A stretch of DNA of 64,000 nt, taken from sequence record NC_005260.1. One strand, written 5' to 3'. Positions 1 to 64,000 of this stretch are shown one piece after another. The notes under the pieces are model-generated. The model saw nothing but the letters and a program-made list of their open reading frames with translations. It did no database searches and was not told the DNA's origin. The position numbers and the translations under genes were made by a program. Position 1 is the first letter of the stretch, and every line of letters starts with the position of its first letter.

Positions 1-480
1 GTCGCTGGTAGCTTTATTCTACGTCGATATTTCGTGACGGGTGATCCCCGTCCCGAATTACTTGCACATAGATTATACGGAAATAGTTCATACTACTGGA
101 TTTTGTTGATGTTGAATAACATATATGACCCATTTCATGGGTGGATTAAGTCGCAGGAACAAGTATATAGTTCCGCAGCGCAAAAGTATAAGAACATGCC
201 CGACAAAGAAAATACCGTGTTGTATCACGTTGATTCGGAAGGGAAGCGTTATTACAGAATGAAAGAATTTCCGATTGGCTCAAAGAACTGGTATGATATT
301 GGTGATAATCTGAATAGATTTATTCAGCACACCGGAGCACTTGCTCCTGTTAGTGCAATTGAGCATGAATTAAACGAGAACGAAAACAAACGAAATATTG
401 TTATTCTGAGTCCGTCCGATTTACAAACATTCTTGGACATGTTGACTCGTAGAATGGAGAGAGTTCGCCGTGGCAGTTGA
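1..480 (+). CDS. 53: Baseplate wedge protein gp53 (5'-truncated by window)
   Basis: LysM-like RPELLAHRLYGNSSYYWILLMLNNIYDPF motif; the frame is open from position 1; lies upstream of gene 5. Confidence 0.85.
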   Translation, partial: VAGSFILRRYFVTGDPRPELLAHRLYGNSSYYWILLMLNNIYDPFHGWIKSQEQVYSSAAQKYKNMPDKENTVLYHVDSEGKRYYRMKEFPIGSKNWYDIGDNLNRFIQHTGALAPVSAIEHELNENENKRNIVILSPSDLQTFLDMLTRRMERVRRGS

Positions 481-1696
481 ACGCATTAGTGCCAGTTCGC
501 TTGAGAATTTCACCATTGAGCGAATATTGGTAATGCAGGGTGAAAACGGATTTGAAGTAAGTGATGCCTTTTATTCAATCGAGATTAACGAGGGAATGAC
601 AAAGGGGTTTATAACTGGTGTGTTGACTATCAAAAACGATGCTGATTTTCTTGACACCGCTATGAATCCACGAGGAGACGAATTTATCGAAATTAGTTTC
701 TATCACAAATATCCGGGCGGTGGATCCGGTAAAAAGTTTTCTAAGCTGTTTCGCGTCAACTCATATAAAGAAATGACGGACGCTAATACAATGAGCCGCG
801 GTTTGATTGAATTCCACTTTGAAAGTGTAGGCTCAGTTGAAAATGAATTTGTTCGTGTTTCCAAGTCATACGCAAACGTTGGTACTCACGTTATTGTTGC
901 TGATATGCTCAAGCTATTGGGCTATAAGGACAGTGATATGAAAATCGAGCCAACGTTGTATAACAAAGACATTGTTATTCCAAACATAACACCAGTTGAA
1001 GTAATTGGACATTTGGTAGATCACTCTCAATCGGGTGACTCAATCACGAAAGGAGATAGTAACTTTTATTTCTTCGAGAACAGGGATCAGATCAACTTTG
1101 TTAGTGGGTCAAGTCTTGTGAATGCCGCTCCGGTTGCAACTTATGTTTATAGCATGACGAGCGATCAAAATTTTCAGGGAAAAGTTATTAAGTTTATCCG
1201 TGATCGAGGATATAACTTGAGGGATCAGGCAAGAAGCGGTGCATTTGGTGTGACCGTTATTTCAAACAGTCTGGTAGACAAAAGTTATAAAGTAACTCCA
1301 TTGGAAGTCGAAAGCGTCAAAGAAGTATACAAGACGTTAAACACTGATAAGTGGTACGGTGGTACTATCGGAAATAATCGCGATTCGTGCGTTATGATGT
1401 CCTGTGAAGATCAGATGTATCAATATCTGAATATGGGAGCAAACGGTAACAGCCTCGGTATTCAAAGAGTAAATAGATCAAACTTCAATGCTAAAAGAGC
1501 ATTTGCTCGCATTGGCGGAAATACCGACATTACAAGTGGAAGTGTTATTGACTTGAAAGTGCCGAGTATGAGCGGAACAAACAATAACAGAGATAGCGGC
1601 AAGTGGATCGTTTTCTCTGTTCGTCATTTCATAACGAGAGAGCAATATTTTATGGATCTTGAGTTAATGAGTGATTCAGATATTAGGAGATCATAA
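470..1696 (+). CDS. Baseplate hub protein, gp27/VgrG-N-like
   Basis: 408 aa directly before gp5; C-terminal GNTDITSGSVIDL...SGKWIVFSVRHF...LEL pattern of gp27/gpD-type hubs. Confidence 0.65.
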   Translation: MAVERISASSLENFTIERILVMQGENGFEVSDAFYSIEINEGMTKGFITGVLTIKNDADFLDTAMNPRGDEFIEISFYHKYPGGGSGKKFSKLFRVNSYKEMTDANTMSRGLIEFHFESVGSVENEFVRVSKSYANVGTHVIVADMLKLLGYKDSDMKIEPTLYNKDIVIPNITPVEVIGHLVDHSQSGDSITKGDSNFYFFENRDQINFVSGSSLVNAAPVATYVYSMTSDQNFQGKVIKFIRDRGYNLRDQARSGAFGVTVISNSLVDKSYKVTPLEVESVKEVYKTLNTDKWYGGTIGNNRDSCVMMSCEDQMYQYLNMGANGNSLGIQRVNRSNFNAKRAFARIGGNTDITSGSVIDLKVPSMSGTNNNRDSGKWIVFSVRHFITREQYFMDLELMSDSDIRRS

Positions 1697-3510
1697 TGTT
1701 TTATGGTTTGAGTTATAAATGGTTTGAGGGGGTCGTTGAGGATCGATTTGACCCTCTCGATCTCGGACGTGTTCGTGTTCGTGTTATGGGAATTCATAGC
1801 AATCAAAAAGCAAAGAACGACAAGAACGGTATTCCAACGGAAGAGTTATTGTGGATGCATCCAATGCTACCAATTACTTCTGCTGCTGTTTCTGGCATAG
1901 GACAAAGTCCAACCGGCTTATTAGAAGGATCTCACGTTGTCGGGTATTTCAGAGATAAATTCTGTCAAGACGGGGTTATTGTTGGGTCTCTTCCTGGGAT
2001 TTACAAAAATAAGCCGGATTCATCTAAAGGATTTGCTGATCCGAACGGACAATATCCTAGATATGTTGGAAATGACGTTAACGTGTTGGCGGGTGGCGGT
2101 CAAGCAGGCAGCGGTAGTTCTGGCAGCGGTGCAATGGTTGGTCCAGGTGGTGAGCCAATCGACGTATACACACAAAATGAAAATACAGGCATCGCCATTA
2201 AGCCAGACGATACACCAGCTGGAGAATATATTCCAGATGATGATCCTAATTTCACAATCGAAAAGATGCTTGTTCAGGATGAAGGTGTTCGCACCAAATG
2301 GTATCTTGACTCGGAGGGATATCCAACAATCGGCATCGGCCATCTTATTATTCGCGAGAGAACATCCAACTTGGTGACTATCAACTCAATTTTGAGTGCT
2401 CAACTAGGTAGAGTTGTTACTGGTGGCGTTATTACATCGGAAGAAGTTAGTAAACTATTTTCACAGGACTTGAATAAAGTTCGCGCCGATATTATGCGAT
2501 TCACTTCTATTTCCCAAGTCTACATGAAAGCAAATAGATCTCGCCAAATGGCTATCGAGAATATGTGTTTTCAGATGGGCGCGGGAGGTCTAGCTAAGTT
2601 CAAGAACACGCTTGCGGCTATGGCACGTGAAGACTGGACTGCCGCTTACAACGGATTGCGCGATTCGCTATGGGCTAGACAGACTCCAGGACGCTCTGCC
2701 AGAGTTTCGAAAATCATTCTGACTGGTAACTTAGAGTCGTATGGTGTAATGACTCCAGAGACGGCTCCTAAGCTCAAACGTATGAATAACGAAGACCCTA
2801 TTGGTACAGTTGCATCGAACGATTGGATTGAAGATTCTGATGATCCAGAAAATCCGCCGGCGGAAGCTAAATCTCGTATTATGTTCGAGGAGCCAAAGTC
2901 TAGTTATGCCGCACAATATCCGTACAATCATGTTTATGAGTCGGAGAGTGGGCATATTCAAGAATTCGACGATACCCCGGGTAAAGAGCGTTATCACAGA
3001 AAACATCCAACCGGTACTTTTGAAGAAATTCGACCTGACGGTAGTCGTTTGGTGAAAATCGTTGGTGATGATTATCTTATTGTCAAGAACGGAAGAAATC
3101 TAAACGTCAAGGGCAATTTGAAAGTTGTTATTGAGGGAAATGCCGAGCTGTATTATATGGGTAATGTCACGCAGACAATCGACGGTAATATGACCCAAAT
3201 GGTAAGAGGCAACGTTCAAGAGACTGTGGAAGGTAGCGTCAATCAGCACGTTGTTGGTAACGTAGATCAATTCATTGAAGGAAACGTTGGACAAGTTATT
3301 AGTGGAAACGTCAATCAGAAAATTGACGGCAACGTGACTCAGGGAATTAAGGGAAATCAAACATCAAGCGTTGACGGTAATTATAAGTTGACTGTTAAAG
3401 GAAGTTATGACGTTGAAGCCACCGGTAATGCAAAAATGAAAGGTGCAAACGCGACTATGGAAGCACAGGGTACTGCTCAGATTAGTGGTGCAACAATTAA
3501 CATGAACTAA
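1696..3510 (+). CDS. 5: Baseplate hub needle and tail lysozyme gp5
   Basis: N-terminal OB fold (GVVEDRFDPLDLGRVRVRV), T4-lysozyme triad DEG..YLDSEGYPTIGIGH, C-terminal 8-aa GNVxQxIx beta-helix repeats. Confidence 0.97.
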   Translation: MFYGLSYKWFEGVVEDRFDPLDLGRVRVRVMGIHSNQKAKNDKNGIPTEELLWMHPMLPITSAAVSGIGQSPTGLLEGSHVVGYFRDKFCQDGVIVGSLPGIYKNKPDSSKGFADPNGQYPRYVGNDVNVLAGGGQAGSGSSGSGAMVGPGGEPIDVYTQNENTGIAIKPDDTPAGEYIPDDDPNFTIEKMLVQDEGVRTKWYLDSEGYPTIGIGHLIIRERTSNLVTINSILSAQLGRVVTGGVITSEEVSKLFSQDLNKVRADIMRFTSISQVYMKANRSRQMAIENMCFQMGAGGLAKFKNTLAAMAREDWTAAYNGLRDSLWARQTPGRSARVSKIILTGNLESYGVMTPETAPKLKRMNNEDPIGTVASNDWIEDSDDPENPPAEAKSRIMFEEPKSSYAAQYPYNHVYESESGHIQEFDDTPGKERYHRKHPTGTFEEIRPDGSRLVKIVGDDYLIVKNGRNLNVKGNLKVVIEGNAELYYMGNVTQTIDGNMTQMVRGNVQETVEGSVNQHVVGNVDQFIEGNVGQVISGNVNQKIDGNVTQGIKGNQTSSVDGNYKLTVKGSYDVEATGNAKMKGANATMEAQGTAQISGATINMN

Positions 3511-3518
3511 GAGGAAAT

Positions 3519-4070
3519 ATGGCAGCAATAACACCACCAACCGGTGGCTGGGAACAATATGCTAATATCTATGAGTTCTATGACGGAGCGGGCAATTTGC
3601 CCGTTTCCCATGAATTTGAATTTGATGTTAGTTTAGATCCAAATGAAATCGTTGTGTCAAAGGGAATCCAGATATCTGTTCCGATTGAAACATATGGAGG
3701 ATCGCGTCTCGGTATGAAAGTTGTATCGAAATTCGTTGATTATTTCGAGAGAAACGGTGCCATTATGACGCTTAGATATCGAGATAGAAAGACTCTAGAA
3801 ATAAAATCGGTGAACGGATTTAATAATCTCCCGAGTGACGCGAAAACGTGTGATGTTATTGAGTTCAATCCTCCTGGGGAATTGACTGCTCAAATAGTAT
3901 ACACACCAACAGCAACTATCAGAAAGATCGATTTACAGAACCCCACACTACCTCCTACCGTGTATAACGTAACAGCGAAATACACTCAGACACTCCATGG
4001 ATCATATCAGGGATGGGCAAATAAACTCAGAGATTACATAAATAAGAGTGGACCATTTCCGAGGATGTAA
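3519..4070 (+). CDS. 5.1: gp5.1-like conserved protein
   Basis: Position between 5 and 5.4; C-terminal ..WANKLRDYI pattern like T4 5.1. Confidence 0.6.
   Translation: MAAITPPTGGWEQYANIYEFYDGAGNLPVSHEFEFDVSLDPNEIVVSKGIQISVPIETYGGSRLGMKVVSKFVDYFERNGAIMTLRYRDRKTLEIKSVNGFNNLPSDAKTCDVIEFNPPGELTAQIVYTPTATIRKIDLQNPTLPPTVYNVTAKYTQTLHGSYQGWANKLRDYINKSGPFPRM
4038..4044 (+). promoter_or_regulatory. Possible late promoter (ATAAATA) for 5.4
   Basis: TAAATA core 28 nt upstream of ATG 4072. Confidence 0.4.
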
Positions 4071-4071
4071 T

Positions 4072-4365
4072 ATGGCAGGCATTGTATTAAATATGGCCCC
4101 GACAATTGGACCGGGGCCATGGAAACCTTCAAAAGTTGTTGGCACTAGCTCTACGGTATTCGCAGAGGGCAAACAAATCGTAGTCAGACAAGACGATCAA
4201 GTAATAAAACACGAACGACCGGACGGACCCGATTGGAAGCAAGGCAAAGTTATTGCGAGCACTTCCAAAGTATTTGTCGAGGGCAAGCCAATTGCACAAA
4301 TCGGAGATGTTTGTACCGATGGTGAAATATTGGTAAAGTCCGCGACGAGCGTATTTGCATCATAA
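4072..4365 (+). CDS. 5.4: PAAR-like spike tip gp5.4
   Basis: Three PAAR-like repeats (STVFAEG, SKVFVEGKPIAQIGD, SVF); ATG 4072 with GAGG SD. Confidence 0.85.
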   Translation: MAGIVLNMAPTIGPGPWKPSKVVGTSSTVFAEGKQIVVRQDDQVIKHERPDGPDWKQGKVIASTSKVFVEGKPIAQIGDVCTDGEILVKSATSVFAS

Positions 4366-4374
4366 GGAGAAATC

Positions 4375-4797
4375 ATGAGTTTGTTTAAAAATCGACTGAG
4401 ATTATTGGCAGTCGAATCGAAGGAATATTATTCCGATATTGCGGCAGATTTCAGTCGAGATTTCAGAGATAATGATGTTGGATCAGTGACTAACGTTAGT
4501 GCTGTTCAACAATCTATGGCTGGAATTATTGGAACGCGCCGTGGTGAGCGTCCATTCGATCCTAATTTCGGATGCGATATACACAATTCTTTATTTGAAA
4601 ACATGAGCGAGGCATCGGCTACCGCTATTGAACGCTCGATATACGATGCAATTGGCAACTATGAGCCTCGTGTTCGAGTCGAAAACGTATCCGTTATTCC
4701 TGTGTATGACCGAAACGAATATATCGTGACGTTATATTACAGATTAATCACGGATCTCAACTATTTGTATGAACTTAAAATGGGAGTAGCTGGATAA
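4375..4797 (+). CDS. 25: Baseplate wedge subunit gp25
   Basis: GERPFDPNFGC and YEPRVRV motifs of the gp25 family. Confidence 0.92.
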   Translation: MSLFKNRLRLLAVESKEYYSDIAADFSRDFRDNDVGSVTNVSAVQQSMAGIIGTRRGERPFDPNFGCDIHNSLFENMSEASATAIERSIYDAIGNYEPRVRVENVSVIPVYDRNEYIVTLYYRLITDLNYLYELKMGVAG

Positions 4798-6752
4798 TGG
4801 CTAACAAGATTAATGCAGTAGATTTGCCGAAGGATTTTACCGGTGCTTCGTTTGAGCAAATCAAAATAAAACTAATTCGCTGGTTGCAAAACCAGGACGA
4901 GTTCAAAGATTATAATTTTGCAGGTAGTCGCCTATCTGTTTTGACGGATCTGTTGGCATATGCGACGCTTTATATTCAGCAATTCGGAAACGCGGCAGTA
5001 TTTGAAAGCTTCTTGCGTCTTGCACAACTAAGATCATCCGTTGTTCAACACGTACAAGATCAGGGATATTTGCCGTCTACCGCGAGCGCGAGTGGAACAA
5101 CCGTTCGATTTACCGGGTATTACAGTCCAATCGAATCTAGCCCTATTTCAATCACTATTCCTCGTGGAACGAAGTTCACAGGCTCAATTGAAAATATCGA
5201 TTTCTATGACTACGTTACATGGGATGATGTTCAAGTTATTCGCGGCATCAACAACCGATATATTACAGATCTTGCATTGAAACAGGGTCGAATTATTCGT
5301 CAAGAAATGATTTATCAGAAAGACAGCATTATCGAAATCAACGATACCAGTATTGATAGAAATTACGTTCGTGTTTATGTTGACGGTGCTCCCTGGACAG
5401 ACTGGACAACTAAGCCGCTTGTTAGTGTTGGTGGTACAAGTACCGTATTTTATCAGCGCGAAACTATCGACGGATATACCGAGATTTTCTTCGGTGAAGG
5501 CGAGAAAGTCATTAAAGCAAACGGTCAATTGAGTTCAAGTTTTGTTGGCGGATTGAAACCATCCGTTGGATCGACAATCGTTATCGAATATCTGACTACC
5601 GATGGTAAAGCTGCTAACGGTTGCCGTAACTTCGCTTATGTTGATACTATCCCTAATATCGTAGTAGAGCGAATTGATGAAAACCCAACCGCGCTGCTTG
5701 GCAAGGATGATCCCAATTATACTGGTGCTGCCGGTGGTGGTGGTGAGGAAGATATCGAGCGTCTGCGAGAACTGGGTCCAATTATGCGTGAGACTCAACG
5801 CCGTGCTGTTACTCGTTCCGATTATGAGGCTTTCGTAAACTATCGTTTCGGTAATATCGTGCAGGCTGTTCAGTGTTATACCGACTCAGAAAAACCTGGA
5901 TATGCATTCATCGCAATCAAGCCAAAAGACGGATTATATCTGACTACCGTTCAGAAAGAAGACATTCAAAACTTCTTGCGAGAATACAACGTGGCTACAA
6001 TCACTCCTGTTGTTCATAGTCCGAATTACCTGTATGTTAAATCAAATGTCAAGGTAACATACGCAATGAATAATTTGAGTCAGACCGAAGAATGGCTACA
6101 AGGTAAGGTATTGGATGCGATTGATCGTTATTACATCGAAGAAGTTGAAATTTTCAACAAGGGTTTCTATACGTCAAAACTAAACGGACGTATTGACGAC
6201 TCGGATATTTCAATCCTAGGTACTACTACGGATATCGGACTTGTTCGCGAAATCGAGAATTTCTATTCTTCTCCAATGATTGGCATTAAATACTTGAATA
6301 AGATTGCAGAAGGATCCGTTTATAGCTCGGATATTAAGTATACACCAAGAGCCGGAACAAGTTATAATATTCACTATGTGGGAACAAGAAAGAATAATGT
6401 AGCGTTTAATGGCGTAGTGAATCGCGATGCTGGTATTACTCTAGTTGGTCCTTTCGCCGCTGGTGATGTTACCGGAGTAACTGCATATACCGGAACAGAT
6501 TTTGATCGCAAAGTCATTGACGGTAGGAGTTTATATTATGCTGTTGGCGAAGTTGATTATGTTTCCGATGAAATTTCTTTCAACCTAGGTGTTCTAAATC
6601 AGAATATCGATAAGTTCAGCTCGGCTTATATCGAGCTTCATGCAACTCCGGTTGAGGATAACATTTATACTTCCGACGGCACGATGATTGTGTTTGAGAA
6701 TAACCTCAGACCACAATATACCACAATTCAAATGGAGGCGGTAGTTCGCTAA
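4797..6752 (+). CDS. 6: Baseplate wedge subunit gp6
   Basis: 651 aa; QDEFKDYNFAGSRL, ETQRRAVTRSDY motifs. Confidence 0.95.
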   Translation: MANKINAVDLPKDFTGASFEQIKIKLIRWLQNQDEFKDYNFAGSRLSVLTDLLAYATLYIQQFGNAAVFESFLRLAQLRSSVVQHVQDQGYLPSTASASGTTVRFTGYYSPIESSPISITIPRGTKFTGSIENIDFYDYVTWDDVQVIRGINNRYITDLALKQGRIIRQEMIYQKDSIIEINDTSIDRNYVRVYVDGAPWTDWTTKPLVSVGGTSTVFYQRETIDGYTEIFFGEGEKVIKANGQLSSSFVGGLKPSVGSTIVIEYLTTDGKAANGCRNFAYVDTIPNIVVERIDENPTALLGKDDPNYTGAAGGGGEEDIERLRELGPIMRETQRRAVTRSDYEAFVNYRFGNIVQAVQCYTDSEKPGYAFIAIKPKDGLYLTTVQKEDIQNFLREYNVATITPVVHSPNYLYVKSNVKVTYAMNNLSQTEEWLQGKVLDAIDRYYIEEVEIFNKGFYTSKLNGRIDDSDISILGTTTDIGLVREIENFYSSPMIGIKYLNKIAEGSVYSSDIKYTPRAGTSYNIHYVGTRKNNVAFNGVVNRDAGITLVGPFAAGDVTGVTAYTGTDFDRKVIDGRSLYYAVGEVDYVSDEISFNLGVLNQNIDKFSSAYIELHATPVEDNIYTSDGTMIVFENNLRPQYTTIQMEAVVR

Positions 6753-9700
6753 TGATTAAGGCACCCACTATTACCAGCTTGCGTATTGCAAAGCTTGGTG
6801 CAAACTTCTTGCACTTGAAATGGGATGATGTGGGTTCTAACTTCTTTTACATCGTAGAATATTCCATCGACAACGGTGATGGAAATTATGCGTGGATCCA
6901 GCGCGGGGTCACACCAGACCCCGACTGGTTCGAAGACAGAATCCTTGCACCTAATACAAAATACGTTTTCAGAATTTCAACAACGTTTGCTGGTTTCGAG
7001 CCATCCGATTGGGTTTATTCTGATGTATTCGAGACATTTGACACTAACGCATATTCAATTAGCACAATGGCTCAGTTTATTCCGAACAATGTGTTCGTGA
7101 AAAACAAACTAACAAACAACAAAAACTATGTAAATTTTGATAAAGACCCGATTTATGCAACTCTGATGAATGAGAACTTTGTTTATGATCCGGGCATCGA
7201 AAATATTACCAACATCGAAAACTTTATTGCTGCCGATGAAGAGTCACATTTAGTCCAGGAAGAAGTCGAAAAGGTTTGCGTTGATATCAATCGCACTTAC
7301 CTAGGCTACAAAGACGATGTATTGTATACATTCGAGCGTTTCCAGAATATGGCTAAAGTCTCCAACGACGGAGGACAAAACTGGTGGTATTATCAAGCAC
7401 TAACCGGTAGAATTGGATATCCAGTTGCCCGCACGATCATGTATCAGAACAATAACAGTAGTTTCCTGCTGGGTTATGATGATGTGTTTTACGGGCGTCA
7501 ATCCGATGAAATTCGTTTCAGTAGCAACACGCATTTCTGGTCAGACGATCAAATCACATTCGTTCGTATGGACGTCGATGCCAGTATCCCATTTAAGACT
7601 TTGGTGTTCGGTCGCTATACTTCATATCCGGAAGATATTCGACGCAAGGTAGAAGCACAGGCCGCGTCCAATCAGTGGATTTATGCTGTTGCCGAAGACA
7701 ACTTTAGACGTATTCTTGTTAAGAACGCGCCAATCGGAACTGACGGTGAAGGAAACACAATTAAAATGTGGGACAGCAATGTGTATCACATTACGAATAA
7801 TCCTCTTTGCGTTGTTAAGAAGCTCGATGTTTTCAAAGATAAATGTTATGCACTCGTAACTGGTAAAGTTGCTAACCTGGATGCAGATCGTCGTAATGCC
7901 GACAACATTCTGAGAGCGGACGAAATTGGTGTTTATCGATTCGATGAAGTATATAAACCAGAAGTGTTTAAGCTAGGAAACATTAATACGGGTGGATATA
8001 CAGCGGGTATCGATTTTGTCAAAATGGCAGTTACTTTTGCTGGCGGCTCACATGCCGGTCAGATTACAACGTCATGGGAAAATCGTGTGTTCCGTGGTAA
8101 GAACGGAGTACAAATGACCGTACTTCGCACCATTAGTAGCAAGAACAAAGACGCTTTTATTTTTGACGCTGATATTAAAGACGCGGACGGCAATTTAGTT
8201 CAGGCTAAAGTTGATGCTTTTAAAGCTGCATTTGCTAACCCGAATGAGTTTGAACTTATTCTAGAAAATGGTCAAATCGTTCTACCTGGTATTCCAAACG
8301 GAGGATCATGGGTACGTGTTTTCGGTAATACTGAAAAAGAGCGTCTGAGTATTGAACACAAGTTCAGTAACATGAGCACCGACGGAGAAAAAATATTCGT
8401 ATCGTCTGCTGCTTATAAGTTTGATGATACCGTTGTTGATAACGATCTACCACTTGAATATCCCGATGCTGTTAACTCGGCTGTGAAATATAGTTCGGAA
8501 TATCCGTATTTGTCTTATAAGAGACACCATTTTTATGTTTGGAAGTCGGAAGACGGCGAGAAATACATTAGACGTCCACAGACTTACTACAATGAGGCAA
8601 ACTTTAGCTGGATGGCAACACACGGCCAACGCTGCTGGATTTCACATGATAACAGAGCAGTTGTTATTAATCCGAAGAAAGCGCACACATACAGACTTGA
8701 CCCAGACTATAAGACAAACAAAGAAGTGTGGGATAAAGGCAATGTTAAATTCTATCTTGAGAACGTCAAGTTTAGTGGATTCACCCAATATTGCAACGGT
8801 ATCATGATTCACAAAGGATATGACCGTGAGCGCAAATCTGGTGGTGAAATCGTTGCTTATTACGAATATCCATATCGTGTTCGTGATAACGCTGCTATTG
8901 TGTGGAGACCCGAATTGGTTGCAATGGAAGCTAACTTGCAAAATCAAGAGCGTCCTACTCCTCCAGTTGTCGAAGACGAAAAAGGATTAGTTGATCCGGA
9001 TTTGAGTCACTTTATCCGAATTATGGGACCAGAAGTATATTTTGATGATGAATCTAACTTTACGAAGTTCGGAGAATATTATCTGAAATACATTTCGGAA
9101 GGATCAGAGACTTATTACAACAGATTGCTAAACTTGATTAAGAATAAGTATCCAAGAGAGAAAGACAACTTCGAATATCTGTGGTCAGAAATCAGACGTA
9201 GAAATATCTATCTGGATCAAGAAAAACGCGATAGTGTTATCCGATTCTTCGAATCTAAAGCCGCTAACTTCTATAGCTCAAAGGGAACAGAAGCGAGTTA
9301 TAAATTCTTGTTCAAATTGCTATATGATGCCGATGTGGAAATCGAGGTAGAGAGTTCAGTTGGCATCGATTATGACATCGTTGTTAAGTCTGGTAACGTT
9401 GATTCTGGGCTCGTAGGACGCACTATATACACTCCCACCGGTAGAGCTAATGTTACCTATGTCGAGCGTATCTATGACAACGGCCTGCTTCGCTGGAAGA
9501 TTACCTTGCATAACTTGATTGGTAAGTATGTCGAAGGCCAGATCATTAAGTCTGAAACATCTGCATTCGAGGGAGAAATCGTTCGTGGCATTCAGGGTAA
9601 AGAACTTGCATATTCTGACATCGACTATATCAATCGTAATCGTTCTTATTATGTGATGAAGATTCGTTCCGAGTTGAATACCGCTAGATATCGTGATGAT

Positions 9701-10243
9701 ATTTTGCGTTTTGTTCATCCAGTCGGATTCGGATTTATCGGTATTGCGATGCTAACTGTTTTCATTAACGGTGGTATTAGTATGGTACCACAACAGACAA
9801 TGATCGAGATAAATAAGACATACAGATGGGACTCAGGACTTCCTAGTGTGACTCCGAAACTCAAAACGAGTGTTAACCCGGATTCGCCATTAGATAATCC
9901 AGATCCGTTATTTGACAGCAAGACCGGAGAATTAATTGAAGTACAGCAAGCACAAGTCGCATTTGATATTGCGAAATGGCAGACTGCGAAAGATTCTAAC
10001 GGAGTTGCATACGGTAACAGATCATATGATACCGACGAAACGAACGTTACTTGGAACGGCACTGTATATAAGCCGTCACAAAGAAGATTGGAATGGAGTC
10101 CTTTGTTCAGTGATTTCAGCACACGATTTAGTGATTATCGTAGACTGGTAGAACAAAGACTAAAAGACGATTTGAAAGATCCTCGTGATGTTAGTCGTTT
10201 GGTAACATTGAAAGAACCGTCACAAACAAGAATTGGGGAATAA
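6752..10243 (+). CDS. 7: Baseplate wedge initiator gp7
   Basis: N-terminal FN3-like LRIAKLGANFLHLKWDDVG; FVHPVGFGFIGI; synteny. Confidence 0.93.
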   Translation: MIKAPTITSLRIAKLGANFLHLKWDDVGSNFFYIVEYSIDNGDGNYAWIQRGVTPDPDWFEDRILAPNTKYVFRISTTFAGFEPSDWVYSDVFETFDTNAYSISTMAQFIPNNVFVKNKLTNNKNYVNFDKDPIYATLMNENFVYDPGIENITNIENFIAADEESHLVQEEVEKVCVDINRTYLGYKDDVLYTFERFQNMAKVSNDGGQNWWYYQALTGRIGYPVARTIMYQNNNSSFLLGYDDVFYGRQSDEIRFSSNTHFWSDDQITFVRMDVDASIPFKTLVFGRYTSYPEDIRRKVEAQAASNQWIYAVAEDNFRRILVKNAPIGTDGEGNTIKMWDSNVYHITNNPLCVVKKLDVFKDKCYALVTGKVANLDADRRNADNILRADEIGVYRFDEVYKPEVFKLGNINTGGYTAGIDFVKMAVTFAGGSHAGQITTSWENRVFRGKNGVQMTVLRTISSKNKDAFIFDADIKDADGNLVQAKVDAFKAAFANPNEFELILENGQIVLPGIPNGGSWVRVFGNTEKERLSIEHKFSNMSTDGEKIFVSSAAYKFDDTVVDNDLPLEYPDAVNSAVKYSSEYPYLSYKRHHFYVWKSEDGEKYIRRPQTYYNEANFSWMATHGQRCWISHDNRAVVINPKKAHTYRLDPDYKTNKEVWDKGNVKFYLENVKFSGFTQYCNGIMIHKGYDRERKSGGEIVAYYEYPYRVRDNAAIVWRPELVAMEANLQNQERPTPPVVEDEKGLVDPDLSHFIRIMGPEVYFDDESNFTKFGEYYLKYISEGSETYYNRLLNLIKNKYPREKDNFEYLWSEIRRRNIYLDQEKRDSVIRFFESKAANFYSSKGTEASYKFLFKLLYDADVEIEVESSVGIDYDIVVKSGNVDSGLVGRTIYTPTGRANVTYVERIYDNGLLRWKITLHNLIGKYVEGQIIKSETSAFEGEIVRGIQGKELAYSDIDYINRNRSYYVMKIRSELNTARYRDDILRFVHPVGFGFIGIAMLTVFINGGISMVPQQTMIEINKTYRWDSGLPSVTPKLKTSVNPDSPLDNPDPLFDSKTGELIEVQQAQVAFDIAKWQTAKDSNGVAYGNRSYDTDETNVTWNGTVYKPSQRRLEWSPLFSDFSTRFSDYRRLVEQRLKDDLKDPRDVSRLVTLKEPSQTRIGE

Positions 10244-10245
10244 AA

Positions 10246-11232
10246 GTGTCTTCTATTATCTATCGCTCAATAGTAACAAATAAGTTCAGAACGGAAAACC
10301 TTTTGAACTTCTATAACTCGGTTGGCGATACGCAAGACAAACACACAATCTATGCAACATTTGGCCGCCCAGATAAATGGGCGGACAATGAGACAGATTC
10401 GAAGTTTGCTCCACCGTATCCTGATGATTCAATCGAGGGGATTGCAGATGTTTGGTCTAGAATGTTGGGTGCGGTAAAAATTCAACAGGAGCTATTGCGT
10501 CCTGTTGTTCCGCGCGACGACTGGGGAGATCAACGATTTACAGATCCGTTTATTCATCACATTGGTGATATTGTTGTAACTAACAGTGCGCCATATAACA
10601 GAACAGAAATTGGCTCCGGTTGGATGATTTATCGCTGTGTCGATGTACCAGAAGTTGGGCAATGTAGTATTAAGTCGATTGTTGAGAAAGGCGAGTGTAT
10701 GAAAATCGGCGGCAAATGGACGCCTAGTCGAGAGTCATTATTGCCAGTAGGCAAGAGCGACGGTGTTGATATGAAAGACGGATACATCTGGGAATATCTT
10801 TATACAATTCCGCCTGACGTTGCAATTAACGAATGCACAAACGAGCATATCGTTGTCCCTACTCCACAAGAGCTAATCGCTAGTCCATCGCGCTGGGGTT
10901 ATCAGCACGTATTGAAATGGTACCCCAATAAGTACGATGTTATCTATAGAATGAAATGTCATACGCTGCGGTTTAGAGCGTATATCGACAGTATTTATTT
11001 TAAAGAAGCGTCCATGGTTGGTAACAAAGGTTTCCGTCAATTGAGTGTTATTCTTGACCCAATTCTGATGAAAACTAATCCAGCTAGTGCTGACGTCAAG
11101 GCGACTGGTGCAAACTATTTGCCAACTCAGCTAGAACGTCATTCGGGTGAAATGATTTACATGGAAAATCGACAGCCGATTATTCGTTCGAGAGATCAGA
11201 CCGAAGAATTCAACTTAGTGTTTGAGTTTTAA
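10246..11232 (+). CDS. 8: Baseplate wedge subunit gp8
   Basis: IYRSIVTNKFRTENLL, DGYIWEYLYTIPPD, SGEMIYMENRQPI motifs. Confidence 0.95.
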   Translation: MSSIIYRSIVTNKFRTENLLNFYNSVGDTQDKHTIYATFGRPDKWADNETDSKFAPPYPDDSIEGIADVWSRMLGAVKIQQELLRPVVPRDDWGDQRFTDPFIHHIGDIVVTNSAPYNRTEIGSGWMIYRCVDVPEVGQCSIKSIVEKGECMKIGGKWTPSRESLLPVGKSDGVDMKDGYIWEYLYTIPPDVAINECTNEHIVVPTPQELIASPSRWGYQHVLKWYPNKYDVIYRMKCHTLRFRAYIDSIYFKEASMVGNKGFRQLSVILDPILMKTNPASADVKATGANYLPTQLERHSGEMIYMENRQPIIRSRDQTEEFNLVFEF

Positions 11233-11234
11233 TC

Positions 11235-11258
11235 AAGCCACCTTCGGGTGGCTTTTTT
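11235..11258 (+). terminator. Intrinsic terminator after gene 8
   Basis: AAGCCACC-TTCG-GGTGGCTT followed by a T-run. Confidence 0.9.
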
Positions 11259-11270
11259 GTTGGTGAATCG

Positions 11271-11277
11271 CTAAATA
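11271..11277 (+). promoter_or_regulatory. Late promoter CTAAATA (gene 9)
   Basis: Intergenic, after terminator, before gene 9. Confidence 0.75.
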
Positions 11278-11305
11278 AGTTAATATAACATCGGAGAACT
11301 TTATA

Positions 11306-12232
11306 ATGCAACAAACAAAAATCCTGGTAGACACCGGTGAAGAAGGTGTAGAAGGAACTGGAGATACCCTATATCAAGGCGGTACTTCTCTTAATAGAAA
11401 CCTGAATAGTTTATATAATGTGTTCGGTGATTATAGACAGTTCAAGTCTGATGCCGGACAGGGAAATCAAGTAATGACGCTCCATGCCGGGGGTTATTAT
11501 CAGAAGCACTCACGCGCATATTATGCGGGTGCGGAGCAACCAAGCGGAAACCCAGTTGAATTCGGCTCACTTCATGATCTGTCAGTCACAAGAGACGGCG
11601 CGGGTGATCTCGTTGTAACACTACCAGCGGGTAACAATCACGCGGGTGAATACGTTCACTTTATTAACACAGACGGATCAGTTGGCGTCGGTACCGGCAA
11701 AGAAGTCGTTATTCGTGTTAGTGGCTCCGGTGATAGTATCGGTGGGTTGGGAACACAAATGAAAATCCAGAAATCTTATTTCTCGATTCGCTTCTGGGTG
11801 GATAAATCTAGTCCAACTGGTTCACATTGGAGCTATAAAGTCGAGAGTTTATTTGGTGACGGGTCTGTTCCATATAACTCAGTAATTAGCAATATCGGCA
11901 CAGGTGTGACAAAAGATATCGCGTTGTTCAACAAATTCCAGTATAACTCCGTTAAACATATGGTATTTGTTACCGAACGTGGTACGAATATTCAACAGGA
12001 AGCGAGTGAGGTTTTGGTACTCGTAAATAACAGCAACAACAACGACAACAACGTTTATATGACCGAATATGCGCGAATTCGTACCAAGCCAACTGCAAAT
12101 TCAAAAGATGATTTGCTTTATGAAGCTGATTACAGAATTGTGAATGGAGTTGTTAGAATGTATGTCAAGAACATCGGTTCGACTGCTATTGACGTTACTG
12201 TTAAAGCAATTGAATCAATCGGGGGTCAATAA
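11306..12232 (+). CDS. 9: Baseplate tail-fibre connector gp9
   Basis: N-terminal DTG...TGDTLYQGG, GYYQKHS; synteny. Confidence 0.88.
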   Translation: MQQTKILVDTGEEGVEGTGDTLYQGGTSLNRNLNSLYNVFGDYRQFKSDAGQGNQVMTLHAGGYYQKHSRAYYAGAEQPSGNPVEFGSLHDLSVTRDGAGDLVVTLPAGNNHAGEYVHFINTDGSVGVGTGKEVVIRVSGSGDSIGGLGTQMKIQKSYFSIRFWVDKSSPTGSHWSYKVESLFGDGSVPYNSVISNIGTGVTKDIALFNKFQYNSVKHMVFVTERGTNIQQEASEVLVLVNNSNNNDNNVYMTEYARIRTKPTANSKDDLLYEADYRIVNGVVRMYVKNIGSTAIDVTVKAIESIGGQ

Positions 12233-14388
12233 TGAGTAAACAATCTATTATCATCGGTAGCGCAGTTGATGACGGTACTGGTGATTACATGCGTCGTGGT
12301 GGGCAGAAGATCAACGACAACTTTACCGAATTATACGGTGAGCTTGGCGACGGTGCTATCCCACACGCTGCTGGTGCGTGGAAACGTTATTCCACCGTCG
12401 GCACACCGCTTAGTGTTGTGTTTGGTAAAGCATACACAATCGACACAACCGGCGGACAAATCACAGTTAATTTGCCAGCGGGTAAACCTTCTGACTACGG
12501 TAAAGTAATTCGTCTGCGAGACGTTAACGGCTCTTGGGCAACTAACCCAGTCAACTTAGTCCCAGGTGGCACAGATACCGTAAAAGGTACAGCGAAAAAG
12601 CATAAACTTTGGAAAAACTATCTTGATGCGGAATTAGTATATTGCAGTCCCGGCAAATGGGAATATGCAGATAACAAGCGAGTTAACGGTATTAGTACCG
12701 CAAACGGAGCGACTGTAGCTAGAAAAGAATTTATTGCGGTTGAAGGTCAAACGGATTTCGTTAATATTTTTGAATCGAGTTATAACCCAGCTGCGGTAGA
12801 AGTTTACCGTCGCGGTAACTTGCTATATTACGGAGATCGTATTTCCGAGAACACCGACTATGGTTCGATGACAGCAAAAACTCCGGTTGTTAGTGACGTA
12901 ACTATTACAGGTGGAACTAAAAACGGCACAGTTGGATATTCGCAGGGAGTAGTTGGTACAATCAACTCAACAAAAAATAAAGTCGAAGGACTTGTTATTG
13001 TTGATTTCCGTGGTGAAGTCGCAACAAACACCGTTATTATGCAATTTGCTGGCGGCGCAAAGCCAATGGACTCGAATGTAATTTACGTTCAGAACGGAAC
13101 AACCGGTCCATGGTTTTTGCAATATGATTCGAGTCGTACCGCTTATATTGGTGTTTATCCTGACTTGATTACAAAGCTAACATCTACTGCCAGTCAAACA
13201 TACAAAGTATCAGTTTATAAACTGAATACACTTGACGGATATTCAATTCGTTTAGCAGAGCCGTGTTTTGCGGGTGACGTTGTTACCGTTGTGACTTATC
13301 TAGACGGAATCGCTTCTTATCGTAGTTCATACCAGCGTTATACTCTTCGAGTATATGACGAGAAATTAACTACAGAAGATATCAAGACTATTCCAGGCCA
13401 ACGCTGGGTAGGGGATCTGAGTAAGAAAGCTAGATTCAGCTTAAACGACTTTGACCTGCTGGAGAACGAGACCTATAACCCGTTTAGTATGGAGATACTC
13501 GTAAACGGTAGAACGCTTACCAGAGCAGGCGAGGGAGATTTGCCAGCGTTTATTTGTGAAGGCGCAACTGCTAACGACGAAACCTCTTGTATTGCTTTGG
13601 GTGGTGCATGGGTACCGTCAGGTGGAGATTTCTCAACCGTAACAGATCTCAATGATCGCTATCGCGAGTTCGTTATCAACCAAGATCTGAATCACAAAGA
13701 TATTATTACGATTCGTTGGTACAATAACGATATCGGAACAACTCTTGACTGGGAAGGTGACGGTGGTATTAAAGAAATGGCAGACGCTCGTTTCTTGGTA
13801 TCAGAACGCACATTCAATAGAAACAGCAAGATTATGTATACCGATACAACTAATCCTAGTTCTAATAACACGGTTGCTGACCCAGAAACGGAAAATGGAA
13901 TTAGATTTACAAGCGTGGATAGCTTGTTAGAGTCTATTTATCCTGTTGGTTCAGTTTATATTAACGCAAATAACCCGAACAACCCTAAATCATATATGGG
14001 ATTCGGTGAATGGCGTAGATTCGGACAAGGAAGAGTACCGGTTTCTTGGAACGAAGATAATCCGAACGATCCTAATTTTGGTCTAAACACAAATGACAAA
14101 GACGTAAACGGCAACCCAAGACATTCCGCTGGTAATACTGGTGGTGCGGTAACAAACACACTCGGTATCACCAATATTCCTCCGATAACATCAAGTGAAA
14201 AAGCTTTGATTGTTGATCCGGCCGGTGATGTTCTTGTTGGTGGTTGCCAATTCGATCCAGACGATCAGGGTCCAGGGTTTAAGAGATATCGAGAAGACTT
14301 GGTGAAAGCGCGTCCGAGTGAGATTGCGTTGCCAGTTAATAATCTGCAACCGTTTATTACGGTTCACATGTGGCTAAGGGTTCTATAA
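12232..14388 (+). CDS. 10: Baseplate wedge/tail pin gp10 (with insertion)
   Basis: IIIGSAVDDGTGDYMRRGGQKINDNFTELY; IYPVGSVY...YMGFGEW; LQPFITVHMWLRV. Confidence 0.95.
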   Translation: MSKQSIIIGSAVDDGTGDYMRRGGQKINDNFTELYGELGDGAIPHAAGAWKRYSTVGTPLSVVFGKAYTIDTTGGQITVNLPAGKPSDYGKVIRLRDVNGSWATNPVNLVPGGTDTVKGTAKKHKLWKNYLDAELVYCSPGKWEYADNKRVNGISTANGATVARKEFIAVEGQTDFVNIFESSYNPAAVEVYRRGNLLYYGDRISENTDYGSMTAKTPVVSDVTITGGTKNGTVGYSQGVVGTINSTKNKVEGLVIVDFRGEVATNTVIMQFAGGAKPMDSNVIYVQNGTTGPWFLQYDSSRTAYIGVYPDLITKLTSTASQTYKVSVYKLNTLDGYSIRLAEPCFAGDVVTVVTYLDGIASYRSSYQRYTLRVYDEKLTTEDIKTIPGQRWVGDLSKKARFSLNDFDLLENETYNPFSMEILVNGRTLTRAGEGDLPAFICEGATANDETSCIALGGAWVPSGGDFSTVTDLNDRYREFVINQDLNHKDIITIRWYNNDIGTTLDWEGDGGIKEMADARFLVSERTFNRNSKIMYTDTTNPSSNNTVADPETENGIRFTSVDSLLESIYPVGSVYINANNPNNPKSYMGFGEWRRFGQGRVPVSWNEDNPNDPNFGLNTNDKDVNGNPRHSAGNTGGAVTNTLGITNIPPITSSEKALIVDPAGDVLVGGCQFDPDDQGPGFKRYREDLVKARPSEIALPVNNLQPFITVHMWLRVL

Positions 14389-15363
14389 ATGATCAATATC
14401 TATCAACAGCCAGTTGATATTACTTTCACCTACGGTTCGAGATTTTCATTTTCCGTTGGTGCAAACACTGATATCGATACTGGCTATGTAACATATCGCT
14501 GGGAGTGGACTGCTCCCGGCACATCTAATTGGGCAGCAATTCAACACCCGTCTGCCACTTTAATGAGTGTCGTTATTCTGCCGTCAATGGGAACAACATA
14601 CGACACAAACGATTTCCGATGCGTCATTGCAGAATATGACAATTTGGGAGTCAAGAAATCGGAGCTGATTACTTCGATTGTTAAAGGCATCAAGTTTGAA
14701 GGAAGAACATCGGTAGCGAAAACTAAAACTTCCGATGCTGTTCTTATTCGTTCTAGACTCGCAAGACATTCCGAGTTTGAGCTTCATCCTTCGCTCGATA
14801 ACACATTCCTGAGTGATAATATTGGTCTAGCTACATTACACGACGCGGAAGACAATATAACGCATCCTAACGTGCAATCTGCAATCGTTGATATTGCTGA
14901 CGGTATGACTATGCCTATTGGCTCAGTTATTATCGAACGTAAGAATAACGACCCTAGTGGTAAAGCACAACAAACCGTTTTGCAGTTTGACGGAATTGTT
15001 GCGTCTCCGGTCGGTGGTGTTGATGCTGTATTGAATGTGTTTGGTCGCAGAGTTGTTATTGCGGATAAGAGCATTGCTGCCCAAGTAAAAGATCAGGTAT
15101 TGACAATTCTAGCTGATTTTGAAAACAAGGGATTGTATGTGAAAAACGTTAGCTCGGTATCTGCTACCTCTATTTCGTTTGAGCATAGAGATCATAAGGC
15201 ACATGTTCCTCCTGCATGGACACAATACGGTGTTACTATGACTGGACTTGTTGCGTCTCCTCCTGCTAAAGGCTACGGTCAATGGCAGAAGTTCGCAGAA
15301 ATTAACATCACGGGGTTGGATGCATCGGTATCTAAACTTTATTATTGGGAGAGAATTTCGTGA
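14389..15363 (+). CDS. 11: Baseplate wedge/tail pin gp11 with N-terminal Ig-like domain
   Basis: SRLA...PNVQSAI, GYGQWQKF, LYYWERIS gp11 motifs after a ~105-aa Ig-like segment. Confidence 0.88.
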   Translation: MINIYQQPVDITFTYGSRFSFSVGANTDIDTGYVTYRWEWTAPGTSNWAAIQHPSATLMSVVILPSMGTTYDTNDFRCVIAEYDNLGVKKSELITSIVKGIKFEGRTSVAKTKTSDAVLIRSRLARHSEFELHPSLDNTFLSDNIGLATLHDAEDNITHPNVQSAIVDIADGMTMPIGSVIIERKNNDPSGKAQQTVLQFDGIVASPVGGVDAVLNVFGRRVVIADKSIAAQVKDQVLTILADFENKGLYVKNVSSVSATSISFEHRDHKAHVPPAWTQYGVTMTGLVASPPAKGYGQWQKFAEINITGLDASVSKLYYWERIS

Positions 15364-16670
15364 GAACAAATAATATCACACAGCATATTAGCTCTAAAGC
15401 GGGGTCGGTTGTATTCGACCCCGCATCTGCTCCTGCTTTTGATACGACTATCACAGATCTACAAAAGCTGGGAAATAAAATCGATGCTCATGCAACTAAA
15501 CCACTACCGGTCGCATCTGAAACTGTATCGGGTATTGCTGAATTGGCTACCGTTGATGAAGTTCTATTGGGAAATGATAAAGTTAGATTAGTCACTCCTT
15601 ATACACTTCAACAAAAATGGGCGCGTCCTAATGCGAGCGACACCGTTTATGGTCTAGTTAGATATAATACAGTAGCAGAACGAGAAGAAGCGGCAGCGAA
15701 AGTTGACGTTACTGTGAATACCGCATCTTTGTGGGACGTTGTTCGTAATAAATCGATTGCAACTGAGTCCAAGCGCGGATCAGTGAGTATTTCAACTCTG
15801 GTAGCTGCCAAAGCTGGCGTAGATGATACAACAGCAATGACACCAGCGAAAGTTAAAGCGGCAATCGACACGTTCGCGGTAACTTCTGTATCTGGTGCAA
15901 CTGAAACCGTTACGGGCACAGTTAAGAATAGTCCGGCATTAATCACTAACGCCGCGCTTCATACCGGTTATGCAGTTACACCTAAAGGTTTCATTGAAAC
16001 CAGAGCCGCACAGGCTCGCGTTGGAACAGTTCGTATGGCAACTCAAGCAGAAGCTAACGCTAGAACTCTGGGAGACGTGGCAATCAGTCCAGCGACGCTT
16101 CCAATCGCATCTGATACACAATATGGCATCACTGCTCTTTTGCATAACGCGCAATCCGGCGTAACAAACAAAGCATTGAGCGCACACGGAGCGACTCTGT
16201 TTATCAACAGAAACGGCGACTCCATGACGGGTGATCTTACTGTTCATAATATCTTTACTGCTAACGGACAAAACGGACGTGGCGATTCGCTGACTAGAAA
16301 GGATTACGTTGACGGACTTTTCAATCAGAAAGCGAATATTTCGCATACGCACGGAACTCCACAAGAATCATGGACACTAATTTGGCAGGGACCGTTAGAT
16401 CGCGGTAATTTCGTGACTAATCAGCCATGGTGGAACTTCGATGCACTCGTTATTGAAAGTTCGCGTGATGGTGGTAGCTGGTTTAATACCATGGAGATTA
16501 GTCGTTGGCAGATCGAACAGATGCAAGCAAAATATCCAAACTTCAACTTGGTATCGGCACAAGAATATTATTGGTTTGGTAAGTTTAGAGCCGATGGTAT
16601 GTATTTCGACACCCATACAGAGAACTGCTATCTGTGGAGAATATACGGAGTTAACAAAACTTGGAGCTAA
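15360..16670 (+). CDS. 12: Short tail fibre gp12
   Basis: NNITQHISSKAGSVVFDP N-terminus, ASETVSGIAELAT fibre repeats; GTG at 15360 overlaps the gp11 stop. Confidence 0.9.
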   Translation: MRTNNITQHISSKAGSVVFDPASAPAFDTTITDLQKLGNKIDAHATKPLPVASETVSGIAELATVDEVLLGNDKVRLVTPYTLQQKWARPNASDTVYGLVRYNTVAEREEAAAKVDVTVNTASLWDVVRNKSIATESKRGSVSISTLVAAKAGVDDTTAMTPAKVKAAIDTFAVTSVSGATETVTGTVKNSPALITNAALHTGYAVTPKGFIETRAAQARVGTVRMATQAEANARTLGDVAISPATLPIASDTQYGITALLHNAQSGVTNKALSAHGATLFINRNGDSMTGDLTVHNIFTANGQNGRGDSLTRKDYVDGLFNQKANISHTHGTPQESWTLIWQGPLDRGNFVTNQPWWNFDALVIESSRDGGSWFNTMEISRWQIEQMQAKYPNFNLVSAQEYYWFGKFRADGMYFDTHTENCYLWRIYGVNKTWS

Positions 16671-16673
16671 TCG

Positions 16674-16680
16674 CTAAATA
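16674..16680 (+). promoter_or_regulatory. Late promoter CTAAATA (wac)
   Basis: Intergenic upstream of wac. Confidence 0.75.
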
Positions 16681-16713
16681 TTAGCATTAGTATATCAAAT
16701 ATAAGGGTGAATA

Positions 16714-19700
16714 ATGGCTATCGAAAAAGTAAGTCAGTCGCAATTACCGTTTGTTGATGGCGTCCCCGCTGTAGGACAAACGAGAATTGACTGGATTCAA
16801 AACGGTGAGTATACCGACGGTGCTGTTAGCGCCACCGATAATGGTGGCGCCCTTAACCGAGCTTCGGTTAAGGTACAGAAAAACGTTGATACAATCAACC
16901 AAGAATTAAACAAAACAAAAGACTCATTGAGCAAAGTTATTGATTTGGCCGAGACTCATGATCGCATTTTGAATGCACAAGGAGACGGCACAAATCTTTA
17001 TGATCGCGTAACAGCGGTAGAAGTTGTCAATAAAGCACAACAAGATCGACTGGCTAAAATTGAAACAGACGAAATCGAACATGTTGCAGGCCAAGAAGCA
17101 ATTAATAAGCGTATTACTGACACAGTTGATCCTCAAATTACCAATATCAAAAAGATGCTGGGAAATTACAAGGGTTTTGACCAAGACGGTAATCCTGACA
17201 TAAATGCTCCTGGACTAGGCGTTAAAGGACAAGTTGAAAGAAACTGGGAAAACGTAGTTCAGCATGATAACAGAATTAAAAGTCTGGAAAGTTTCTGGCA
17301 AGGAGACACTCCTGATGTTCTAATCAGAAATACCCGCGATTTGCGAGCTGAAATGGGTCCGTCTTCTGAAAAGACAGATAAGACAATTTACCAGCGAGTA
17401 AAAGAATCCGAGGATCATGTTACTACCGCAAATAAACATTTGACCGATATCGATACTGCTATTGGCAAGATCGAATTCCCGGCCAAATATGTTACCAGTA
17501 CGGGTACCGAAGTAACCGCAAAAGACATTTGGGAATATACCAAACTCGTTCGTGGTGATGTCGGAGCGAATCAGAATGCACTGAATACAGCGATTAATGA
17601 CATTCTGTTGAATAAGTCTGACATCAAGACGATGAAAGAGTTCGATACTTCATCTGGGGCAAAAATTACAAATCTCGAATCTCTTGTTGGACTACAACCT
17701 ACCGACGGTATGCGCGGCGACATCAAAGCTTTGGATTTGCGCGAATCAAATAACGCAACTCGTTTAGAAGGTATGGTGAAAACTGTTACCGACGTTGTTA
17801 ACTTGGAAACAACTCCGGCAGTTCGCAATCTTCAAGAAGATATGACAAAGGCTAAGCCGGATATTTACGGAACTAACGTAGATACCGATACTCCTATTGT
17901 TAAGCTTGGTATCAAGTCAACAAACAAAACGATGTATGAGGAAATGTATCTGCCGTTCAAATCCGGCAGTGGATTTATTCTTGATACTAGCGATCAAAAC
18001 GTTGATTCTTCTTTCGTTCGTCGTTATGTTGACGGCAAGTGGGAATGGAAAAATCTGTTCAGCGAAGATCTGGTGATTGGCTCAAATAAATCAGTACGAA
18101 GCTTTGACGGACAAAGAGCTGTATCGTTCGCACTGAGAATCGATAAGCCTCCTGTTACTGTTTTCGGCGACGATAATACCGAAATTGAAATTCGCGGTAA
18201 GATTACAAACGAGATTGATATTACTGGACTGAAATACAAGACTTCCAGTGTGGTTCATTTCACAGATACCCAGGATACATTCGGTAAAGGACAGCCTGTT
18301 CAATTTAAAGTTGACGGCGAAAACGCGCTGACTGTTACATATGGCGGAACTGTTGGTACTATTGTTCATTCTGCTAATATCAAAAACTATGTTGCTGATA
18401 TTGATCCAAGAACTGGATTCAGACTGAATCGTGATACTTCCGTTTCTGCCGAAGTTTCGATTGGCAACGTGAACGTTATCGGAACTAGCTTTATCAATAA
18501 AACTGTCAAGTTGTCAGACGAAGGCATGACTACTCAAATTGAAGGTGAAGTATCCAAGATTCGCATGGCAATCGACGCGAAATATACCGGATATTCCGCT
18601 GGTAATATTCTGATGAATGAGTTGGGAGTCTCGCGATATGTTGCAAATGATTACGTTGAAGTTGGTGACAGCAAAGCAAGCGCCGCGCTTAGAACACGTG
18701 GTGATGATCTGAAATCAGTTAAAGTCGTAGCTGGCACCGGAAACACTCTGTATACCGTATGGCACGACGGCCTAGATGCTCCGAAAGACGATGCTATGTA
18801 TGCACGTAAGAATGGTGTTTGGACTGCGTTTAACCCAGGTGGAACCGGCGGTGGATTAGCAGACGACGCACCGGACAATGGTATGCCACATGTTCGCGTT
18901 TCTACTAACGGTAATGCAGTTTGGGAAGCGTTGGGATCTAAAGATATTAACTTGAGCCCGAATATCGGCATTAAGTTCAATACCACAGATCACGGACTTG
19001 TTTCTGCGTTTAGTCCTCTTGCAACTGGTGCAATTAGCATTGGATATGATAATAGCAAGTCTCCGATTACATTTAAGGGCCGTGTTCAAGCATTCACATT
19101 AGGCAATGAACAAGCTTTGATGGGCTTGACTACTTCCGACGAAGTTCGCACAATCGTTAAAGTTGATTTCGAAAACGACATTATGATCGGCGACGAAAAC
19201 ACTGCCGTTTATTTTGGACGTCAACCGTTTGTTGATTTCAATGGGTCTTCTCATAGGGTTTGGCACGACGGTATTGATGCTCCTTCCGATGGAAGTTATT
19301 ACGCCCGTAATAATGGAACATGGCAGAAAGTATTCAACGGCGTTGACCCGACTGCTGACGTAAATACTACAGGAGCATTTAAATCTCGCGGAATGAATAT
19401 TGGTTTCACTGAACAAGTCGGTACCGATTATATCGTACAGCTTGGACAATCAAATCAGTATACAAAACTCAACGGTAAAGTTATGGATATTATGCTGGCA
19501 CAGCCGGTTGATAATGGACAGACTTCTATCAAGGGTATGTTGAAAGGCGCTGAATTAAATGTTATTGCAATCAAAGACAACGTAGCCGGTAATAATCATG
19601 TTATTGTTGGTGATGCTTCCGCTGAAATGCGTATCAATTGCAAAGAAGCTTACATTAACGGAAACACCGTAATTACATCTGCTTTTGATGTTCCTACCGA

Positions 19701-19821
19701 CGACAAGCGTTATTCTCGTCGTAATGGAAAGTGGATCCAGAGTTATTACTATGGCAACTTTGCAACAAACGCACCAGCTACACCAGTTGAAGGCGATGTG
19801 TTCTTTGAATTCGTAAACTAA
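16714..19821 (+). CDS. wac: Fibritin (whisker/collar) Wac, extended
   Basis: LPFVDGVP...RIDWIQNGE N-domain, segmented coiled coil, four foldon-like DAPxDG.YxRxNGxW motifs. Confidence 0.92.
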   Translation: MAIEKVSQSQLPFVDGVPAVGQTRIDWIQNGEYTDGAVSATDNGGALNRASVKVQKNVDTINQELNKTKDSLSKVIDLAETHDRILNAQGDGTNLYDRVTAVEVVNKAQQDRLAKIETDEIEHVAGQEAINKRITDTVDPQITNIKKMLGNYKGFDQDGNPDINAPGLGVKGQVERNWENVVQHDNRIKSLESFWQGDTPDVLIRNTRDLRAEMGPSSEKTDKTIYQRVKESEDHVTTANKHLTDIDTAIGKIEFPAKYVTSTGTEVTAKDIWEYTKLVRGDVGANQNALNTAINDILLNKSDIKTMKEFDTSSGAKITNLESLVGLQPTDGMRGDIKALDLRESNNATRLEGMVKTVTDVVNLETTPAVRNLQEDMTKAKPDIYGTNVDTDTPIVKLGIKSTNKTMYEEMYLPFKSGSGFILDTSDQNVDSSFVRRYVDGKWEWKNLFSEDLVIGSNKSVRSFDGQRAVSFALRIDKPPVTVFGDDNTEIEIRGKITNEIDITGLKYKTSSVVHFTDTQDTFGKGQPVQFKVDGENALTVTYGGTVGTIVHSANIKNYVADIDPRTGFRLNRDTSVSAEVSIGNVNVIGTSFINKTVKLSDEGMTTQIEGEVSKIRMAIDAKYTGYSAGNILMNELGVSRYVANDYVEVGDSKASAALRTRGDDLKSVKVVAGTGNTLYTVWHDGLDAPKDDAMYARKNGVWTAFNPGGTGGGLADDAPDNGMPHVRVSTNGNAVWEALGSKDINLSPNIGIKFNTTDHGLVSAFSPLATGAISIGYDNSKSPITFKGRVQAFTLGNEQALMGLTTSDEVRTIVKVDFENDIMIGDENTAVYFGRQPFVDFNGSSHRVWHDGIDAPSDGSYYARNNGTWQKVFNGVDPTADVNTTGAFKSRGMNIGFTEQVGTDYIVQLGQSNQYTKLNGKVMDIMLAQPVDNGQTSIKGMLKGAELNVIAIKDNVAGNNHVIVGDASAEMRINCKEAYINGNTVITSAFDVPTDDKRYSRRNGKWIQSYYYGNFATNAPATPVEGDVFFEFVN

Positions 19822-19830
19822 GGAATTAAG

Positions 19831-21435
19831 ATGCCAATTAGAATTGCGGGTCAAAATGGGGAGCTGCATTATGCAGCCCCCAAAGTTTATAACGGATATT
19901 GGAGAAATTCCGTTGCTTGGGTATATTCGGGTGGCGCATGGCGTCGCACATACGATCCAACAGATGAAAACCTTTTAATCAATAGTCGATTGCTAAATGG
20001 CACCGATTATTTCATATACGCGGACGGAAGAGTGATTGGTTTCACGCCTCCTGGTTGGAGTGCTTATTCAAATGCTTCTCAAGTAGGAGGAAACGCATAT
20101 GCGTATTATTCCAACAGAGAAGATGAATATAGCAGAGCTTACACGTTTAAAGCCGCAAATAGTCGTATGTTCTTCCAGACAAGAATATATCTCAGACAAG
20201 GAGAAACATACAACGCGAGCGCGTTTGTTCATTCCATCAACTTACAAGTCGGAAGAAAGTCGTTTGATATTTTCGTTGACGGTGTTGCATCGAATAAACA
20301 ATCGGATTACATTCAGATGATCAATCATTTTCCAACTGTTCCTGAGTTGAAAGCAAACACAAGAGTACAAGCAACGTTCAAAGCACTAAAGGATTGTTTG
20401 GTACAGTTTAATATCGGCGTTGGTGTCGATTACAACGACAGTGGAGAGATTCAAGTAAGCCAGCCAATGGTAACTAAGTCTAGTGCATTGCTATCGTACC
20501 AACCGACTCCTAAAGATACCAATTACAATGCGATCATCATGAAAGATACATACATGAAATTGAACAAGACTCTTCCTCCAATCGCAGGAACAAATCATTT
20601 GGAGTCTAGTGTTCAATTACTCGATAATGCATCAAATCGCATTATGATTATCGGATACAATAACGACATTTCAACATCTGGAATCGGAGTTGATATATCC
20701 AAAAACACACTATTTGTTATGGCAGAAGATGTTATAACTCATGAGGTACAAATCAATCAGCCTATTCCGAAAAATCAAGTGTTTGGTGCCGGTATATGGT
20801 TTGACGTTTCCGGTTCTTATATCAAGAACATTAGATTACATGCAAACGGCGAATTGATTGCTAGAATCCCAGACACAACTTCGGTTGTTGCTGCTACTAA
20901 TTTTGTGTTCGGTAGTAAGCAGTATCCTATAACAGGAGTCATTGTCGAGCAATTCGGGATGTTCGTTAACGGACGAAATCACATTTTCAATATCGAAGAG
21001 GGATCGGGGAATATTTCTAGCGAAACTCCTAGTCCTGATAATCTGACGGTTGACTTTGGGACAGACGAAACGAAATATGAATGGCTTGGAGCATTGCTAC
21101 CTAAGATCACAGTTCAACCAGCAGATGAATATATCGGAACATCTGGTATGTCGGTTGAACTTGTATCGTCAGGAAGCAATTACGACGCTATAGAATGGAG
21201 AACTCAATACGGACAAATCGCGAACTCGAATACAAACAATATCACAGTATTGGTTTCCGATGATTACGATTACGGCTTGGTATATCACGCGGTGTATAAG
21301 AATCGATTTGGCAGTGTTGAAACAATAAAAACAAAAATCTCCGCATTCCCAACTCCTAAAAAGCTGATGCAAACGGAGAAGGGTGAACAGTTGGGTACAG
21401 AGGACGATAAGTTAATCGAAACTCAACAGCCTTAA
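19831..21435 (+). CDS. Wac-associated structural protein: carbohydrate-binding/LamG-like beta domains plus C-terminal Ig-like domain
   Basis: 534 aa, beta-rich; ITVQPAD..EW..Y.AVYKNRFGSV Ig pattern; co-transcribed after wac. Confidence 0.55.
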   Translation: MPIRIAGQNGELHYAAPKVYNGYWRNSVAWVYSGGAWRRTYDPTDENLLINSRLLNGTDYFIYADGRVIGFTPPGWSAYSNASQVGGNAYAYYSNREDEYSRAYTFKAANSRMFFQTRIYLRQGETYNASAFVHSINLQVGRKSFDIFVDGVASNKQSDYIQMINHFPTVPELKANTRVQATFKALKDCLVQFNIGVGVDYNDSGEIQVSQPMVTKSSALLSYQPTPKDTNYNAIIMKDTYMKLNKTLPPIAGTNHLESSVQLLDNASNRIMIIGYNNDISTSGIGVDISKNTLFVMAEDVITHEVQINQPIPKNQVFGAGIWFDVSGSYIKNIRLHANGELIARIPDTTSVVAATNFVFGSKQYPITGVIVEQFGMFVNGRNHIFNIEEGSGNISSETPSPDNLTVDFGTDETKYEWLGALLPKITVQPADEYIGTSGMSVELVSSGSNYDAIEWRTQYGQIANSNTNNITVLVSDDYDYGLVYHAVYKNRFGSVETIKTKISAFPTPKKLMQTEKGEQLGTEDDKLIETQQP

Positions 21436-21444
21436 GGAGGCTAT

Positions 21445-22050
21445 ATGCCTACAATTAAGATTTCCGACCTAAATCATGTCGATGAATATACTGGCAATGA
21501 ATTTGGACAAGTAATTCAGAACGGAAGCAATAAAAAGGCCGTTCTATTATTTGCCGATGCCAATAATAAAATTGTTATACCGAGTGGATTTACTGTTCAC
21601 GCCGAGACAGACAACGGACTTAAAAACGTTATTGAATTGACGCAAGACGGTAAATCATTCTATCTTGGACCGAAAAGTGTTCGTCCTGTTATTGAAGCTG
21701 ATATTTCGGGAATGGTAGTGAAAAACATTACTATACCTAATAATACTGGCTACTACGCAATGAGCACAGAAGGCGAAAGAAAATGCCTGATTAAACTTGG
21801 TAACGACAACAAGGTAACTATCGGAGACGATAAAGCCTCATTGACTTTGATGCAGGGATCCAATCATGAAATATCAGTTAGACGCGAAAGCTTGCCAGGA
21901 AATAATGATTGGTCGGATTATCGTTTGATCGACACAGGATTGTTTAAGGATTATTTCGTCATACACATGGACTCAGTTTATACCTACGGTAATGCTGACC
22001 CAGATGACAACGACGGATATCCAGACGGACACCTTTACATCAAATACTAA
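21445..22050 (+). CDS. Wac-associated fibre-like protein
   Basis: MPTIKISDL N-terminus, Wac-like VTIGDDKA repeat, C-terminal ADPDDNDGYPDGHLYIKY; AAGGAGG SD. Confidence 0.5.
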   Translation: MPTIKISDLNHVDEYTGNEFGQVIQNGSNKKAVLLFADANNKIVIPSGFTVHAETDNGLKNVIELTQDGKSFYLGPKSVRPVIEADISGMVVKNITIPNNTGYYAMSTEGERKCLIKLGNDNKVTIGDDKASLTLMQGSNHEISVRRESLPGNNDWSDYRLIDTGLFKDYFVIHMDSVYTYGNADPDDNDGYPDGHLYIKY

Positions 22051-22053
22051 TCA

Positions 22054-22075
22054 AACGGCGGGGAAACTCGCCGTT
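22054..22075 (+). other. GNRA hairpin without U-tract
   Basis: AACGGCGGG-GAAA-CTCGCCGTT. Confidence 0.55.
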
Positions 22076-22092
22076 ATATGGAGGTAAGATTT

Positions 22093-22242
22093 TTGTTCAT
22101 CAAGATAAATAACACTAGCACACCCTGCGAAGTTCGTTTAAAGATCAACGGACAATATAAGTCAGGAACTGCCTACATCAAAGTAAACGGTAAATACCAA
22201 CCGGTAAACAGCCAGACAACAAACTTAAAGCTGAAAGGCTAA
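22093..22242 (+). CDS. Small beta-rich protein (49 aa, below the ORF-track cutoff)
   Basis: GGAGG SD then TTG; MFIKINNTSTPCEVRLKINGQYKSGTAYIKVNGKYQPV...; fills the gap between neighbouring ORFs. Confidence 0.6.
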   Translation: MFIKINNTSTPCEVRLKINGQYKSGTAYIKVNGKYQPVNSQTTNLKLKG

Positions 22243-22251
22243 GGATTTAAA

Positions 22252-22449
22252 ATGCAAGCGATTATTTTGTTTATGCTCAAGCGAGTTGGCACCGAAGTGT
22301 TGCTACAAATGCTAAAGCAGTTAGTAAAGATTCTGGAAAAGCGTATTGACAACAACTTTGGTTCCGATGACGTTGACGCAATTGAAAAGCGTGTTGATGT
22401 TGCGAAAGATCCAGTTGCTGCACCAATCGCGCATCCAGGAAAAGAATAA
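22252..22449 (+). CDS. Hypothetical protein (65 aa)
   Basis: AAGGA SD, ATG, fills gap before gene 13. Confidence 0.6.
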   Translation: MQAIILFMLKRVGTEVLLQMLKQLVKILEKRIDNNFGSDDVDAIEKRVDVAKDPVAAPIAHPGKE

Positions 22450-22464
22450 AGGAGACTAGCCGAG

Positions 22465-23385
22465 ATGATGTCAAATAATTTTGTTAGGAACCCAAGAGAG
22501 CTTAAAGATCTTATTTTGAGACGTCTTGGCGCTCCTGTAATTCAGGTTGAAGTAACCGAAGACCATATTTACGATAGTATCGGTAGAGCACTAGAACTCT
22601 ACAAAGAATATCACCACGACGGTTTGAATAAAGCATATCTAAGTGTTAAACTTAATCAAGAACAAGCGGCAACCGGATACATCGATATTTCTGCGTATCC
22701 TGTGTTTGCTATCACCAAAATCATTCGTCATAAATCCATGATGTGGGGTGGATTGGGAGGTGGAGCGACATTGAATTTCTTCACTGACTTTTTGACGACG
22801 CTAGGTGGAGGCCCACAAGGAATTAGTTATCACGGACCATTTGGTGCGTTGGGTAATATAGGTTTCTTTGCTCAGTTCCAAAGCTATCAGAATATGATGA
22901 TGGATCAACTTGACCCTCTTCCAGATTATTGGCTAGACCCAGTTAATGGTGTTGTTCAGTTAACTGGCAATTTCAGAGAAAATGACGTTATTATCATGGA
23001 AGTTCATATCCAGAACTTTGTTGAACTGGAGAAATCCGTTCGTGGAGTTGCTGGAGCTGGAATCGTGGCCGGAGGCCCAACGAGTGCTGATAACAAAGAC
23101 AAGTGGATGAATCCGTATTCTAGAATGCCGTCAAACGTCGCTGGACGCGCTAGGAGCGAATTCCCAGATCAGGGCGTATACAACGTCAGATGGGTAAAGG
23201 ATTACGCTACCACGCTCACCAAAGAAGTTTGGGGTGAAATCTTAGCTAAACATCAAGGTATGTCGCTGCCTGGTGGTGTTACTGTAGACGGAACACGACT
23301 TGTTGAAGAAGCTAGACAAGAAAAAGAAGTGTTGCGCCAAGAGCTACTGCTTTTGGAAGAGCCGCTTCCCATTTTAATGGGGTAA
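22465..23385 (+). CDS. 13: Neck protein gp13
   Basis: NPRELKDLILRRLGAPVIQVEVT; HQGMSLPGGVTVDG. Confidence 0.95.
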   Translation: MMSNNFVRNPRELKDLILRRLGAPVIQVEVTEDHIYDSIGRALELYKEYHHDGLNKAYLSVKLNQEQAATGYIDISAYPVFAITKIIRHKSMMWGGLGGGATLNFFTDFLTTLGGGPQGISYHGPFGALGNIGFFAQFQSYQNMMMDQLDPLPDYWLDPVNGVVQLTGNFRENDVIIMEVHIQNFVELEKSVRGVAGAGIVAGGPTSADNKDKWMNPYSRMPSNVAGRARSEFPDQGVYNVRWVKDYATTLTKEVWGEILAKHQGMSLPGGVTVDGTRLVEEARQEKEVLRQELLLLEEPLPILMG

Positions 23386-23388
23386 TCG

Positions 23389-24177
23389 ATGTTTGCACGT
23401 AATCAAAGCATGTTCGCCCAGCTCGAAACCGGAGCTGGGTACAATAAGACTTATCAAACTAATGTATTAAACCCATATGTGAATAAACATGAATATGAGC
23501 CTACTCTTTCGTTGCACGAAATGCTTGTTGCTGAATCTATTCAGATGACTGGTGTTGAAATGTATTATATTCGCCGTGAGTTCGTGAACTTTGATCGAAT
23601 TTTTGGCGAAGATATGCAATCCAAGTTTAAGAAGACGTATAAAGTCGCGATGTATTTGGAGAGTTTCGATGAATATAGCGGACAAAGGGACTTCTTCTCC
23701 AAATTCGGTATGCAAGTCAACGACGAAATAACAATGTCTGTTAGTCCTAAGCTGTTTGAAACCCAAGCAGACGGAGATCGAGTTAAGGAAGGAGATCTGA
23801 TTTATTTCCCACTGAATAATAGCCTGTTTGAAGTTACTTGGGTAGAGCCATCGTCTCCTGTTGTTAAGAGAGAACAGCTTGCCAAATATAAAGTAACTGC
23901 ACAGAAATTTATCTACAGTGGTGAGGAAATCAAGCCTGAGTTTGATCCAAATCGGTATGTGCTCGGAGAAGATGACCCGCTATCTCAGATCAAGGCACTT
24001 GACGGACGCGCGGATATCTCATTGGACGAGTTCGCAGAAGATGACGCATTCAACGAAGAGGCGGAAGATTTTGTTGTTGAGTTTGACAATATTATCGGAA
24101 ACGGTACACCAATAGCAGAGCACAAGCCTACTAAGCCAGCGCCTGTTAGTGCATTCGATGATCTAGAATCGTTTTAA
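23389..24177 (+). CDS. 14: Neck protein gp14
   Basis: LVAESIQMTGVEMYYIRR, FFSKFGMQVNDE, EGDLIYFP. Confidence 0.95.
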   Translation: MFARNQSMFAQLETGAGYNKTYQTNVLNPYVNKHEYEPTLSLHEMLVAESIQMTGVEMYYIRREFVNFDRIFGEDMQSKFKKTYKVAMYLESFDEYSGQRDFFSKFGMQVNDEITMSVSPKLFETQADGDRVKEGDLIYFPLNNSLFEVTWVEPSSPVVKREQLAKYKVTAQKFIYSGEEIKPEFDPNRYVLGEDDPLSQIKALDGRADISLDEFAEDDAFNEEAEDFVVEFDNIIGNGTPIAEHKPTKPAPVSAFDDLESF

Positions 24178-24179
24178 GT

Positions 24180-24203
24180 AAGAGCCCGTTATGGGCTCTT
24201 TTT
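24180..24203 (+). terminator. Intrinsic terminator after gene 14
   Basis: AAGAGCCC/GGGCTCTT followed by TTT. Confidence 0.8.
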
Positions 24204-24794
24204 GTATGTGGAACACGACTCGCAAATTGAGTCGGATTTGATTCGACGCAACGAGAGATCGAAGTTGCCGTGTTGCTTGCAAGTGACTTGATATTGTGTG
24301 CTGTTACCAGCCCATCCAGAGACTTGACGAATAGCGTAGCCGTGTTTCTTTGCATAGTCGCTAGTGATCTGAATTGCAAGATGTTTCGGCTTTTTGTTTT
24401 GTATGCCAGTGCATACGGTACAAGTCGGCGCGTCGAACATGACCTTACCTACCTTCTCATAGAAAATGTGACCGTGTTCGCAAGTCAAAGCGAGTTGACT
24501 ATCACGATGCCACTCTTCTTTTTGAGAAGGAGGCATATGAAGTCCAAACGTCGTGCTTGACAAGTTGCGACGCACCAGGGTTTCTTTTTGTTGTGCATTG
24601 AACGGGTAGCGTCGATTACACCAACACATGAGTCGTTCAATCTGCTGAAATGTACCAGGGAACACCGGCTTACCTAGCCATGTTTTCTTTGAGCACTCTT
24701 CACAGACACAAGCATACACCTTGTTTCTAGCATTGTCAACACAAATTATACGTGTGATAGTGAAATGAGCAATTTTCATACCGATTCTGTTCAT
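24189..24794 (-). CDS. Cys/His-rich Zn-ribbon repeat protein (homing-endonuclease-like DNA-binding arm, no recognisable nuclease domain)
   Basis: CVCEEC, CWC, CEHGH, CTVC, CKQHG, CESC motifs; antisense within the late operon. Confidence 0.55.
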   Translation of the reverse strand: MNRIGMKIAHFTITRIICVDNARNKVYACVCEECSKKTWLGKPVFPGTFQQIERLMCWCNRRYPFNAQQKETLVRRNLSSTTFGLHMPPSQKEEWHRDSQLALTCEHGHIFYEKVGKVMFDAPTCTVCTGIQNKKPKHLAIQITSDYAKKHGYAIRQVSGWAGNSTQYQVTCKQHGNFDLSLRRIKSDSICESCSTYKKSP

Positions 24795-24806
24795 AATCTA
24801 TACTCT

Positions 24807-24931
24807 TCCAGAAAGTCGCGCCAGCGACTGCGAAGCTAACTTATTGATTTCATTAAAGAAGACAAAATAGATTCTCATTAAAGATCTATAAGAGATTTTA
24901 TTTTGTCTTTTTAGCGGCTGCGCCGCAGTCT
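24807..24931. repeat. Dispersed structured repeat, copy 1
   Basis: Core 24834-24911 is 76/78 identical to 63091-63168; 24912-24931 is 19/20 identical to 63175-63194; 11-bp inverted repeat AAGACAAAATA/TATTTTGTCTT. Confidence 0.95.
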
Positions 24932-24935
24932 TCGA

Positions 24936-24942
24936 CTAAATA
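24936..24942 (+). promoter_or_regulatory. Late promoter CTAAATA (gene 15)
   Basis: Upstream of AAGGAGG SD of gene 15. Confidence 0.75.
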
Positions 24943-24961
24943 CAAGTAAAGGAGGATACCA

Positions 24962-25785
24962 ATGTTTGGGTATTTTTACAACAGCATTTCAAGACGCTAC
25001 ATTGTTCTAATGGGACAACTGTTCAACGGTATACAGGTAGCGCGTGAACGAGACGGCAAAGTATCGTATCAAAAAGTACCAATCACCTACGCTAGTAAAG
25101 AACGTTTTACCGCAAAACTCAACAGCGTTAACAGTAACATCGACGAAAACGGAGTTGCTCGCATCGAGACGATTTTGCCACGTATGAACTTGGAACTACT
25201 TGACATGGTATATAACCCTATGTTCAAGACCGGTGTCAACGTGAGATCGCAATCGCTAGGAGCGGGTGCGTCGGTATCTCGTAATAATCCGGTACCATAC
25301 AAGTATCTTTTTGGCTTGTCAATAGCTACCAGATTTGAGGATGACATGTTTCAAATTATTGAGCAAATCATTCCTTATTTTCAACCAAACTTCACAACCA
25401 AGATTACGGAACTTCACGATAGCTTAACACCGATAGATCGCGATATTCAGATCACAATACAAGGTGTTTCTATTTCAGAGGATCTTGAAGGAGCTCCTAC
25501 CGAGCGTCGTCGTATTCAGTGGGATATTACGTTCGAACTCGACGGCTGGCTATATCCTCCAATCGCGAACTTGAAAGGCGAAATTAAGACAATTTACATT
25601 GACTTTTTCTCCAACAAGACCGAGCTGAAATCTAGCGAAGATAATTTTGAGTCTGTTGACTTCGAGGTTGATCCTAGAACTGCGACTAAAGAAGAATGGG
25701 ATGGTAAATATATAGAGACAGCAAGCGAGAATATTCCTATTCCGCGAGATCCTAATAAACCGGGACCCAGAGGTAAAAAATTAAA

Positions 25786-25789
<4 letters not shown>
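24962..25789 (+). CDS. 15: Tail sheath terminator gp15
   Basis: MFGYFYNSISRRYIVLMGQLF, VPITYASKERF, ETILPRMN. Confidence 0.96.
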
Positions 25790-28189
<2,400 letters not shown>

Positions 28190-28198
28190 GGAAAACAA

Positions 28199-30238
28199 AT
28201 GACATTACTTTCTCCGGGTGTAGAGACTAAAGAAATTAATTTGCAAACCACCATTGCACGATCTTCTACTGGGCGCGCTGCGCTTGTAGGAAAGTTCAAC
28301 TGGGGTCCTGCTTATCAAATTTCCCAAGTAGTCTCAGAAGTTGATTTAGTAGACAAGTTTGGTCGCCCCGACGATCAGACCGCTGATAGTTTCTTTAGCG
28401 GAGTCAACTTCTTGAATTACGGCAACGATCTGCGTCTTGTCCGTGTTCTAAACGAAACAAAGAGCCGTAACTCCTCTGCTCTATATCAGAGCTTGAGTTA
28501 TACGATCACCTCTCCTGGTGTCGATTATAAAGTTGGTGATGTTGTTAACGTATTGCAGGGCGGTAACGTCATTGCGACAGGTAAAGTTACCGTAGTTAAT
28601 GCGTCCGGTGGCATCGTTGCGTTTTACGTTCCTACCGCTGCGATCATTGATAAAGCGAAATCTTTGAATGATTATCCTGCGCTGGACAACGCTTGGCAAA
28701 TTCAATTTGCTGCCGGTGGTCCCGGAGCGGGTCAAGCTGCAACTGCAACCGTTGTTGGAATTAACCTGGACTCTACCATTTTTGTTCCAAATGACGAATA
28801 CGCAATGTCTGCGATTTCCGAGCGTAGCGAAACTAAGCGTACATTCATTGATATCTGCGAAGAAATGAAAGTTCCCGCTATTGTTGCACGGTATGCAGGT
28901 ACATATGGAGATAACATCAAAGTTCTGATGATCGCTTATAAGGATTATTACAAGTTCAACGAAGCGGGTAAAATCGTTAGCGTTAACACTATTAATCCGA
29001 AAGTGTTCCCAACTGGCCTAGATTACGGCAACGTAACTCCTAGCTCCTATTTGGAATTCGGTCCTCAAAACGAAAGTCAATTCGCTTTCATCGTTTTCAA
29101 TAACGGCGTAGCTGTTGAGTCCAAAATTCTGAGTACCAAACCGGGTGATCGTGATATTTACGGAACAAGTATCTATATCAACGAATATTTCGGCAACGGA
29201 TATAGCTCGTTTGTTCAGGGTGTGGCAGAAAGCTGGCCTGTTGGATATACCGGTGTTCTTGCATTTGGTGGTGGTCAATCTTCTAATACCGATATTTCTG
29301 CTGCTGAGTTCATGAAGGGATGGGATATGTTTGCAGATCGCGAACACACCGACGTTAACTTGTTTATTGCTGGTGCAGTTGCTGGCGAAGGAGCCCAAAT
29401 TGCTTCTACTGTTCAAAAGGCAGTTGTTGCTATTGCTGACGAACGTCGTGATTGTCTGGTACTTATTTCGCCTCCGCGCGAATATATGATCAACCAGCCA
29501 GCCGCTAGTGTTGTTCGTAAACTTGTTGACTGGAGACGTGGTGTTAACCAAGCCGGTATTTCTCTTGATGACAACATGAATATTGGTACCACTTATGCGT
29601 CTGTGGACGGCAACTATAAATACCAATACGATAAGTATAATGACGTTAATCGTTGGATTCCACTTGCTGCTGATATTGCTGGTCTGTGCGCTCGTACCGA
29701 TACAGTTGGTCAGCCATGGCAGTCTCCTGCTGGTTTCAACCGCGGACAGATCGTGAACGTTATTAAACTAGCTGTTGATACCCGTCAAGCTCACCGCGAT
29801 GAAATGTATACCAACGGTATTAACCCGATTGTTGGATTTGCTGGACAGGGATATATTCTGTATGGCGACAAGACTGCAAGCCAGGCACCGACTCCGTTTG
29901 ATCGTATTAACGTTCGTCGTCTGTTTAACTTGCTGAAAAAGTCAATCAGCGAAAGCGCGAAATATAAACTGTTTGAATTGAACGACGCATTCACCCGTTC
30001 TAGCTTCCGCTCGGAAGTTGGCTCTTATCTGGATACAATTCGTTCACTGGGCGGTATTTATGATTTCCGCGTTGTTTGTGACGAAAGCAACAACACTCCT
30101 GCGGTTATCGACCGTAACGAGTTCGTGGCTACTATTCTGATCAAGCCAGCTCGTTCTATCAACTATATCACTCTGTCATTCGTTGCTACTAGCACCGGTG
30201 CAGATTTCGATGAACTCGTTGGTAGTTTTCAACAGTAA
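28199..30238 (+). CDS. 18: Tail sheath protein gp18
   Basis: MTLLSPGVETKEI, WQSPAGFNRG, FDRINVRRLF. Confidence 0.98.
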   Translation: MTLLSPGVETKEINLQTTIARSSTGRAALVGKFNWGPAYQISQVVSEVDLVDKFGRPDDQTADSFFSGVNFLNYGNDLRLVRVLNETKSRNSSALYQSLSYTITSPGVDYKVGDVVNVLQGGNVIATGKVTVVNASGGIVAFYVPTAAIIDKAKSLNDYPALDNAWQIQFAAGGPGAGQAATATVVGINLDSTIFVPNDEYAMSAISERSETKRTFIDICEEMKVPAIVARYAGTYGDNIKVLMIAYKDYYKFNEAGKIVSVNTINPKVFPTGLDYGNVTPSSYLEFGPQNESQFAFIVFNNGVAVESKILSTKPGDRDIYGTSIYINEYFGNGYSSFVQGVAESWPVGYTGVLAFGGGQSSNTDISAAEFMKGWDMFADREHTDVNLFIAGAVAGEGAQIASTVQKAVVAIADERRDCLVLISPPREYMINQPAASVVRKLVDWRRGVNQAGISLDDNMNIGTTYASVDGNYKYQYDKYNDVNRWIPLAADIAGLCARTDTVGQPWQSPAGFNRGQIVNVIKLAVDTRQAHRDEMYTNGINPIVGFAGQGYILYGDKTASQAPTPFDRINVRRLFNLLKKSISESAKYKLFELNDAFTRSSFRSEVGSYLDTIRSLGGIYDFRVVCDESNNTPAVIDRNEFVATILIKPARSINYITLSFVATSTGADFDELVGSFQQ

Positions 30239-30243
30239 TCAAT

Positions 30244-30263
30244 GAGGGGTGGAAACACCCCTC
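30244..30263 (+). other. GNRA hairpin between 18 and 19, no U-tract
   Basis: GAGGGGTG-GAAA-CACCCCTC. Confidence 0.6.
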
Positions 30264-30269
30264 TAAATA
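30263..30269 (+). promoter_or_regulatory. Late promoter CTAAATA (gene 19)
   Basis: Intergenic 18/19. Confidence 0.75.
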
Positions 30270-30287
30270 ACTTCACAGAGGAACAAA

Positions 30288-30776
30288 ATGGAACTAACCG
30301 ATATTTCTCGTGCTTATTCCAACGGAGACTTTGCGCGTCCGAACTTGTTTGAAGTTGAAATTCCTTTCATGGGAAAAGATTTCAAATTCAAGTGTAAGGG
30401 TGCGTCTATGCCTCCTGGTGTAGTCGAGCCAGTTCCTGTAAGCTATCAAAATAAAAAAATGAAGCTGGCAGGAGATCGTACATTCGAAGACTGGACAATT
30501 ACCGTCTATAACGACGAAGCACACAATACTCGCCAACAATTCATTGAATGGCAAAATCTAGCACAAGCTCTGGATCGTAATATTCTGGGCGAAGCTCCAG
30601 CGTCTTATAAGAAAGAGGCTACCGTTCGTCAACTAGATCGCAAGGGAAAACAAACCCGTCAATATACCGTATATGGCGCATGGCCAACTAATATTGCCGA
30701 GATTGCTCTGTCATGGGATCAAAACAACGAAGTGGAAACATTTGAAGTCACTCTATCGATTGACTGGTGGCAATAA
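30288..30776 (+). CDS. 19: Tail tube protein gp19
   Basis: DFARPNLFEVEIP, AGDRTFEDWTITVYND. Confidence 0.97.
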   Translation: MELTDISRAYSNGDFARPNLFEVEIPFMGKDFKFKCKGASMPPGVVEPVPVSYQNKKMKLAGDRTFEDWTITVYNDEAHNTRQQFIEWQNLAQALDRNILGEAPASYKKEATVRQLDRKGKQTRQYTVYGAWPTNIAEIALSWDQNNEVETFEVTLSIDWWQ

Positions 30777-30826
30777 TAAGAATGGGCGAGTTTTCGCCCG
30801 TTCATTAATGCCTCTTTTTAAGACAG

Positions 30827-30833
30827 CTAAATA
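30827..30833 (+). promoter_or_regulatory. Late promoter CTAAATA (gene 20)
   Basis: Intergenic 19/20. Confidence 0.75.
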
Positions 30834-30852
30834 ATATAAGAAGGAGACATTA

Positions 30853-32418
30853 ATGAACCCAATTTTTCTAAAACTATTGCAGCCTTGGATGAAGGACGAC
30901 GAAAAACGAGTGCAATCCGACTTATCAGATCGTATTGATTCGTTTGCTGTGCCTGATACTGCCGACGGTGCAATTGAAGTTGATAAACAGATTGATACAA
31001 CTGCTCCAAAAACGGCAATCGTGCAGTCTGTCCTCGGATACGCTCCGAAAATCCAAAACACAAAGGATCTGATTAACCAATATCGCAGTCTGTCTAAATA
31101 TCACGAAGTTGATAACGCGATTGATGAAATTATTAACGACGCTATTGTCCAAGAGGATAACAGAGATACAGTTTATTTGGATCTTGATAAGACGGATTGG
31201 AATGAAAGTGTTAAAGAAATGGTGCGAGAAGAATTCCGAACCATTCTAAAGCTTTTGAAGTTTGAGCGAGAAGGAAAGCGTCATTTCAGACGTTGGTATG
31301 TAGATAGTCGAATCTATTTTCACAAGATGATTGACCCAGCTCGTCCTAAAGACGGCATTAAAGAACTCAGACTTTTAGACCCGCGTAATGTTGAATACTA
31401 CCGTGTTAACCTGAAATCAAATGAAAACGGCAACGACGTTTATAAAGGCGTCAAAGAGTTTTTCACTTATGGCGCAACGGAAGATAACAGATATAATATC
31501 AGCGGAAACTCCAATAATCTAGTTCAGATTCCTATTGACGCTATTGTTTATTCTCATAGCGGAAAAGTTGATATCGACGGCAAGACTATCGTTGGATATC
31601 TGCACAACGTAATTAAGCCAGCTAATCAGCTCAAGATGCTAGAAGATGCTATGGTAATTTACCGTATCACTCGCGCTCCTGAACGCCGCGTTTTCTATAT
31701 CGATGTTGGCACAATGCCGAATAAGAAGGCAACACAACATCTAAATAACGTTATGCAGGGACTAAAGAATCGCGTTGTTTATGACAGCTCTACAGGCAAA
31801 GTCAAAAACAGCTCCAACAATCTGGCCATGACGGAAGATTACTGGTTGATGCGTAGAGATGGCAAAGCCACTACCGAAGTTTCCACGCTGCCTGGTGCGC
31901 AATCCATGGGTGAAATGGATGACGTTCGTTGGTTTAATCGTAAACTATACGAATCGATGAAAATTCCACTCAGTCGTTTGCCGCAAGAAGGTGCTGGTGT
32001 TACATTTGGCGCTGGCAATGATATCACCCGAGACGAGCTCCAATTCACGAAATATATCCGTGGATTACAACAACAGTTTGAGCCTATTTTCTTGAATCCG
32101 CTTAGAACAAACTTGATGCTGAAAGGCAAAATGAGTGTATCTGAATGGGAAGAACAGGCAGAAAACATTAAAGTTGTTTTCTCGAAGGACTCGTATTACG
32201 AAGAGATTAAAGATGTTGAGATTCTGGAACGCCGAGTCAATTTAGTACAAACCCTTGCTTCTGCCGAAGTAACCGGAAAATACCTGTCACATGAATACGT
32301 GATGAAAAATATTCTGCGTATGAGTGATGAAGATATTAAGACGGAACGGGAGAAGATAGACGGCGAATTAAAGGATTCCGTTTATAAAAACCCAGAAGAT
32401 CCTATGGAGGAATTTTAA
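30853..32418 (+). CDS. 20: Portal protein gp20
   Basis: RRWYVDSRIYFH, IYRITRAPERRVFYIDVG, MTEDYWLMRR. Confidence 0.98.
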   Translation: MNPIFLKLLQPWMKDDEKRVQSDLSDRIDSFAVPDTADGAIEVDKQIDTTAPKTAIVQSVLGYAPKIQNTKDLINQYRSLSKYHEVDNAIDEIINDAIVQEDNRDTVYLDLDKTDWNESVKEMVREEFRTILKLLKFEREGKRHFRRWYVDSRIYFHKMIDPARPKDGIKELRLLDPRNVEYYRVNLKSNENGNDVYKGVKEFFTYGATEDNRYNISGNSNNLVQIPIDAIVYSHSGKVDIDGKTIVGYLHNVIKPANQLKMLEDAMVIYRITRAPERRVFYIDVGTMPNKKATQHLNNVMQGLKNRVVYDSSTGKVKNSSNNLAMTEDYWLMRRDGKATTEVSTLPGAQSMGEMDDVRWFNRKLYESMKIPLSRLPQEGAGVTFGAGNDITRDELQFTKYIRGLQQQFEPIFLNPLRTNLMLKGKMSVSEWEEQAENIKVVFSKDSYYEEIKDVEILERRVNLVQTLASAEVTGKYLSHEYVMKNILRMSDEDIKTEREKIDGELKDSVYKNPEDPMEEF

Positions 32419-32580
32419 ATGAATGAGTTTATGAAAGCAGTATCAGACGGAGATTTCGTCTCCGCGAAAGCCGCATTTGGTAACGAAATGTCTATTCGTA
32501 CTGCCGCGGCTGTTCAACGCCGTCGCGAAGAAATCGCTTCTTCTGCGGCTCCGATGTCCGATTACAACTGCGAGGAATAA
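32419..32580 (+). CDS. 67: Prohead core protein gp67 (53 aa, not in ORF track)
   Basis: MNEFMKAVSDGDFVSAKAAFGNEMSIRTA resembles T4 gp67; GGAGG SD; synteny. Confidence 0.75.
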   Translation: MNEFMKAVSDGDFVSAKAAFGNEMSIRTAAAVQRRREEIASSAAPMSDYNCEE

Positions 32581-32625
32581 TAAGAGCGGGAATATTTCCC
32601 GCTTATAAAACTAAGAAGGTGACCA

Positions 32626-33099
32626 ATGTCAAAAGAACTTGTGACAGCAAAATGGAAAGCTTCCGTGCAGGGTCGTATTATCGAGTCGGATGAGGAACTA
32701 AATATTCTCGAAGGACTGGTATCAGAATGCAAACCTCTCGTTGCTGACCGTCTGGAAGAAATGAAAAAGATTCTTGGCGATTCTGTTAATACCGTGCTGG
32801 AAAACATGCTAAATACAGATGAAGCAATTGAAGCGTTTGCCATGTTGTCGATTAACGAATCCGAAGAAATTCAGGAAACAATCGTTAAGCGCGTTGATGC
32901 TCTTGGAGTCGTCACTAGACTAAAAGACCGTGAAACTCGCGAACGCCAAGCGACCCAAACAACTGGCCTATCTAAAGCCGCAAGACGTCAGATTGCCCGC
33001 AAAGCTGCTAAAACAAAACGTTCGCATCCGAATATTACTCGGAAAGCCGTTCGTAAGCAGAAAAAGGCAATGAAAAAACGTCACCAGATGGGACTGTAA
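32626..33099 (+). CDS. 68: Prohead core protein gp68
   Basis: RRATQTTGLS-like basic C-terminus; synteny. Confidence 0.9.
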   Translation: MSKELVTAKWKASVQGRIIESDEELNILEGLVSECKPLVADRLEEMKKILGDSVNTVLENMLNTDEAIEAFAMLSINESEEIQETIVKRVDALGVVTRLKDRETRERQATQTTGLSKAARRQIARKAAKTKRSHPNITRKAVRKQKKAMKKRHQMGL

Positions 33100-33101
33100 A
33101 T

Positions 33102-33731
33102 ATGACTGAGCCGTATCTGTTAACAGAAGACTGGGGACAACCCGGTAAAGTCGGCGACGCCAATGTTGTCGTTGAATCAATTGAAAGTAACGGCAAACTT
33201 TATATCGAGGGTATTTTCATGCAATCCGAAGTTGTTAATGGCAACAAGCGGATGTACCCGAAAAAAGTATTGCAGGAAGCCGTTACTAAATACATTAAAG
33301 AACAGGTTGATACACGACAGGCTTTAGGAGAACTAAACCATCCTGCTCGCGCTAACGTTGACCCGCTACATGCAGCAATCATTATTGAAAAGCTGGAAAT
33401 GCGCGGAAATGACGTTTGGGGACGTGCCAGAATTATCGAAGGCGATTATGCGGAAGGCGACAAAACTGCCGCTCTAATTCGTGCTGGCTGGATTCCGGGC
33501 GTAAGCTCCCGTGGTTTGGGAACTGTCAAAGCAAATCGTTATGGTATTAACGAAGTTCAAGAAGGTTTTAAATTAACTGTTGGTGTTGATGTTGTTTGGG
33601 GGCCGAGTGCGCCTAATGCATACGTTAAACCGGTAGTGGAATCTCTAGCTGCTCATATTGAGGAAAAGAAGAAAGTCAGTAATGACGACGCTTTCCTGGC
33701 ATTGGCAGAAGCGTTAAAAAACCTTAACTAA
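33102..33731 (+). CDS. 21: Prohead protease gp21
   Basis: LYIEGIFMQSEVVNGNKRMYP, LGELNHP, GVSSRGLG. Confidence 0.97.
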   Translation: MTEPYLLTEDWGQPGKVGDANVVVESIESNGKLYIEGIFMQSEVVNGNKRMYPKKVLQEAVTKYIKEQVDTRQALGELNHPARANVDPLHAAIIIEKLEMRGNDVWGRARIIEGDYAEGDKTAALIRAGWIPGVSSRGLGTVKANRYGINEVQEGFKLTVGVDVVWGPSAPNAYVKPVVESLAAHIEEKKKVSNDDAFLALAEALKNLN

Positions 33732-33734
33732 ATA
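33728..33734 (+). promoter_or_regulatory. Late promoter CTAAATA (gene 22)
   Basis: Overlaps the gene 21 stop. Confidence 0.7.
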
Positions 33735-33762
33735 CATGTATAACAACTACCGAGGATTAAAA

Positions 33763-34557
33763 ATGTCTATTAAAGACCAACTGCTTTCCGAAGCAAAGAA
33801 TATTACCCTTGGCGTTGAACTGGACAGCATTTTCGAGTCCGTTGAACTGGCACCAGAAGTTAAGGCCAAGTTCAGCACTGTTTTCGAATCAGTTGTTAAG
33901 CAACACGCCGTCACCCTGGCTGAATCACACGTGGCTCAAATTGCCGAAGAAGCTGATCGCCTGGTTGAAGAAAAATCCGCTGAGAAAGTTGAACAACTGT
34001 CTGAGCAAGTAAACAAGTATTTCGACCACCTGGTAGAAACTTGGATGGAAGAAAACAAAATCGCAGTTGATAACGGCATCAAAGTTCAAATGTTTGAATC
34101 TCTGCTGGGATCTATGAAAGCTGTATTTGTTGAGCATAACGTTTCCGTTCCAGAGGAATCTGTTGACGTTGTTGCTGAAATGGAAGAAGAACTCCGCGAA
34201 GCTCGTAATGAACTGAATGGTGCGCTGGATAAAGTATCTGAGCTGAAAGAAAGCATTGTTACTATTAAGCGTGATCAAGTTGTTGCCGAAGCAACTAAAG
34301 ATCTGACCGAGATTCAAAAAGGTAAAGTAATGTCACTGTCCGAAGGTATCGCATTTGGCGACACTTTTGCTGATAAGCTGACTGCCATTGTTGAGATGGT
34401 AAGTGCGGTTAAACCGCAAGAACAACCTGCCGCACAAATTGACGAAAATCTGAATTTCGTTGAACAGGAAACAAATGTTGAGCCGATTGTAGAAAATAAA
34501 CAACCTACCGCTCCGCAGATTGATCCCGCTGTAGCTGGTTATCTGAACTTTATCTGA
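33763..34557 (+). CDS. 22: Prohead scaffold gp22
   Basis: Acidic coiled coil with WMEENKIAV; ATG 33763 with GAGGA SD. Confidence 0.93.
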   Translation: MSIKDQLLSEAKNITLGVELDSIFESVELAPEVKAKFSTVFESVVKQHAVTLAESHVAQIAEEADRLVEEKSAEKVEQLSEQVNKYFDHLVETWMEENKIAVDNGIKVQMFESLLGSMKAVFVEHNVSVPEESVDVVAEMEEELREARNELNGALDKVSELKESIVTIKRDQVVAEATKDLTEIQKGKVMSLSEGIAFGDTFADKLTAIVEMVSAVKPQEQPAAQIDENLNFVEQETNVEPIVENKQPTAPQIDPAVAGYLNFI

Positions 34558-34559
34558 TA

Positions 34560-34566
34560 CTAAATA
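34560..34566 (+). promoter_or_regulatory. Late promoter CTAAATA (gene 23)
   Basis: Intergenic 22/23. Confidence 0.75.
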
Positions 34567-34623
34567 CTATCAGATAAGAATGATTGTCTTTAATAAAAAA
34601 CTTTTTCATAAGGAAACAAAAGA

Positions 34624-36228
34624 ATGTCTAAGAAATCTCTCCTGAAAAAATGGCAGCCGCTGGTAGAAAGTGAAGGTATGCCTGCTATTGCTTCTATGAA
34701 GCGTAAGGATATCGTCGCTCGTATCTTCGAAAACCAGGACGAAGATATTGCACATAACGAAGGTGGTGTGTATACTGATCAGGTAGTTGTTAACTCCATG
34801 GTTGACGTTAAGGGTCGTATCGAAGAAGCCCGTTTGGCAGAAGCCAACATCGGCGGTGATCACGGCTATGATGCTACCAAGATCGCTTCTGGCGAAACCT
34901 CTGGCTCCATCACCAACGTCGGTCCTGCTGTTATGGGTCTGGTACGTCGTGCTATCCCGCAACTGATTGCGTTTGATATCTGCGGTGTTCAGCCGATGAC
35001 TAGCTCTACCGGTCAAGTGTTCACTCTGCGTGCCATCTACGGTGGTAACTCTCAGGATGCTAACGCTCGCGAAGCTTTCCACCCAACCTACGGTCCGGAT
35101 GCTGATTTCTCTGGTCGTGGTGCTGCTCAAGATATCGCTGTGTTTGTTCGTGGTACTGCTGTTGCTTCTGGCGCATTCGCTAAACTGCATATTGAAGCTG
35201 CTACCGGTGTTCAAGCTGGTACCAAGACTGTTCAGTTTATCAAGGATTACGCTGTTGACGCGCTGCCTGCTGATCAAACCGAAGCCGGTCTGGCTTACAA
35301 ATGGCTGCTGGCTAACGGCTACGCTGTAGAAACTAGCTCTGCAATGGCTACCGCTTTTGCTGAACTGCAACAAGGTTTCAACGGTTCTGCCGATAACGAG
35401 TGGAACGAAATGTCATTCCGTATTGACAAGCAAGTTGTTGAAGCGAAATCTCGTCAACTGAAAGCTCAATACTCTATCGAAATGGCTCAAGATCTGCGCG
35501 CCGTTCACGGTCTGGACGCTGACAGCGAACTGTCTAGCATTCTGGCTAACGAAATCATGCACGAAATCAACCGTGAAATGGTTCTGTGGATTAACGCTAC
35601 TGCTAAAGTAGGTAAGACTGGCTGGACTAACATGCACGGTGGTAAAGCTGGTGTGTTCGACTTCCAAGACACCAAAGATATTCGTGGTGCTCGTTGGGCT
35701 GGTGAAAGCTACAAAGCTCTGGTAGTTCAGATCGACAAAGAAGCTAACGAAATCGCCCGTCAAACCGGTCGCGGTCAAGGTAACTTCATCATCTGTTCTC
35801 GTAACGTTGCCGCTGCTCTGGGTCACACCGACATGCTGATGACTCCGGCTGTTATGGGTGCTAACACCACCATGAATACCGACACCACTTCTAGTCTGTT
35901 CGCTGGTGTTCTGGCTGGTAAGTATCGTGTGTATATCGATCAGTACGCTGTTGAAGATTACTTCACCGTAGGCTACAAGGGCGCTTCTGAAATGGATGCT
36001 GGCCTGTACTACTGCCCATACGTTGCGCTGACCCCACTGCGTGGTACCGATCCTAAGAACTTCCAACCAGTTCTGGGCTTCAAGACTCGCTACGGTGTTA
36101 AACTGCACCCAATGGCTGACGCTACCCAGAATAAAGGGTTCGCTAAGATCAGCAACGGTATGCCGCAACACACCAACATGTTCGGTAAGAACGCATTCTT
36201 CCGTCGTGTACTGGTTGCTGGTGTTTAA
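34624..36228 (+). CDS. 23: Major capsid protein gp23
   Basis: GPAVMGLVRRAIPQLIAFDICGVQPM, EAKSRQLKAQYSIE, FKTRYG. Confidence 0.99.
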   Translation: MSKKSLLKKWQPLVESEGMPAIASMKRKDIVARIFENQDEDIAHNEGGVYTDQVVVNSMVDVKGRIEEARLAEANIGGDHGYDATKIASGETSGSITNVGPAVMGLVRRAIPQLIAFDICGVQPMTSSTGQVFTLRAIYGGNSQDANAREAFHPTYGPDADFSGRGAAQDIAVFVRGTAVASGAFAKLHIEAATGVQAGTKTVQFIKDYAVDALPADQTEAGLAYKWLLANGYAVETSSAMATAFAELQQGFNGSADNEWNEMSFRIDKQVVEAKSRQLKAQYSIEMAQDLRAVHGLDADSELSSILANEIMHEINREMVLWINATAKVGKTGWTNMHGGKAGVFDFQDTKDIRGARWAGESYKALVVQIDKEANEIARQTGRGQGNFIICSRNVAAALGHTDMLMTPAVMGANTTMNTDTTSSLFAGVLAGKYRVYIDQYAVEDYFTVGYKGASEMDAGLYYCPYVALTPLRGTDPKNFQPVLGFKTRYGVKLHPMADATQNKGFAKISNGMPQHTNMFGKNAFFRRVLVAGV

Positions 36229-36250
36229 TAGTTAATCTAGCACACAAAAA

Positions 36251-36276
36251 GGGAGGGCGCAAGCTCTCCCTTTTTT
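36251..36276 (+). terminator. Intrinsic terminator after gene 23
   Basis: GGGAGGGC-GCAA-GCTCTCCC followed by T6. Confidence 0.9.
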
Positions 36277-36279
36277 CGT

Positions 36280-36286
36280 CTAAATA
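36280..36286 (+). promoter_or_regulatory. Late promoter CTAAATA (gene 24)
   Basis: Immediately after the gene 23 terminator. Confidence 0.75.
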
Positions 36287-36314
36287 GATTAAAGAAACCC
36301 TAAGGGAGTAACAA

Positions 36315-37493
36315 ATGCTAAAGAACTTAATTGCGGAGTCTAGCGGTGCAAATAGCATTGAATCTGGACGTCCGTCTCTGGTAGCTCTTACCAGAAAAAC
36401 ACAAGATATGATTTATAAAGATCTTGTATGTATTCAGCCGACCAAACAACCACTTGCCACAGTCTATGGAATGCGTTTGGATTACGTTGCAAAAGACGGT
36501 AGTGGTTATGATATTCAATTAGATCACCGCACTCATGGTGGTCAATTTAAGATTGGATATTCTACATTACCGGCACCAACAAATGTACATGCGGAAGGAG
36601 ATCAATTCCAGTTTAATCAGTATGCATTTGAGGTCATTAAAGTTGGTGATTATGTAACTGGATATACTACCGAAGAAGATTATCATCGTGCGATGTTGCG
36701 AGGCGAATTGCGTCTTCTGTCTGACGGTATTGATTACGGCAACGAACAAGATGGCACAGAAGTTGTTCCGGAGACTAAATTTATTCTGAATCGTTGGACC
36801 GCTCTAGTTCGAGCACGTAAGATGAAATGTCCAGTAACTATTGAATTGCTACAAGATATGGAGCGTGAGAGTTTGAACTCCGACGCGACAATCGAAGATC
36901 TCCTGGCTACTTCAATTGCGACTGAAATCAACACCGATATTATCTCCAAGTTGATTTGTGTTAGTACAAAAGAGAAGGAACTTAGTCTAATCAACTACGA
37001 AACTACCTATTATCAGGGTCGCGAATTGATTACTCGCGCTTGTACTATGGCAGCAGAAATCGAGTGGTATACTTCGTTTGAAGCTACTTATCTGGTAGTT
37101 AGTTATAAGCTTGATGGCATTATTCGTGCAAGTGGACAAGTTGACGACAGAGGATATATTCGTGGTACAAAAATGAAATTAATGATGGACGGAAACGCTA
37201 TTGTTGATTATATGATGGTAGGTACCAAATTTGATGGCGGAGAGAATTCTGTAGATAATGCGAGTGGACTATTCTATTCACCATACCAGGAAGCCGATGA
37301 AGCTGGGACATTCTTGGTAACATCTGAACCAGGGTCGATTCAACCTGTTGTTGGTGTAATTACTAGATATGCTTTGAGTTGCTTCCCGGATTACGCTGAT
37401 ATTTCACAGGGCGCTAAGCCAAATGGAGAAGATTGGCAGAAAGCCGCAAACCGTAGTATTTTCGTTCGACTGACTCCAGTCGTCGTTGAATAA
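36315..37493 (+). CDS. 24: Capsid vertex protein gp24
   Basis: GRPSLVALT, QPTKQPLATVYG; gp23-paralog pattern; synteny. Confidence 0.9.
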   Translation: MLKNLIAESSGANSIESGRPSLVALTRKTQDMIYKDLVCIQPTKQPLATVYGMRLDYVAKDGSGYDIQLDHRTHGGQFKIGYSTLPAPTNVHAEGDQFQFNQYAFEVIKVGDYVTGYTTEEDYHRAMLRGELRLLSDGIDYGNEQDGTEVVPETKFILNRWTALVRARKMKCPVTIELLQDMERESLNSDATIEDLLATSIATEINTDIISKLICVSTKEKELSLINYETTYYQGRELITRACTMAAEIEWYTSFEATYLVVSYKLDGIIRASGQVDDRGYIRGTKMKLMMDGNAIVDYMMVGTKFDGGENSVDNASGLFYSPYQEADEAGTFLVTSEPGSIQPVVGVITRYALSCFPDYADISQGAKPNGEDWQKAANRSIFVRLTPVVVE

Positions 37494-37503
37494 GGAATAA
37501 AAA

Positions 37504-37716
37504 ATGTCAAGTAGTATGTTTAACTCAGATCACATCACAACGCTGATTTCGGAGCGCATTCTGAACAAGAGTCCTGCGATGCGTGAACAAGAACGTTTGG
37601 AAGAAGCTAGGATTCTCTCTGAGAGACGATTGGAAGACGGCATCGTTAAGACCCGTGCGTTTCTATCAACTCTAAGTGAAAATCAACGTAATCGCTTCCT
37701 GGCGAATATTAGATAA
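37504..37716 (+). CDS. Hypothetical late protein (70 aa)
   Basis: AAGGA SD; lies between gene 24 and a terminator. Confidence 0.6.
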   Translation: MSSSMFNSDHITTLISERILNKSPAMREQERLEEARILSERRLEDGIVKTRAFLSTLSENQRNRFLANIR

Positions 37717-37717
37717 C

Positions 37718-37749
37718 AAAAAGGCCACTCGTTTGAGTGGCCTTTTTTT
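37718..37749. terminator. Bidirectional terminator at the late/early convergence
   Basis: A5-GGCCACTC-GTTT-GAGTGGCC-T7. Confidence 0.9.
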
Positions 37750-38089
37750 ACATCAAAGATACAACGATAGAGCTGAATAGTTCGTCTTTAATCCGCTGTT
37801 CAATTGGCAGATCTTCATAGTCAACAATACACGGATGAGTTTTCAGTTTTGAATCTTTCGTCTCGCCGTATTTCCACCCTTCGGAAATCTTATGTGATTT
37901 CCACTCATGATGAAGTTGCTCGGCAGTCTTGTCTGGATCAGTCATAACGGATTTAACACCTAGAATACAGGATTGTTTCTGCTGTTCTTCTGCTTCTTTC
38001 CAAGGCTTAATAGAATCGTCTCCCAATAGTAGGCAATAATGACGGCTCATTTCGTGACAGACTGCGGCAATTTGTTCAACTGTTAACAT
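37748..38089 (-). CDS. RyR-repeat-domain protein
   Basis: HHEWKSHKISEGWKYG..D..KTHPCIVDYEDLP..Q..KD matches the RyR domain signature. Confidence 0.75.
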   Translation of the reverse strand: MLTVEQIAAVCHEMSRHYCLLLGDDSIKPWKEAEEQQKQSCILGVKSVMTDPDKTAEQLHHEWKSHKISEGWKYGETKDSKLKTHPCIVDYEDLPIEQRIKDELFSSIVVSLM

Positions 38090-38123
38090 TTCAAAGTTCC
38101 TTCTATGTAGGTTTATCTACATG

Positions 38124-38131
38124 TATTTATT
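38124..38131 (-). promoter_or_regulatory. Possible late promoter AATAAATA (RyR gene)
   Basis: TAAATA core about 35 nt upstream of ATG 38089. Confidence 0.4.
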
Positions 38132-38684
38132 CTAAGAAGGATAGATCGATTTGTTTATTCTGCTCATATGACGGTACTTCTATGCCAAATTTATCGCAAA
38201 TCTTTTTCATGTTGTCATAATGCCACATATTGACAACAGGAATTCCTCTACGCTTGGCTATTGTTGTTGCTGTTCTAGTGCCTCCCTGAATAACACCGCG
38301 TCGCTCGGTAGAATAGCATATCACCAAGTCGGAAGGAGTATTCAGATCTCTGCCTAAAATTTGATAAGCGTTTCGGACATGGAGCCATTGGGAATAAAAG
38401 TCTAGGTATTGAAAATGTGGCAAAATATTCTTTACCATTTCTTCTGCTTCAAAGAAGTTTTCAAACTTAGTAACGTTTATTCCCTCTGGATATTTGTCGT
38501 CGGGTCGGTATATCTCTGCTAGTGCTGGGTCATACAGTTTCATGAACTCATAATCCATGCCAATAGCACGGCCGGATCTTCCGATCCAGCCTTTGTCTGA
38601 GAATGCTTTACCGATTTGATTTGCTGACGGGACGATTAACTTTGGTGGGTATCTCGTTCCGATCAGTGTCACAATTTTTTTCAC
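38127..38684 (-). CDS. SLOG/DprA-like Rossmann-fold protein
   Basis: LIGTRYPP, RSGRAIGMD, GGTRTATTIAKRRGIPVVN; GTG start after GAGGAG preferred. Confidence 0.65.
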   Translation of the reverse strand: MKKIVTLIGTRYPPKLIVPSANQIGKAFSDKGWIGRSGRAIGMDYEFMKLYDPALAEIYRPDDKYPEGINVTKFENFFEAEEMVKNILPHFQYLDFYSQWLHVRNAYQILGRDLNTPSDLVICYSTERRGVIQGGTRTATTIAKRRGIPVVNMWHYDNMKKICDKFGIEVPSYEQNKQIDLSFLE

Positions 38685-38705
38685 AACACTCCTCACAAAT
38701 ATACA

Positions 38706-39842
38706 TTAATCCACCAGTTTACATCTGGTCAATACAGTTTGTTTCTTGCCTTTGTATTCGTCGTGTGCTTTGACGGTACCTGCAATTTTGATTTGTTCGT
38801 TTTCGTCGAACTCACGATATCCGCTTGCAAACCAGGTAAACATGTTGCCACTGTTGTCAATCATAGAAACAACGGTAAGAGTGCCATACATTGTTTCGAT
38901 TGGGTTTGTGCGGGTAACAATAAGTTCGAGGCCTTTAAGACGCTCACCAACGCTACCAATGTGCTTGGATTCGTTTCCAATCTTATCTGTGATGGCTTGC
39001 TCTGCTTTCTTATCAAGATCGCGGAGATAGCAGGCCACCGCAGATACGGCATAAGCCATAGACTTGCTAGAAACGTATCCGTTTTTAGCGACTTGATGAA
39101 CGTTGTTTGTGTAAGATCCGTCACCGAACGGCTTCATGTTGAACATGAATTCCACGCAAGGATTTACATGATCCTTGAATACTTCGATATCACTACGCTT
39201 GAATGAAGAATTTGGCATGTGAAGGATGTTACTAACGACATATCGAGTCGGAACATTGTCTTCACATCCATGGGAAGTCTTCACGTATCCGAAACGACGA
39301 ATCGCAGCAACGGAAGCGCAAATCACTTCTTCCAACGTATCGTATGCGATCCGAGAGGAAGAACCATAGCTTTTCTCATTGTCCAGATCTTTCATTTCGT
39401 CAAAGAAATAGATCATATTCTTCGGACTAGCGTGACCCATATAATGCTTCAAGCAAGATCCGCCGACTTGGAGAAACTTCTCGCCGTCTGTTACAACGAA
39501 AGTGTTTGCGCGATACCGGTTGGTATTGCAGTGATCGCACTTGCATTTAACATCGGCAGCAGAGCTATACATTTCCGGGATTTCGCGAACACCGTAAACT
39601 AGGTTTTCATCGTGATCGATTTTGGCAACAAAAGTCCAGCCACCCGGCATCTTCGGAGCGTCGCCTTTTACTTCAATCACGAATGACTTGTATGTGTAGA
39701 GGTCAGCATCGTCGGTGATCATTCGTTCGCTAATGATTTCAAATGTAGGAGCGTCGATTCCCATCTTAGCCGCAATGCGACCAAGTTTTTCCATACGAGC
39801 AACAAACTGTTCAAAATACATTTCATCGATTTGAATTTGCAT
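38706..39842 (-). CDS. Hypothetical protein with CxHC Zn knuckle and C-terminal OB-fold-like domain
   Basis: CDHCNTNRYR; HIGSVGER...TWFASG...GTVKAHDEYKGKKQTVLTRC. Confidence 0.6.
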   Translation of the reverse strand: MQIQIDEMYFEQFVARMEKLGRIAAKMGIDAPTFEIISERMITDDADLYTYKSFVIEVKGDAPKMPGGWTFVAKIDHDENLVYGVREIPEMYSSAADVKCKCDHCNTNRYRANTFVVTDGEKFLQVGGSCLKHYMGHASPKNMIYFFDEMKDLDNEKSYGSSSRIAYDTLEEVICASVAAIRRFGYVKTSHGCEDNVPTRYVVSNILHMPNSSFKRSDIEVFKDHVNPCVEFMFNMKPFGDGSYTNNVHQVAKNGYVSSKSMAYAVSAVACYLRDLDKKAEQAITDKIGNESKHIGSVGERLKGLELIVTRTNPIETMYGTLTVVSMIDNSGNMFTWFASGYREFDENEQIKIAGTVKAHDEYKGKKQTVLTRCKLVD

Positions 39843-39871
39843 GACGATATCCTCATTAGTTGATGTGGGCC

Positions 39872-39899
39872 ATTATACAGACCCACTACCAGTTGTCAA
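39872..39899 (-). promoter_or_regulatory. Early sigma70-like promoter TTGACA-N16-TATAAT
   Basis: Upstream of the 378-aa ORF. Confidence 0.8.
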
Positions 39900-39903
39900 C
39901 ACA

Positions 39904-40260
39904 TTAACCCGCGATTACTGCCTTTTCGAAAGCCATGCGCATAGCAGTTTGCGGCATTGCTTGCTTCTGTTGTTCGCGCTTCTCGATGCGCTGTTTACGC
40001 TCTACCTTGGTAGGAGTGAAAGTCCAGATCTTGCGACGTTGTACAACGGGAGATTGGATGTCGATCTCAACTTGATCCTGTTCTGCGCTAGGGACATCCA
40101 TCACAACAAAAGATTTTGATTTGATACGCGCTTGTTCAACGTCTTTGATCCAGCGACTCACGGTAGATGCCGACACTTCCAGTTGACGGGCGATTTCTGC
40201 TTTTGCAACACCATTTTCGTTCATGAAATGGGCTTTGATCTTGGTAGCGTTGTTCATCAT
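39904..40260 (-). CDS. HTH DNA-binding protein
   Basis: KAEIARQLEVSASTVSRWIK; start moved to the MMNN ATG with AAGGA SD. Confidence 0.75.
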   Translation of the reverse strand: MMNNATKIKAHFMNENGVAKAEIARQLEVSASTVSRWIKDVEQARIKSKSFVVMDVPSAEQDQVEIDIQSPVVQRRKIWTFTPTKVERKQRIEKREQQKQAMPQTAMRMAFEKAVIAG

Positions 40261-40267
40261 TTTGTCC

Positions 40268-40495
40268 TTATGCTGCTTTCTTCGGGTTGTTGTAAACATA
40301 CTTGGCGCGACGCTGAACTTTACCAGCAAACTGAGTTTCCAGCTTGGCAGCTACTGATTCACGACGCATATCATTCACTTTATCGATATAACGGCCAACA
40401 GTGCGCGGAGATACCTTGAGTTCACGGGCAACTTGAGCTTTGGTTTTGTTGGCAGCGTTAATGGCAAAGTAGGCTTTGATTTCGATGTTGTTCAT
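40268..40495 (-). CDS. HTH DNA-binding protein
   Basis: KAQVARELKVSPRTVGRYI; GAGGA SD; early promoter upstream. Confidence 0.75.
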   Translation of the reverse strand: MNNIEIKAYFAINAANKTKAQVARELKVSPRTVGRYIDKVNDMRRESVAAKLETQFAGKVQRRAKYVYNNPKKAA

Positions 40496-40552
40496 GATAT
40501 TTTCCTCAGAGTTTGTTTCGTTGTGAATCGCGTCTCGCGTTTCGATGTAGCT

Positions 40553-40580
40553 ATAATAACAGGCTGTTCCACTGCGTCAA
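40553..40580 (-). promoter_or_regulatory. Early promoter TTGACG-N16-TATTAT
   Basis: Upstream of the HTH pair, after a terminator. Confidence 0.75.
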
Positions 40581-40600
40581 CGACTTTTTGAAAAATAATT

Positions 40601-40626
40601 AAAAAAAATCCCGCCAGAGCGGGATT
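40601..40626 (-). terminator. Terminator after hoc-like gene
   Basis: AATCCCGC/GCGGGATT with a U8 tract on minus. Confidence 0.85.
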
Positions 40627-40632
40627 AGTGTT

Positions 40633-41124
40633 TTATAGATAGATCACAGTGGATTCAGTGATGCCGTCCTCAGAAACATGAACAAACATGCTATTGCGAG
40701 GCTCGCGAACAACCACTGGCATACCAGAGTATCGGATCAGATTCGCAACGAATTTCTTAAAGTCGCTACCCGCGTCAGATTTCAGTTCTGCATATTGACC
40801 AGCGTCAATACAGCTAAACCAATATTTGCCGCTAATATTGCTCATATTCCAAGCCCATGGATAGTCTTCTCCAACCAAACCAAAAGCAGTTGAAGGTATC
40901 TCTTTCGAGACGGGTTGCATCGGCTCGATAACCACTGGTCCTTCGATGATGATCTTATTGACAATTGGTTCCGGTTCCCCAGCAACCACAACCGGAGCAG
41001 GAACTTCTGTTTCGGTTACGACTTCTTCGACTACGGGTACTTCGTCAACAACCGGAGCATCCTGCTTGACAACTTCCAATTCAGATACTTCGGTTGGAGC
41101 GATTGCTTTTTCTCTCTTCGCCAT
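40633..41124 (-). CDS. hoc: Hoc-like head decoration protein lacking Ig domains
   Basis: VREPRNS resembles the Hoc/Inh ESRN motif; adjacent to inh; late promoter upstream. Confidence 0.5.
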   Translation of the reverse strand: MAKREKAIAPTEVSELEVVKQDAPVVDEVPVVEEVVTETEVPAPVVVAGEPEPIVNKIIIEGPVVIEPMQPVSKEIPSTAFGLVGEDYPWAWNMSNISGKYWFSCIDAGQYAELKSDAGSDFKKFVANLIRYSGMPVVVREPRNSMFVHVSEDGITESTVIYL

Positions 41125-41169
41125 TTTATTCTCCTTATAAGAAGCCCACTTATGTGTGGGCTATATCAT

Positions 41170-41176
41170 TATTTAG
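41170..41176 (-). promoter_or_regulatory. Late promoter CTAAATA (hoc-like)
   Basis: Overlaps the inh stop. Confidence 0.7.
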
Positions 41177-41871
41177 AAGAAGTGGTGATACTCACTGTTG
41201 CGGGATTCACGGATGCGAACTTTGCCGTTTACCTGAATGTAGTAAAGCATATCATACAGGAAATCTTTGTCGTGACCAGTGTAGTTCATGACGTTGATCT
41301 TCCAGTCGCGCGGTTGCTCAAGAATCCAATCGAGAATCCAATATGGCAGATTCAAGTACGCATCTTTGCCATAACCAATCAGCTCTGTTTTCGGACGATA
41401 ATCATTGCCAATATGAACAACGTGATGTCCACTTGAAGGCAAGTCATTACCGATAGATTTCAGAATTCCCATTGCTTCCATTTGAGTGATATTCACTCTT
41501 GGAGTAGAAACATCAATCACTTGATCTTTCAGGAAATCAGCAACGGTATAAGTACCGGTTGGTTTCACTTCTTCAATATCAGTTCCAAGATCGATAGGAC
41601 AAGCGCCGTTACAATCTGGTACATCAGTGATCGGAGTTACATCAACTTTGATCTCCTCGTCGATATCAGGAGGTCCAAAGCTAGACGTTTCGGTAACACC
41701 GTTCGCCATTGCATCGAGTTTGTCCATAATCAGACTAATCTGATCTTTGACGCTGATACCAGTCTTCGGCACTTTCATGCCATTTTCTTTGCAATACTTC
41801 TGAATAGCGGCTTTTGCTTCTGCCGCTGGTAGTTCATCTTTGAACTTGTAGACCTGTTCAATATCAATCAA
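41173..41871 (-). CDS. inh: Inh-like protein (inhibitor of prohead protease family)
   Basis: MIDIEQV..EAKAAIQKYCKENGMKV N-terminus and IRESRNS C-terminus like T4 Inh. Confidence 0.8.
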   Translation of the reverse strand: MIDIEQVYKFKDELPAAEAKAAIQKYCKENGMKVPKTGISVKDQISLIMDKLDAMANGVTETSSFGPPDIDEEIKVDVTPITDVPDCNGACPIDLGTDIEEVKPTGTYTVADFLKDQVIDVSTPRVNITQMEAMGILKSIGNDLPSSGHHVVHIGNDYRPKTELIGYGKDAYLNLPYWILDWILEQPRDWKINVMNYTGHDKDFLYDMLYYIQVNGKVRIRESRNSEYHHFF

Positions 41872-42296
41872 GCGTTTAATGCTCCATGTTTGGTCACGAG
41901 TTTATCAATCGTGTCCGTTTGTGTAAGACGTAGTTTAGCAAGATCCATCATGTCAGTAAACACACGAATTTCGTTTTCGATGTACCGATCGGTATCGATT
42001 ATATACAGCTCATGAAAGCCTCGCTCGGTCACTCGCTTGCGAGGTGCGGTATCTGCGCTCTCACGTTCCGGACATTGGATCAACTGTACAAAGGCTTGAT
42101 TGCTCATGTAAGTTCGACCGTATTGATTTATCGGGACAACTTTGGTAGCACGAATAACGTAGAACTTGAAACCCTCGTTACCACGATGAATCGCAATCGC
42201 ACCGGGCTTGTGATGTGCGTAGTTATTATCCGAATCGGATTTCAGAATCGGATAATTTTTAAACCAATCCTGACGATCATTCTTATACTCGGCCAT
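41868..42296 (-). CDS. Hypothetical protein
   Basis: ATG 42296 with GGAG SD; stop overlaps the inh start. Confidence 0.6.
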   Translation of the reverse strand: MAEYKNDRQDWFKNYPILKSDSDNNYAHHKPGAIAIHRGNEGFKFYVIRATKVVPINQYGRTYMSNQAFVQLIQCPERESADTAPRKRVTERGFHELYIIDTDRYIENEIRVFTDMMDLAKLRLTQTDTIDKLVTKHGALNA

Positions 42297-42510
42297 TGTA
42301 TTTTTTCTCCAATAGATGTTTTGCATAGTACCCAGCTCCACAAATCGGGCCAGCTATGAGTACCATAATGGTATGGCAAGTTACCAGATCTGGTATTGCT
42401 TGATTATACAGCGAAACGCAAATGATTGCAAAGAGATATCCCAGAATGGAAGCGATCATGCCGTTCGATCCCATACAGTATTTCTTGACAAAAACGAGAA
42501 ACTTTACCAT
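42283..42510 (-). CDS. Small membrane protein
   Basis: Two hydrophobic segments; start coupled to upstream stop. Confidence 0.5.
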   Translation of the reverse strand: MVKFLVFVKKYCMGSNGMIASILGYLFAIICVSLYNQAIPDLVTCHTIMVLIAGPICGAGYYAKHLLEKKYNGRV

Positions 42511-42761
42511 TTGATTTCCAGATACGACTGTTCCATCTGATTCATGCCACTGACCATCTTAGCAGAGAATCCAGCATTCAACAGCTCACGAAGGATCAGC
42601 TCCCGAACTTCAAATCGTGGAACGGCAGTGATATTGCAATTTCGAAGTCCACGCTTGGCAGCAGCTTTGATCGCCGGTTCTACTGTGTTGGTCATATATT
42701 CGCCGATAATAGCAACGCTATTCTCTTCGGTCATTTTGATTGCATCTTTTGCAGTAATCAT
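42504..42761 (-). CDS. Hypothetical protein
   Basis: ATG 42761 with GGAG SD. Confidence 0.6.
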   Translation of the reverse strand: MITAKDAIKMTEENSVAIIGEYMTNTVEPAIKAAAKRGLRNCNITAVPRFEVRELILRELLNAGFSAKMVSGMNQMEQSYLEIKW

Positions 42762-42777
42762 TTTTATCTCCAAATAA

Positions 42778-42795
42778 TGAGGGCCGAAGCCCTCA
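42778..42795 (-). terminator. cUUCGg hairpin after rnlB (weak terminator or RNA stabiliser)
   Basis: TGAGGGC-TTCG-GCCCTCA on minus. Confidence 0.6.
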
Positions 42796-42803
42796 ATCAA
42801 ATT

Positions 42804-43830
42804 TTACCAGTCGCCGTCACAGATAGAAACCCAGTTCGGACGAATCATGTTGCCGATTTCGGTATTGATCATTCGCATAACTCGACCAGCTTCGTCTGTC
42901 GCTTCTTTGACAGATACGCCGTCCAGTTCGTCGCGCTCATAATCTTTCTGAACGTCTTTGGACATGAGACCCAGAACTTTGCCAAACTCGCTAGTTTTCG
43001 GGGTGTCCATCTTGGACAGCACATTCTTGAGACGATTATCAGTGATATAGCGGGTGATGTCAAGCACAAGTGCCTTGTCTTTTTCAGACAGCTCCTTAAC
43101 TTCTACTTGAACAGCCCGGCCTTTACCGGTTTCGCTCCACTTCTCGTTTTTGCACTTGATCGCAACACGATTGCCGTTTTTGAAACGAGCAGGTACGTTC
43201 GGCTTAGCCACGTAACCCTCTGCAATGTTATCGGTACCAACGCGAATGTCAATAGGCTTACCTGCATTGACTTCCATGACAACAGATTGCAGATCGACAG
43301 GGATTTTCATGATATCAGCGAAAGTACCGACTTTGAGCAGCGGTGCAGTTTTCAGACCCAGTGCTTTGCAAAGTTCTTCTACTTGCAGATCTTCCAGCAT
43401 GAATTGATCGCCGTCAAGAGGCTGTACGATGATATCAAACACATAGAAATCTTGAGGACCGTATTCAATACCAGTCTGGATCCACTTGCCGTAGCTCATG
43501 ATACCAGCATATTCACCAAACACGCCGATAGAGTCTTCTTTGTCGATCATGTCCAGGTGTACCAGACACTTATGCAGTTGACGGATCTGTTTCTCATAGC
43601 GTCCAACAATCACTTGATGATCATAGAAAACTAGACGCCTCGCCCAGGAAGCTGGAACGCTTACCAGCAGTGAACTCGATATCGTTGGTCCACATAGAGA
43701 AGTTGGTGCCGTGAATTTTTTCACGGGCAGTCCACACGGTATCGATACCAGCGAAACCTTGCTCTTGAACAGCGAAAATCACTTTCTGCTTGGTGTGATT
43801 TTCCATTTCCGGATAGCCTTGAAATTTCAT
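42804..43830 (-). pseudogene. rnlB: RNA ligase 2, split by a +1 frameshift (programmed shift, pseudogene or sequencing error)
   Basis: Motif I REKIHGTNFS and KRS lie in 43621-43830; VFGEYAG, FYVFDI, AEGYVAKP and IKCKN lie in the next frame; joined length 341 aa. Confidence 0.88.
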
Positions 43831-43831
43831 C

Positions 43832-44143
43832 TTATTTCCTCTTCTTACGCTTTTTGTTTTGATTTGAATTGATTTCACCGTTGGGTATTGTGTCGTTTGC
43901 TATTGCAAATCCCTTCGGCTTTAACCGTTTGCCTTTGCCACCCAATCGGTGAGTTACACAGTTTCGGTGTTGAAAGTTCCGATTTAACTGCGATTCTCGT
44001 AGTTCCCGAATCGTGTCGGCCATCGTCTTTTTATTATTGTCTACATCAAACGCGCCGTCAACACCTTTTTTCAAAAGATACGCGACGCCGATTATAGTTC
44101 CAAGAACAGCCAGTCCTCCGAACTCGTTCATATCAAAAATCAT
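43832..44143 (-). CDS. Membrane-anchored basic protein
   Basis: ATG 44143 with CAGGAG SD; N-terminal TM GGLAVLGTIIGVAYLL; K/R-rich tail. Confidence 0.6.
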   Translation of the reverse strand: MIFDMNEFGGLAVLGTIIGVAYLLKKGVDGAFDVDNNKKTMADTIRELRESQLNRNFQHRNCVTHRLGGKGKRLKPKGFAIANDTIPNGEINSNQNKKRKKRK

Positions 44144-44170
44144 AGTTCGTCTCCTGTTTTCGATGATGCC

Positions 44171-44199
44171 ATTCTTACACGTTAGAATTGGAGTGTCAA
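44171..44199 (-). promoter_or_regulatory. Early promoter TTGACA-N16-TAAGAAT
   Basis: Upstream of the 44143 ORF and rnlB. Confidence 0.55.
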
Positions 44200-44210
44200 T
44201 GAATTTTTGG

Positions 44211-44251
44211 AAAAAATAAAAGCGGAGAGCCCGTGCAAGACTCTCCGCTTT
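44211..44251 (-). terminator. Terminator after the 44280 ORF
   Basis: AAAGCGGAGAG/CTCTCCGCTTT 11-bp stem with U-rich tail on minus. Confidence 0.75.
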
Positions 44252-44279
44252 GACATTCCTTTGTAGATACACATTATTT

Positions 44280-44669
44280 TTATTGTTGTTGTCTATCTGA
44301 TCTTTGCCAATTATCCGTTATCGGCGCTACCTCACCCGGTCTGCGTTGATTTTCTTCAACTCTCCTAGATAGATCATCTATTTTAGCCTGCATCGTCTTT
44401 AGGATTTCTTTCTCCTCAGACGATTTCGCGTCAGTGACGTCCTTCGCATATAGCATGGATTTTAACTGCGCGTTTTCAACGTCGGTGTGTGTTGGTAGCT
44501 TTGAAATATCATCTTTCAATGCCGACACTGATTGATCGAAATGGGAAGTAATTTCCTCTTTCAACTTGTAATCGCGCTGATCGCCGATAAACGAGTTGTA
44601 GGTAAATACCGCTCCCCAAATCGTAACAAACAAAGTCAACGTTGAAATAACGTTTTCTTTTATGTTCAC
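44280..44669 (-). CDS. Single-TM coiled-coil protein
   Basis: GTG after AAGGAG; N-terminal TM then helical region. Confidence 0.6.
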   Translation of the reverse strand: MNIKENVISTLTLFVTIWGAVFTYNSFIGDQRDYKLKEEITSHFDQSVSALKDDISKLPTHTDVENAQLKSMLYAKDVTDAKSSEEKEILKTMQAKIDDLSRRVEENQRRPGEVAPITDNWQRSDRQQQ

Positions 44670-44711
44670 TACAAACACTCCTTACCGTAACTTGTAATTA
44701 AGTTACACATC

Positions 44712-44719
44712 TATTTATT
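44712..44719 (-). promoter_or_regulatory. Possible late promoter AATAAATA (44669 ORF)
   Basis: Intergenic, divergent from the uvsW promoter. Confidence 0.45.
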
Positions 44720-44765
44720 GTTTATGATTTAGACGGATTATGTTACAATCGTGGAACAAAAGCCG

Positions 44766-44772
44766 CTAAATA
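44766..44772 (+). promoter_or_regulatory. Late promoter CTAAATA (uvsW)
   Basis: Upstream of uvsW, as in T4. Confidence 0.7.
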
Positions 44773-44797
44773 AAACAAAACTGTTAGGAACTGTTCG

Positions 44798-46309
44798 ATG
44801 CACGTAAACGTAAAATTTAGAGACTATAGTAACGCATTCATTGATTGTGACAACAATATTTTCATGGAACTGCGCAACTATTTTACCTTCGATGTTGACG
44901 GCGCACGGTTTAACCCCAAGTTCAAATACGGAACATGGGATGGTAAAATCCGTATGCTATCCAACGAAGGACTTCTACCGATTGGTCTGGTAGACACGCT
45001 CGTCCGATATTGTAAAGAAAACGATTTGGAAGTCAACGTAGATTCGGAATTTACTCCCGAAACTGAAATGACTAGAGAAGAGTTCGATACTTGGCTTTCT
45101 GAACTGGATATTTATTCCGGTCAGAACAAGATCACTCCTCATTGGTATCAAGCCGATACCGTGTTCAATGCAATCAACAAAAACCGTATGATTGGCAACT
45201 TGCCAACGTCTGCTGGTAAATCACTGATCGCTTGCTTGCTTACCTACTGGTACTTGCAACGATACGAAGGCAAAGTGTTGGTACTCGTTCCAACAACTGC
45301 GCTTGTTGATCAGATGATTGGCGACTTCGCAGATTATCGTCTTATCCCTCGCAACGCTTGTCTCGGTGTTATGGCCGGCACAAGAAAGAACGGTAGCGAG
45401 CCAATCGTTGTTTCTACATGGCAAAGTGCATGTAAGATGAACTCCGAATGGTTTAAGCAGTTCGGGATGATTATAGTTGATGAATGCCATTTGTCAACAG
45501 CAAAAGAGCTGACAACGATCATTAAAGGCATGGCAGATTGTCGTTTCAAAATCGGCATGAGTGGGTCTTTGCGCGACGGCAAAGCAAACGTTTTGCAATA
45601 TATCGGCATGTTTGGTGATGTATTCCGTCCTGTAACAACTAAGAAACTTATGGAAGACGGACAAGTAACAGACTTAGATATCAACGCCGTGTTTTTGCGT
45701 TATCCAGATCACGAAACGATCTTGCATAAGGGTAAAGCATATGCGGATGAAATCAAAGTCATTAACAATCATACCAAACGAAATGCTTGGATTTGTAGAC
45801 TTGCGTTGAAGCTTGCCAAAGAACGGAACGAAAACGTGCTTATTATGTTTAAACACGTTGCTCATGGCAAGTGGCTGTATGAAGCCTTGAAAAAGAAATA
45901 CGGTGAAAAAGTTCACTTTGTTTCTGGCGAGACTAAGACAGATGATAGAGTTAAGCTGAAAGGCGATGCCGAGAATGAAGACGGTTTGATCATCGTCGCG
46001 TCTCTGGGAGTATTCTCTACCGGTATCAGTATCAAGAAATTGCATCATGTAATCTTCTCTGCACCGACCAAGAGTAAAATCCTCGTTCTCCAATCGATAG
46101 GCCGCGTTCTCCGCAAACATAGCAGCAAAGACGTAGCTACCCTTTGGGATATCATCGACGATATCTGTGTTAAGCCAAAGAGCTCCAATTCGAAGAAGAA
46201 GTATGTCCACAAAAACTACGCTTACAATCACGGGCTAGAACGGATCCAACGATACAGTTCAGAAAACTTTAACTATCGGATAAAAGAGGTGGCACTTGAA
46301 ACAGTTTGA
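44798..46309 (+). CDS. uvsW: UvsW DNA helicase
   Basis: LPTSAGKS Walker A, VDECH, QSIGRVLR. Confidence 0.96.
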   Translation: MHVNVKFRDYSNAFIDCDNNIFMELRNYFTFDVDGARFNPKFKYGTWDGKIRMLSNEGLLPIGLVDTLVRYCKENDLEVNVDSEFTPETEMTREEFDTWLSELDIYSGQNKITPHWYQADTVFNAINKNRMIGNLPTSAGKSLIACLLTYWYLQRYEGKVLVLVPTTALVDQMIGDFADYRLIPRNACLGVMAGTRKNGSEPIVVSTWQSACKMNSEWFKQFGMIIVDECHLSTAKELTTIIKGMADCRFKIGMSGSLRDGKANVLQYIGMFGDVFRPVTTKKLMEDGQVTDLDINAVFLRYPDHETILHKGKAYADEIKVINNHTKRNAWICRLALKLAKERNENVLIMFKHVAHGKWLYEALKKKYGEKVHFVSGETKTDDRVKLKGDAENEDGLIIVASLGVFSTGISIKKLHHVIFSAPTKSKILVLQSIGRVLRKHSSKDVATLWDIIDDICVKPKSSNSKKKYVHKNYAYNHGLERIQRYSSENFNYRIKEVALETV

Positions 46310-46553
46310 TTCATTTTTAGCAGAAGCAGAGGAGAAAGCCCGCGTAGCAATCGAGGGCTTTCTCGATAAGGTATATAACTGCAAAACAGTGGACGGCGTT
46401 AGCGAACTAGAGAAATTCTATTCCAAACGCAAGAAGGAAGTTAACATTAGCGATTCCGAAGATATTCAGATTCGTGATGCACTGAGCGGGCGCAAGAAAG
46501 AGATCGAATCTCAAGACAGCGCGGAAGCAGAAGGCAAGAAAGTTGACCTATGA
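46296..46553 (+). CDS. uvsW.1: UvsW.1
   Basis: CKTVDGVSELEKFYSKR...IRDALSGRK matches T4 UvsW.1; TTG with GAGG SD. Confidence 0.85.
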   Translation: MKQFDSFLAEAEEKARVAIEGFLDKVYNCKTVDGVSELEKFYSKRKKEVNISDSEDIQIRDALSGRKKEIESQDSAEAEGKKVDL

Positions 46554-46582
46554 AAAAGGGAGCCGATGGCTCCCTTTTTTTT
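46553..46582. terminator. Bidirectional terminator after uvsW.1
   Basis: A5-GGGAGCC-GAT-GGCTCCC-T8. Confidence 0.9.
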
Positions 46583-46895
46583 ATTTCCTGAATCTGGCAG
46601 AACCATGAAGATTGAAAATACTTTCAGATTTATCATACACAGTAACGAGTTGATCCTGCTCCCGAACGATGTAGATAACACGGTCACTCACATAAAAATC
46701 AACGGGGTCATATCCATGACGTTCATAAATGGCAGTCATTAGCCTAGTGTTGTTCTTCATACTTGCTTCTATCTTTGCATTATAGAGATCACGGGCGATT
46801 GCATAAGCAACACCGCGACCCTCTATCAGCAAATCGGGGAAACGCTCTTTAAAGCGAGTCATAACGTGACGGGTGAAAGTAAATTTCATGCTCAT
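46581..46895 (-). CDS. Hypothetical protein, possible RelE/BECR-fold nuclease
   Basis: FTRHVMTRFKER ... IVREQDQLVTVY. Confidence 0.5.
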   Translation of the reverse strand: MSMKFTFTRHVMTRFKERFPDLLIEGRGVAYAIARDLYNAKIEASMKNNTRLMTAIYERHGYDPVDFYVSDRVIYIVREQDQLVTVYDKSESIFNLHGSARFRK

Positions 46896-46901
46896 AGTAT
46901 A

Positions 46902-47312
46902 TTATTCTCCAGCTTCTAGTTTACGACAATCTATAATAGCTCGCAATGAGAAACCACGCTGACGAACGGCTTCCATTGATTGACGACAAAAATCGGCTTT
47001 TGCTTGACTGAGTTCTACTGCCGCGTTTTTCTTGATAACTTCCTCGTCACCCGCGATAACAGTTTTTAGCTCGGTGGGACTGTATACGTCCATGCATACT
47101 TCGTCCTCACTTCTTCCAGTATAGAACATAAACCGGTCACGTAACATCTTTTTGCGTTCGGCATCAAGTCTAGTTATTTCTCGATTTATGTCGGCGAGAT
47201 ACCGGTTCCATTTTCCATACAGAACCGGATTCTCTGCTACCTCAGTTTGAACCGCAGTCAACTTAATCGGCAAATCTGCCTTAAGCTCTTCCTTTAGTTC
47301 ATCAAGAGTCAA
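46902..47312 (-). CDS. uvsY: Recombination mediator UvsY
   Basis: NPVLYGKW, FYTGR, RGFSLRAIIDCRKLEAG. Confidence 0.93.
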   Translation of the reverse strand: MTLDELKEELKADLPIKLTAVQTEVAENPVLYGKWNRYLADINREITRLDAERKKMLRDRFMFYTGRSEDEVCMDVYSPTELKTVIAGDEEVIKKNAAVELSQAKADFCRQSMEAVRQRGFSLRAIIDCRKLEAGE

Positions 47313-47479
47313 AGCAATTCTACCTCGTCGAGGTCAAAACTACCGTTGCTCTCATTTACCGAAGATTGTAGATCTTCTAGGTAACGTTTGCAAACTTCTT
47401 TGTGAACTTTTTTACCGTCAACAGTTTCAACGCGATCTGTTGGCAGCAGGTGTTGTTTACAAACAGCACACTTCTCCAT
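47309..47479 (-). CDS. uvsY.-2: UvsY.-2-like small Zn-finger protein
   Basis: CAVCKQ...GKKVHKEVC..VNES..EVELL like T4 uvsY.-2; start at ATG 47479. Confidence 0.7.
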   Translation of the reverse strand: MEKCAVCKQHLLPTDRVETVDGKKVHKEVCKRYLEDLQSSVNESNGSFDLDEVELL

Positions 47480-47480
47480 T

Positions 47481-47963
47481 TTACACTCCCATTTCTTTGC
47501 GAACAAGAGCACCATCAAACATCTTGCCTTGTTCTTGAGCTGCTTTCTTACAAGCGCCCATGACTTGACCAATGTTGGCACCACTCATATTTACAATGAT
47601 AGCACGAATGTCGGCAGAATCAAACACTTGCGGCAGATAGTTCATGTAAAGTTGACGCTCGATCAGCATGTGACAATGACGAATGTCATCTTTCAGGATA
47701 TCAACGACTTCCTGGGTTGCCATTTCGTTTGCAATCTCTTTGGCACGTGCATAAGAAACTGCCAAAGATTCATCCAAGTTCTTGACAAACTTACGAATAA
47801 CAGCTTGTACCTGTTCGTCGGATACAGTAGCGTTACCGGCCGGAGAAGCTTCGCCAATCAGAGTGGTCAGCGCGTTGATTTTCAGTTTACCGATATCAGT
47901 AGAACGGTCAGCGGATTTCCGCAGAGCGATTTGATCTTTTTTCAGTTGTTCAAGCAAAGACAT
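47481..47963 (-). CDS. GatB/YqeY-domain protein
   Basis: MSLLEQLKKDQIALRK, SDEQVQAVIRK, YLPQ, NIGQVMG. Confidence 0.75.
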   Translation of the reverse strand: MSLLEQLKKDQIALRKSADRSTDIGKLKINALTTLIGEASPAGNATVSDEQVQAVIRKFVKNLDESLAVSYARAKEIANEMATQEVVDILKDDIRHCHMLIERQLYMNYLPQVFDSADIRAIIVNMSGANIGQVMGACKKAAQEQGKMFDGALVRKEMGV

Positions 47964-47978
47964 TTTATTTTCCTTATG

Positions 47979-47994
47979 AGGGGCCGAAGCCCCT
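47979..47994 (-). other. cUUCGg hairpin between dda and YqeY gene
   Basis: AGGGGC-TTCG-GCCCCT on minus, abutting the SD. Confidence 0.55.
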
Positions 47995-49358
47995 TAGCAA
48001 TATATTACCCATTTCTGGGCGCGTGTGCAACCGACGTAGCCTAGTTGCGTTTGAATTTCAAATTGAGCAAAGTTCATATCACCGGTATAAACACAGACAC
48101 CGATAACAGTTGTGCCTTGACTCTTGTGGAAAGTCGATGCACCCAAGCTCTTTGTGTTAACGAACATCCCTTTCACTTGCCAGAACGATTCCCAGAGCCT
48201 GGAAGTAGCTTTGCCACTGCCCATCTGTTTGTACTGACTCGCAGCATAGGACAACGCTTCATCCAACAGGACTTGACTACTTGCATCCCACACAACAGAG
48301 ATCTCTACCTCTTTATCGCTATCAACGTTGTCGGTAACGTCGGTTTCTTGGCGCTCGACCAGCATTGTTGCGACTTCGATTTGAATTGGCTCAACATACG
48401 GCAAGCTAATGTATTTCAACTGGCGCTTGATTGATCCTGGGATAATCTTAACAGTTTCGCCGTTGTTTAGCAACGTCTCCGTGAAAGTTTCTCCACCAAT
48501 TTCTTCTTCGCGCATAACAGGCTCTTGCATTACCAGATATTCGTTATCAACGAACGGCTCGGTAGTCTTGTAAACGTGTTTCCTGATTACTCGGTTGAAG
48601 CTGTTTACCACATCGTTAGTATACGCCAACATGCGGTAGTTTAGCAAGTCTTCTGGCGTTTTTACTTTCGACAAATAGATTTGCATCATTTTTGCAATCG
48701 TTTTTACATCAAGCACACCTGTTCCGGTTGCTTTGTCCCAATTTGTCTCAAACCAGCCACCATTACGAATCTTGGTAGCGACTTGAATAATCGGGTTACC
48801 GGCTTGTTGACGAACAACAGTTTTCAGCTCTGCTAACCGAAAACGCTTGTCGGTAAAGAAAGGACTAATCTCTCCCGGTGCGTGTCTGACTGGCTGAATC
48901 TGGTGTTTGTCACCGATAGCGATAATCTGACAAAACGGATGCACAGATTTTAGCAAGATTTCAAACAAATCGTTATCTACCATACTCGCTTCATCAACGA
49001 TCAGGTACCGAACGGCTTTGAGATCTTCCTTTGCTTTATCGCTTTTTGATTGTTTGAATTCCCGAACATCTTCATATGTATCTGGATGAATCTTCAATAC
49101 ACTGTGAATTGTGCTCGCGGTGAATCCGCTCATTTTGCTAAGAACGATCTTTGCTTGGTGTGTCGGTGCACATGTTATAACGGCACCGCTGTTCAAATCA
49201 AGCAGTTTTTGGATCAAAATCTTAGTCAAAAATGACTTACCGCTACCAGCGGGACCAGAAATCGTGATATGTTTCTTGTCTGTTAAAACTGCATCGATTG
49301 CAGTTTTCTGGCAGTCGGTAAGAATAATTTTAGCTAATAGGCTCGCTGCCTCGCTCAT
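47994..49358 (-). CDS. dda: Dda SF1B DNA helicase
   Basis: GPAGSGKS, APTH, VDEASM, GDKHQIQPV, TFHKSQG, YVGCTRA. Confidence 0.93.
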   Translation of the reverse strand: MSEAASLLAKIILTDCQKTAIDAVLTDKKHITISGPAGSGKSFLTKILIQKLLDLNSGAVITCAPTHQAKIVLSKMSGFTASTIHSVLKIHPDTYEDVREFKQSKSDKAKEDLKAVRYLIVDEASMVDNDLFEILLKSVHPFCQIIAIGDKHQIQPVRHAPGEISPFFTDKRFRLAELKTVVRQQAGNPIIQVATKIRNGGWFETNWDKATGTGVLDVKTIAKMMQIYLSKVKTPEDLLNYRMLAYTNDVVNSFNRVIRKHVYKTTEPFVDNEYLVMQEPVMREEEIGGETFTETLLNNGETVKIIPGSIKRQLKYISLPYVEPIQIEVATMLVERQETDVTDNVDSDKEVEISVVWDASSQVLLDEALSYAASQYKQMGSGKATSRLWESFWQVKGMFVNTKSLGASTFHKSQGTTVIGVCVYTGDMNFAQFEIQTQLGYVGCTRAQKWVIYC

Positions 49359-49360
49359 TG

Positions 49361-49690
49361 TTACTCCTCAAAGAATGATTCAACTACCTCTTGTTCGAGA
49401 TTTTGAATACAAAAATAGGTCTGACCGTTAATGTCAAACGTGAACGGATTAAACTCGTTTTCGATGTGAGTTACCCAAACGTCACCAATTGCCAATCCCA
49501 GCAGTTTAGCTCCGTGTTTTCCTTCCAGAGAATCGCGCATTGCATCGATCAGTGTATCGAGTTGCATCAGACCATCTTCCATTTCATCGTCGTTCACATG
49601 AACGGTGATAGGGAAGTTACCGACGTCTTCAACGAGACTGGACGGCAGTTGACGACGCAGGTTGTAAGCAAACAACAGGGTATTTTCCAT
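49361..49690 (-). CDS. Hypothetical acidic protein
   Basis: GAGG SD; fills the gap before dda. Confidence 0.6.
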   Translation of the reverse strand: MENTLLFAYNLRRQLPSSLVEDVGNFPITVHVNDDEMEDGLMQLDTLIDAMRDSLEGKHGAKLLGLAIGDVWVTHIENEFNPFTFDINGQTYFCIQNLEQEVVESFFEE

Positions 49691-49701
49691 GATAAATTCC
49701 T

Positions 49702-49708
49702 CTAAATA
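49702..49708 (+). promoter_or_regulatory. Late promoter CTAAATA (alt)
   Basis: Upstream of AAGGAG SD of alt. Confidence 0.75.
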
Positions 49709-49734
49709 AACAATATAACGTAAGGAGTTCGAAA

Positions 49735-51675
49735 ATGAGCATTAAAGAAATGTTGATGACCGAGGCATCGCCCGTTCCATACACTTCTACAAAAACAAAC
49801 AAAAACTCACTGTCCGATGATCTCTGGACTTTCTCAGTAGGTCCCAAAACTCTAGGTGTGAAGGCAAACAGTATGCGTCCAACCGGTTTGGCTACCTACA
49901 AGAAGTCAGCTCTACCGTCAGTATTTCACATGTTCGAAATCGAGTCAAGTGGTAAAACAACTCGAAACATCAAAACTATTCCGAAGCCGCTTAACGCGAT
50001 TGCTACCGTTGCTGAGATTATAGCAAACGAAACTCACGAAAACAAGATGAATGACGTTGTTATTTTCCGTGTTCCGTCTAGCATGGGCAAAGCCGAAAGC
50101 GTCAGTGCTATTGTATCTCGGTACGTGAAAAAGAGCGGTGTTCCTTTTGAGCCGAAGGGTGTTATCAACGTCGGTGAAAAGGGATTCAACTACATTTTCA
50201 TTACTCGCAAGGGTAAAAACCCAACTGTTGCTCAAGTTTTTGGCATCAAAGACGACGAAGTGGTTACACTTGCCGACTTGTCTGCACATGAAGCAACTGT
50301 GGAAAAGATTGTAGCAAAGATTGAGCCGATGATCAAGCGGCAAGTTCCGTCTATGATTAAAGTTTCTGAAATTGTTGGTGGTAGTGATGTTCCTGCTCCG
50401 GCTGCATCATTTATTAAAGACAATCCTCCTGTGTTGGGAAACATCGATGTAAAAAAGAAAACCGAGTTCAAAGTTGCGGATTTGTTTGCTAAGTATGAGC
50501 TTGATTCAAGCAACGTGTTTATGTCGTCAACTAACCCAACGGGTGATCGTCCGGCTAAAACAAGCAACATCGCGGGCATTATTTCCATGAACTCAATGGC
50601 AGATAGCGTAGAAGCGAAACAGTTTGCAACTCAGATCGGTGAAATGAATATCACGATGAAAGACTTTGTGGAAAACAGCGATAAAATGGCAAGTCTGAAA
50701 AAGTTCATTGAGGATGAAATCACCGCTAATGCTACCGAGGTTGAAAATATTATACAGTCGGTATTTACCCACGGTATCGTTGAATCGATTTCAGATAAGA
50801 TAACAGGAGCATATGCCAGCTTCCGTCCTACTTATATCGCAAAGGAAGATGCGAATATCATTGACCGTTATTGCGGCTCGGGTTATTCTCAAATCAACAA
50901 TCAGCTTATTCATGGAATTATTTCAGGAAACGCGACTGAGTGGATCAAGAAACTAGATGAAGCGTTTGATCGTTCTGGCGTTCGTGTGAATCCGGAACTA
51001 ACTGTGTATCGTGGTAGTAAGCTACCTAGCTCGGAAGTGTTTGATATCACGGTTGGCAAGCTTTTCCACTTTAGAGCGTTCGTTAGTACGTCATTGAATC
51101 CACGCACCGGATTTAGCTTTGGTGGCAACGATAAACACGACATCGCCAGAGTGTTGACCAACACACAACGAAGAGACAAGATTGATGATACCGAGCCGAT
51201 GCAGGATCCAATGACTGCTGCATTTATGATCAGTGGACTTGATAAGATTCCTGTTATTATTCCAGGTACTTATAGCCCATACGAAAGAGAATGCGAAGTT
51301 GTTCTACCTCGTGGTACCACTATTCGAATCGAAGATATGGCAACCGCGAACTTGAATAAGTTCACAAAAACACTTACCAATATTCTTTTCGTTTGTAAGG
51401 GTGTCGCTCCGTCGGAAGTAAGCATTAATGAAGTCATTTATGATGGCGATGAATTCATGAATACAGGAAGACTGGTAGAATTCTCTCAATTCTCAGATCG
51501 CGAAATTGAACTAACAGAAGCTAAGAAGAAGGCAGACAAAGCAGACAGCAAAATTAAAGCTGCTATGTTGTTCACTGCCGCTGTTAATAGCGAGTCATTC
51601 ACCAAGCAAATGAGTAAGAAAGAGAAAGAAGAAATGAAACGGATCGCAGACAAATACTGCGGGTCTATTATGTGA
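49735..51675 (+). CDS. alt: Alt-like ADP-ribosyltransferase
   Basis: YCGSGYSQIN, VYRG, FVSTS, ECEVVLPRG (R-S-ExE); late promoter; adjacent to gene 30. Confidence 0.88.
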   Translation: MSIKEMLMTEASPVPYTSTKTNKNSLSDDLWTFSVGPKTLGVKANSMRPTGLATYKKSALPSVFHMFEIESSGKTTRNIKTIPKPLNAIATVAEIIANETHENKMNDVVIFRVPSSMGKAESVSAIVSRYVKKSGVPFEPKGVINVGEKGFNYIFITRKGKNPTVAQVFGIKDDEVVTLADLSAHEATVEKIVAKIEPMIKRQVPSMIKVSEIVGGSDVPAPAASFIKDNPPVLGNIDVKKKTEFKVADLFAKYELDSSNVFMSSTNPTGDRPAKTSNIAGIISMNSMADSVEAKQFATQIGEMNITMKDFVENSDKMASLKKFIEDEITANATEVENIIQSVFTHGIVESISDKITGAYASFRPTYIAKEDANIIDRYCGSGYSQINNQLIHGIISGNATEWIKKLDEAFDRSGVRVNPELTVYRGSKLPSSEVFDITVGKLFHFRAFVSTSLNPRTGFSFGGNDKHDIARVLTNTQRRDKIDDTEPMQDPMTAAFMISGLDKIPVIIPGTYSPYERECEVVLPRGTTIRIEDMATANLNKFTKTLTNILFVCKGVAPSEVSINEVIYDGDEFMNTGRLVEFSQFSDREIELTEAKKKADKADSKIKAAMLFTAAVNSESFTKQMSKKEKEEMKRIADKYCGSIM

Positions 51676-51699
51676 AAAAGGGAGCCAATGGCTCCCTTT
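51675..51699. terminator. Bidirectional terminator alt/30
   Basis: A5-GGGAGCC-AAT-GGCTCCC-TTT. Confidence 0.85.
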
Positions 51700-51703
51700 A
51701 TTT

Positions 51704-53191
51704 TTATCCGAAAAACTTCTTGATTGTCTTTTCATCGAATACGTGTTCGACGTTATTTGCTTCGTCTTTGTCGATGCGGCGATGTTTGATAATCGGCAGG
51801 AAGAAACTTACTTCCTTCTTATTTTTCTTGTTGCGAGTCAAACCATTACACTCGATTTCCCAGATTGAGCCAATCAGTTCGCCGGCAATACTCATGAGAT
51901 ATTCACGATCCAGATAGTCGCGCTCATGCATGGGGATAACAACCCATTGCTTAGTCTTCTTATCTTTGACTTGAGTCGTATCGGTGAAACCGGAGCCACA
52001 GTTACAGCGAACTTTACCGTCGGCAGTCTCGATTGTGAATCCACCAACTTTGTTCGGATCTTTCTCATGTGGATACAAAGCGACCACTCGAACGTCAACA
52101 CGAATTTTTTCTTTGAACTTCACCTGATCTTTACTACGGGTATTCTTCCACATATTCAGACCACATTTCAGAATAATCCCTTCGTATCCAAGATCACGAT
52201 AACGCTGGTAAACCGCTTTGGCGTCGGCCAGTGTGCTTACCTTAGTCTGTTCTATGATCTCTACACGGAAGCTATCGCAACGCGATACAAACGCTTCCAG
52301 CATTTCCCGACGCTTCTCAAAGTAGAAGTCTTTCGGACAATCGCGCTGACCGTAATACACATCACGCGGGATAATATCCCACACTTGATACACAATGCTA
52401 TCAGCTTCATCGGCAGTGATCGAGTTTTTCAGGCTCTTGTTTACGATGCCGTTACCCTCTTCGCGATCTGATACATCTTCGGCTTTGTCAAAATCGTCGG
52501 AGTCGTCTTCCATTAGTGCGCTAAGACCAGTCGCAATTGCTTTTTGTTTGCGATATACCAACTCGCCGTCGATCACCCAGTTTTGCATACCAGATTTCTT
52601 GATCGCTTCTTTCAGCTTTTCCAAACCCATGTATTCGTTACCAGCTCGGGAATACATAGTGATAGAATCGGTATCGGCGTCGATATCAGTAAAGCAACGC
52701 GCTCCATCTGCTTTCAATTCCGCGATAGCATGACCGCGCTTGAGAATAGCCAGTGAAAGCTTGTCGTCTTCTGGCTGCGCGAGCATCTGCGGTTGTTTAG
52801 GACACAGATCTGCCCATACTTTATTCGCGATAGTTGCGCCAATGCCGATTTCGAGATCTCGGAACATAACTCGGCGAATGACGTCATAATCAAACGCATT
52901 ACCCATAGACAACGCTTTAGCGAGTTCAGCAACGGCAGTGCCGCCAGTGAGTGCGCGAGTTACCAGATGGGTATTCATGAATGCCAGAGTTGCAATGATA
53001 TCGGTCTTGTTCTGGAAATCAACAACAACTGGGAAAGTTTTCTTGTTGATGCCAAAGTTAATCTGCTTGTTATAAGCGAACTTAAAACAAGTGCTCAGAC
53101 CAGGAAAATCTTTGTGAGATTCCACGATTTGCTGCTTTTTGTTGGTTGAATCTTCCGCGGCAATCGCTTTCAAAATGTCGAATACAAACAT
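51704..53191 (-). CDS. 30: ATP-dependent DNA ligase gp30
   Basis: KADGAR motif I, IDGEL, VWDI, EGIILK; real start ATG 53191 (GAGGG SD). Confidence 0.97.
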   Translation of the reverse strand: MFVFDILKAIAAEDSTNKKQQIVESHKDFPGLSTCFKFAYNKQINFGINKKTFPVVVDFQNKTDIIATLAFMNTHLVTRALTGGTAVAELAKALSMGNAFDYDVIRRVMFRDLEIGIGATIANKVWADLCPKQPQMLAQPEDDKLSLAILKRGHAIAELKADGARCFTDIDADTDSITMYSRAGNEYMGLEKLKEAIKKSGMQNWVIDGELVYRKQKAIATGLSALMEDDSDDFDKAEDVSDREEGNGIVNKSLKNSITADEADSIVYQVWDIIPRDVYYGQRDCPKDFYFEKRREMLEAFVSRCDSFRVEIIEQTKVSTLADAKAVYQRYRDLGYEGIILKCGLNMWKNTRSKDQVKFKEKIRVDVRVVALYPHEKDPNKVGGFTIETADGKVRCNCGSGFTDTTQVKDKKTKQWVVIPMHERDYLDREYLMSIAGELIGSIWEIECNGLTRNKKNKKEVSFFLPIIKHRRIDKDEANNVEHVFDEKTIKKFFG

Positions 53192-53216
53192 ATAAACCCT
53201 CTTTGAATGTGGCACC

Positions 53217-53244
53217 ATTGTATCATAGTGCCACACGTTGTCAA
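53217..53244 (-). promoter_or_regulatory. Early promoter TTGACA-N16-TACAAT (ligase)
   Basis: -10 element flanked by an 8-bp inverted repeat. Confidence 0.8.
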
Positions 53245-53609
53245 TGAATAATCAGATCGCCACATGCAACATTACATTTGCCGCTTTTGCCGTTGACTCG
53301 AACATCACCACATTCCACAGTCAAGCGTTCAACATCGCCGCCGATTACAACGCCACCAGCATCAACTTCAACACTAACGACATTGCCTTTGATTTCAACA
53401 TCACCGGCACCAACTTCCAGTTTCTCAACATCGCCGACGATCTGAATCACAAGCTTAGAGCTGTTTTCTACTTCTTCACCGTCTACCATGACTTTGCCGC
53501 CGACGATATCGACATTCTTGCCAACAAGAGTCTTACCGTTAACGGTAATGTTCACGCTGTTTTTGGCAAACATTCTTGCTTTGTTGCGAAATACATCCAG
53601 TAAACCCAT
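53241..53609 (-). CDS. Beta-solenoid (bactofilin/DUF4097-like) protein
   Basis: Repeating GDVExxxVxxGDV V/G-rich units. Confidence 0.55.
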   Translation of the reverse strand: MGLLDVFRNKARMFAKNSVNITVNGKTLVGKNVDIVGGKVMVDGEEVENSSKLVIQIVGDVEKLEVGAGDVEIKGNVVSVEVDAGGVVIGGDVERLTVECGDVRVNGKSGKCNVACGDLIIH

Positions 53610-53610
53610 G

Positions 53611-54009
53611 TTATCCCCTAAAGCTATGTGCTTTCGCGATAATGTCGCACAGAGTTTCGAAACTGCCGTTTGGTGCAGTAATGAAACCGTTCTTGATATT
53701 CGACTTGTAACGCTCGATCACTTCTTCCATAGCAGGAGTCGGTACCATGGCAACAGCAGTAATCGCGTGATTCAACCCAGGCTCATTAAAGCTATGCATA
53801 CCGTTTCCGATTTCACCGTACTTGATAGCAAGAGCTTTCAGATCATCATGATCGCCGCCGTTCAGTAAAACTATTGTCTCATGATAACCAGCCCAAAGCA
53901 ACACATCAGTTGGAGGATTGATCATCATTCTGGTAACAGCATGTGCTGCCTGAATACCAGCTTGTTTATCGCCTAAGTAGCGATTGATAAACACATAACA
54001 CTTTTTCAT
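53611..54009 (-). CDS. Peptidyl-tRNA hydrolase II (PTH2)-like protein
   Basis: LGDKQAGIQAAHAV, TIVLL, TAVAMVP. Confidence 0.6.
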   Translation of the reverse strand: MKKCYVFINRYLGDKQAGIQAAHAVTRMMINPPTDVLLWAGYHETIVLLNGGDHDDLKALAIKYGEIGNGMHSFNEPGLNHAITAVAMVPTPAMEEVIERYKSNIKNGFITAPNGSFETLCDIIAKAHSFRG

Positions 54010-54401
54010 TGAAAATCGGTTTCCTTATACTGCCAGTTCATCTTGGCATAGAATTTGCCGCCGTTCGGCAGAGTGTATTCGACAACAAAGTCCTGAGTTG
54101 GAAGAGTTTCGACAATACGACGGGTGCAGTTCATGCACTTAACTACCATCGATTCGCTCCAAGCCGGCATTTTCCAACGCGGAGCTTCTTTCACAAATTG
54201 AACTTCATATTCCTTGTCGAGTTCGATATTGGGAATCTCGAATACACGAACGGAAACGTCACACACTTTAACGACGATGCCGAATCCGTTACCACTGTGA
54301 ACTACCAGATCGCCGATTTTCATTTCGTTGCCAAACATGTCCACGTGTCCAGAAAACGCATAAACACGTTGGCCATTTTCAATCTTCATTACCGAAGGCA
54401 T
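54006..54401 (-). CDS. Hypothetical protein
   Basis: DMFGNEMKIGDLVV motif; coupled overlaps with neighbours. Confidence 0.6.
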   Translation of the reverse strand: MPSVMKIENGQRVYAFSGHVDMFGNEMKIGDLVVHSGNGFGIVVKVCDVSVRVFEIPNIELDKEYEVQFVKEAPRWKMPAWSESMVVKCMNCTRRIVETLPTQDFVVEYTLPNGGKFYAKMNWQYKETDFQ

Positions 54402-54712
54402 GACAAGTATTCCTCTTTTATGTTAACATTTTTAATGATTCTATTCTGAATCGTGTCCACGATGTTGCAATCGTTCAAGTTTGTTTTGTAAAACAAGAAC
54501 GTGTTTGTAACAATTACAGTGGAACAAGGCACTTCAATTCCGTTTGAATTAATGTCGGTAAACGTCATTTCGTGGCCGTCAGATTTAACAGCAGACACGA
54601 TTCGGCATTTGTCATTCGCAACAGCAACAGTCAAGCAGATTTTTGTTCCACTTTCACCATGATAAATTACAACAGACCCACGACGAACTAGATTACCGAA
54701 CATATCTTTCAT
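54389..54712 (-). CDS. Hypothetical protein
   Basis: KDMFGNLVRRGSVV motif; start adjacent to the 30.2 stop. Confidence 0.6.
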   Translation of the reverse strand: MKDMFGNLVRRGSVVIYHGESGTKICLTVAVANDKCRIVSAVKSDGHEMTFTDINSNGIEVPCSTVIVTNTFLFYKTNLNDCNIVDTIQNRIIKNVNIKEEYLSCLR

Positions 54713-54714
54713 GA

Positions 54715-55419
54715 TTATACCTTATATACCGCGTTAGCGATTTGTTCCCAACTACCCACATTATGCTTTTTGGTCATGGAAGAGTCAAGCTTTTTATTCT
54801 GTCCACGCAAAATATGGAATTTCAGCTTTTTGGAGTCGAACACACGATGAAACGCTTCCAGGTGATGATGCAGATCATCAACATATCCGATAACATTTTC
54901 CTCGCCATACCGGTCTTTAACATGACGGAACATCTTGCTCTTGGACTCATGATGATCACAAGTCAAGATCTCTTTAAACGCATTGGGAAACAACACGTTC
55001 AGATTTGACATTCGATTCACGCTAACTTGAAAGTCGGAGCCAATCGCAGTGGTAGCAACGAAATCAAAGTCCTGTTTCAGACGATTGACCCACAACAGAG
55101 CATCGTCATATGCTTTCAGACCGCGAAACCACTTGGAGTTGTTATACATCCGAATCAGGTTTTCGCCGTGCTCTTGATTGCATTGGAAGATCTCACCAGC
55201 TTTGCGGAAGCGTTCGTCGATAATCAAATCGATTACCACATCAGTCGGGATATTGTACTCCGCACAAAAGAATGGCAGATTGGATGCCCACGACAGCAAC
55301 ACGCCGTCAACGTCAGTAACGATTATCTTTTTCTTAGGCAACAAGATCGTATCGAGATTTAAGCATCCTTGCATCTTGGCCTGTTGTTGAGTTTGAGACT
55401 GGATTGCCAAGTCTGTCAT
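54715..55419 (-). CDS. 30.2: gp30.2-like HAD-superfamily phosphatase
   Basis: TDVDGVLLSW HAD motif I, YVDDL; matches T4 30.2; start ATG 55419. Confidence 0.85.
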   Translation of the reverse strand: MTDLAIQSQTQQQAKMQGCLNLDTILLPKKKIIVTDVDGVLLSWASNLPFFCAEYNIPTDVVIDLIIDERFRKAGEIFQCNQEHGENLIRMYNNSKWFRGLKAYDDALLWVNRLKQDFDFVATTAIGSDFQVSVNRMSNLNVLFPNAFKEILTCDHHESKSKMFRHVKDRYGEENVIGYVDDLHHHLEAFHRVFDSKKLKFHILRGQNKKLDSSMTKKHNVGSWEQIANAVYKV

Positions 55420-55572
55420 AAGTAACCACCATTGTTGATTGTAAAGTGAAATAAGTAACGATGATATAATCGTTGGTATAGAGTGCAGTTTCGCCGCACT
55501 CGTGTTTGCCTTGTTGATATGATTGATACTCGAAACCACTAACCCAGTTTCCGTTCACTCGATAATGAGATT

Positions 55573-55911
55573 TCAGCGTCGGTGGCATTTGTAAACGCTC
55601 CGTTTGTTACCGTGCATGGCCCAGAACGGGACTTCCGGTTCGAGACGGCAGCTAAATTCCATTGGCGGCTCATACATCAGACGATCAAGACTTGCGAGTG
55701 AGTCGGATATCACAATCCGCATTTTCTTTTCTTCTCGTTCGGCGTCTCGAAATTCTTCAATTCGATCCAGAATTTCATCCTCTGTTACTTCAAGATTAAT
55801 GAAAGCCTGTTTGAGATCTTCATTTTCGCTGAGGACGCGGATCAGTTCGGCTCGCATTCCTATCCTTTCACCGCCACCAATAACAGCGATCTTAATCTGT
55901 TCAGACGACAT
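55573..55911 (-). CDS. Hypothetical protein
   Basis: GAGGA SD with its own sigma70-like promoter inside 30.3. Confidence 0.6.
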   Translation of the reverse strand: MSSEQIKIAVIGGGERIGMRAELIRVLSENEDLKQAFINLEVTEDEILDRIEEFRDAEREEKKMRIVISDSLASLDRLMYEPPMEFSCRLEPEVPFWAMHGNKRSVYKCHRR

Positions 55912-56324
55912 AAAAATTCCTCTACGGTTAGTATTGTTCGAAACGGGTCAGTGTGCCCGATAGAGTGACATAATACAGTGTTTTTGGAGTCTGTCAACGC
56001 TTTTCGGAAACTTTCGTTTTGCACAAACATTTCATCATATGCGTTATCAAGTAAATTCTGATAAGCGTCGGTGTGTCTGCTAAACGGAACACCTTTCCAA
56101 TATAGCGTTTGACCGTTATACCATTTCTTCTTGGCACCGCGAAACTTAGCAGCGGTACCACTCATAGCAGCAATCTGAATTTGCTTGTTAACGTCTTGAA
56201 ACTTGAGGGACTGCAAGAGTCCCTCCATGCCACCACATCTGATATCATCAAACACAAATGCATTATGCGCGAGATTTGACAACACGTTGCCAGGGTACGC
56301 AGTGCCGATATGAATGTCTAGCAT
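55860..56324 (-). CDS. 30.3: gp30.3-like NADAR-family ADP-ribose hydrolase
   Basis: LSN...EGLLQSLK...LYWKGVPFSR...AY...QNESFRKAL...H...TILTVEEF matches T4 30.3. Confidence 0.82.
   Translation of the reverse strand: MLDIHIGTAYPGNVLSNLAHNAFVFDDIRCGGMEGLLQSLKFQDVNKQIQIAAMSGTAAKFRGAKKKWYNGQTLYWKGVPFSRHTDAYQNLLDNAYDEMFVQNESFRKALTDSKNTVLCHSIGHTDPFRTILTVEEFLCRLNRLRSLLLVAVKG
55970..55997 (-). promoter_or_regulatory. Early promoter TTGACA-N16-TATTAT inside 30.3
   Basis: Followed by a stem-loop and the SD of the 55911 ORF. Confidence 0.65.
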
Positions 56325-56491
56325 GTTAGCTCACTGTATAACAGCTTGGTACGCTCGTTGGCTTGATTCAATAGCTTAGACAATGCATCCATGCTCATAC
56401 TAGGCTGAATAACGCCAGAACGTCTCTGGCGTCGTCTGGCGTGACGTTCTACGTCTTTCATTAGTCTAGCTAACTTAGCCGTGTCGTCCAT
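56318..56491 (-). CDS. Small basic protein (57 aa, not in ORF track)
   Basis: TAATG coupling to upstream stop; MDDTAKLARLMKDVERHARRRQRRSG...; stop overlaps the 30.3 start. Confidence 0.6.
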   Translation of the reverse strand: MDDTAKLARLMKDVERHARRRQRRSGVIQPSMSMDALSKLLNQANERTKLLYSELTC

Positions 56492-57048
56492 TACTTGATC
56501 TCGATGATTTCCACTGGCTTGCGCTCTCGTCCGAGACGACCGATTGCCTGTTCAACGCTCATAACTCGACCATTTTCAACATCATCGCGGGACATCTTGA
56601 TCAGTTCAACAAGTGCCTTTTCTTCTCGTTCAGCATGAAGCTTTTCTACCAGTTCTTCGAAACCGATACGCTCCTCACCAACACAGATTACCGCTGTGCC
56701 TTTGACAACACCGTAATCAACGCCGATAGCCGGACTCAGAACCATTTCGTAATCTTCGCTTTCAATGTCGCCATCATATTCACATGTATAAACCGGAACA
56801 TCTGGGTATTTCAACAGCATTTGAGCGAATTCATGTGTGGTCATTTGCTTCTCAATCGGAGCGATGATCTCATAAACGGTGTTGCGGGTGCGAAACCAAC
56901 CCTGTCCAATCTCTTGAACGGTTGATGTCATAACTTCGGTACCATTAGCAAATCGACCGGCTTTATCGGCGTAGATTTTACCACTTGCGCGATATCCAAC
57001 ACGCGGAATGGAGTCGATCACGATCTTAGCGTCAATATTCATTTCCAT
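56491..57048 (-). CDS. Multi-module hypothetical protein with antitoxin-like C-terminal tail
   Basis: GKIYADKAGRFANG..TRNTVY module; C-terminal MSRDDVENGRVMSVEQAIGRL. Confidence 0.55.
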   Translation of the reverse strand: MEMNIDAKIVIDSIPRVGYRASGKIYADKAGRFANGTEVMTSTVQEIGQGWFRTRNTVYEIIAPIEKQMTTHEFAQMLLKYPDVPVYTCEYDGDIESEDYEMVLSPAIGVDYGVVKGTAVICVGEERIGFEELVEKLHAEREEKALVELIKMSRDDVENGRVMSVEQAIGRLGRERKPVEIIEIK

Positions 57049-57053
57049 TTTCA

Positions 57054-57260
57054 TTACCTCATTAACTTGTGGTACTTCATTAAGTGAGTACCGATTGTGT
57101 CTCGATTGACTATGTAACAGAACAGTCCATAGAAAATCATACAATAGCCCAAATAGAATGAAGTATCATAATTGAGCTGCTTATAGTAGTTAAATCCCAT
57201 TGTAGCATTCACCAATGAAAAATCAATAGCAAATGCAAAAATAATTGCCAACGCTTTCAT
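57054..57260 (-). CDS. Small membrane protein
   Basis: Two hydrophobic helices; ATG 57260. Confidence 0.55.
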   Translation of the reverse strand: MKALAIIFAFAIDFSLVNATMGFNYYKQLNYDTSFYLGYCMIFYGLFCYIVNRDTIGTHLMKYHKLMR

Positions 57261-57271
57261 ATTTTCACCAT

Positions 57272-57308
57272 AAAAAAATGGGGACAATCTTTCGACTGTC
57301 CCCATTTT
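57272..57308 (-). terminator. Terminator after 30.9
   Basis: AAAATGGGGACA/TGTCCCCATTTT with U7 on minus. Confidence 0.85.
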
Positions 57309-57332
57309 ACTAAACTTGATTTACAAAGTCAA

Positions 57333-57761
57333 TCACTTACCGCGACGAACTTTCTTTTTTGCAACAGGCGCTTGAGTTGCTGCACCAGCAGGACGCGGAG
57401 CGTGACGCTTGAACTTGAACTCGGTACGCTGGGTTTCGGCATCAACGATGCGATTTTGCTTGCCCAGTACCAGAGCTTCGGCATCTTTCACGTACTTGTA
57501 TACGCGCTCGGCCTTGCGTACCAGACGAGTCAGAGCAACGTCCAGACGGGATTCTTGTGCGCCTTTCTTCGGGTTCTTCGGACCGGCGTAGCCCCAACGA
57601 GCAGACTTGGCAACTGCTTTCTTGAGTGCAGTCTTTGCGACTTCATCTTGCGGCTGGTCAGCGATATGACGATTCAGATCGCGTTCTTTGTTCTTAGCGA
57701 ACAGAGAAGTTGATTTGTAGATTGCGAAGTGACCTTTACCGCGGCGAGATTTCTTAGCCAT
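57333..57761 (-). CDS. 30.9: Extended gp30.9-like basic protein
   Basis: SARWGY...SRLDVALTRLVRKAERV resembles T4 30.9; downstream of rIII. Confidence 0.55.
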   Translation of the reverse strand: MAKKSRRGKGHFAIYKSTSLFAKNKERDLNRHIADQPQDEVAKTALKKAVAKSARWGYAGPKNPKKGAQESRLDVALTRLVRKAERVYKYVKDAEALVLGKQNRIVDAETQRTEFKFKRHAPRPAGAATQAPVAKKKVRRGK

Positions 57762-57918
57762 TTTTAATTTCCTTTTGTATGGATTCTATGAGTTCATTAA
57801 CAACGTCATCACCGAAATCAGTTTCGATTTCGTCAACGCTGAGTGTCCAACGAGCTGTGATCTTTCTTGGCTTAGCCTTAATAACAGCCCGTTCGATTTT
57901 TATTTCTATCAGATCAGT
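57754..57918 (-). other. Start-less 54-codon frame in frame with rIII; resembles a gp23 segment
   Basis: TDLIEIKIERAVIKAKPRKITARWTLSVDEIETDFGDDVVNELIESIQKEIKNG*; no ATG/GTG/TTG; stop overlaps the 30.9 start. Confidence 0.6.
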
Positions 57919-58203
57919 TCAGGATTTGAAGTAGTCTTTCAGTTCAGCGGTGATGCCGCGAACAACAGAGCTATCCAGTTCTTTAGCGAAACGCAGACCG
58001 TATCCTTGTTCCATGTCCCACTGGTTGATGTATTCTACCAGTTCAACAGCTTTCTTGTTCTTGGGAAGAGCGGAAGCAACTTCCAGAGCATAAGCCAGAA
58101 CGTCGATAGACGCACCTTGGTTTTCGTGACCGGCATTCCATGCTTGACGTTGAGCAACAACACCACCACGTACCAGGGTTTCAGCAAATTGTTTTACAGA
58201 CAT
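57919..58203 (-). CDS. rIII: Lysis inhibition accessory protein rIII
   Basis: QRQAWNAGHENQGASIDV matches T4 rIII; downstream of gene 31. Confidence 0.92.
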   Translation of the reverse strand: MSVKQFAETLVRGGVVAQRQAWNAGHENQGASIDVLAYALEVASALPKNKKAVELVEYINQWDMEQGYGLRFAKELDSSVVRGITAELKDYFKS

Positions 58204-58213
58204 TTTTATTTCC

Positions 58214-58624
58214 TTAACGAGACAGAAGAGTAAGAGAAGATTTGAACGGTTGTTCAGTTTGTTCTACGGGTTTGCCTTGTGGCTTACCATCATAGATTGT
58301 ACGAATGCCTTTGTAATGCAGAGTCACGAAAATTCGTGCTTCTGTGCTGTTACGCGGGATAAGCCCGTAGGCCATTCGCGGGTCAGGTACGTTACTGTAA
58401 ATCCCACTACCTTGCGGCAGCGCAACGTCTTTACCCATCAACTCTTTGATACTTTCTGGACAGTTTTCACCAACAGAAACGACAGTTCCATACAAAGGAA
58501 TGTCACCTTGATTTCTAACACCAAGAATCAATCCGGCATCAGATTTCAGTTCTTCACCCTTTCGGGCTGCATTACATTCGAGGACCACTTGTTCGTCGAA
58601 TGCTCTAAAACCTAAATCACTCAT
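58214..58624 (-). CDS. 31: Co-chaperonin gp31
   Basis: RAFDEQVVL, SDAGLILG, GTVVSVGE, HYK. Confidence 0.92.
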   Translation of the reverse strand: MSDLGFRAFDEQVVLECNAARKGEELKSDAGLILGVRNQGDIPLYGTVVSVGENCPESIKELMGKDVALPQGSGIYSNVPDPRMAYGLIPRNSTEARIFVTLHYKGIRTIYDGKPQGKPVEQTEQPFKSSLTLLSR

Positions 58625-58706
58625 TCATATTTCTCAATGAGTTTAACACACGTTGTCTCTCAGGACAACTCCCTTTTGTTGTTCGCTGTATCGCGTCAAC
58701 AAGATA

Positions 58707-58735
58707 ATATTATCATTGCTGACGCGAACAGTAAA
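58707..58735 (-). promoter_or_regulatory. Promoter TTTACT-N17-TAATAT (gene 31) within a long palindrome
   Basis: Intergenic 31.1/31. Confidence 0.55.
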
Positions 58736-58737
58736 CA

Positions 58738-59067
58738 TTAAATTCGAATCAGATCTTCGATTTTCAGAGAACCGATAGAGATCAGTTTCTTGAGCTGGAA
58801 GCTACGCCACTCTTTGGTGCCAACTTCATAGAAGCGGCAGGATTCGAAGCTTTCGCGACGTACAACAGTCGGCTTAACTTCTTTTTCGAACAGCTCTTTG
58901 CCGAGTTCGGTAGTGATCAGGCGCTCGTTCAGAGAGGCTTGAGCTACACGGATGGAGCCATCAACTTTTTCGAACACAACTTGGTGTTCACCCAATCGCA
59001 GAATTGCTTCCACGCAACGTTTTACGATTACTTTTTCGTTTTCGGTCAGGTCGTCCCACTTTCTCAT
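58738..59067 (-). CDS. 31.1: gp31.1-like (WYL/SH3-fold) protein
   Basis: VVFEKVDGSIR...EWRSFQLKKLISI matches T4 31.1. Confidence 0.8.
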   Translation of the reverse strand: MRKWDDLTENEKVIVKRCVEAILRLGEHQVVFEKVDGSIRVAQASLNERLITTELGKELFEKEVKPTVVRRESFESCRFYEVGTKEWRSFQLKKLISIGSLKIEDLIRI

Positions 59068-59348
59068 TTTTTCAGTTCCTTACAGGTTTTGTCAGTTATA
59101 TCAGTTTCTTTCATCCAACCGGATTCGCTAGAATAGAAGAATGTTTTATTGGTCGGAGCCGGAGCATATCGAGCTTGTTCAATATGCACGATTTTACCTT
59201 TGTATGTTGCATTGCAATCAACATTGGTATCAACCACGTTGTTCATGTATTCAGATGCGGCAGGCATAGCCATAGCCACGATTACGATACCAAATAAGAT
59301 CTTCTTGGTACGTTCACTCAATTCAAAATCAAAATTACGCAGAATCAT
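59064..59348 (-). CDS. Membrane-anchored hypothetical protein
   Basis: N-terminal TM segment; overlaps coupled to cd. Confidence 0.55.
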   Translation of the reverse strand: MILRNFDFELSERTKKILFGIVIVAMAMPAASEYMNNVVDTNVDCNATYKGKIVHIEQARYAPAPTNKTFFYSSESGWMKETDITDKTCKELKK

Positions 59349-59893
59349 TCTATACGTTTCCTTTTGGATAAAACTTTTTCCCAGTTTAACATAGTCAGGT
59401 ATTTCTTGTCAATCTTTATTACTTTGATACCGCTACGTGTCAACGTTTCAGCCCAATCAGCGTTTGAGCCGTTGTAATCTTCACAATAGACAAGCGTTTT
59501 GATCTTAGCTTGTGCAATCGTTTTGGCGCACTCTGGACAAGGTGCCATAGTGCAATACATGGTAGCGCCTTCAATAGACTTGCCACCGTGTGCAGCGAAC
59601 AGGATAGCGTTCATTTCAGCATGAATAACGTTTGACTTAGCCCATGCGGAGTATTCGTCCGAACGATCTTGTCTCAGTCGCAATTCTTTACCCACGCCAG
59701 GAACATCGACGTATTCTGCCCACCCGTTTTCTTCTGCTACTTCGTCACAGTTCGGTTGACCGGAGATTGTGCCGTTGTAGCCACTACTGATTGGACGATC
59801 ATCTTTAGAGATAATCGCACCAACTCGATAGCTCACACACTTGCTTTCCTGTGCGACAAGAAAGGCATTTTGCAAAAAAGTAGTTGTTTTCAT
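59345..59893 (-). CDS. cd: dCMP deaminase
   Basis: SKCVSYRVGA, SSGYNG, HAEMNAI, PCPECAK. Confidence 0.96.
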   Translation of the reverse strand: MKTTTFLQNAFLVAQESKCVSYRVGAIISKDDRPISSGYNGTISGQPNCDEVAEENGWAEYVDVPGVGKELRLRQDRSDEYSAWAKSNVIHAEMNAILFAAHGGKSIEGATMYCTMAPCPECAKTIAQAKIKTLVYCEDYNGSNADWAETLTRSGIKVIKIDKKYLTMLNWEKVLSKRKRIE

Positions 59894-60264
59894 TTTACCG
59901 GATTCGGGTCGATAATGATAGAGTCTACCGCGACTTTAATCACGATATTCTGATCTTTAAATAGGAGTTTACCAACTCGCGCAAACAGATCCGCATGATC
60001 GCGAATAATGTCCGGATGTTTGGCAGTGTGCCAATGCGCATTTCGGCAACTGTAATCTGACCATGCTTCTCTTGCAATGTCAAGACACACGCCGACGTCA
60101 CGCGCAATAATCCGGTGTTTCAGCTCATTCCAAAAACCGGAGTTGTAAAGCTTGAGTGTTGGATTACCACCCTTGCCGAATGTGATACCGCCGCCAACTG
60201 GAATCAGTTTCTTATATTCGGTATCGTAAAAAGCATAGTTGCCTTTTAGATCAATAGTTTCCAT
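59890..60264 (-). CDS. Hypothetical protein
   Basis: Coupled start/stop overlaps. Confidence 0.6.
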   Translation of the reverse strand: METIDLKGNYAFYDTEYKKLIPVGGGITFGKGGNPTLKLYNSGFWNELKHRIIARDVGVCLDIAREAWSDYSCRNAHWHTAKHPDIIRDHADLFARVGKLLFKDQNIVIKVAVDSIIIDPNPVK

Positions 60265-60521
60265 TAAATGTCCTTTGGCGGAAATTGTGGAAGATCACCT
60301 ACGCACCAATCGATTTTGTCGCCAACATACCACACGGTATAGTTAACAGATTGGAATCCAACCATGCCGTTTTGCATTGGCACTGGCACTCGAATCTGGA
60401 AAGAATATTCATCGGGTCTAGTTTTGCTGTAACCGAATTGAATCCCACGTTTGCCGTATTCAGAAGCAAGAACTGGAATCAGTTTCGTCTCGATCTCAGT
60501 CTCAAACTGTGCAGGAGTCAT
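60264..60521 (-). CDS. Hypothetical protein
   Basis: Coupled start/stop overlaps. Confidence 0.6.
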   Translation of the reverse strand: MTPAQFETEIETKLIPVLASEYGKRGIQFGYSKTRPDEYSFQIRVPVPMQNGMVGFQSVNYTVWYVGDKIDWCVGDLPQFPPKDI

Positions 60522-60805
60522 CTTGTTTTTCCGAACGTCAGTTTAGTTACACTTTCAATCATCATCGTGTCCAGCATTCGCTTTATACGACGGGAATCAT
60601 CAAGTGCAATCGGTTTATATTTGAGTTTGCCAAACATGCTTTTACCAGCAAACTCTCCCTTTTCCATAAGCTCTATCAGCTTAGGTACCAGTATACTCCC
60701 CTGGTAATTTTTTGCAAGCTCTTTTGTCTTAAAGATACAAGCTTGGCCGTCTTGAATAACAACCGATCTTCGTTGATTGTCATCAAAATAGGTAATCGCG
60801 TACAT
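60518..60805 (-). CDS. Hypothetical protein
   Basis: AAGGAG SD, ATG. Confidence 0.6.
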   Translation of the reverse strand: MYAITYFDDNQRRSVVIQDGQACIFKTKELAKNYQGSILVPKLIELMEKGEFAGKSMFGKLKYKPIALDDSRRIKRMLDTMMIESVTKLTFGKTR

Positions 60806-60878
60806 AAAAACTCCTTGTTTCTTTCTATGCTATCACGAAAATAACACAGAAGAAACAAGGGGATTTCTCCCCTTGCGA

Positions 60879-61796
60879 TTAGAAATTAGAGTCTTGAACT
60901 TCCCAGCACTCAAGACCCAGCGAGCGCCACATATCTACCACTTTCTTGCGGTCATCTACGGCATACAGCACGTTGAACTTGGGTGCGATATCACGGAAGA
61001 AGATTTCTTTCTTGATAACGTCATCGGGACGCTGATCTCCGGCTTCACGCTGGAAGTGAAAATCACACGGCATACCGACTTTCTTGTACCACTCTGCGGT
61101 GGCCTCTTTACAACAGCCATCACGACCACTCAAGTTGATGATAGTTACACCACGCGCTTTCAGATCTTTAGCGTGATTGATTACATTATACTTCGGCAGA
61201 TCTTGTCCAACCTTGTCCCATTCGAACGGACCACGATTGTGCATATGAGCAGTAGTTCCGTCAGTGTCAAACATCACAGCAGTTGGCAGAGCGGTGGACG
61301 GCTCATACAGCTCAGTTTCAGCAGCAAAGTCGGGAACGTAAGAAGTGTGAACTTCCGGATTGAATTGTTCAACAAACCGCTCATGCATCGATTTAACACG
61401 TTCAGGGTCAAGTTTCCAAGGACCGCGAGTCTTGTTACGCGCAAGCAGTTCGTCCAGCTCGACGTTAAACCACAACTCACGGTATTCATAGCCTTCAACG
61501 GCAGCAAGTTCTTGCCATTGTTTACGATATACCGGGCTCAGGTTAGTATCGGAAATGATGATGTTTTTCTTGGCATTGATTGCGGCAACAATCATGGCTT
61601 CATTTGCAGCAGATACCAGATTTTCGCGATCATTGTTGAACTTGTATTCACCCCAGCCACCAATCGCAAACAGGGACTTTCGGGTATTATCACGGTTGAC
61701 TTCAACGAGCAGACCACGAGATTTCTTTACTTCGCTTCTTGCGTAGGTGCTCTTACCGGAAGATGATACACCAACAGTTAATTCGATATACGGCAT
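60879..61796 (-). CDS. pseT: Polynucleotide 5'-kinase/3'-phosphatase
   Basis: GVSSSGKST P-loop, NRD, FDTDGT HAD motif, SGR, DDRKKVVDMWRSLG. Confidence 0.96.
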   Translation of the reverse strand: MPYIELTVGVSSSGKSTYARSEVKKSRGLLVEVNRDNTRKSLFAIGGWGEYKFNNDRENLVSAANEAMIVAAINAKKNIIISDTNLSPVYRKQWQELAAVEGYEYRELWFNVELDELLARNKTRGPWKLDPERVKSMHERFVEQFNPEVHTSYVPDFAAETELYEPSTALPTAVMFDTDGTTAHMHNRGPFEWDKVGQDLPKYNVINHAKDLKARGVTIINLSGRDGCCKEATAEWYKKVGMPCDFHFQREAGDQRPDDVIKKEIFFRDIAPKFNVLYAVDDRKKVVDMWRSLGLECWEVQDSNF

Positions 61797-61799
61797 GTT

Positions 61800-62294
61800 T
61801 TATTCCTTATTGACTAATTCGGCGAGATACGGAACAATTTCGTCATGTCTCACGTTTTTGCTATGTTTACCATGCATTCCACACATCCGATTATACGGGG
61901 TTTGATCGTTCAGGTAAACCACTTTTTCATTTTCTTTATACACTACATAGAATCGGTAGATATCAACGCCGAGATAAAGTGCGTTTGTAATCACTCGCAC
62001 TGAGTTTGGACCAAATGCATCCCGAACGTCTTTGACGATCTGCATCTTATCGCTGATTTCCTCAAACTCCTGTGCGCCATCGTTGCTAAAGATACGTTCA
62101 CAATAATAATCTTCACCAACTTTAATTTCTAGTTCAATGCAACAAGAATCATAATATCCGTGTTCGTCATCTTCCAGCTCTTGTTGGAGCTGTGCGATTG
62201 CTTTCAAAACAGTGTCTCGTTCGAATTCTACCTCAATATCGGTAATCTCAATTCGAGCTTGATCTTCCTCGAAAGCATTCAATTTGGCTTTCAT
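61800..62294 (-). CDS. Hypothetical acidic protein
   Basis: ATG 62294 with AAGGAG SD. Confidence 0.6.
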   Translation of the reverse strand: MKAKLNAFEEDQARIEITDIEVEFERDTVLKAIAQLQQELEDDEHGYYDSCCIELEIKVGEDYYCERIFSNDGAQEFEEISDKMQIVKDVRDAFGPNSVRVITNALYLGVDIYRFYVVYKENEKVVYLNDQTPYNRMCGMHGKHSKNVRHDEIVPYLAELVNKE

Positions 62295-62342
62295 TATACA
62301 GTCTCCTTTTGACTTTGCAAGACAACTTAACAAATTATCTTG

Positions 62343-62371
62343 AAAAGTCAGGCAGTTTCCTGCCTAGACTT
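62343..62371 (-). terminator. Terminator after vs.1-like gene
   Basis: AGGCAG-GAAA-CTGCCT stem followed by TTTT on minus. Confidence 0.7.
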
Positions 62372-62372
62372 C

Positions 62373-62897
62373 TTATTGTTCGATGCAGTCACAATTCTGT
62401 AACTTTCTCATGTTCGCTTTGACTTTGGCAAGATACGTCTGGCCGTCTGTACCGCGATAGTTAAATCCAGCATTGTAAGACGCGACAATTTTACTCCACG
62501 ACTTTTTGCCGTGAACTTCTTGCCAGTATTTCAAGTTCATTTCGGTCATAGAAGCAGATAGCTCCATGTTCTCGATTAGACCCTTTTTCAGATCACGAAC
62601 TTGTTTAGCAGTCATCTTGTAACCAAGCTTCTTTTCCAGTCCGCGAACGGTGTATTTCAGATTGTTCTGGAACACGCCGTAATCACCCGAAACATTGTTT
62701 ACGAGATTTTCTCCAGCTTCACTCTCAGTAAGAGCGATGGCAGCAAAAGTCATGCCGTAGTCCATATTCTGACCCAGCTCATATGCGCGATTCACAACAT
62801 ACAACTGATCATCGTTCAATTCAAGACTAGACGGCGCAGCGTTGACACTAACACTACTAACTGCCAATAGCAGTGTGATACAGATTTTCTTTAACAT
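62373..62897 (-). CDS. vs.1: Secreted SLT-family lytic transglycosylase-like protein (T4 vs.1-like)
   Basis: Signal peptide; AIALTESEAG catalytic Glu, YGVFQN, ASYNAG. Confidence 0.8.
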   Translation of the reverse strand: MLKKICITLLLAVSSVSVNAAPSSLELNDDQLYVVNRAYELGQNMDYGMTFAAIALTESEAGENLVNNVSGDYGVFQNNLKYTVRGLEKKLGYKMTAKQVRDLKKGLIENMELSASMTEMNLKYWQEVHGKKSWSKIVASYNAGFNYRGTDGQTYLAKVKANMRKLQNCDCIEQ

Positions 62898-62981
62898 TTT
62901 CTTCCTCTATTTGTTTGGAATAGAAAGATACCTTTTTCTATGCACTTCCTTTGTTTGTGGGTTGTCGATGATTGCCTAGTG

Positions 62982-63009
62982 AGTATACACGATGAAATAG
63001 CTATGTCAA
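62982..63009 (-). promoter_or_regulatory. Early promoter TTGACA-N16-TATACT (vs.1-like)
   Basis: Between repeat copy 2 and vs.1. Confidence 0.75.
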
Positions 63010-63053
63010 CACGTATACCCGTTTTTAGCTCATTAGCTCATTAACTAATCAGC

Positions 63054-63194
63054 TCCAGAAATCGAACATCGTAAGATTGCGAGCGTAGCGAGCTAACTTA
63101 TTGATTTCATTGAAGAAGACAAAATAGATTCTCATTAAAGATCTATAAGACATTTTATTTTGTCTTTTCTACTCTAGCGGCTACGCCGCAGTCT
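63054..63194. repeat. Dispersed structured repeat, copy 2
   Basis: Same orientation as copy 1; shared TCCAGAAA, core and GCGGC-N3-GCCGC hairpin. Confidence 0.95.
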
Positions 63195-63483
63195 ATCGAC
63201 ATTCTTCTTCCTTGAGATCTTTTCGATAGTGGCACAGAATTTCGTTTTGCTTCTGAACGTAATTGAACACCTTTTCTAGCCAGATTCGGTATCTCACTGA
63301 GTCATCATAACTCATTGCTACATACGGCTTACCGTCGTCCAGAATCACTCTCCACTCAGGTCGATACGTCTCTACTACTTCTGGACGCGGTGGATGATAA
63401 ACAACAGGATTAATCTCTTGTTGATGTTGCGCACATCCACCCAACATCAGAGTTAGCCCAATCAAAGCATATTTCATTTGCAT
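63193..63483 (-). CDS. pseT.2: Outer-membrane spanin (Rz1-like)
   Basis: Lipobox LMLGGC followed by a Pro-rich segment; overlaps the i-spanin end. Confidence 0.85.
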   Translation of the reverse strand: MQMKYALIGLTLMLGGCAQHQQEINPVVYHPPRPEVVETYRPEWRVILDDGKPYVAMSYDDSVRYRIWLEKVFNYVQKQNEILCHYRKDLKEEECR

Positions 63484-63860
63484 TTCTTAGCTCCCATGAT
63501 GCAATCCGCGTTATCGCTGAATCCCTGATAACTGGTATTGATCTTCTTCTCTACCAGCTTAGGCTTCTTCGCAACAACGTCTCCTCTCCCAATCATCTTC
63601 TCAAGACTAGACACTTTGACATCAAGCTTCGTATTAAGCTCTCCAATGCGTTTGCCAAGCGTTTGGCTCTGAGTTGATAGCTCCGTAATGTTCTCCCTCA
63701 ACTCTTTAGCCAAACGCTCCTGGCCTTCGATTTGAGTTGATAAACTGGATATCTCTTTCTTCTGATCTTCTATTGTGTCGCTCATATACCAGAAAGCTCC
63801 GCAAAGCAGCGCAATTCCAAGTAAACCAGCAGTCCACTTATTCGCCAATAAACCTAACAT
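63474..63860 (-). CDS. pseT.3: Inner-membrane spanin (Rz-like)
   Basis: N-terminal TM, coiled coil, KKPKLVE, C-terminal Cys. Confidence 0.85.
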   Translation of the reverse strand: MLGLLANKWTAGLLGIALLCGAFWYMSDTIEDQKKEISSLSTQIEGQERLAKELRENITELSTQSQTLGKRIGELNTKLDVKVSSLEKMIGRGDVVAKKPKLVEKKINTSYQGFSDNADCIMGAKKCK

Positions 63861-63999
63861 ATTTCTCCCTATGTCTCATGATTTTATGAACATGTTCACT
63901 ACTATTTACGAACGACTGAATCGTTTCTTTTGTATGAATTTCGAGCACACCGGTAACAAAGTCCTTGATATAGAACTTACCTTTATAACGGTAAATGTG
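63841..63999 (-). CDS. 3' end of an ORF starting beyond the window
   Basis: Open frame HIYRYKGKFYIKDF...FIGE* ending at 63841. Confidence 0.4.
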
Positions 64000-64000
64000 A

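Follow-up and report, generated by a model that had tools for sequence, protein, structure and literature searches.

The 64-kb window analysed here, which corresponds to positions 124001–188000 of the genome of Aeromonas phage Aeh1, contains two copies (A and B) of a sequence that very probably represents an undescribed, clade-specific family of intergenic hairpin-forming DNA elements, 115–180 bp long, in the T4-like Aeromonas phages with genomes of about 220–233 kb. The earlier note on this DNA had reported a unit of about 100 bp in two copies. Both figures proved too low: the element typically measures about 140 bases and extends over 24795–24937 in copy A and 63041–63200 in copy B, and a scan of the Aeh1 genome revealed eight copies at seven intergenic sites, located at 22.4, 49.6, 90.0, 120.0 (a tandem pair, c4/c5), 148.9 (copy A), 187.1 (copy B) and 230.8 kb. 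Beyond these eight, no further copies, partial copies or solo arms were found in the Aeh1 genome, and the gaps carrying the element are seven among well over a hundred. The repeat itself was confirmed by alignment: the cores at 24834–24911 and 63091–63168 are identical in 76 of 78 nucleotides (97%), the GC block that follows (TAGCGGCT[G/A]CGCCGCAGTCT) in 19 of 20, and TCCAGAAA is common to the left side of both copies. A 30-nt core probe matched the window exactly twice, at copies A and B, against zero matches expected from shuffles.

All seven sites are occupied in each of the phages Ah1, avDM12-TAAL and PX29, and in phiAS5 six of the seven were directly seen to be occupied. The search for empty-site alleles proposed in the earlier note thus yielded neither an empty nor a new site among the five Aeh1-clade phages (four examined at all seven sites, phiAS5 at six). 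The element is conserved in at least three genera (Cinqassovirus, Angelvirus and Chrysonvirus), and a diverged sister family occurs in a fourth (Ishigurovirus). The eight copies at seven sites, this conservation and the sister family establish a genuine cis element, as had been claimed, which is due neither to chance nor to a recent duplication. A ninth copy in avDM12-TAAL was rejected as evidence of transposition, being a terminal duplication of about 474 nt in that record, and an 'empty' B site in AsFcp_4 and AsFcp_1 was likewise set aside, for AsFcp_4 explained by a run of N. Only c1 abuts an indel, which measures 9.5 kb and distinguishes Aeh1 from PX29.

A pattern with 29 specified bases had no match in 185,579 bacterial species genomes or in metagenome contigs, and a bacterial origin of the element was therefore rejected; the matches of a shorter AT-rich pattern in viral contigs (loci L019–L097) are mostly due to chance. 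No Rfam 15 family was matched at gathering score, the sole match being a chance one to snoR1 (20 bits versus a threshold of 49), and no earlier description of the family was found in openly searchable papers. A coding reading was rejected as well, since no ORF of at least 30 aa runs across copy A and the indels between copies are not multiples of three; the annotated small genes Aeh1p059 and Aeh1p349 probably do not exist. Consensus scans detected no sigma-70 promoter or canonical terminator within 24795–24937 or 63041–63200, which is in line with the earlier statement that coding, promoter or terminator function does not explain the element.

The element is dyad-symmetric, with two arms around an AT-rich core hairpin, and its parts follow in the order left module, left arm, 18-nt spacer, core hairpin, variable spacer and right arm. 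Read from outside to inside on the strand with the outer 5' end, each arm conforms to the formula H1, (T/C)GCG, H2, GCTA(A/G). The GC-GNA-GC mini-hairpins noticed earlier are present at exactly the positions given for them, namely GCGAAGC at 24830–36 and GCGTAGC at 63083–89 on the left, and GCTGCGC at 24917–23 and GCTACGC at 63180–86 on the right, the latter two reading GCGCAGC and GCGTAGC on the minus strand. Each arm, however, holds two hairpins instead of one, and the right mini-hairpin is merely the top of a longer stem of 5 bp (GCGGC-loop-GCCGC).

In copy A, the left module (AATCTATACTCTTCCAGAAA, 24795–24814, plus strand), delimited by alignments, supplies on its minus strand the GGAAGAG ribosome-binding region of an adjacent 201-aa ORF; degenerate versions of it (..CTCCAGAAA) lie beside most other copies, and most copies contain a decayed ribosome-binding site and an ATG-AAC start resembling that of the ORF. 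The left-arm H1 (AGTCGC-GCCA-GCGACT, 24814–24829, plus strand) was identified by DNA folding and a hairpin census, and in PX29 the same stem bears a GTCA loop. TGCG, H2 and GCTAAC follow at 24829–24840 on the plus strand (GC-GAA-GC at 24830–36, GCTAAC at 24835–40); this TGCG is an invariant motif, and GCTAAC is invariant in 26 of 26 distinct cores. The fixed-length spacer at 24837–24849 (plus strand, TAACTTATTGATT) matches the IHF consensus YAANNNNTTGATW, which is a weak lead. The core hairpin, supported by folding and covariation, occupies 24859–24909 on the plus strand with stems of 13, 4 and 3 bp and an 8-nt loop, beyond which a T tract reaches to 24912. The right arm, on the minus strand, comprises TTAGC and H2 (24911–24926, GCGGC-TGC-GCCGC, minus-strand loop GCA) and H1 (24927–24937, AGTC-TTC-GACT, or GTC-GAA-GAC on the minus strand), the 3' half of which overlaps the gp15 late promoter.

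Copy B is built alike. Its left module (TTAACTAATCAGCTCCAGAAA, defined by alignments) lies at 63041–63061 on the plus strand, and its left arm at 63068–63097 on the same strand contains H1 (ATC-GTAA-GAT, 63068–77), TGCG, H2 (GCGAGC-GTA-GCGAGC with a tandem G-A mismatch, 63079–93) and GCTAAC (63092–97). The AT-rich core hairpin, located with the core probe, folding and covariation, spans 63116–63166 (plus strand), and the right arm (63174–63200, minus strand) consists of CTAGC, an H2 of GCGGC-TAC-GCCGC with the minus-strand loop GTA, and an H1 of GTC-TATC-GAC with the minus-strand loop GATA. Within this H1 falls the stop codon (63193–95) of the o-spanin gene.

The 11-bp inverted repeat of the core (AAGACAAAATA/TATTTTGTCTT) is present as reported and extends to 13 bp with one G-T pair, joined by the 4-bp and 3-bp stems. 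The central 80 nt are 60–76% AT, compared with 57% for the genome. A CATTRAAGA direct repeat that had been taken as a feature of the element is not conserved, the other copies reading ACCTTAAGG. The unpaired motifs TGCG, GCTAAC, TCAT(T/A)TAAG and TATAAG are invariant. Copy c2 of avDM12 has a perfect 13-bp terminal inverted repeat (ATCGAAGATTGCG...CGCAATCTTCGAT); the alignments contained no common flanking direct repeat that could represent a target-site duplication, the ends being approximate where no empty site serves for comparison.

The pairing of the hairpins has been preserved while their sequences changed. In the core stem, 95.6% of the cells are paired, compared with about 55% in slid controls, and three pairs have changed on both sides; several of its positions are G-U pairs on the plus strand. 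The H2 stem occurs as GCGGC/GCCGC, GCGCC/GGCGC, GCGAC/GTCGC, or as GC..GC versus AC..GT, and the H1 stem as GTC/GAC, GTGC/GCAC or GTGT/ACAC. Examples of compensatory changes are GCGAC..GTCGC in phiAS5 at the right H2 of copy A, and AC-GTA-GT in copies c4 and c8 at the place of the left H2 of copy B. Such changes in the core stem and in both arm hairpins, which the covariation check suggested by the earlier note has thus brought out, indicate that the hairpins are under selection.

G..A loops (GNA or GNNA) close 98 of 129 arm hairpins, or 106 of 129 after register ties are resolved (about 80%), whereas T..C loops close none of the 129. The census distinguished at least 13 G..A loop sequences on varying stems, many of the tetraloops (GCCA, GTCA, GATA and GCTA) lying outside the GNRA class of RNA. 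The claim that the loops vary only at the N position is correct for copies A and B but not for the relatives, in which ATA, AAA and TTT loops also occur. The G..A loops lie on the strand with the outer 5' end and face inward on both arms, in agreement with the proposed hairpins of single-stranded-DNA type, and would fit DNA mini-hairpins of the d(C-GNA-G) type, known for their stability. As RNA, the core folds on the plus strand with –21 kcal/mol (z –6.1) and on the minus strand with –14.7 kcal/mol (z –4.5), with U-rich tails.

The seven Aeh1 sites are separated by gaps of 25–44 kb, i.e. they lie about 33 kb apart, and this spacing is unusually even (P = 2.6e-4 for the minimum gap and 3e-4 for the standard deviation, by a statistic picked after the data had been seen). 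Phage ZPAH1 (Ishigurovirus), with a rearranged genome in which the modules are shuffled, carries the diverged sister family at six sites, again evenly spaced (P = 0.002–0.009); since three orthologous sites are common to both genomes, the two tests are not fully independent. The HMM of the Aeh1 family did not match ZPAH1, and the homology of the two families rests only on the strings AGAGATTTTAT..TTTG and TCGCTACGCTC and on the three shared sites. Within a genome, the 76-nt cores are 90.6% identical, compared with 77.7% for the same site and 77.1% for different sites in another genus. Gene conversion keeps the copies alike within a genome, and in this family the dispersed repeats of a virulent phage clearly evolve in concert. 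Orientation has flipped between phages at three sites (c2, c8 and B), and c2 of avDM12 is an allele of the phiAS5 type. The hairpins and invariant motifs persist across genera while the flanking proteins are only 35–90% identical.

A promoter always adjoins the element, of the early type at c1, c2 and B and of the late type at A, c3 and c4. The late promoter motif CTAAATA occurs 16 times on the plus strand and once on the minus strand of the window, typically 25–40 nt upstream of late genes. Copy A lies between two divergent genes, a reversed 201-aa ORF and gp15, upstream of both; the gp15 late promoter (CTAAATA, 24936–24942, plus strand, 26 nt before the ATG at 24962) adjoins the repeat from outside, and the right-arm H1 overlaps the late promoter at c3 as well as at A. 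The genes on either side of copy B share one strand, and the element precedes an early-type promoter (TTGACA-N16-TATACT, 62982–63009, minus strand) that belongs to the SLT-domain gene vs.1, is outside the repeat and, as transcription runs, comes downstream of the copy, a layout found at other sites too. The earlier description of both copies as lying where late and early units meet is thus true only in part. At c1 and two of the ZPAH1 sites, gp54-gp26 among them, separate canonical terminators are located immediately beside the element, and their position at c1 and gp54-gp26 suggests that the element is not relied on for termination. No transposase was found near the copies.

The Cys-rich 201-aa ORF (24189–24794, minus strand), reversed between gp14 and gp15, contains a predicted CapR-type zinc-finger DNA-binding domain (Pfam PF21817, E 3.6e-5; PHROG 20519). 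Within phage homing endonuclease families, from which the domain would originate, its matches are confined to the DNA-binding middle part; no nuclease domain was detected in it, nor did a sequence search yield a relative of solved structure. CapR itself is a proven sequence-specific repressor derived from a homing endonuclease (PMC8096241). Exactly those 13 records in which the element is present also have close homologues of the ORF, a co-occurrence that is confounded by phylogeny, and the protein is a candidate trans factor. In ZPAH1 there is no ORF between gp14 and gp15 despite the sister element. The IHF-type site WATCAANNNNTTR between the arms is perfect in all copies of the Aeh1 group and in about 5 of 12 copies of PX29 and phiAS5; its consensus is common by chance, with nine matches in the window against 5.2 expected.

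The reading favoured here, though rated somewhat below even likelihood, is that of a structure-forming element that would act at the DNA level as a replication or recombination initiation zone. The AT-rich core would be opened by negative supercoiling, such as may arise behind an RNA polymerase that leaves the adjoining promoter, and the core and arm hairpins capped by G(N)NA loops would then extrude on both strands and keep the region open. A sequence-specific factor may read the invariant unpaired motifs; the CapR-like zinc-finger protein encoded next to copy A is a candidate for it, and host IHF a weaker one. The opened, branched structure could serve as an entry for a T4-type helicase loader, a primosome or the recombination machinery, and the seven sites would be sequence-defined replication or recombination initiation zones about 33 kb apart. 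The idea of an origin, raised in the earlier note, gains one new support from the even spacing, since an evenly spaced layout of fixed sites suggests sequence-defined start zones of replication. Against it, the adjacent promoters fire away from the element, and the RNA core of the plus strand is flanked by A and U tracts in the manner of a bidirectional terminator. There is no step in GC or AT skew at the seven Aeh1 sites (mean 0.00, random sd 0.06); T4-type phages may lack skew steps at their origins. More tentatively still, Cinqassovirus, Angelvirus, Chrysonvirus and, in diverged form, Ishigurovirus might share such a hairpin-extruding initiation-zone element, with zones kept evenly spaced by selection, homogenised by gene conversion and possibly read by a domesticated homing-endonuclease DNA-binding protein.

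The RNA folds allow a different explanation, in which the core would be a bidirectional terminator or attenuator, the GC arms would serve to stabilise the 3' ends of messages from upstream or to process them, and the cassette would insulate the next promoter as the stem-loop of PeSL cassettes does. The location of every copy, with the 3' end of a gene on one side and the next gene's promoter on the other, would suit such transcription punctuation, as would the strong folds of both strands with their U-rich tails, the G-U pairs of the plus strand and a dyad symmetry that gives G..A loops to transcripts whichever side they enter from; for RB49 and phi1, it is proven that PeSL stem-loops act as terminators (PMC2839356). 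However, no canonical terminator was detected inside by the scan, the stems have few G-C pairs, separate canonical terminators lie next to c1 and to two of the ZPAH1 copies, and copy A is upstream of both its neighbours. Most tetraloops are not of the GNRA type, and GNA triloops are not known for special stability in RNA. Punctuation would also leave unexplained the restriction to seven gaps, the even spacing and the invariant unpaired motifs, and is considered rather unlikely; were the function transcriptional after all, the element would be an unusually elaborate, orientation-independent punctuation cassette. It is less probable again that the elements form a set of regulator-binding sites, at which a CapR-like protein, perhaps with host IHF, would bind the invariant motifs of all seven elements and either switch the adjoining early and late promoters or act through them as through an hr-like enhancer of baculoviruses. 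The CapR domain of the 201-aa ORF with its matches limited to the DNA-binding part of homing endonucleases, the precedent of CapR as a repressor of such descent (PMC8096241), the homologues in exactly the 13 element-bearing records, the overlap of H1 with the late promoter at A and c3 and the IHF match in all Aeh1 copies are in favour, and homogenisation within a genome is what co-evolution with one lineage-specific binding protein would produce. Yet common descent may account for the co-occurrence, the gp14-gp15 ORF is lacking in ZPAH1 in spite of its sister family, and the IHF match is weak. Moreover, a protein that simply binds the duplex would not require the intrastrand pairing indicated by the compensatory changes in the arm palindromes, and even spacing is not predicted.

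The copies might also be selfish or relic repeats, solo remnants of a homing-endonuclease cassette or MITE- or PeSL-like linkers, whose likeness would be maintained by gene conversion and not by function and which would mark the boundaries of exchangeable modules. The perfect terminal inverted repeat and the phiAS5-type allele of avDM12 c2, the decayed ribosome-binding site and ATG-AAC start of most copies, the position of c1 at the 9.5-kb indel, the orientation flips in place, the shuffled modules of ZPAH1 and the c4/c5 duplication accord with such an origin. It is nevertheless held to be distinctly improbable, with no empty or new site in the five Aeh1-clade phages (phiAS5 directly seen at 6/7), no bacterial or metagenomic copies found, pairing preserved by compensation across genera despite flanking proteins of 35–90% identity, and an even spacing, repeated in a rearranged genome, that is unexpected for junk. 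A recent and neutral duplication, about 100 bp long and limited to copies A and B, for which their 97% identity might speak, is given practically no credence: it is refuted by the copy number and by site conservation across phages, and the compensatory changes also oppose it. The outcome named in the earlier note as the mark of such a duplication, namely two copies only, with GNA loops and stems not conserved in relatives, did not occur, there being eight copies with conserved sites and stems.

Bacterial palindromic repeats such as BIME-1/RIB (REP-IHF-REP), ERIC and the Neisseria Correia elements number tens to hundreds of copies and are polymorphic in presence/absence, and those of the Correia type have TA target duplications. 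The phage element resembles them in being intergenic, about 100–150 bp long and present in either orientation, with inverted GC-rich arms and a centre able to hold an IHF site, but it occupies seven fixed sites without polymorphism, has no recognisable target duplication and was not found in the bacterial genomes searched. The suggestion of a MITE or mobile cassette is accordingly not borne out: terminal inverted repeats are present, both arms following one formula, whereas presence/absence polymorphism is lacking among Aeh1, Ah1, avDM12, PX29 and phiAS5 (6/7), and the same sites are occupied across genera. The REP/RAYT system is recognised by GT(A/G)G at the foot of the REP palindrome, many chromosomal copies and an associated RAYT gene. 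Membership in it, also raised earlier, does not stand, since GTAG occurs only at hairpin tips (GTA loop plus G), and no bacterial copies or nearby transposase were found. Baculovirus hrs, proposed to be enhancers and origins, are tandem arrays of 30-bp palindromes with a virus-encoded binding factor. Like them, the element is a dispersed imperfect palindrome of a large dsDNA virus genome, homogenised within the genome; in contrast to them, it is a single unit per site (with one tandem pair), belongs to an unrelated virus lineage and host, and has no sequence relationship to them.

Closer in taxonomic terms are the PeSL (promoter-early stem-loop) cassettes of the T4-type phages RB49/phi1, nt-1/KVP40 and PST/T4 (PMC2839356, PMC4122927). 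Both are repeated intergenic composite motifs with a stem-loop, placed from the end of one gene to the start of the next, and both are homology patches for recombination that mark module boundaries. PeSLs, however, have an internal sigma-70 promoter with a Shine-Dalgarno sequence and a simple stem-loop of the GGGG..CCCC type, and dozens of them cluster in hyperplastic regions, whereas the element is a dyad-symmetric multi-hairpin unit of 115–180 bp with an adjoining promoter that may be early or late, at seven evenly spaced sites conserved across genera. Inside the unit, no near-consensus sigma-70 promoter preceded by AT-rich sequence was found, nor was there clustering in hyperplastic regions with a link to gene presence/absence. 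As to a stem-loop that would terminate upstream transcription, the element has a strong AU-rich hairpin with U-rich tails that is not of the canonical terminator form, and separate terminators lie beside some copies.

T4 has been a model of phage replication for decades, yet its 5–7 dispersed origins, each dependent on a nearby promoter of varying class, have no known common motif (PMC3016281). At oriF and oriG, the priming transcript runs into an unwinding element (PMC3016281). The likeness to oriA–oriG lies in the number of dispersed sites, in one site per 24–34 kb in T4 as against 33 kb here, in the promoter of varying class alongside, and in an AT-rich core where T4 needs an AT-rich unwinding element; the differences are a shared motif and promoters that point away, so that no promoter transcript runs into the AT-rich core. 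If the initiation-zone reading is true, the family would be a phage counterpart of the baculovirus hrs, and for the first time the origins of a T4-type system would be united by a common motif. The family offers a short recognisable sequence at seven conserved, even positions, and the rearranged sister genome is a natural replicate.

At the level of the single hairpin, the comparison leads to the unusually stable mini-hairpins d(GCGNAGC) and d(C-GNNA-G) of the complementary-strand origins of phiX174 and G4 and of the promoters of the N4 virion RNA polymerase. Those hairpins form in single-stranded or supercoil-extruded DNA, whereas those of the element are predicted from sequence, with loops that are not strictly GNA. 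Both have short G-C stems closed by C-G, and in both arms of the element such G-C-rich stems carry predominantly G..A loops on a defined strand.

A search of the whole genome of Aeromonas phage Aeh1 (NC_005260, 233,234 bp; window coordinates are genome coordinates less 124,000) by local BLAST and HMM revealed eight copies of the hairpin-forming intergenic repeat at seven places. The earlier note had recognised two, here delimited as copy A (window 24795-24937) and copy B (63041-63200); most of the family lies outside the window. The copies are located at genome 22.4 kb (c1, minus strand, adjoining gene 47), 49.6 kb (c2, plus), 90.0 kb (c3, minus), 119.9 and 120.1 kb (c4 and c5, a minus-strand tandem in the gp54-gp26 gap), 148.9 kb (A or c6, plus, in the gp14-gp15 gap), 187.1 kb (B or c7, plus, 3' of the o-spanin gene) and 230.8 kb (c8, plus, adjoining ndd). 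No further, partial or solo-arm copies were found in this genome by a permissive search, and within the window a 30-nt core probe matched only A and B, against none in shuffles. All coordinates of the earlier note were correct, as were the 76/78 identity between 24834-24911 and 63091-63168, the 19/20 match in the GC block 3' of the core, the presence of TCCAGAAA upstream of both copies, the 11-bp inverted repeat and the positions of the four GC-GNA-GC heptamers. Two annotated small hypothetical genes, Aeh1p059 (genome 49489-49671; 60 aa) and Aeh1p349 (230599-230766; 55 aa), lie atop c2 and c8, respectively, and are probably annotation artefacts; the repeat itself is the source of their apparent protein similarity to other phages.

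The plan of the element was derived by aligning 36 copies, taken from five phages. A left module (..ATAGTATACTCTTCCAGAAA) is followed by the left arm, and an 18-nt spacer of fixed length, beginning within an invariant GCTAAC, leads to the core, an AT-rich hairpin whose stems measure 13, 4 and 3 bp; a second spacer, 0-50 nt long, separates the core from the right arm. Both arms follow the same formula from outside to inside, read on the strand with the outer 5' end, i.e. an outer hairpin (H1), (T/C)GCG, an inner hairpin (H2) and GCTA(A/G), and the element aligns with its own reverse complement at E about 1e-6. The heptamers described previously correspond to H2 or its tip; H1 had gone unnoticed, and in copy A it reads AGTCGC-GCCA-GCGACT on the left and GTC-GAA-GAC on the minus strand on the right. 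The arms of copy A can form local hairpins (DNA fold -24.2 kcal/mol, z -4.0) and the two arms of copy B can pair across the core (-22.9, z -3.5).

The covariation that the earlier note had proposed to look for is present, the core and arm stems changing on both sides with pairing kept. In the core, 95.6% of cells are paired, compared with 45-62% for a slid-partner control, and three pairs have changed on both sides (CG/GC, AU/GC and CG/UA). H2 occurs as GCGGC/GCCGC, GCGCC/GGCGC and GCGAC/GTCGC, and a tandem G-A mismatch is present in a further form, GCGAGC..GCGAGC, whose inner G-C pair becomes A-T in c4 and c8; H1 occurs as ATC/GAT, GTC/GAC, GTGC/GCAC, GTGT/ACAC, GTCGC/GCGAC and GTGGC/GCCAC. 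Loops of the G..A type (GAA, GTA, GCA, GGA, GCAA, GTAA, GCCA, GTCA, GATA, GCTA, GTTA, GACA and GTCCA among them) cap 98 of 129 arm hairpins, or 106 once register ties are resolved, and the complementary T..C loops are absent from all 129. The inward-facing GNA hairpins thus generalise across the family, but the claim that their loops vary only at the N position fails, since ATA, AAA, TTT, TTTA and a few more also occur. C-GNA-G and C-GNNA-G are classic DNA mini-hairpins of very high stability, and because the arm tetraloops fall mostly outside the RNA GNRA class, the loop types lean towards a DNA-level structure, short of proof.

The family was detected by BLASTN in 13 records only, all of them Aeromonas T4-like phages of the genera Cinqassovirus, Angelvirus and Chrysonvirus; it was not found in genomes of 185,579 bacterial species or in a metagenome collection. 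Judged by flanking genes, the PX29 and phiAS5 copies all occupy orthologues of Aeh1 sites (7/7 sites occupied in PX29; six seen directly and the seventh by count in phiAS5), and Ah1 and avDM12-TAAL possess the same eight copies as Aeh1. Despite these orthologous positions, identity of the 76-nt core is 90.6% among the sites within a genome, compared with 77.7% between genera at the same site, which is no higher than the 77.1% for different sites, a pattern of concerted evolution. Orientation with regard to neighbouring genes differs between the Aeh1 group and PX29 plus phiAS5 at c8, between Aeh1, Ah1 and PX29 and the pair avDM12 and phiAS5 at c2, and between the Aeh1 clade and ZPAH1 (Ishigurovirus) at B. 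The c2 copy of avDM12 is a phiAS5-type allele, and the phiAS5-like c2 region indicates a mosaic genome; avDM12-TAAL is assigned to Chrysonvirus in GenBank, although Aeh1 is the phage nearest to it in its elements and in its homologue of the 201-aa ORF beside copy A (93% aa identity). Copy c1 adjoins an indel of 9.5 kb that distinguishes Aeh1 from PX29: Aeh1 genome 22534-32037 holds five genes (Aeh1p026-p030), three of them encoding very large hypothetical proteins, and in PX29, which lacks the block, the c1 element and a-gt.4 come immediately after gene 47.

Both hints of site polymorphism were rejected as artefacts. An apparent ninth copy in avDM12-TAAL is a duplicated record end (465/474 bases identical), positions 1-474 of segment L109 of OP380604 being near-duplicated in the last 474 nt of L113 by assembly overlap or terminal redundancy. 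The seemingly shortened B site of AsFcp_4 is a run of N (MH791407, an 'UNVERIFIED' record; segment L107, about 380-400) that mimics a deletion in BLAST coverage.

On the circular map the Aeh1 sites are separated by 27.1, 40.4, 30.1, 28.8, 38.3, 43.6 and 24.9 kb. For seven random points, the probability of a minimum gap at least as large is 2.6e-4, of a maximum gap at most as large 9e-4 and of a standard deviation at most as large 3e-4, the statistic having been picked post hoc with the data already seen; a replicate genome was therefore sought. The gp54-gp26 gap of ZPAH1 contains a different-looking element, multicopy in ZPAH1, Aswh_1, CC2, AS-sw and others, with six sites in ZPAH1 (genome 15.98, 67.28, 110.79, 134.42, 177.64 and 209.57 kb) and gaps of 23.6-51.3 kb (even-spacing P 0.002-0.009). 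Three of these are orthologous to B, c4/5 and c8, and gene order is rearranged, c4/5 and c8, neighbours in ZPAH1, lying 122 kb from each other in Aeh1. The ZPAH1 unit consists of one GC module (AC-GAA-GT and CGCC-GGA-GGCG hairpins) and one AT module, in an order and orientation that vary among sites. It has AGAGATTTTAT..TTTG and TCGCTACGCTC in common with the Aeh1 family, yet the Aeh1-family HMM misses it in ZPAH1, so that homology of the two families is only probable. At the position of CATTAAAGA in the Aeh1 core, the AT module contains a perfect copy of the T4 late-promoter octamer, TATAAATA. What is secure is that a cis element, conserved, structured and independent of orientation, occupies a few fixed, evenly spaced sites, and that it is neither a recent duplication, the outcome that the earlier note had set against its own reading, nor an active mobile element, as its MITE/REP-like cassette would be.

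Every copy has the 3' end of a gene on one side and, on the other, the promoter of the following gene. The promoters 3' of c1, c2 and B are of the early type (TTGACA..TATACT); 3' of A, c3 and c4 stands the late promoter of the clade, CTAAATA (TATAAATA in T4), which overlaps the 3' half of the right-arm H1 at A and c3. In the window, CTAAATA occurs 16 times on the plus strand and once on the minus strand, mostly 25-40 nt 5' of late or structural genes. A scan found no sigma-70 promoter or canonical terminator inside the element. Ordinary Aeh1 terminators are exemplified by a near-identical canonical bidirectional pair at window 46551-46582 and 51673-51704, TGAAAAAGGGAGCC(G/A)ATGGCTCCCTTTTTTTT.

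Copy A occupies the whole gap between gp15 and a Cys-rich 201-aa ORF (window 24189-24794, minus strand), reversed between gp14 and gp15 and kept there in all three genera. A zinc-finger DNA-binding domain of the CapR type, homing-endonuclease in origin, is recognised in this ORF by Pfam (E 3.6e-5, just above cutoff); the ORF matches only the middle, DNA-binding part of phage homing-endonuclease families, and no nuclease domain was detected; CapR is a domesticated endonuclease domain acting as a sequence-specific repressor (PMC8096241). Its close homologues occur in exactly the 13 element-bearing records, most element copies contain a decayed form of its ribosome-binding site and ATG-AAC start, and the gp14-gp15 interval of ZPAH1 lacks such an ORF. 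The link between ORF and element is suggestive and is confounded by ancestry. A strong sigma-70-like site, TTGACA-N17-TATGCT, is present within the ORF (window 24739-24711). Elsewhere in the window, the non-coding leader of about 60 nt (62898-62960) of the vs.1/SLT-domain gene (62373-62897, minus strand) is near-identical in Aeh1, Ah1, PX29 and AsFcp_4, with few differences in phiAS5, a conservation far above that of flanking coding DNA; its minus strand has a 7-bp hairpin, ATAGAAA..TTTCTAT, immediately 5' of the ribosome-binding site, and the leader may be an RNA element, for example a translational operator.

The reading tentatively favoured is that the element is a DNA-level structure that would give access to replication or recombination machinery of the T4 type. 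Supercoiling would open the AT-rich core, G(N)NA-capped hairpins on both strands would then keep it open, a sequence-specific factor would read the invariant motifs, and the machinery could enter at the opened element. This is preferred because even spacing recurs in a rearranged genome, site density resembles the 5-7 origins of T4, each relying on an adjoining promoter whose class varies (PMC3016281), the element is orientation-independent, copy A is upstream of both its neighbours, the loops are DNA-type and stand-alone terminators adjoin the element. The absence of a skew signal at the element sites and the adjoining promoters, directed away from the element, count against it; since, furthermore, the core also folds well as an RNA hairpin flanked by A and U tracts (-21 kcal/mol, z -6.1), the main rival is a bidirectional transcription-punctuation cassette. 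That rival is rather unlikely. Separate canonical terminators lie immediately outside the element at c1 and two ZPAH1 sites, which speaks against a role of the element itself as terminator. A set of binding sites for the CapR-like protein or IHF, the candidate factors, is doubtful, and relics or selfish recombination linkers would be more doubtful still.

No earlier description of the element was found in the searchable literature. The closest described systems are the promoter-early stem-loop (PeSL) cassettes of other T4-type phages, two of whose defining features, an internal promoter and dense clustering in hyperplastic regions, it lacks, and BIME-1, ERIC and Correia elements are alike in shape but unlike in behaviour. 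In its working, the nearest likeness may be to the homologous regions (hrs) of baculoviruses or to motif-bearing T4 origins. The element belongs among the dispersed intergenic palindromic repeats of T4-type phages, as a member whose description appears to be new.

Follow-up and report, generated by a model that had tools for sequence, protein, structure and literature searches.

The region behind rIII of Aeromonas phage Aeh1 raises the question of whether an open frame without a start codon can be a coding sequence, and by which route ribosomes would reach it. The window analysed is a stretch of 64,000 nucleotides from the phage record NC_005260.1. The original prediction held that rIII ends in a TGA followed by A, that the same frame then stays open for 54 codons without ATG, GTG, TTG or a Shine-Dalgarno (SD) sequence, and that its TAA overlaps the start of gene 30.9. 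Each of these statements was confirmed in the sequence, and the features of the locus are as follows.

58214..58624, minus strand: gene 31, the GroES-like co-chaperonin for gp23, directly upstream of rIII (PHROG 931, E 4e-34; Pfam Cpn10).
57919..58203, minus strand: rIII, lysis-inhibition accessory protein, 94 aa, TGA stop included (PHROG 1457, E 2e-27; annotated rIII in AY266303.2).
57919..57921, minus strand: the rIII stop TGA, next base A (57918); rIII ends TCC TGA A.
57757..57918, minus strand: ORF54, 54 sense codons in the rIII frame, TDLIEIKIERAVIKAKPRKITARWTLSVDEIETDFGDDVVNELIESIQKEIKNG, without ATG, GTG or TTG, unannotated, homologous to gp23 residues 263-311.
57907..57912, minus strand: near-cognate start candidates, CTG (57910-57912) and ATA (57907-57909), with an SD upstream of neither.
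57847..57909, minus strand: ORF54 residues 4-24, basic and strand-like, IKAKPRKITARW; their counterpart by hhalign is the long gp23 beta-strand 263-282.
57760..57843, minus strand: ORF54 residues 26-53, the acidic DEIETDFGDD part and a helix (hhalign and AF2).
57770..57774, minus strand: AAGGA, the Shine-Dalgarno sequence of the next gene, within the last ORF54 codons and kept in phiAS5, which has no ORF54.
57754..57756, minus strand: the TAA closing ORF54, over codons 2-3 of the next gene.
57333..57761, minus strand: Aeh1ORF259c, a basic protein of 142 aa and an extended relative of 'gp30.9' (PHROG 18475, E 3e-79; 40% identity to ZPAH1 gp30.9, E 2e-6).
57275..57308, minus strand: the first terminator-like hairpin downstream.
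35410..35556, plus strand: the gp23 segment resembled by ORF54, residues 263-311 of 534.

The closing TAA lies inside AAATGGCTAA, placed over the ATG (57759-57761) of the next gene. The name '30.9' for that gene rests on the similarity of its product to the ZPAH1 protein annotated gp30.9. As the nearest terminator-like hairpin lies at 57275..57308, no terminator separates rIII, ORF54 and 30.9. No SD-like 4-mer was found in the 39 nt after the TGA in Aeh1, nor in about 100 nt in the other allele described below. Across the ORF54 stretch the other two sense frames contain 6-9 stops. An open frame of 54 codons is not rare by itself (chance about 5-8%). In a crude scan of the 75 long ORFs of the window, all other post-stop extensions of at least 50 codons had a canonical start within 15 codons, and these extensions are therefore simply the next gene. 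Stop codon usage in the window is 72% TAA, 23% TGA and 5% TAG, so the presence of TGA alone is weak evidence for a leaky stop. ORF54 is annotated in none of the records examined; lacking a start codon, it escapes every gene caller.

The resemblance of the peptide to gp23 had been noticed by eye. When the 54-mer was compared by pairwise BLASTP with gp23 and gp24 of the same phage, no match was significant (gp23: E 17), but profile comparisons upheld the likeness. ORF54-type sequences match the Pfam Gp23 profile with E-values of 0.003-0.11, each time at profile positions 134-186; the scores of 12.4-17.3 bits are below the curated cut-off of 24.4, and about 48 of 376 profile positions are covered. 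PHROG 138 (T4-type major capsid) also matches ORF54. When a profile of the family was compared with all PDB sequences, the best four matches were T4 gp23 (E 0.013-0.018), followed by an unrelated match at E 0.81. An hhalign comparison with 81 gp23 homologues gave a score of 45 (P 5.5e-7) over gp23 residues 263-311. In the column-shuffle control the mean was 12.7 and the maximum 19.9, with none of 150 shuffles near the real score. The Aeromonas sequences alone scored 36 and the two distant members alone 41, both on the same gp23 segment. Judged by such profile methods, to which alone it is visible, the resemblance to the capsid protein is real. The gp23 stretch, originally given as 35410-35565, was corrected to 35410-35556.

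The matched block runs from a basic P-domain / I-linker-2 beta-strand through a short acidic helix into the beginning of the spine helix, and is the second most conserved block in T4-type major capsid proteins. Its invariant residues include M263, F265, I267, A274, R277, L279, K280 and A281. In the AF2 model of gp23 strands are predicted at 263-273 and 275-282, and residues 26-53 of ORF54 match the short P-domain helix 285-295 together with the first 13 residues of the spine helix (299-311). The AF2 model of the 54-mer alone is of low confidence (pLDDT 67) and informative for secondary structure only: residues 4-24 are extended without secondary structure and residues 37-53 form a helix. ORF54 thus shares with T4-type gp23 (PF07068, PHROG 138; PDB 5VF3, 6UZC) a homologous block (Aeh1 residues 263-311, T4 249-297), the order strand-helix-helix and the sequence of basic then acidic charges. 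Inter-capsomer contacts are described as made through the acidic short helix and the basic P-domain strands (PMC9546572). Unlike gp23, ORF54 falls below the Pfam threshold and has no A domain, P loop or I domain, and would therefore be unable to form a capsid subunit. Identity to the resident gp23 is only 25%, so ORF54 is not a recent duplicate.

Distant relatives of ORF54 were found in a metagenomic protein (P0001, 68 aa), in Serratia phage Muldoon (Muldoon_023, gp023, 141 aa) and in L016 (110 aa), L017 (150 aa) and L019 (114 aa). P0001 (43% identity, E 2.5e-4) was the single match among 1.84 billion representatives in a full HMMER search, and a word-indexed search with the family alignment returned P0001 again and no other. 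Muldoon gp023 is 44% identical to ORF54. The family shares the motif [IV]x[AP]K.RKL.AKW[TS], behind which come an acidic stretch and then a helix. All members match the same part of the capsid profile; A15, R18, K19 and W24 are invariant. The module is N-terminal, internal or alone in different members, and these varied partners make a fusion plausible. The N-terminal part of L017 was considered as an rIII-like domain, i.e. a natural fusion, and was rejected, since on testing it is not rIII-like. In contrast to the Aeromonas phage copies, none of which begins with ATG, all distant members do. The ATG of Muldoon gp023 (ATGA overlap), P0001 and L016 overlaps or abuts the upstream stop, i.e. is translationally coupled. 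Proteins of the P0001 and Muldoon gp023 type also differ from ORF54 in carrying other, unrelated extra domains, and none lies behind rIII. These ATG-starting relatives show that the module is able to work free-standing or at an N-terminus, and not solely as a fusion.

Another set of small proteins that copy a conserved gp23 block is PHROG 12830, present in the same phage as Aeh1ORF176c (140 aa). Unlike ORF54, these proteins copy a different block (around DICGVQPM), have an ordinary start and are widespread in phages of Aeromonas, Citrobacter, Cronobacter and Vibrio, including phiAS5; they have no sequence similarity to ORF54. According to a review, no part of gp23 is more conserved than the Gol region (PMC3014915). 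Aeh1ORF176c is labelled 'major head protein' in RefSeq, which is a mislabel. The occurrence of the two kinds of gene is not linked: phiAS5 has a PHROG 12830 gene and no ORF54, and among the distant members a PHROG 12830 fragment gene is a neighbour only in the L016 metagenomic contig, where it is adjacent. A literature search covering Aeh1 rIII, small gp23-like ORFs and capsid-fragment decoys found no such description. On this comparative evidence ORF54 is apparently a genuine coding module of a small, so far undescribed phage family copying one capsid block.

Among Aeromonas phages, the ORF54 frame, the TGA and the start-less state are common to five genomes: Aeh1, Ah1, avDM12-TAAL, AsFcp_2 and PX29. 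The conservation of both the UGA and the downstream frame, which had been proposed as a check, was thus found in close relatives; none has acquired an ordinary start and none has lost the UGA. Several independently deposited genomes agree, which excludes a sequencing error. All five carriers are identical at TGA-ACT-GAT-C. Across the alleles ORF54 is 54-56 codons long, has no ATG, GTG or TTG, and lacks an SD-like motif towards its 5' end. The four distinct ORF54 sequences contain neither a stop nor a frameshift, and their single indel is of 3 nt and keeps the frame. In Ah1, avDM12-TAAL, AsFcp_2 and PX29 none of the other frames, sense or antisense, is open. The insert is missing from phiAS5, phiWae14 and ZPAH1. 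In phiAS5 and phiWae14 the rIII stop is TAA; the spacer is 82 nt in phiAS5, and in ZPAH1 gp30.9 starts 11 nt after rIII. Scans of IMG/VR, with rIII or the family alignment as query, brought up no more than the Aeromonas phages already known and a single metagenomic contig, and no ORF54 homologue was found in 185,579 bacterial genomes.

The rIII 3' end together with TGAACTGATC forms one recently exchanged tract that is 95-100% identical and takes in the first 10 nt after rIII. Because one recombining tract carries both the frame and the stop, the five genomes are not independent and amount to about one observation. An in-frame position together with a TGA would arise by chance with a probability of about 1/3 x 0.23, or roughly 8%.

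The reading favoured here for the expression of ORF54, which is possible but still short of probable, is that UGA read-through produces a minor 149-aa extension of RIII. ORF54 has no start or ribosome-binding site and lies in the rIII frame, so it would be reachable only by ribosomes fresh from rIII. The module was inserted between rIII and 30.9 in the Aeh1/Ah1/PX29 group, in the rIII frame and two to four codons behind UGA-A, and the UGA would occasionally be decoded by a near-cognate tRNA-Trp. The product would be a minor 149-aa RIII isoform with a capsid-block mimic as its C-terminal tail, beside abundant 94-aa RIII. The in-frame position and the TGA are expected under read-through, while under any other model they are a coincidence of roughly the chance given above.

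The UGA-A context was originally called leaky with reference to enterobacteria; the TGA-A is present, but the host, Aeromonas, is not an enterobacterium. Aeh1 encodes a tRNA-Trp(CCA), which has G24 and not the A24 of the Hirsh suppressor. No tRNA with a UCA anticodon (opal suppressor) was found among the 23 of the Aeh1 cluster, in a scan that covered the record beyond positions 1-74000, and the window contains no tRNA. Counted against read-through were the ATG starts of all distant homologues, the fact that phiAS5 and phiWae14 manage without the insert, the non-independence of the carrier genomes, and the mostly non-synonymous changes within the clade.

The closest parallel is phage Qbeta, in which UGA read-through extends the coat protein to the minor capsid protein A1. 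There too the UGA is followed by A, a long in-frame extension has no initiation signals of its own, and the minor extended isoform that would be expected in Aeh1 stands next to an abundant short one. However, the extension in Qbeta, an ssRNA phage, is indispensable and has been demonstrated by experiment. Aeh1 is a 233-kb T4-type dsDNA phage, the gene concerned is one for lysis inhibition, and the putative 54-aa extension is absent from close relatives. To our knowledge programmed read-through has not been reported in a T4-type phage.

A somewhat unlikely alternative is that ORF54 is a decaying remnant: a capsid-fragment gene would have been inserted behind rIII and would no longer be expressed, its frame and the TGA being coincidental. 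It may never have been expressed at this site, or may have lost its start. Such a history is consistent with a frame that has no start and no SD and was never annotated, with the absence of the insert from phiAS5, phiWae14 and ZPAH1, and with the extreme rarity of the family in the protein searches. Of the neutral sequences simulated to the observed divergence, 31-41% also stayed stop-free. An argument against a remnant comes from the two ORF54 alleles, which differ at 35 of 162 nt, distributed over the codon positions as 13:4:18 (chi-square p ~0.013, calculated by hand). Second codon positions are strongly spared, a pattern that points to protein-level selection while the frame was start-less. 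The dN/dS between the alleles is 0.35-0.43, and their amino-acid identity of 37/54 was reached in only 1.2-1.5% of neutral simulations. Both alleles retain the family-invariant residues, and the intact frame of the four distinct sequences likewise speaks against decay. Because the signal of selection is seen in two start-less alleles, a single early loss of the start is contradicted, and two late independent losses would be needed.

The expected dN/dS below 1 held between the alleles. Among the closest relatives, which share the PX29/Ah1/avDM12 allele, most changes are non-synonymous, at about 10 against 2 synonymous ones. In Ah1 there are three private non-conservative changes at family-conserved positions (K to N, R to S, G to S). 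Between avDM12 and Ah1 there are 0 synonymous and 4 non-synonymous changes in ORF54, against 9 and 2 in the flanking genes (Fisher p ~0.01, by hand). These recent changes fit a remnant. From the sequences they appear neutral or diversifying, and drift fits as well as diversifying selection. Under read-through the yield would be at most a few percent of RIII, and selection on the tail would consequently be weak.

It is unlikely that the peptide is a separate mini-protein, made by re-initiation at a near-cognate codon after the rIII UGA as a free capsid-block mimic of 50-52 aa. In Aeh1 the candidates are CUG at +7 and AUA at +10; in the other allele there is a single CUG at +13, 12 nt after the TGA, and every allele has a CTG 6-12 nt past the stop. 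The free-standing distant homologues, with an ATG coupled to an upstream stop, set an example for such a product. The start Met of Muldoon_023 also aligns with the Aeh1 ATA and the PX29 CTG. However, no SD is present, and CUG and AUA are very poor bacterial initiators. The aligned position corresponds to the invariant M263 of gp23, a conserved hydrophobic strand residue at which P0001 has Ile. The presence of I, L or M there needs no explanation by a start codon, and no ancestral ATG need be assumed. Re-initiation also does not predict the shared frame and TGA.

A role at the RNA level, in which the stretch would be a spacer, a stability element or a set of hairpins tuning 30.9 translation and the peptide would be irrelevant, is very improbable. 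Structure prediction gives two hairpins, with a fold marginally more stable than those of shuffled sequences (z -1.98); two pairs show compensatory changes, and the shorter spacer of phiAS5 has a hairpin as well. Nevertheless, the RNAalifold covariation term of +0.44 kcal/mol is about zero and not favourable, several pairs are broken and a comparison with Rfam gave no match. Neither the spared second codon positions nor the profile homology to a protein family would be explained. A true gene on the opposite strand (57779-57934, 51 aa, ATG; or 57775-58233, 152 aa, TTG) is refuted for practical purposes: both antisense frames are open in Aeh1, but the 152-aa frame mirrors rIII itself, substitutions in the 51-aa frame (4:13:18) are not coding-like, and in the other four genomes stops interrupt both frames and the ATG is missing.

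If UGA read-through does extend RIII, the tail would be incapable of folding alone. It would act by strand addition and charge complementarity with the normal contacts of the gp23 block. Candidate partners would be unassembled gp23, capsomer edges, and a host factor or defence sensor that recognises the block. We know of no sensor for the gp23 263-311 block, and the literature search found no precedent for capsid-fragment decoys. The suggested role as a decoy or in head assembly is speculative. Capsid proteins are triggers of several bacterial defence systems (PMC9712102, PMC13728456), which makes their fragments obvious candidates for decoys, triggers or assembly modulators. In its widest form the proposal is that, in T4-type Aeromonas phages, programmed UGA read-through gives a minor RIII isoform whose tail imitates the inter-capsomer contact block. 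Lysis inhibition, or a decoy function, would thereby be physically coupled to the head-assembly state or to host immunity that senses the capsid, and ORF54 and PHROG 12830 would be two branches of one general strategy by which phages deploy copies of the most conserved capsid blocks. This wide form is decidedly doubtful.

Were the read-through true, Aeh1 would join the rare examples of large dsDNA phages that use programmed stop-codon read-through, and a capsid-protein mimic would be attached to a lysis-timing protein. For annotation, the start-less ORF54 is a practical caution. Whatever the route of expression, small genes in T4-type phages reproduce the two most conserved gp23 blocks: the ORF54 block and the Gol-like block of the PHROG 12830 proteins.

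The region is identical (100%) to Aeromonas phage Aeh1 (AY266303.2, where record coordinate = window coordinate + 124000), a 233-kb T4-type phage (Straboviridae, Cinqassovirus). On the minus strand the gene order at the locus is cd, 31.1, 31, rIII, ORF259c. Between the lysis-inhibition gene rIII and ORF259c, a gp30.9-type gene, lies ORF54, a frame without a canonical start:

57919-58203, minus strand, rIII; 3' end reads TCC TGA A
57757-57918, minus strand, ORF54; 54 sense codons in the rIII frame, peptide TDLIEIKIERAVIKAKPRKITARWTLSVDEIETDFGDDVVNELIESIQKEIKNG
57754-57756, minus strand, ORF54 stop TAA, within AAATGGCTAA, which holds the ATG of the next gene
57333-57761, minus strand, ORF259c; 142 aa, very basic, PHROG 18475 (function unassigned), weak Pfam DUF7022

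As the original prediction stated, inspection of frame and motifs finds the rIII TGA-A followed by 54 open codons with no ATG, GTG or TTG and no Shine-Dalgarno-like motif ahead of the near-cognate codons at the 5' end, and the terminal TAA overlaps the start of the next gene. The remaining two sense frames over ORF54 are stop-rich. The 157-160-nt gap between rIII and ORF259c carries no annotation in any GenBank or RefSeq record checked. Among 75 long ORFs of the window, surveyed crudely, all other post-stop extensions of at least 50 codons have a canonical start within the first 15 codons, that of the next gene, and the rIII extension is the sole start-less one. No terminator was found between rIII and the 30.9-type gene, and ORF54 is therefore carried on the rIII mRNA. 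Since it has neither start nor Shine-Dalgarno motif, it would be reachable solely by ribosomes coming from rIII. On the plus strand, two ORFs opposite rIII/ORF54 (57775-58233, 152 aa; 57779-57934, 51 aa) are open in Aeh1 only and were rejected as mirror-frame artefacts; in crude gene picking the 152-aa ORF displaced rIII.

Both the UGA and the downstream frame are conserved in relatives. In avDM12-TAAL, Ah1, AsFcp_2 and PX29, rIII ends in TGA ACT GAT C, and the 55-56 open codons that come next include no canonical start; the frame terminus overlaps the start of the ORF259c homologue. The ORF54 peptide is also encoded by AsFcp_1 and AsFcp_4. In phiAS5 and phiWae14 the rIII stop is TAA, and the spacer to 30.9 is just 82 nt, with a hairpin and no ORF54. 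This hairpin (GCGGAAAGTACGCTTTCCGC; spacer at 2235-2316 of the extracted loci) is GC-rich, lacks a T-run and may serve in RNA stability or processing. Farther off, in Aeromonas phage ZPAH1, the protein annotated gp30.9 (71 aa) begins 11 nt past rIII; it is half the length of ORF259c and akin to its middle part (E 2e-6, with 40% identity across 35 aa). Given these short spacers, ORF54 is an insertion between rIII and the 30.9-type gene. The 30.9 Shine-Dalgarno region, conserved in phiAS5 too, coincides with the last ORF54 codons. The proximity of the co-chaperonin gene 31 is probably incidental, since rIII and 30.9 were neighbours ancestrally and the rest of the family lies in unrelated contexts.

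The predicted resemblance to the major capsid protein gp23 was recovered by profile methods and not by pairwise BLASTP, which returned nothing for ORF54 against Aeh1 gp23 (34624-36228) or gp24 (36315-37493). Three ORF54 versions each match PHROG 138 (major head protein) and Pfam Gp23 (profile positions 134-186, E 0.003-0.11, under the curated cut-off). Against all PDB sequences, the best four matches of the ORF54 family profile are T4 gp23 (E 0.013-0.018, T4 residues 249-297), and the following match is unrelated (E 0.81). Aligned by hhalign to 81 gp23 homologues, the profile falls on residues 263-311 of Aeh1 gp23 (probability 92%, P 5.5e-7, score 45, 48 columns), while 150 column shuffles scored 12.7 on average and 19.9 at most. 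The same segment was found with Aeromonas sequences alone, and likewise with two distant members alone. Judged by these comparisons, ORF54 is a homologue of a capsid-protein fragment, not a capsid protein.

In conservation the segment ranks second among the blocks of gp23, its invariant residues including M263, F265, I267, A274, R277, L279, K280, A281, Y283 and E286. An AlphaFold model of Aeh1 gp23 shows it as a long strand (263-282), then a short helix (285-295) and lastly 13 residues from the start of the spine helix (299-326). According to T4 head structures, capsomers in the prohead contact each other through the P-domain, by its short acidic helix and a basic part of its strands, with reinforcement from I-domain linker 2 (PMC9546572). 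ORF54 retains a basic strand, KAKPRKITARW, and an acidic stretch, DEIETDFGDD. A low-confidence model of ORF54 by itself shows an extended chain and a single helix (residues 37-53), which is what is expected of a piece dependent on a partner.

Elsewhere the module occurs within small proteins that have normal ATG starts and in which its partners vary. When 1.84 billion representatives were searched exhaustively with HMMER, the sole relative was P0001 (68 aa), which starts with ATG and comes from a metagenomic phage contig of 12.6 kb. Among phage genomes, tblastn gave a match at the N-terminal end of gp023 (141 aa, 44% identity) from Serratia phage Muldoon. A metagenome scan added proteins of 110, 150 and 114 aa, with the module N-terminal or internal, as well as a true capsid protein of 494 aa that shares the AKPRKLKxxW signature. 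The distant family proteins match PHROG 138 at the same positions (E 1e-5 to 2e-8). No family members were found in bacterial genomes. Metagenome contig JACCDT010289194.1 carries two overlapping adjacent genes (147-506 and 503-835), the first with a VQPM-type capsid block (IAQEIVGVQPMT) and the second with an AKPRKLKAKW-type block, both N-terminal; the C-terminal parts look alike by eye. Because these two blocks flank the insertion domain in gp23, the two proteins might pair with each other. No VQPM-type neighbour was found at other family members.

The locus is a fine-scale mosaic. Aeh1 resembles avDM12/Ah1 in gene 31 and most of rIII, and PX29 at the rIII 3' end (95-100%); in ORF54, avDM12/Ah1 resemble PX29 (90-98%), and Aeh1 shares just 65-85% identity with those phages. 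ORF54 thus exists as two alleles swapped as a cassette, with the left break directly after TGAACTGATC. Across 57400-58620, compared with extracted loci L002-L006, the nearest relative of Aeh1 changes four times or more over 1.2 kb: avDM12/Ah1 (gene 31, rIII), PX29 (rIII 3' end), neither (ORF54), PX29/phiAS5 (30.9 start) and, from about 57610, avDM12 once more. The alleles differ at 35 of 162 aligned nt (codon positions 13:4:18), and their amino-acid identity was attained in just 1.2-1.5% of neutral simulations. Since neither allele has a canonical start, the selection seen here operated on a frame lacking one. The open frame itself is uninformative, as 31-41% of neutral simulations stayed stop-free over the observed divergence.

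UGA read-through is the best single explanation, though a tentative and unproven one. Both the shared frame and the UGA follow from it, and any other model has to accept them as a coincidence of about 1/3 x 0.23; the five genomes share the rIII-end tract by recent exchange and thus count as effectively one observation. No tRNA with a UCA anticodon is among the 23 of the Aeh1 cluster, which lies outside the window, in a scan that starts after the first 74 kb of the genome. Aeh1 encodes a tRNA-Trp(CCA) with a C11-G24 pair, whereas the Hirsh suppressor tRNA-Trp has A24. In this cluster, ARAGORN finds a tRNA-Tyr (GTA) missing from the GenBank record and misses two annotated tRNAs of unusual length, a 122-nt tRNA-Val and a second tRNA-Glu of 105 nt; the discrepancies lie at 22384-22505, 34092-34183 and 40904-41008 of extracted locus L021.

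That ORF54 is a drifting remnant is a live, somewhat less likely alternative. The expected dN/dS below 1 was found between the start-less alleles (0.35-0.43; neighbouring genes 0.1-0.26), which together with the coding-type codon-position pattern argues against drift, but not within the younger allele, where about 2 changes are synonymous and 10 non-synonymous. Ah1 carries three private non-conservative changes at conserved positions. Its ORF54 (extracted locus 2234-2401) differs from that of its near-twin avDM12-TAAL by four substitutions, all non-synonymous; the synonymous to non-synonymous ratio is 0:4 in ORF54 and 9:2 in 1.1 kb of flanking genes (Fisher p about 0.01, computed by hand). This recent pattern speaks against a present-day function and reflects either drift or diversifying selection.

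Re-initiation of a mini-protein at CUG/AUA 6-12 nt past the rIII stop is also a live alternative, less likely still. An arrangement of this kind is favoured by the coupling to an upstream stop in distant homologues, as in Muldoon, where a small upstream ORF ends in a stop that the gp023 ATG overlaps, but these homologues use ATG. Opposite the start Met of Muldoon gp023, Aeh1 has ATA and the other allele CTG. P0001 has Ile in this column and gp23 its invariant M263, so the position is simply a conserved hydrophobic one of the strand and does not call for a lost ATG. The Muldoon upstream ORF, read by eye, is unannotated, has 41 codons (about 2377-2503 of the extracted locus) and a hydrophobic C-terminal half; its TGA overlaps the ATG in ATGA. 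The record places the gp023 start at a GTG four codons earlier; the start is most likely the ATG within ATGA. An RNA-level function of the stretch and an opposite-strand gene are both poorly supported.

Read-through or not, ORF54 has a counterpart in Aeh1 that copies the other, most conserved gp23 block at its C-terminus (PKLIAEEICGVQPMTGHTSKIYTL vs gp23 AIPQLIAFDICGVQPMTSSTGQVFTL):

AY266303.2 109698-110120 (outside the window), minus strand, Aeh1ORF176c; 140 aa, PHROG 12830, E 1e-62

Its homologues, named 'major head protein' in RefSeq, occur in T4-type phages of Aeromonas, Citrobacter, Cronobacter and Vibrio. Going by the description in PMC3014915, the copied block probably corresponds to Gol, the region by which the Lit protease is activated. 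A literature search found no precedent for capsid-fragment decoys. By analogy with what the block copied by ORF54 does in the capsid, and with the literature on capsid-triggered defences (PMC9712102, PMC13728456, PMC3014915), ORF54 may act as a decoy for capsid-sensing immunity or as a modulator of head assembly.
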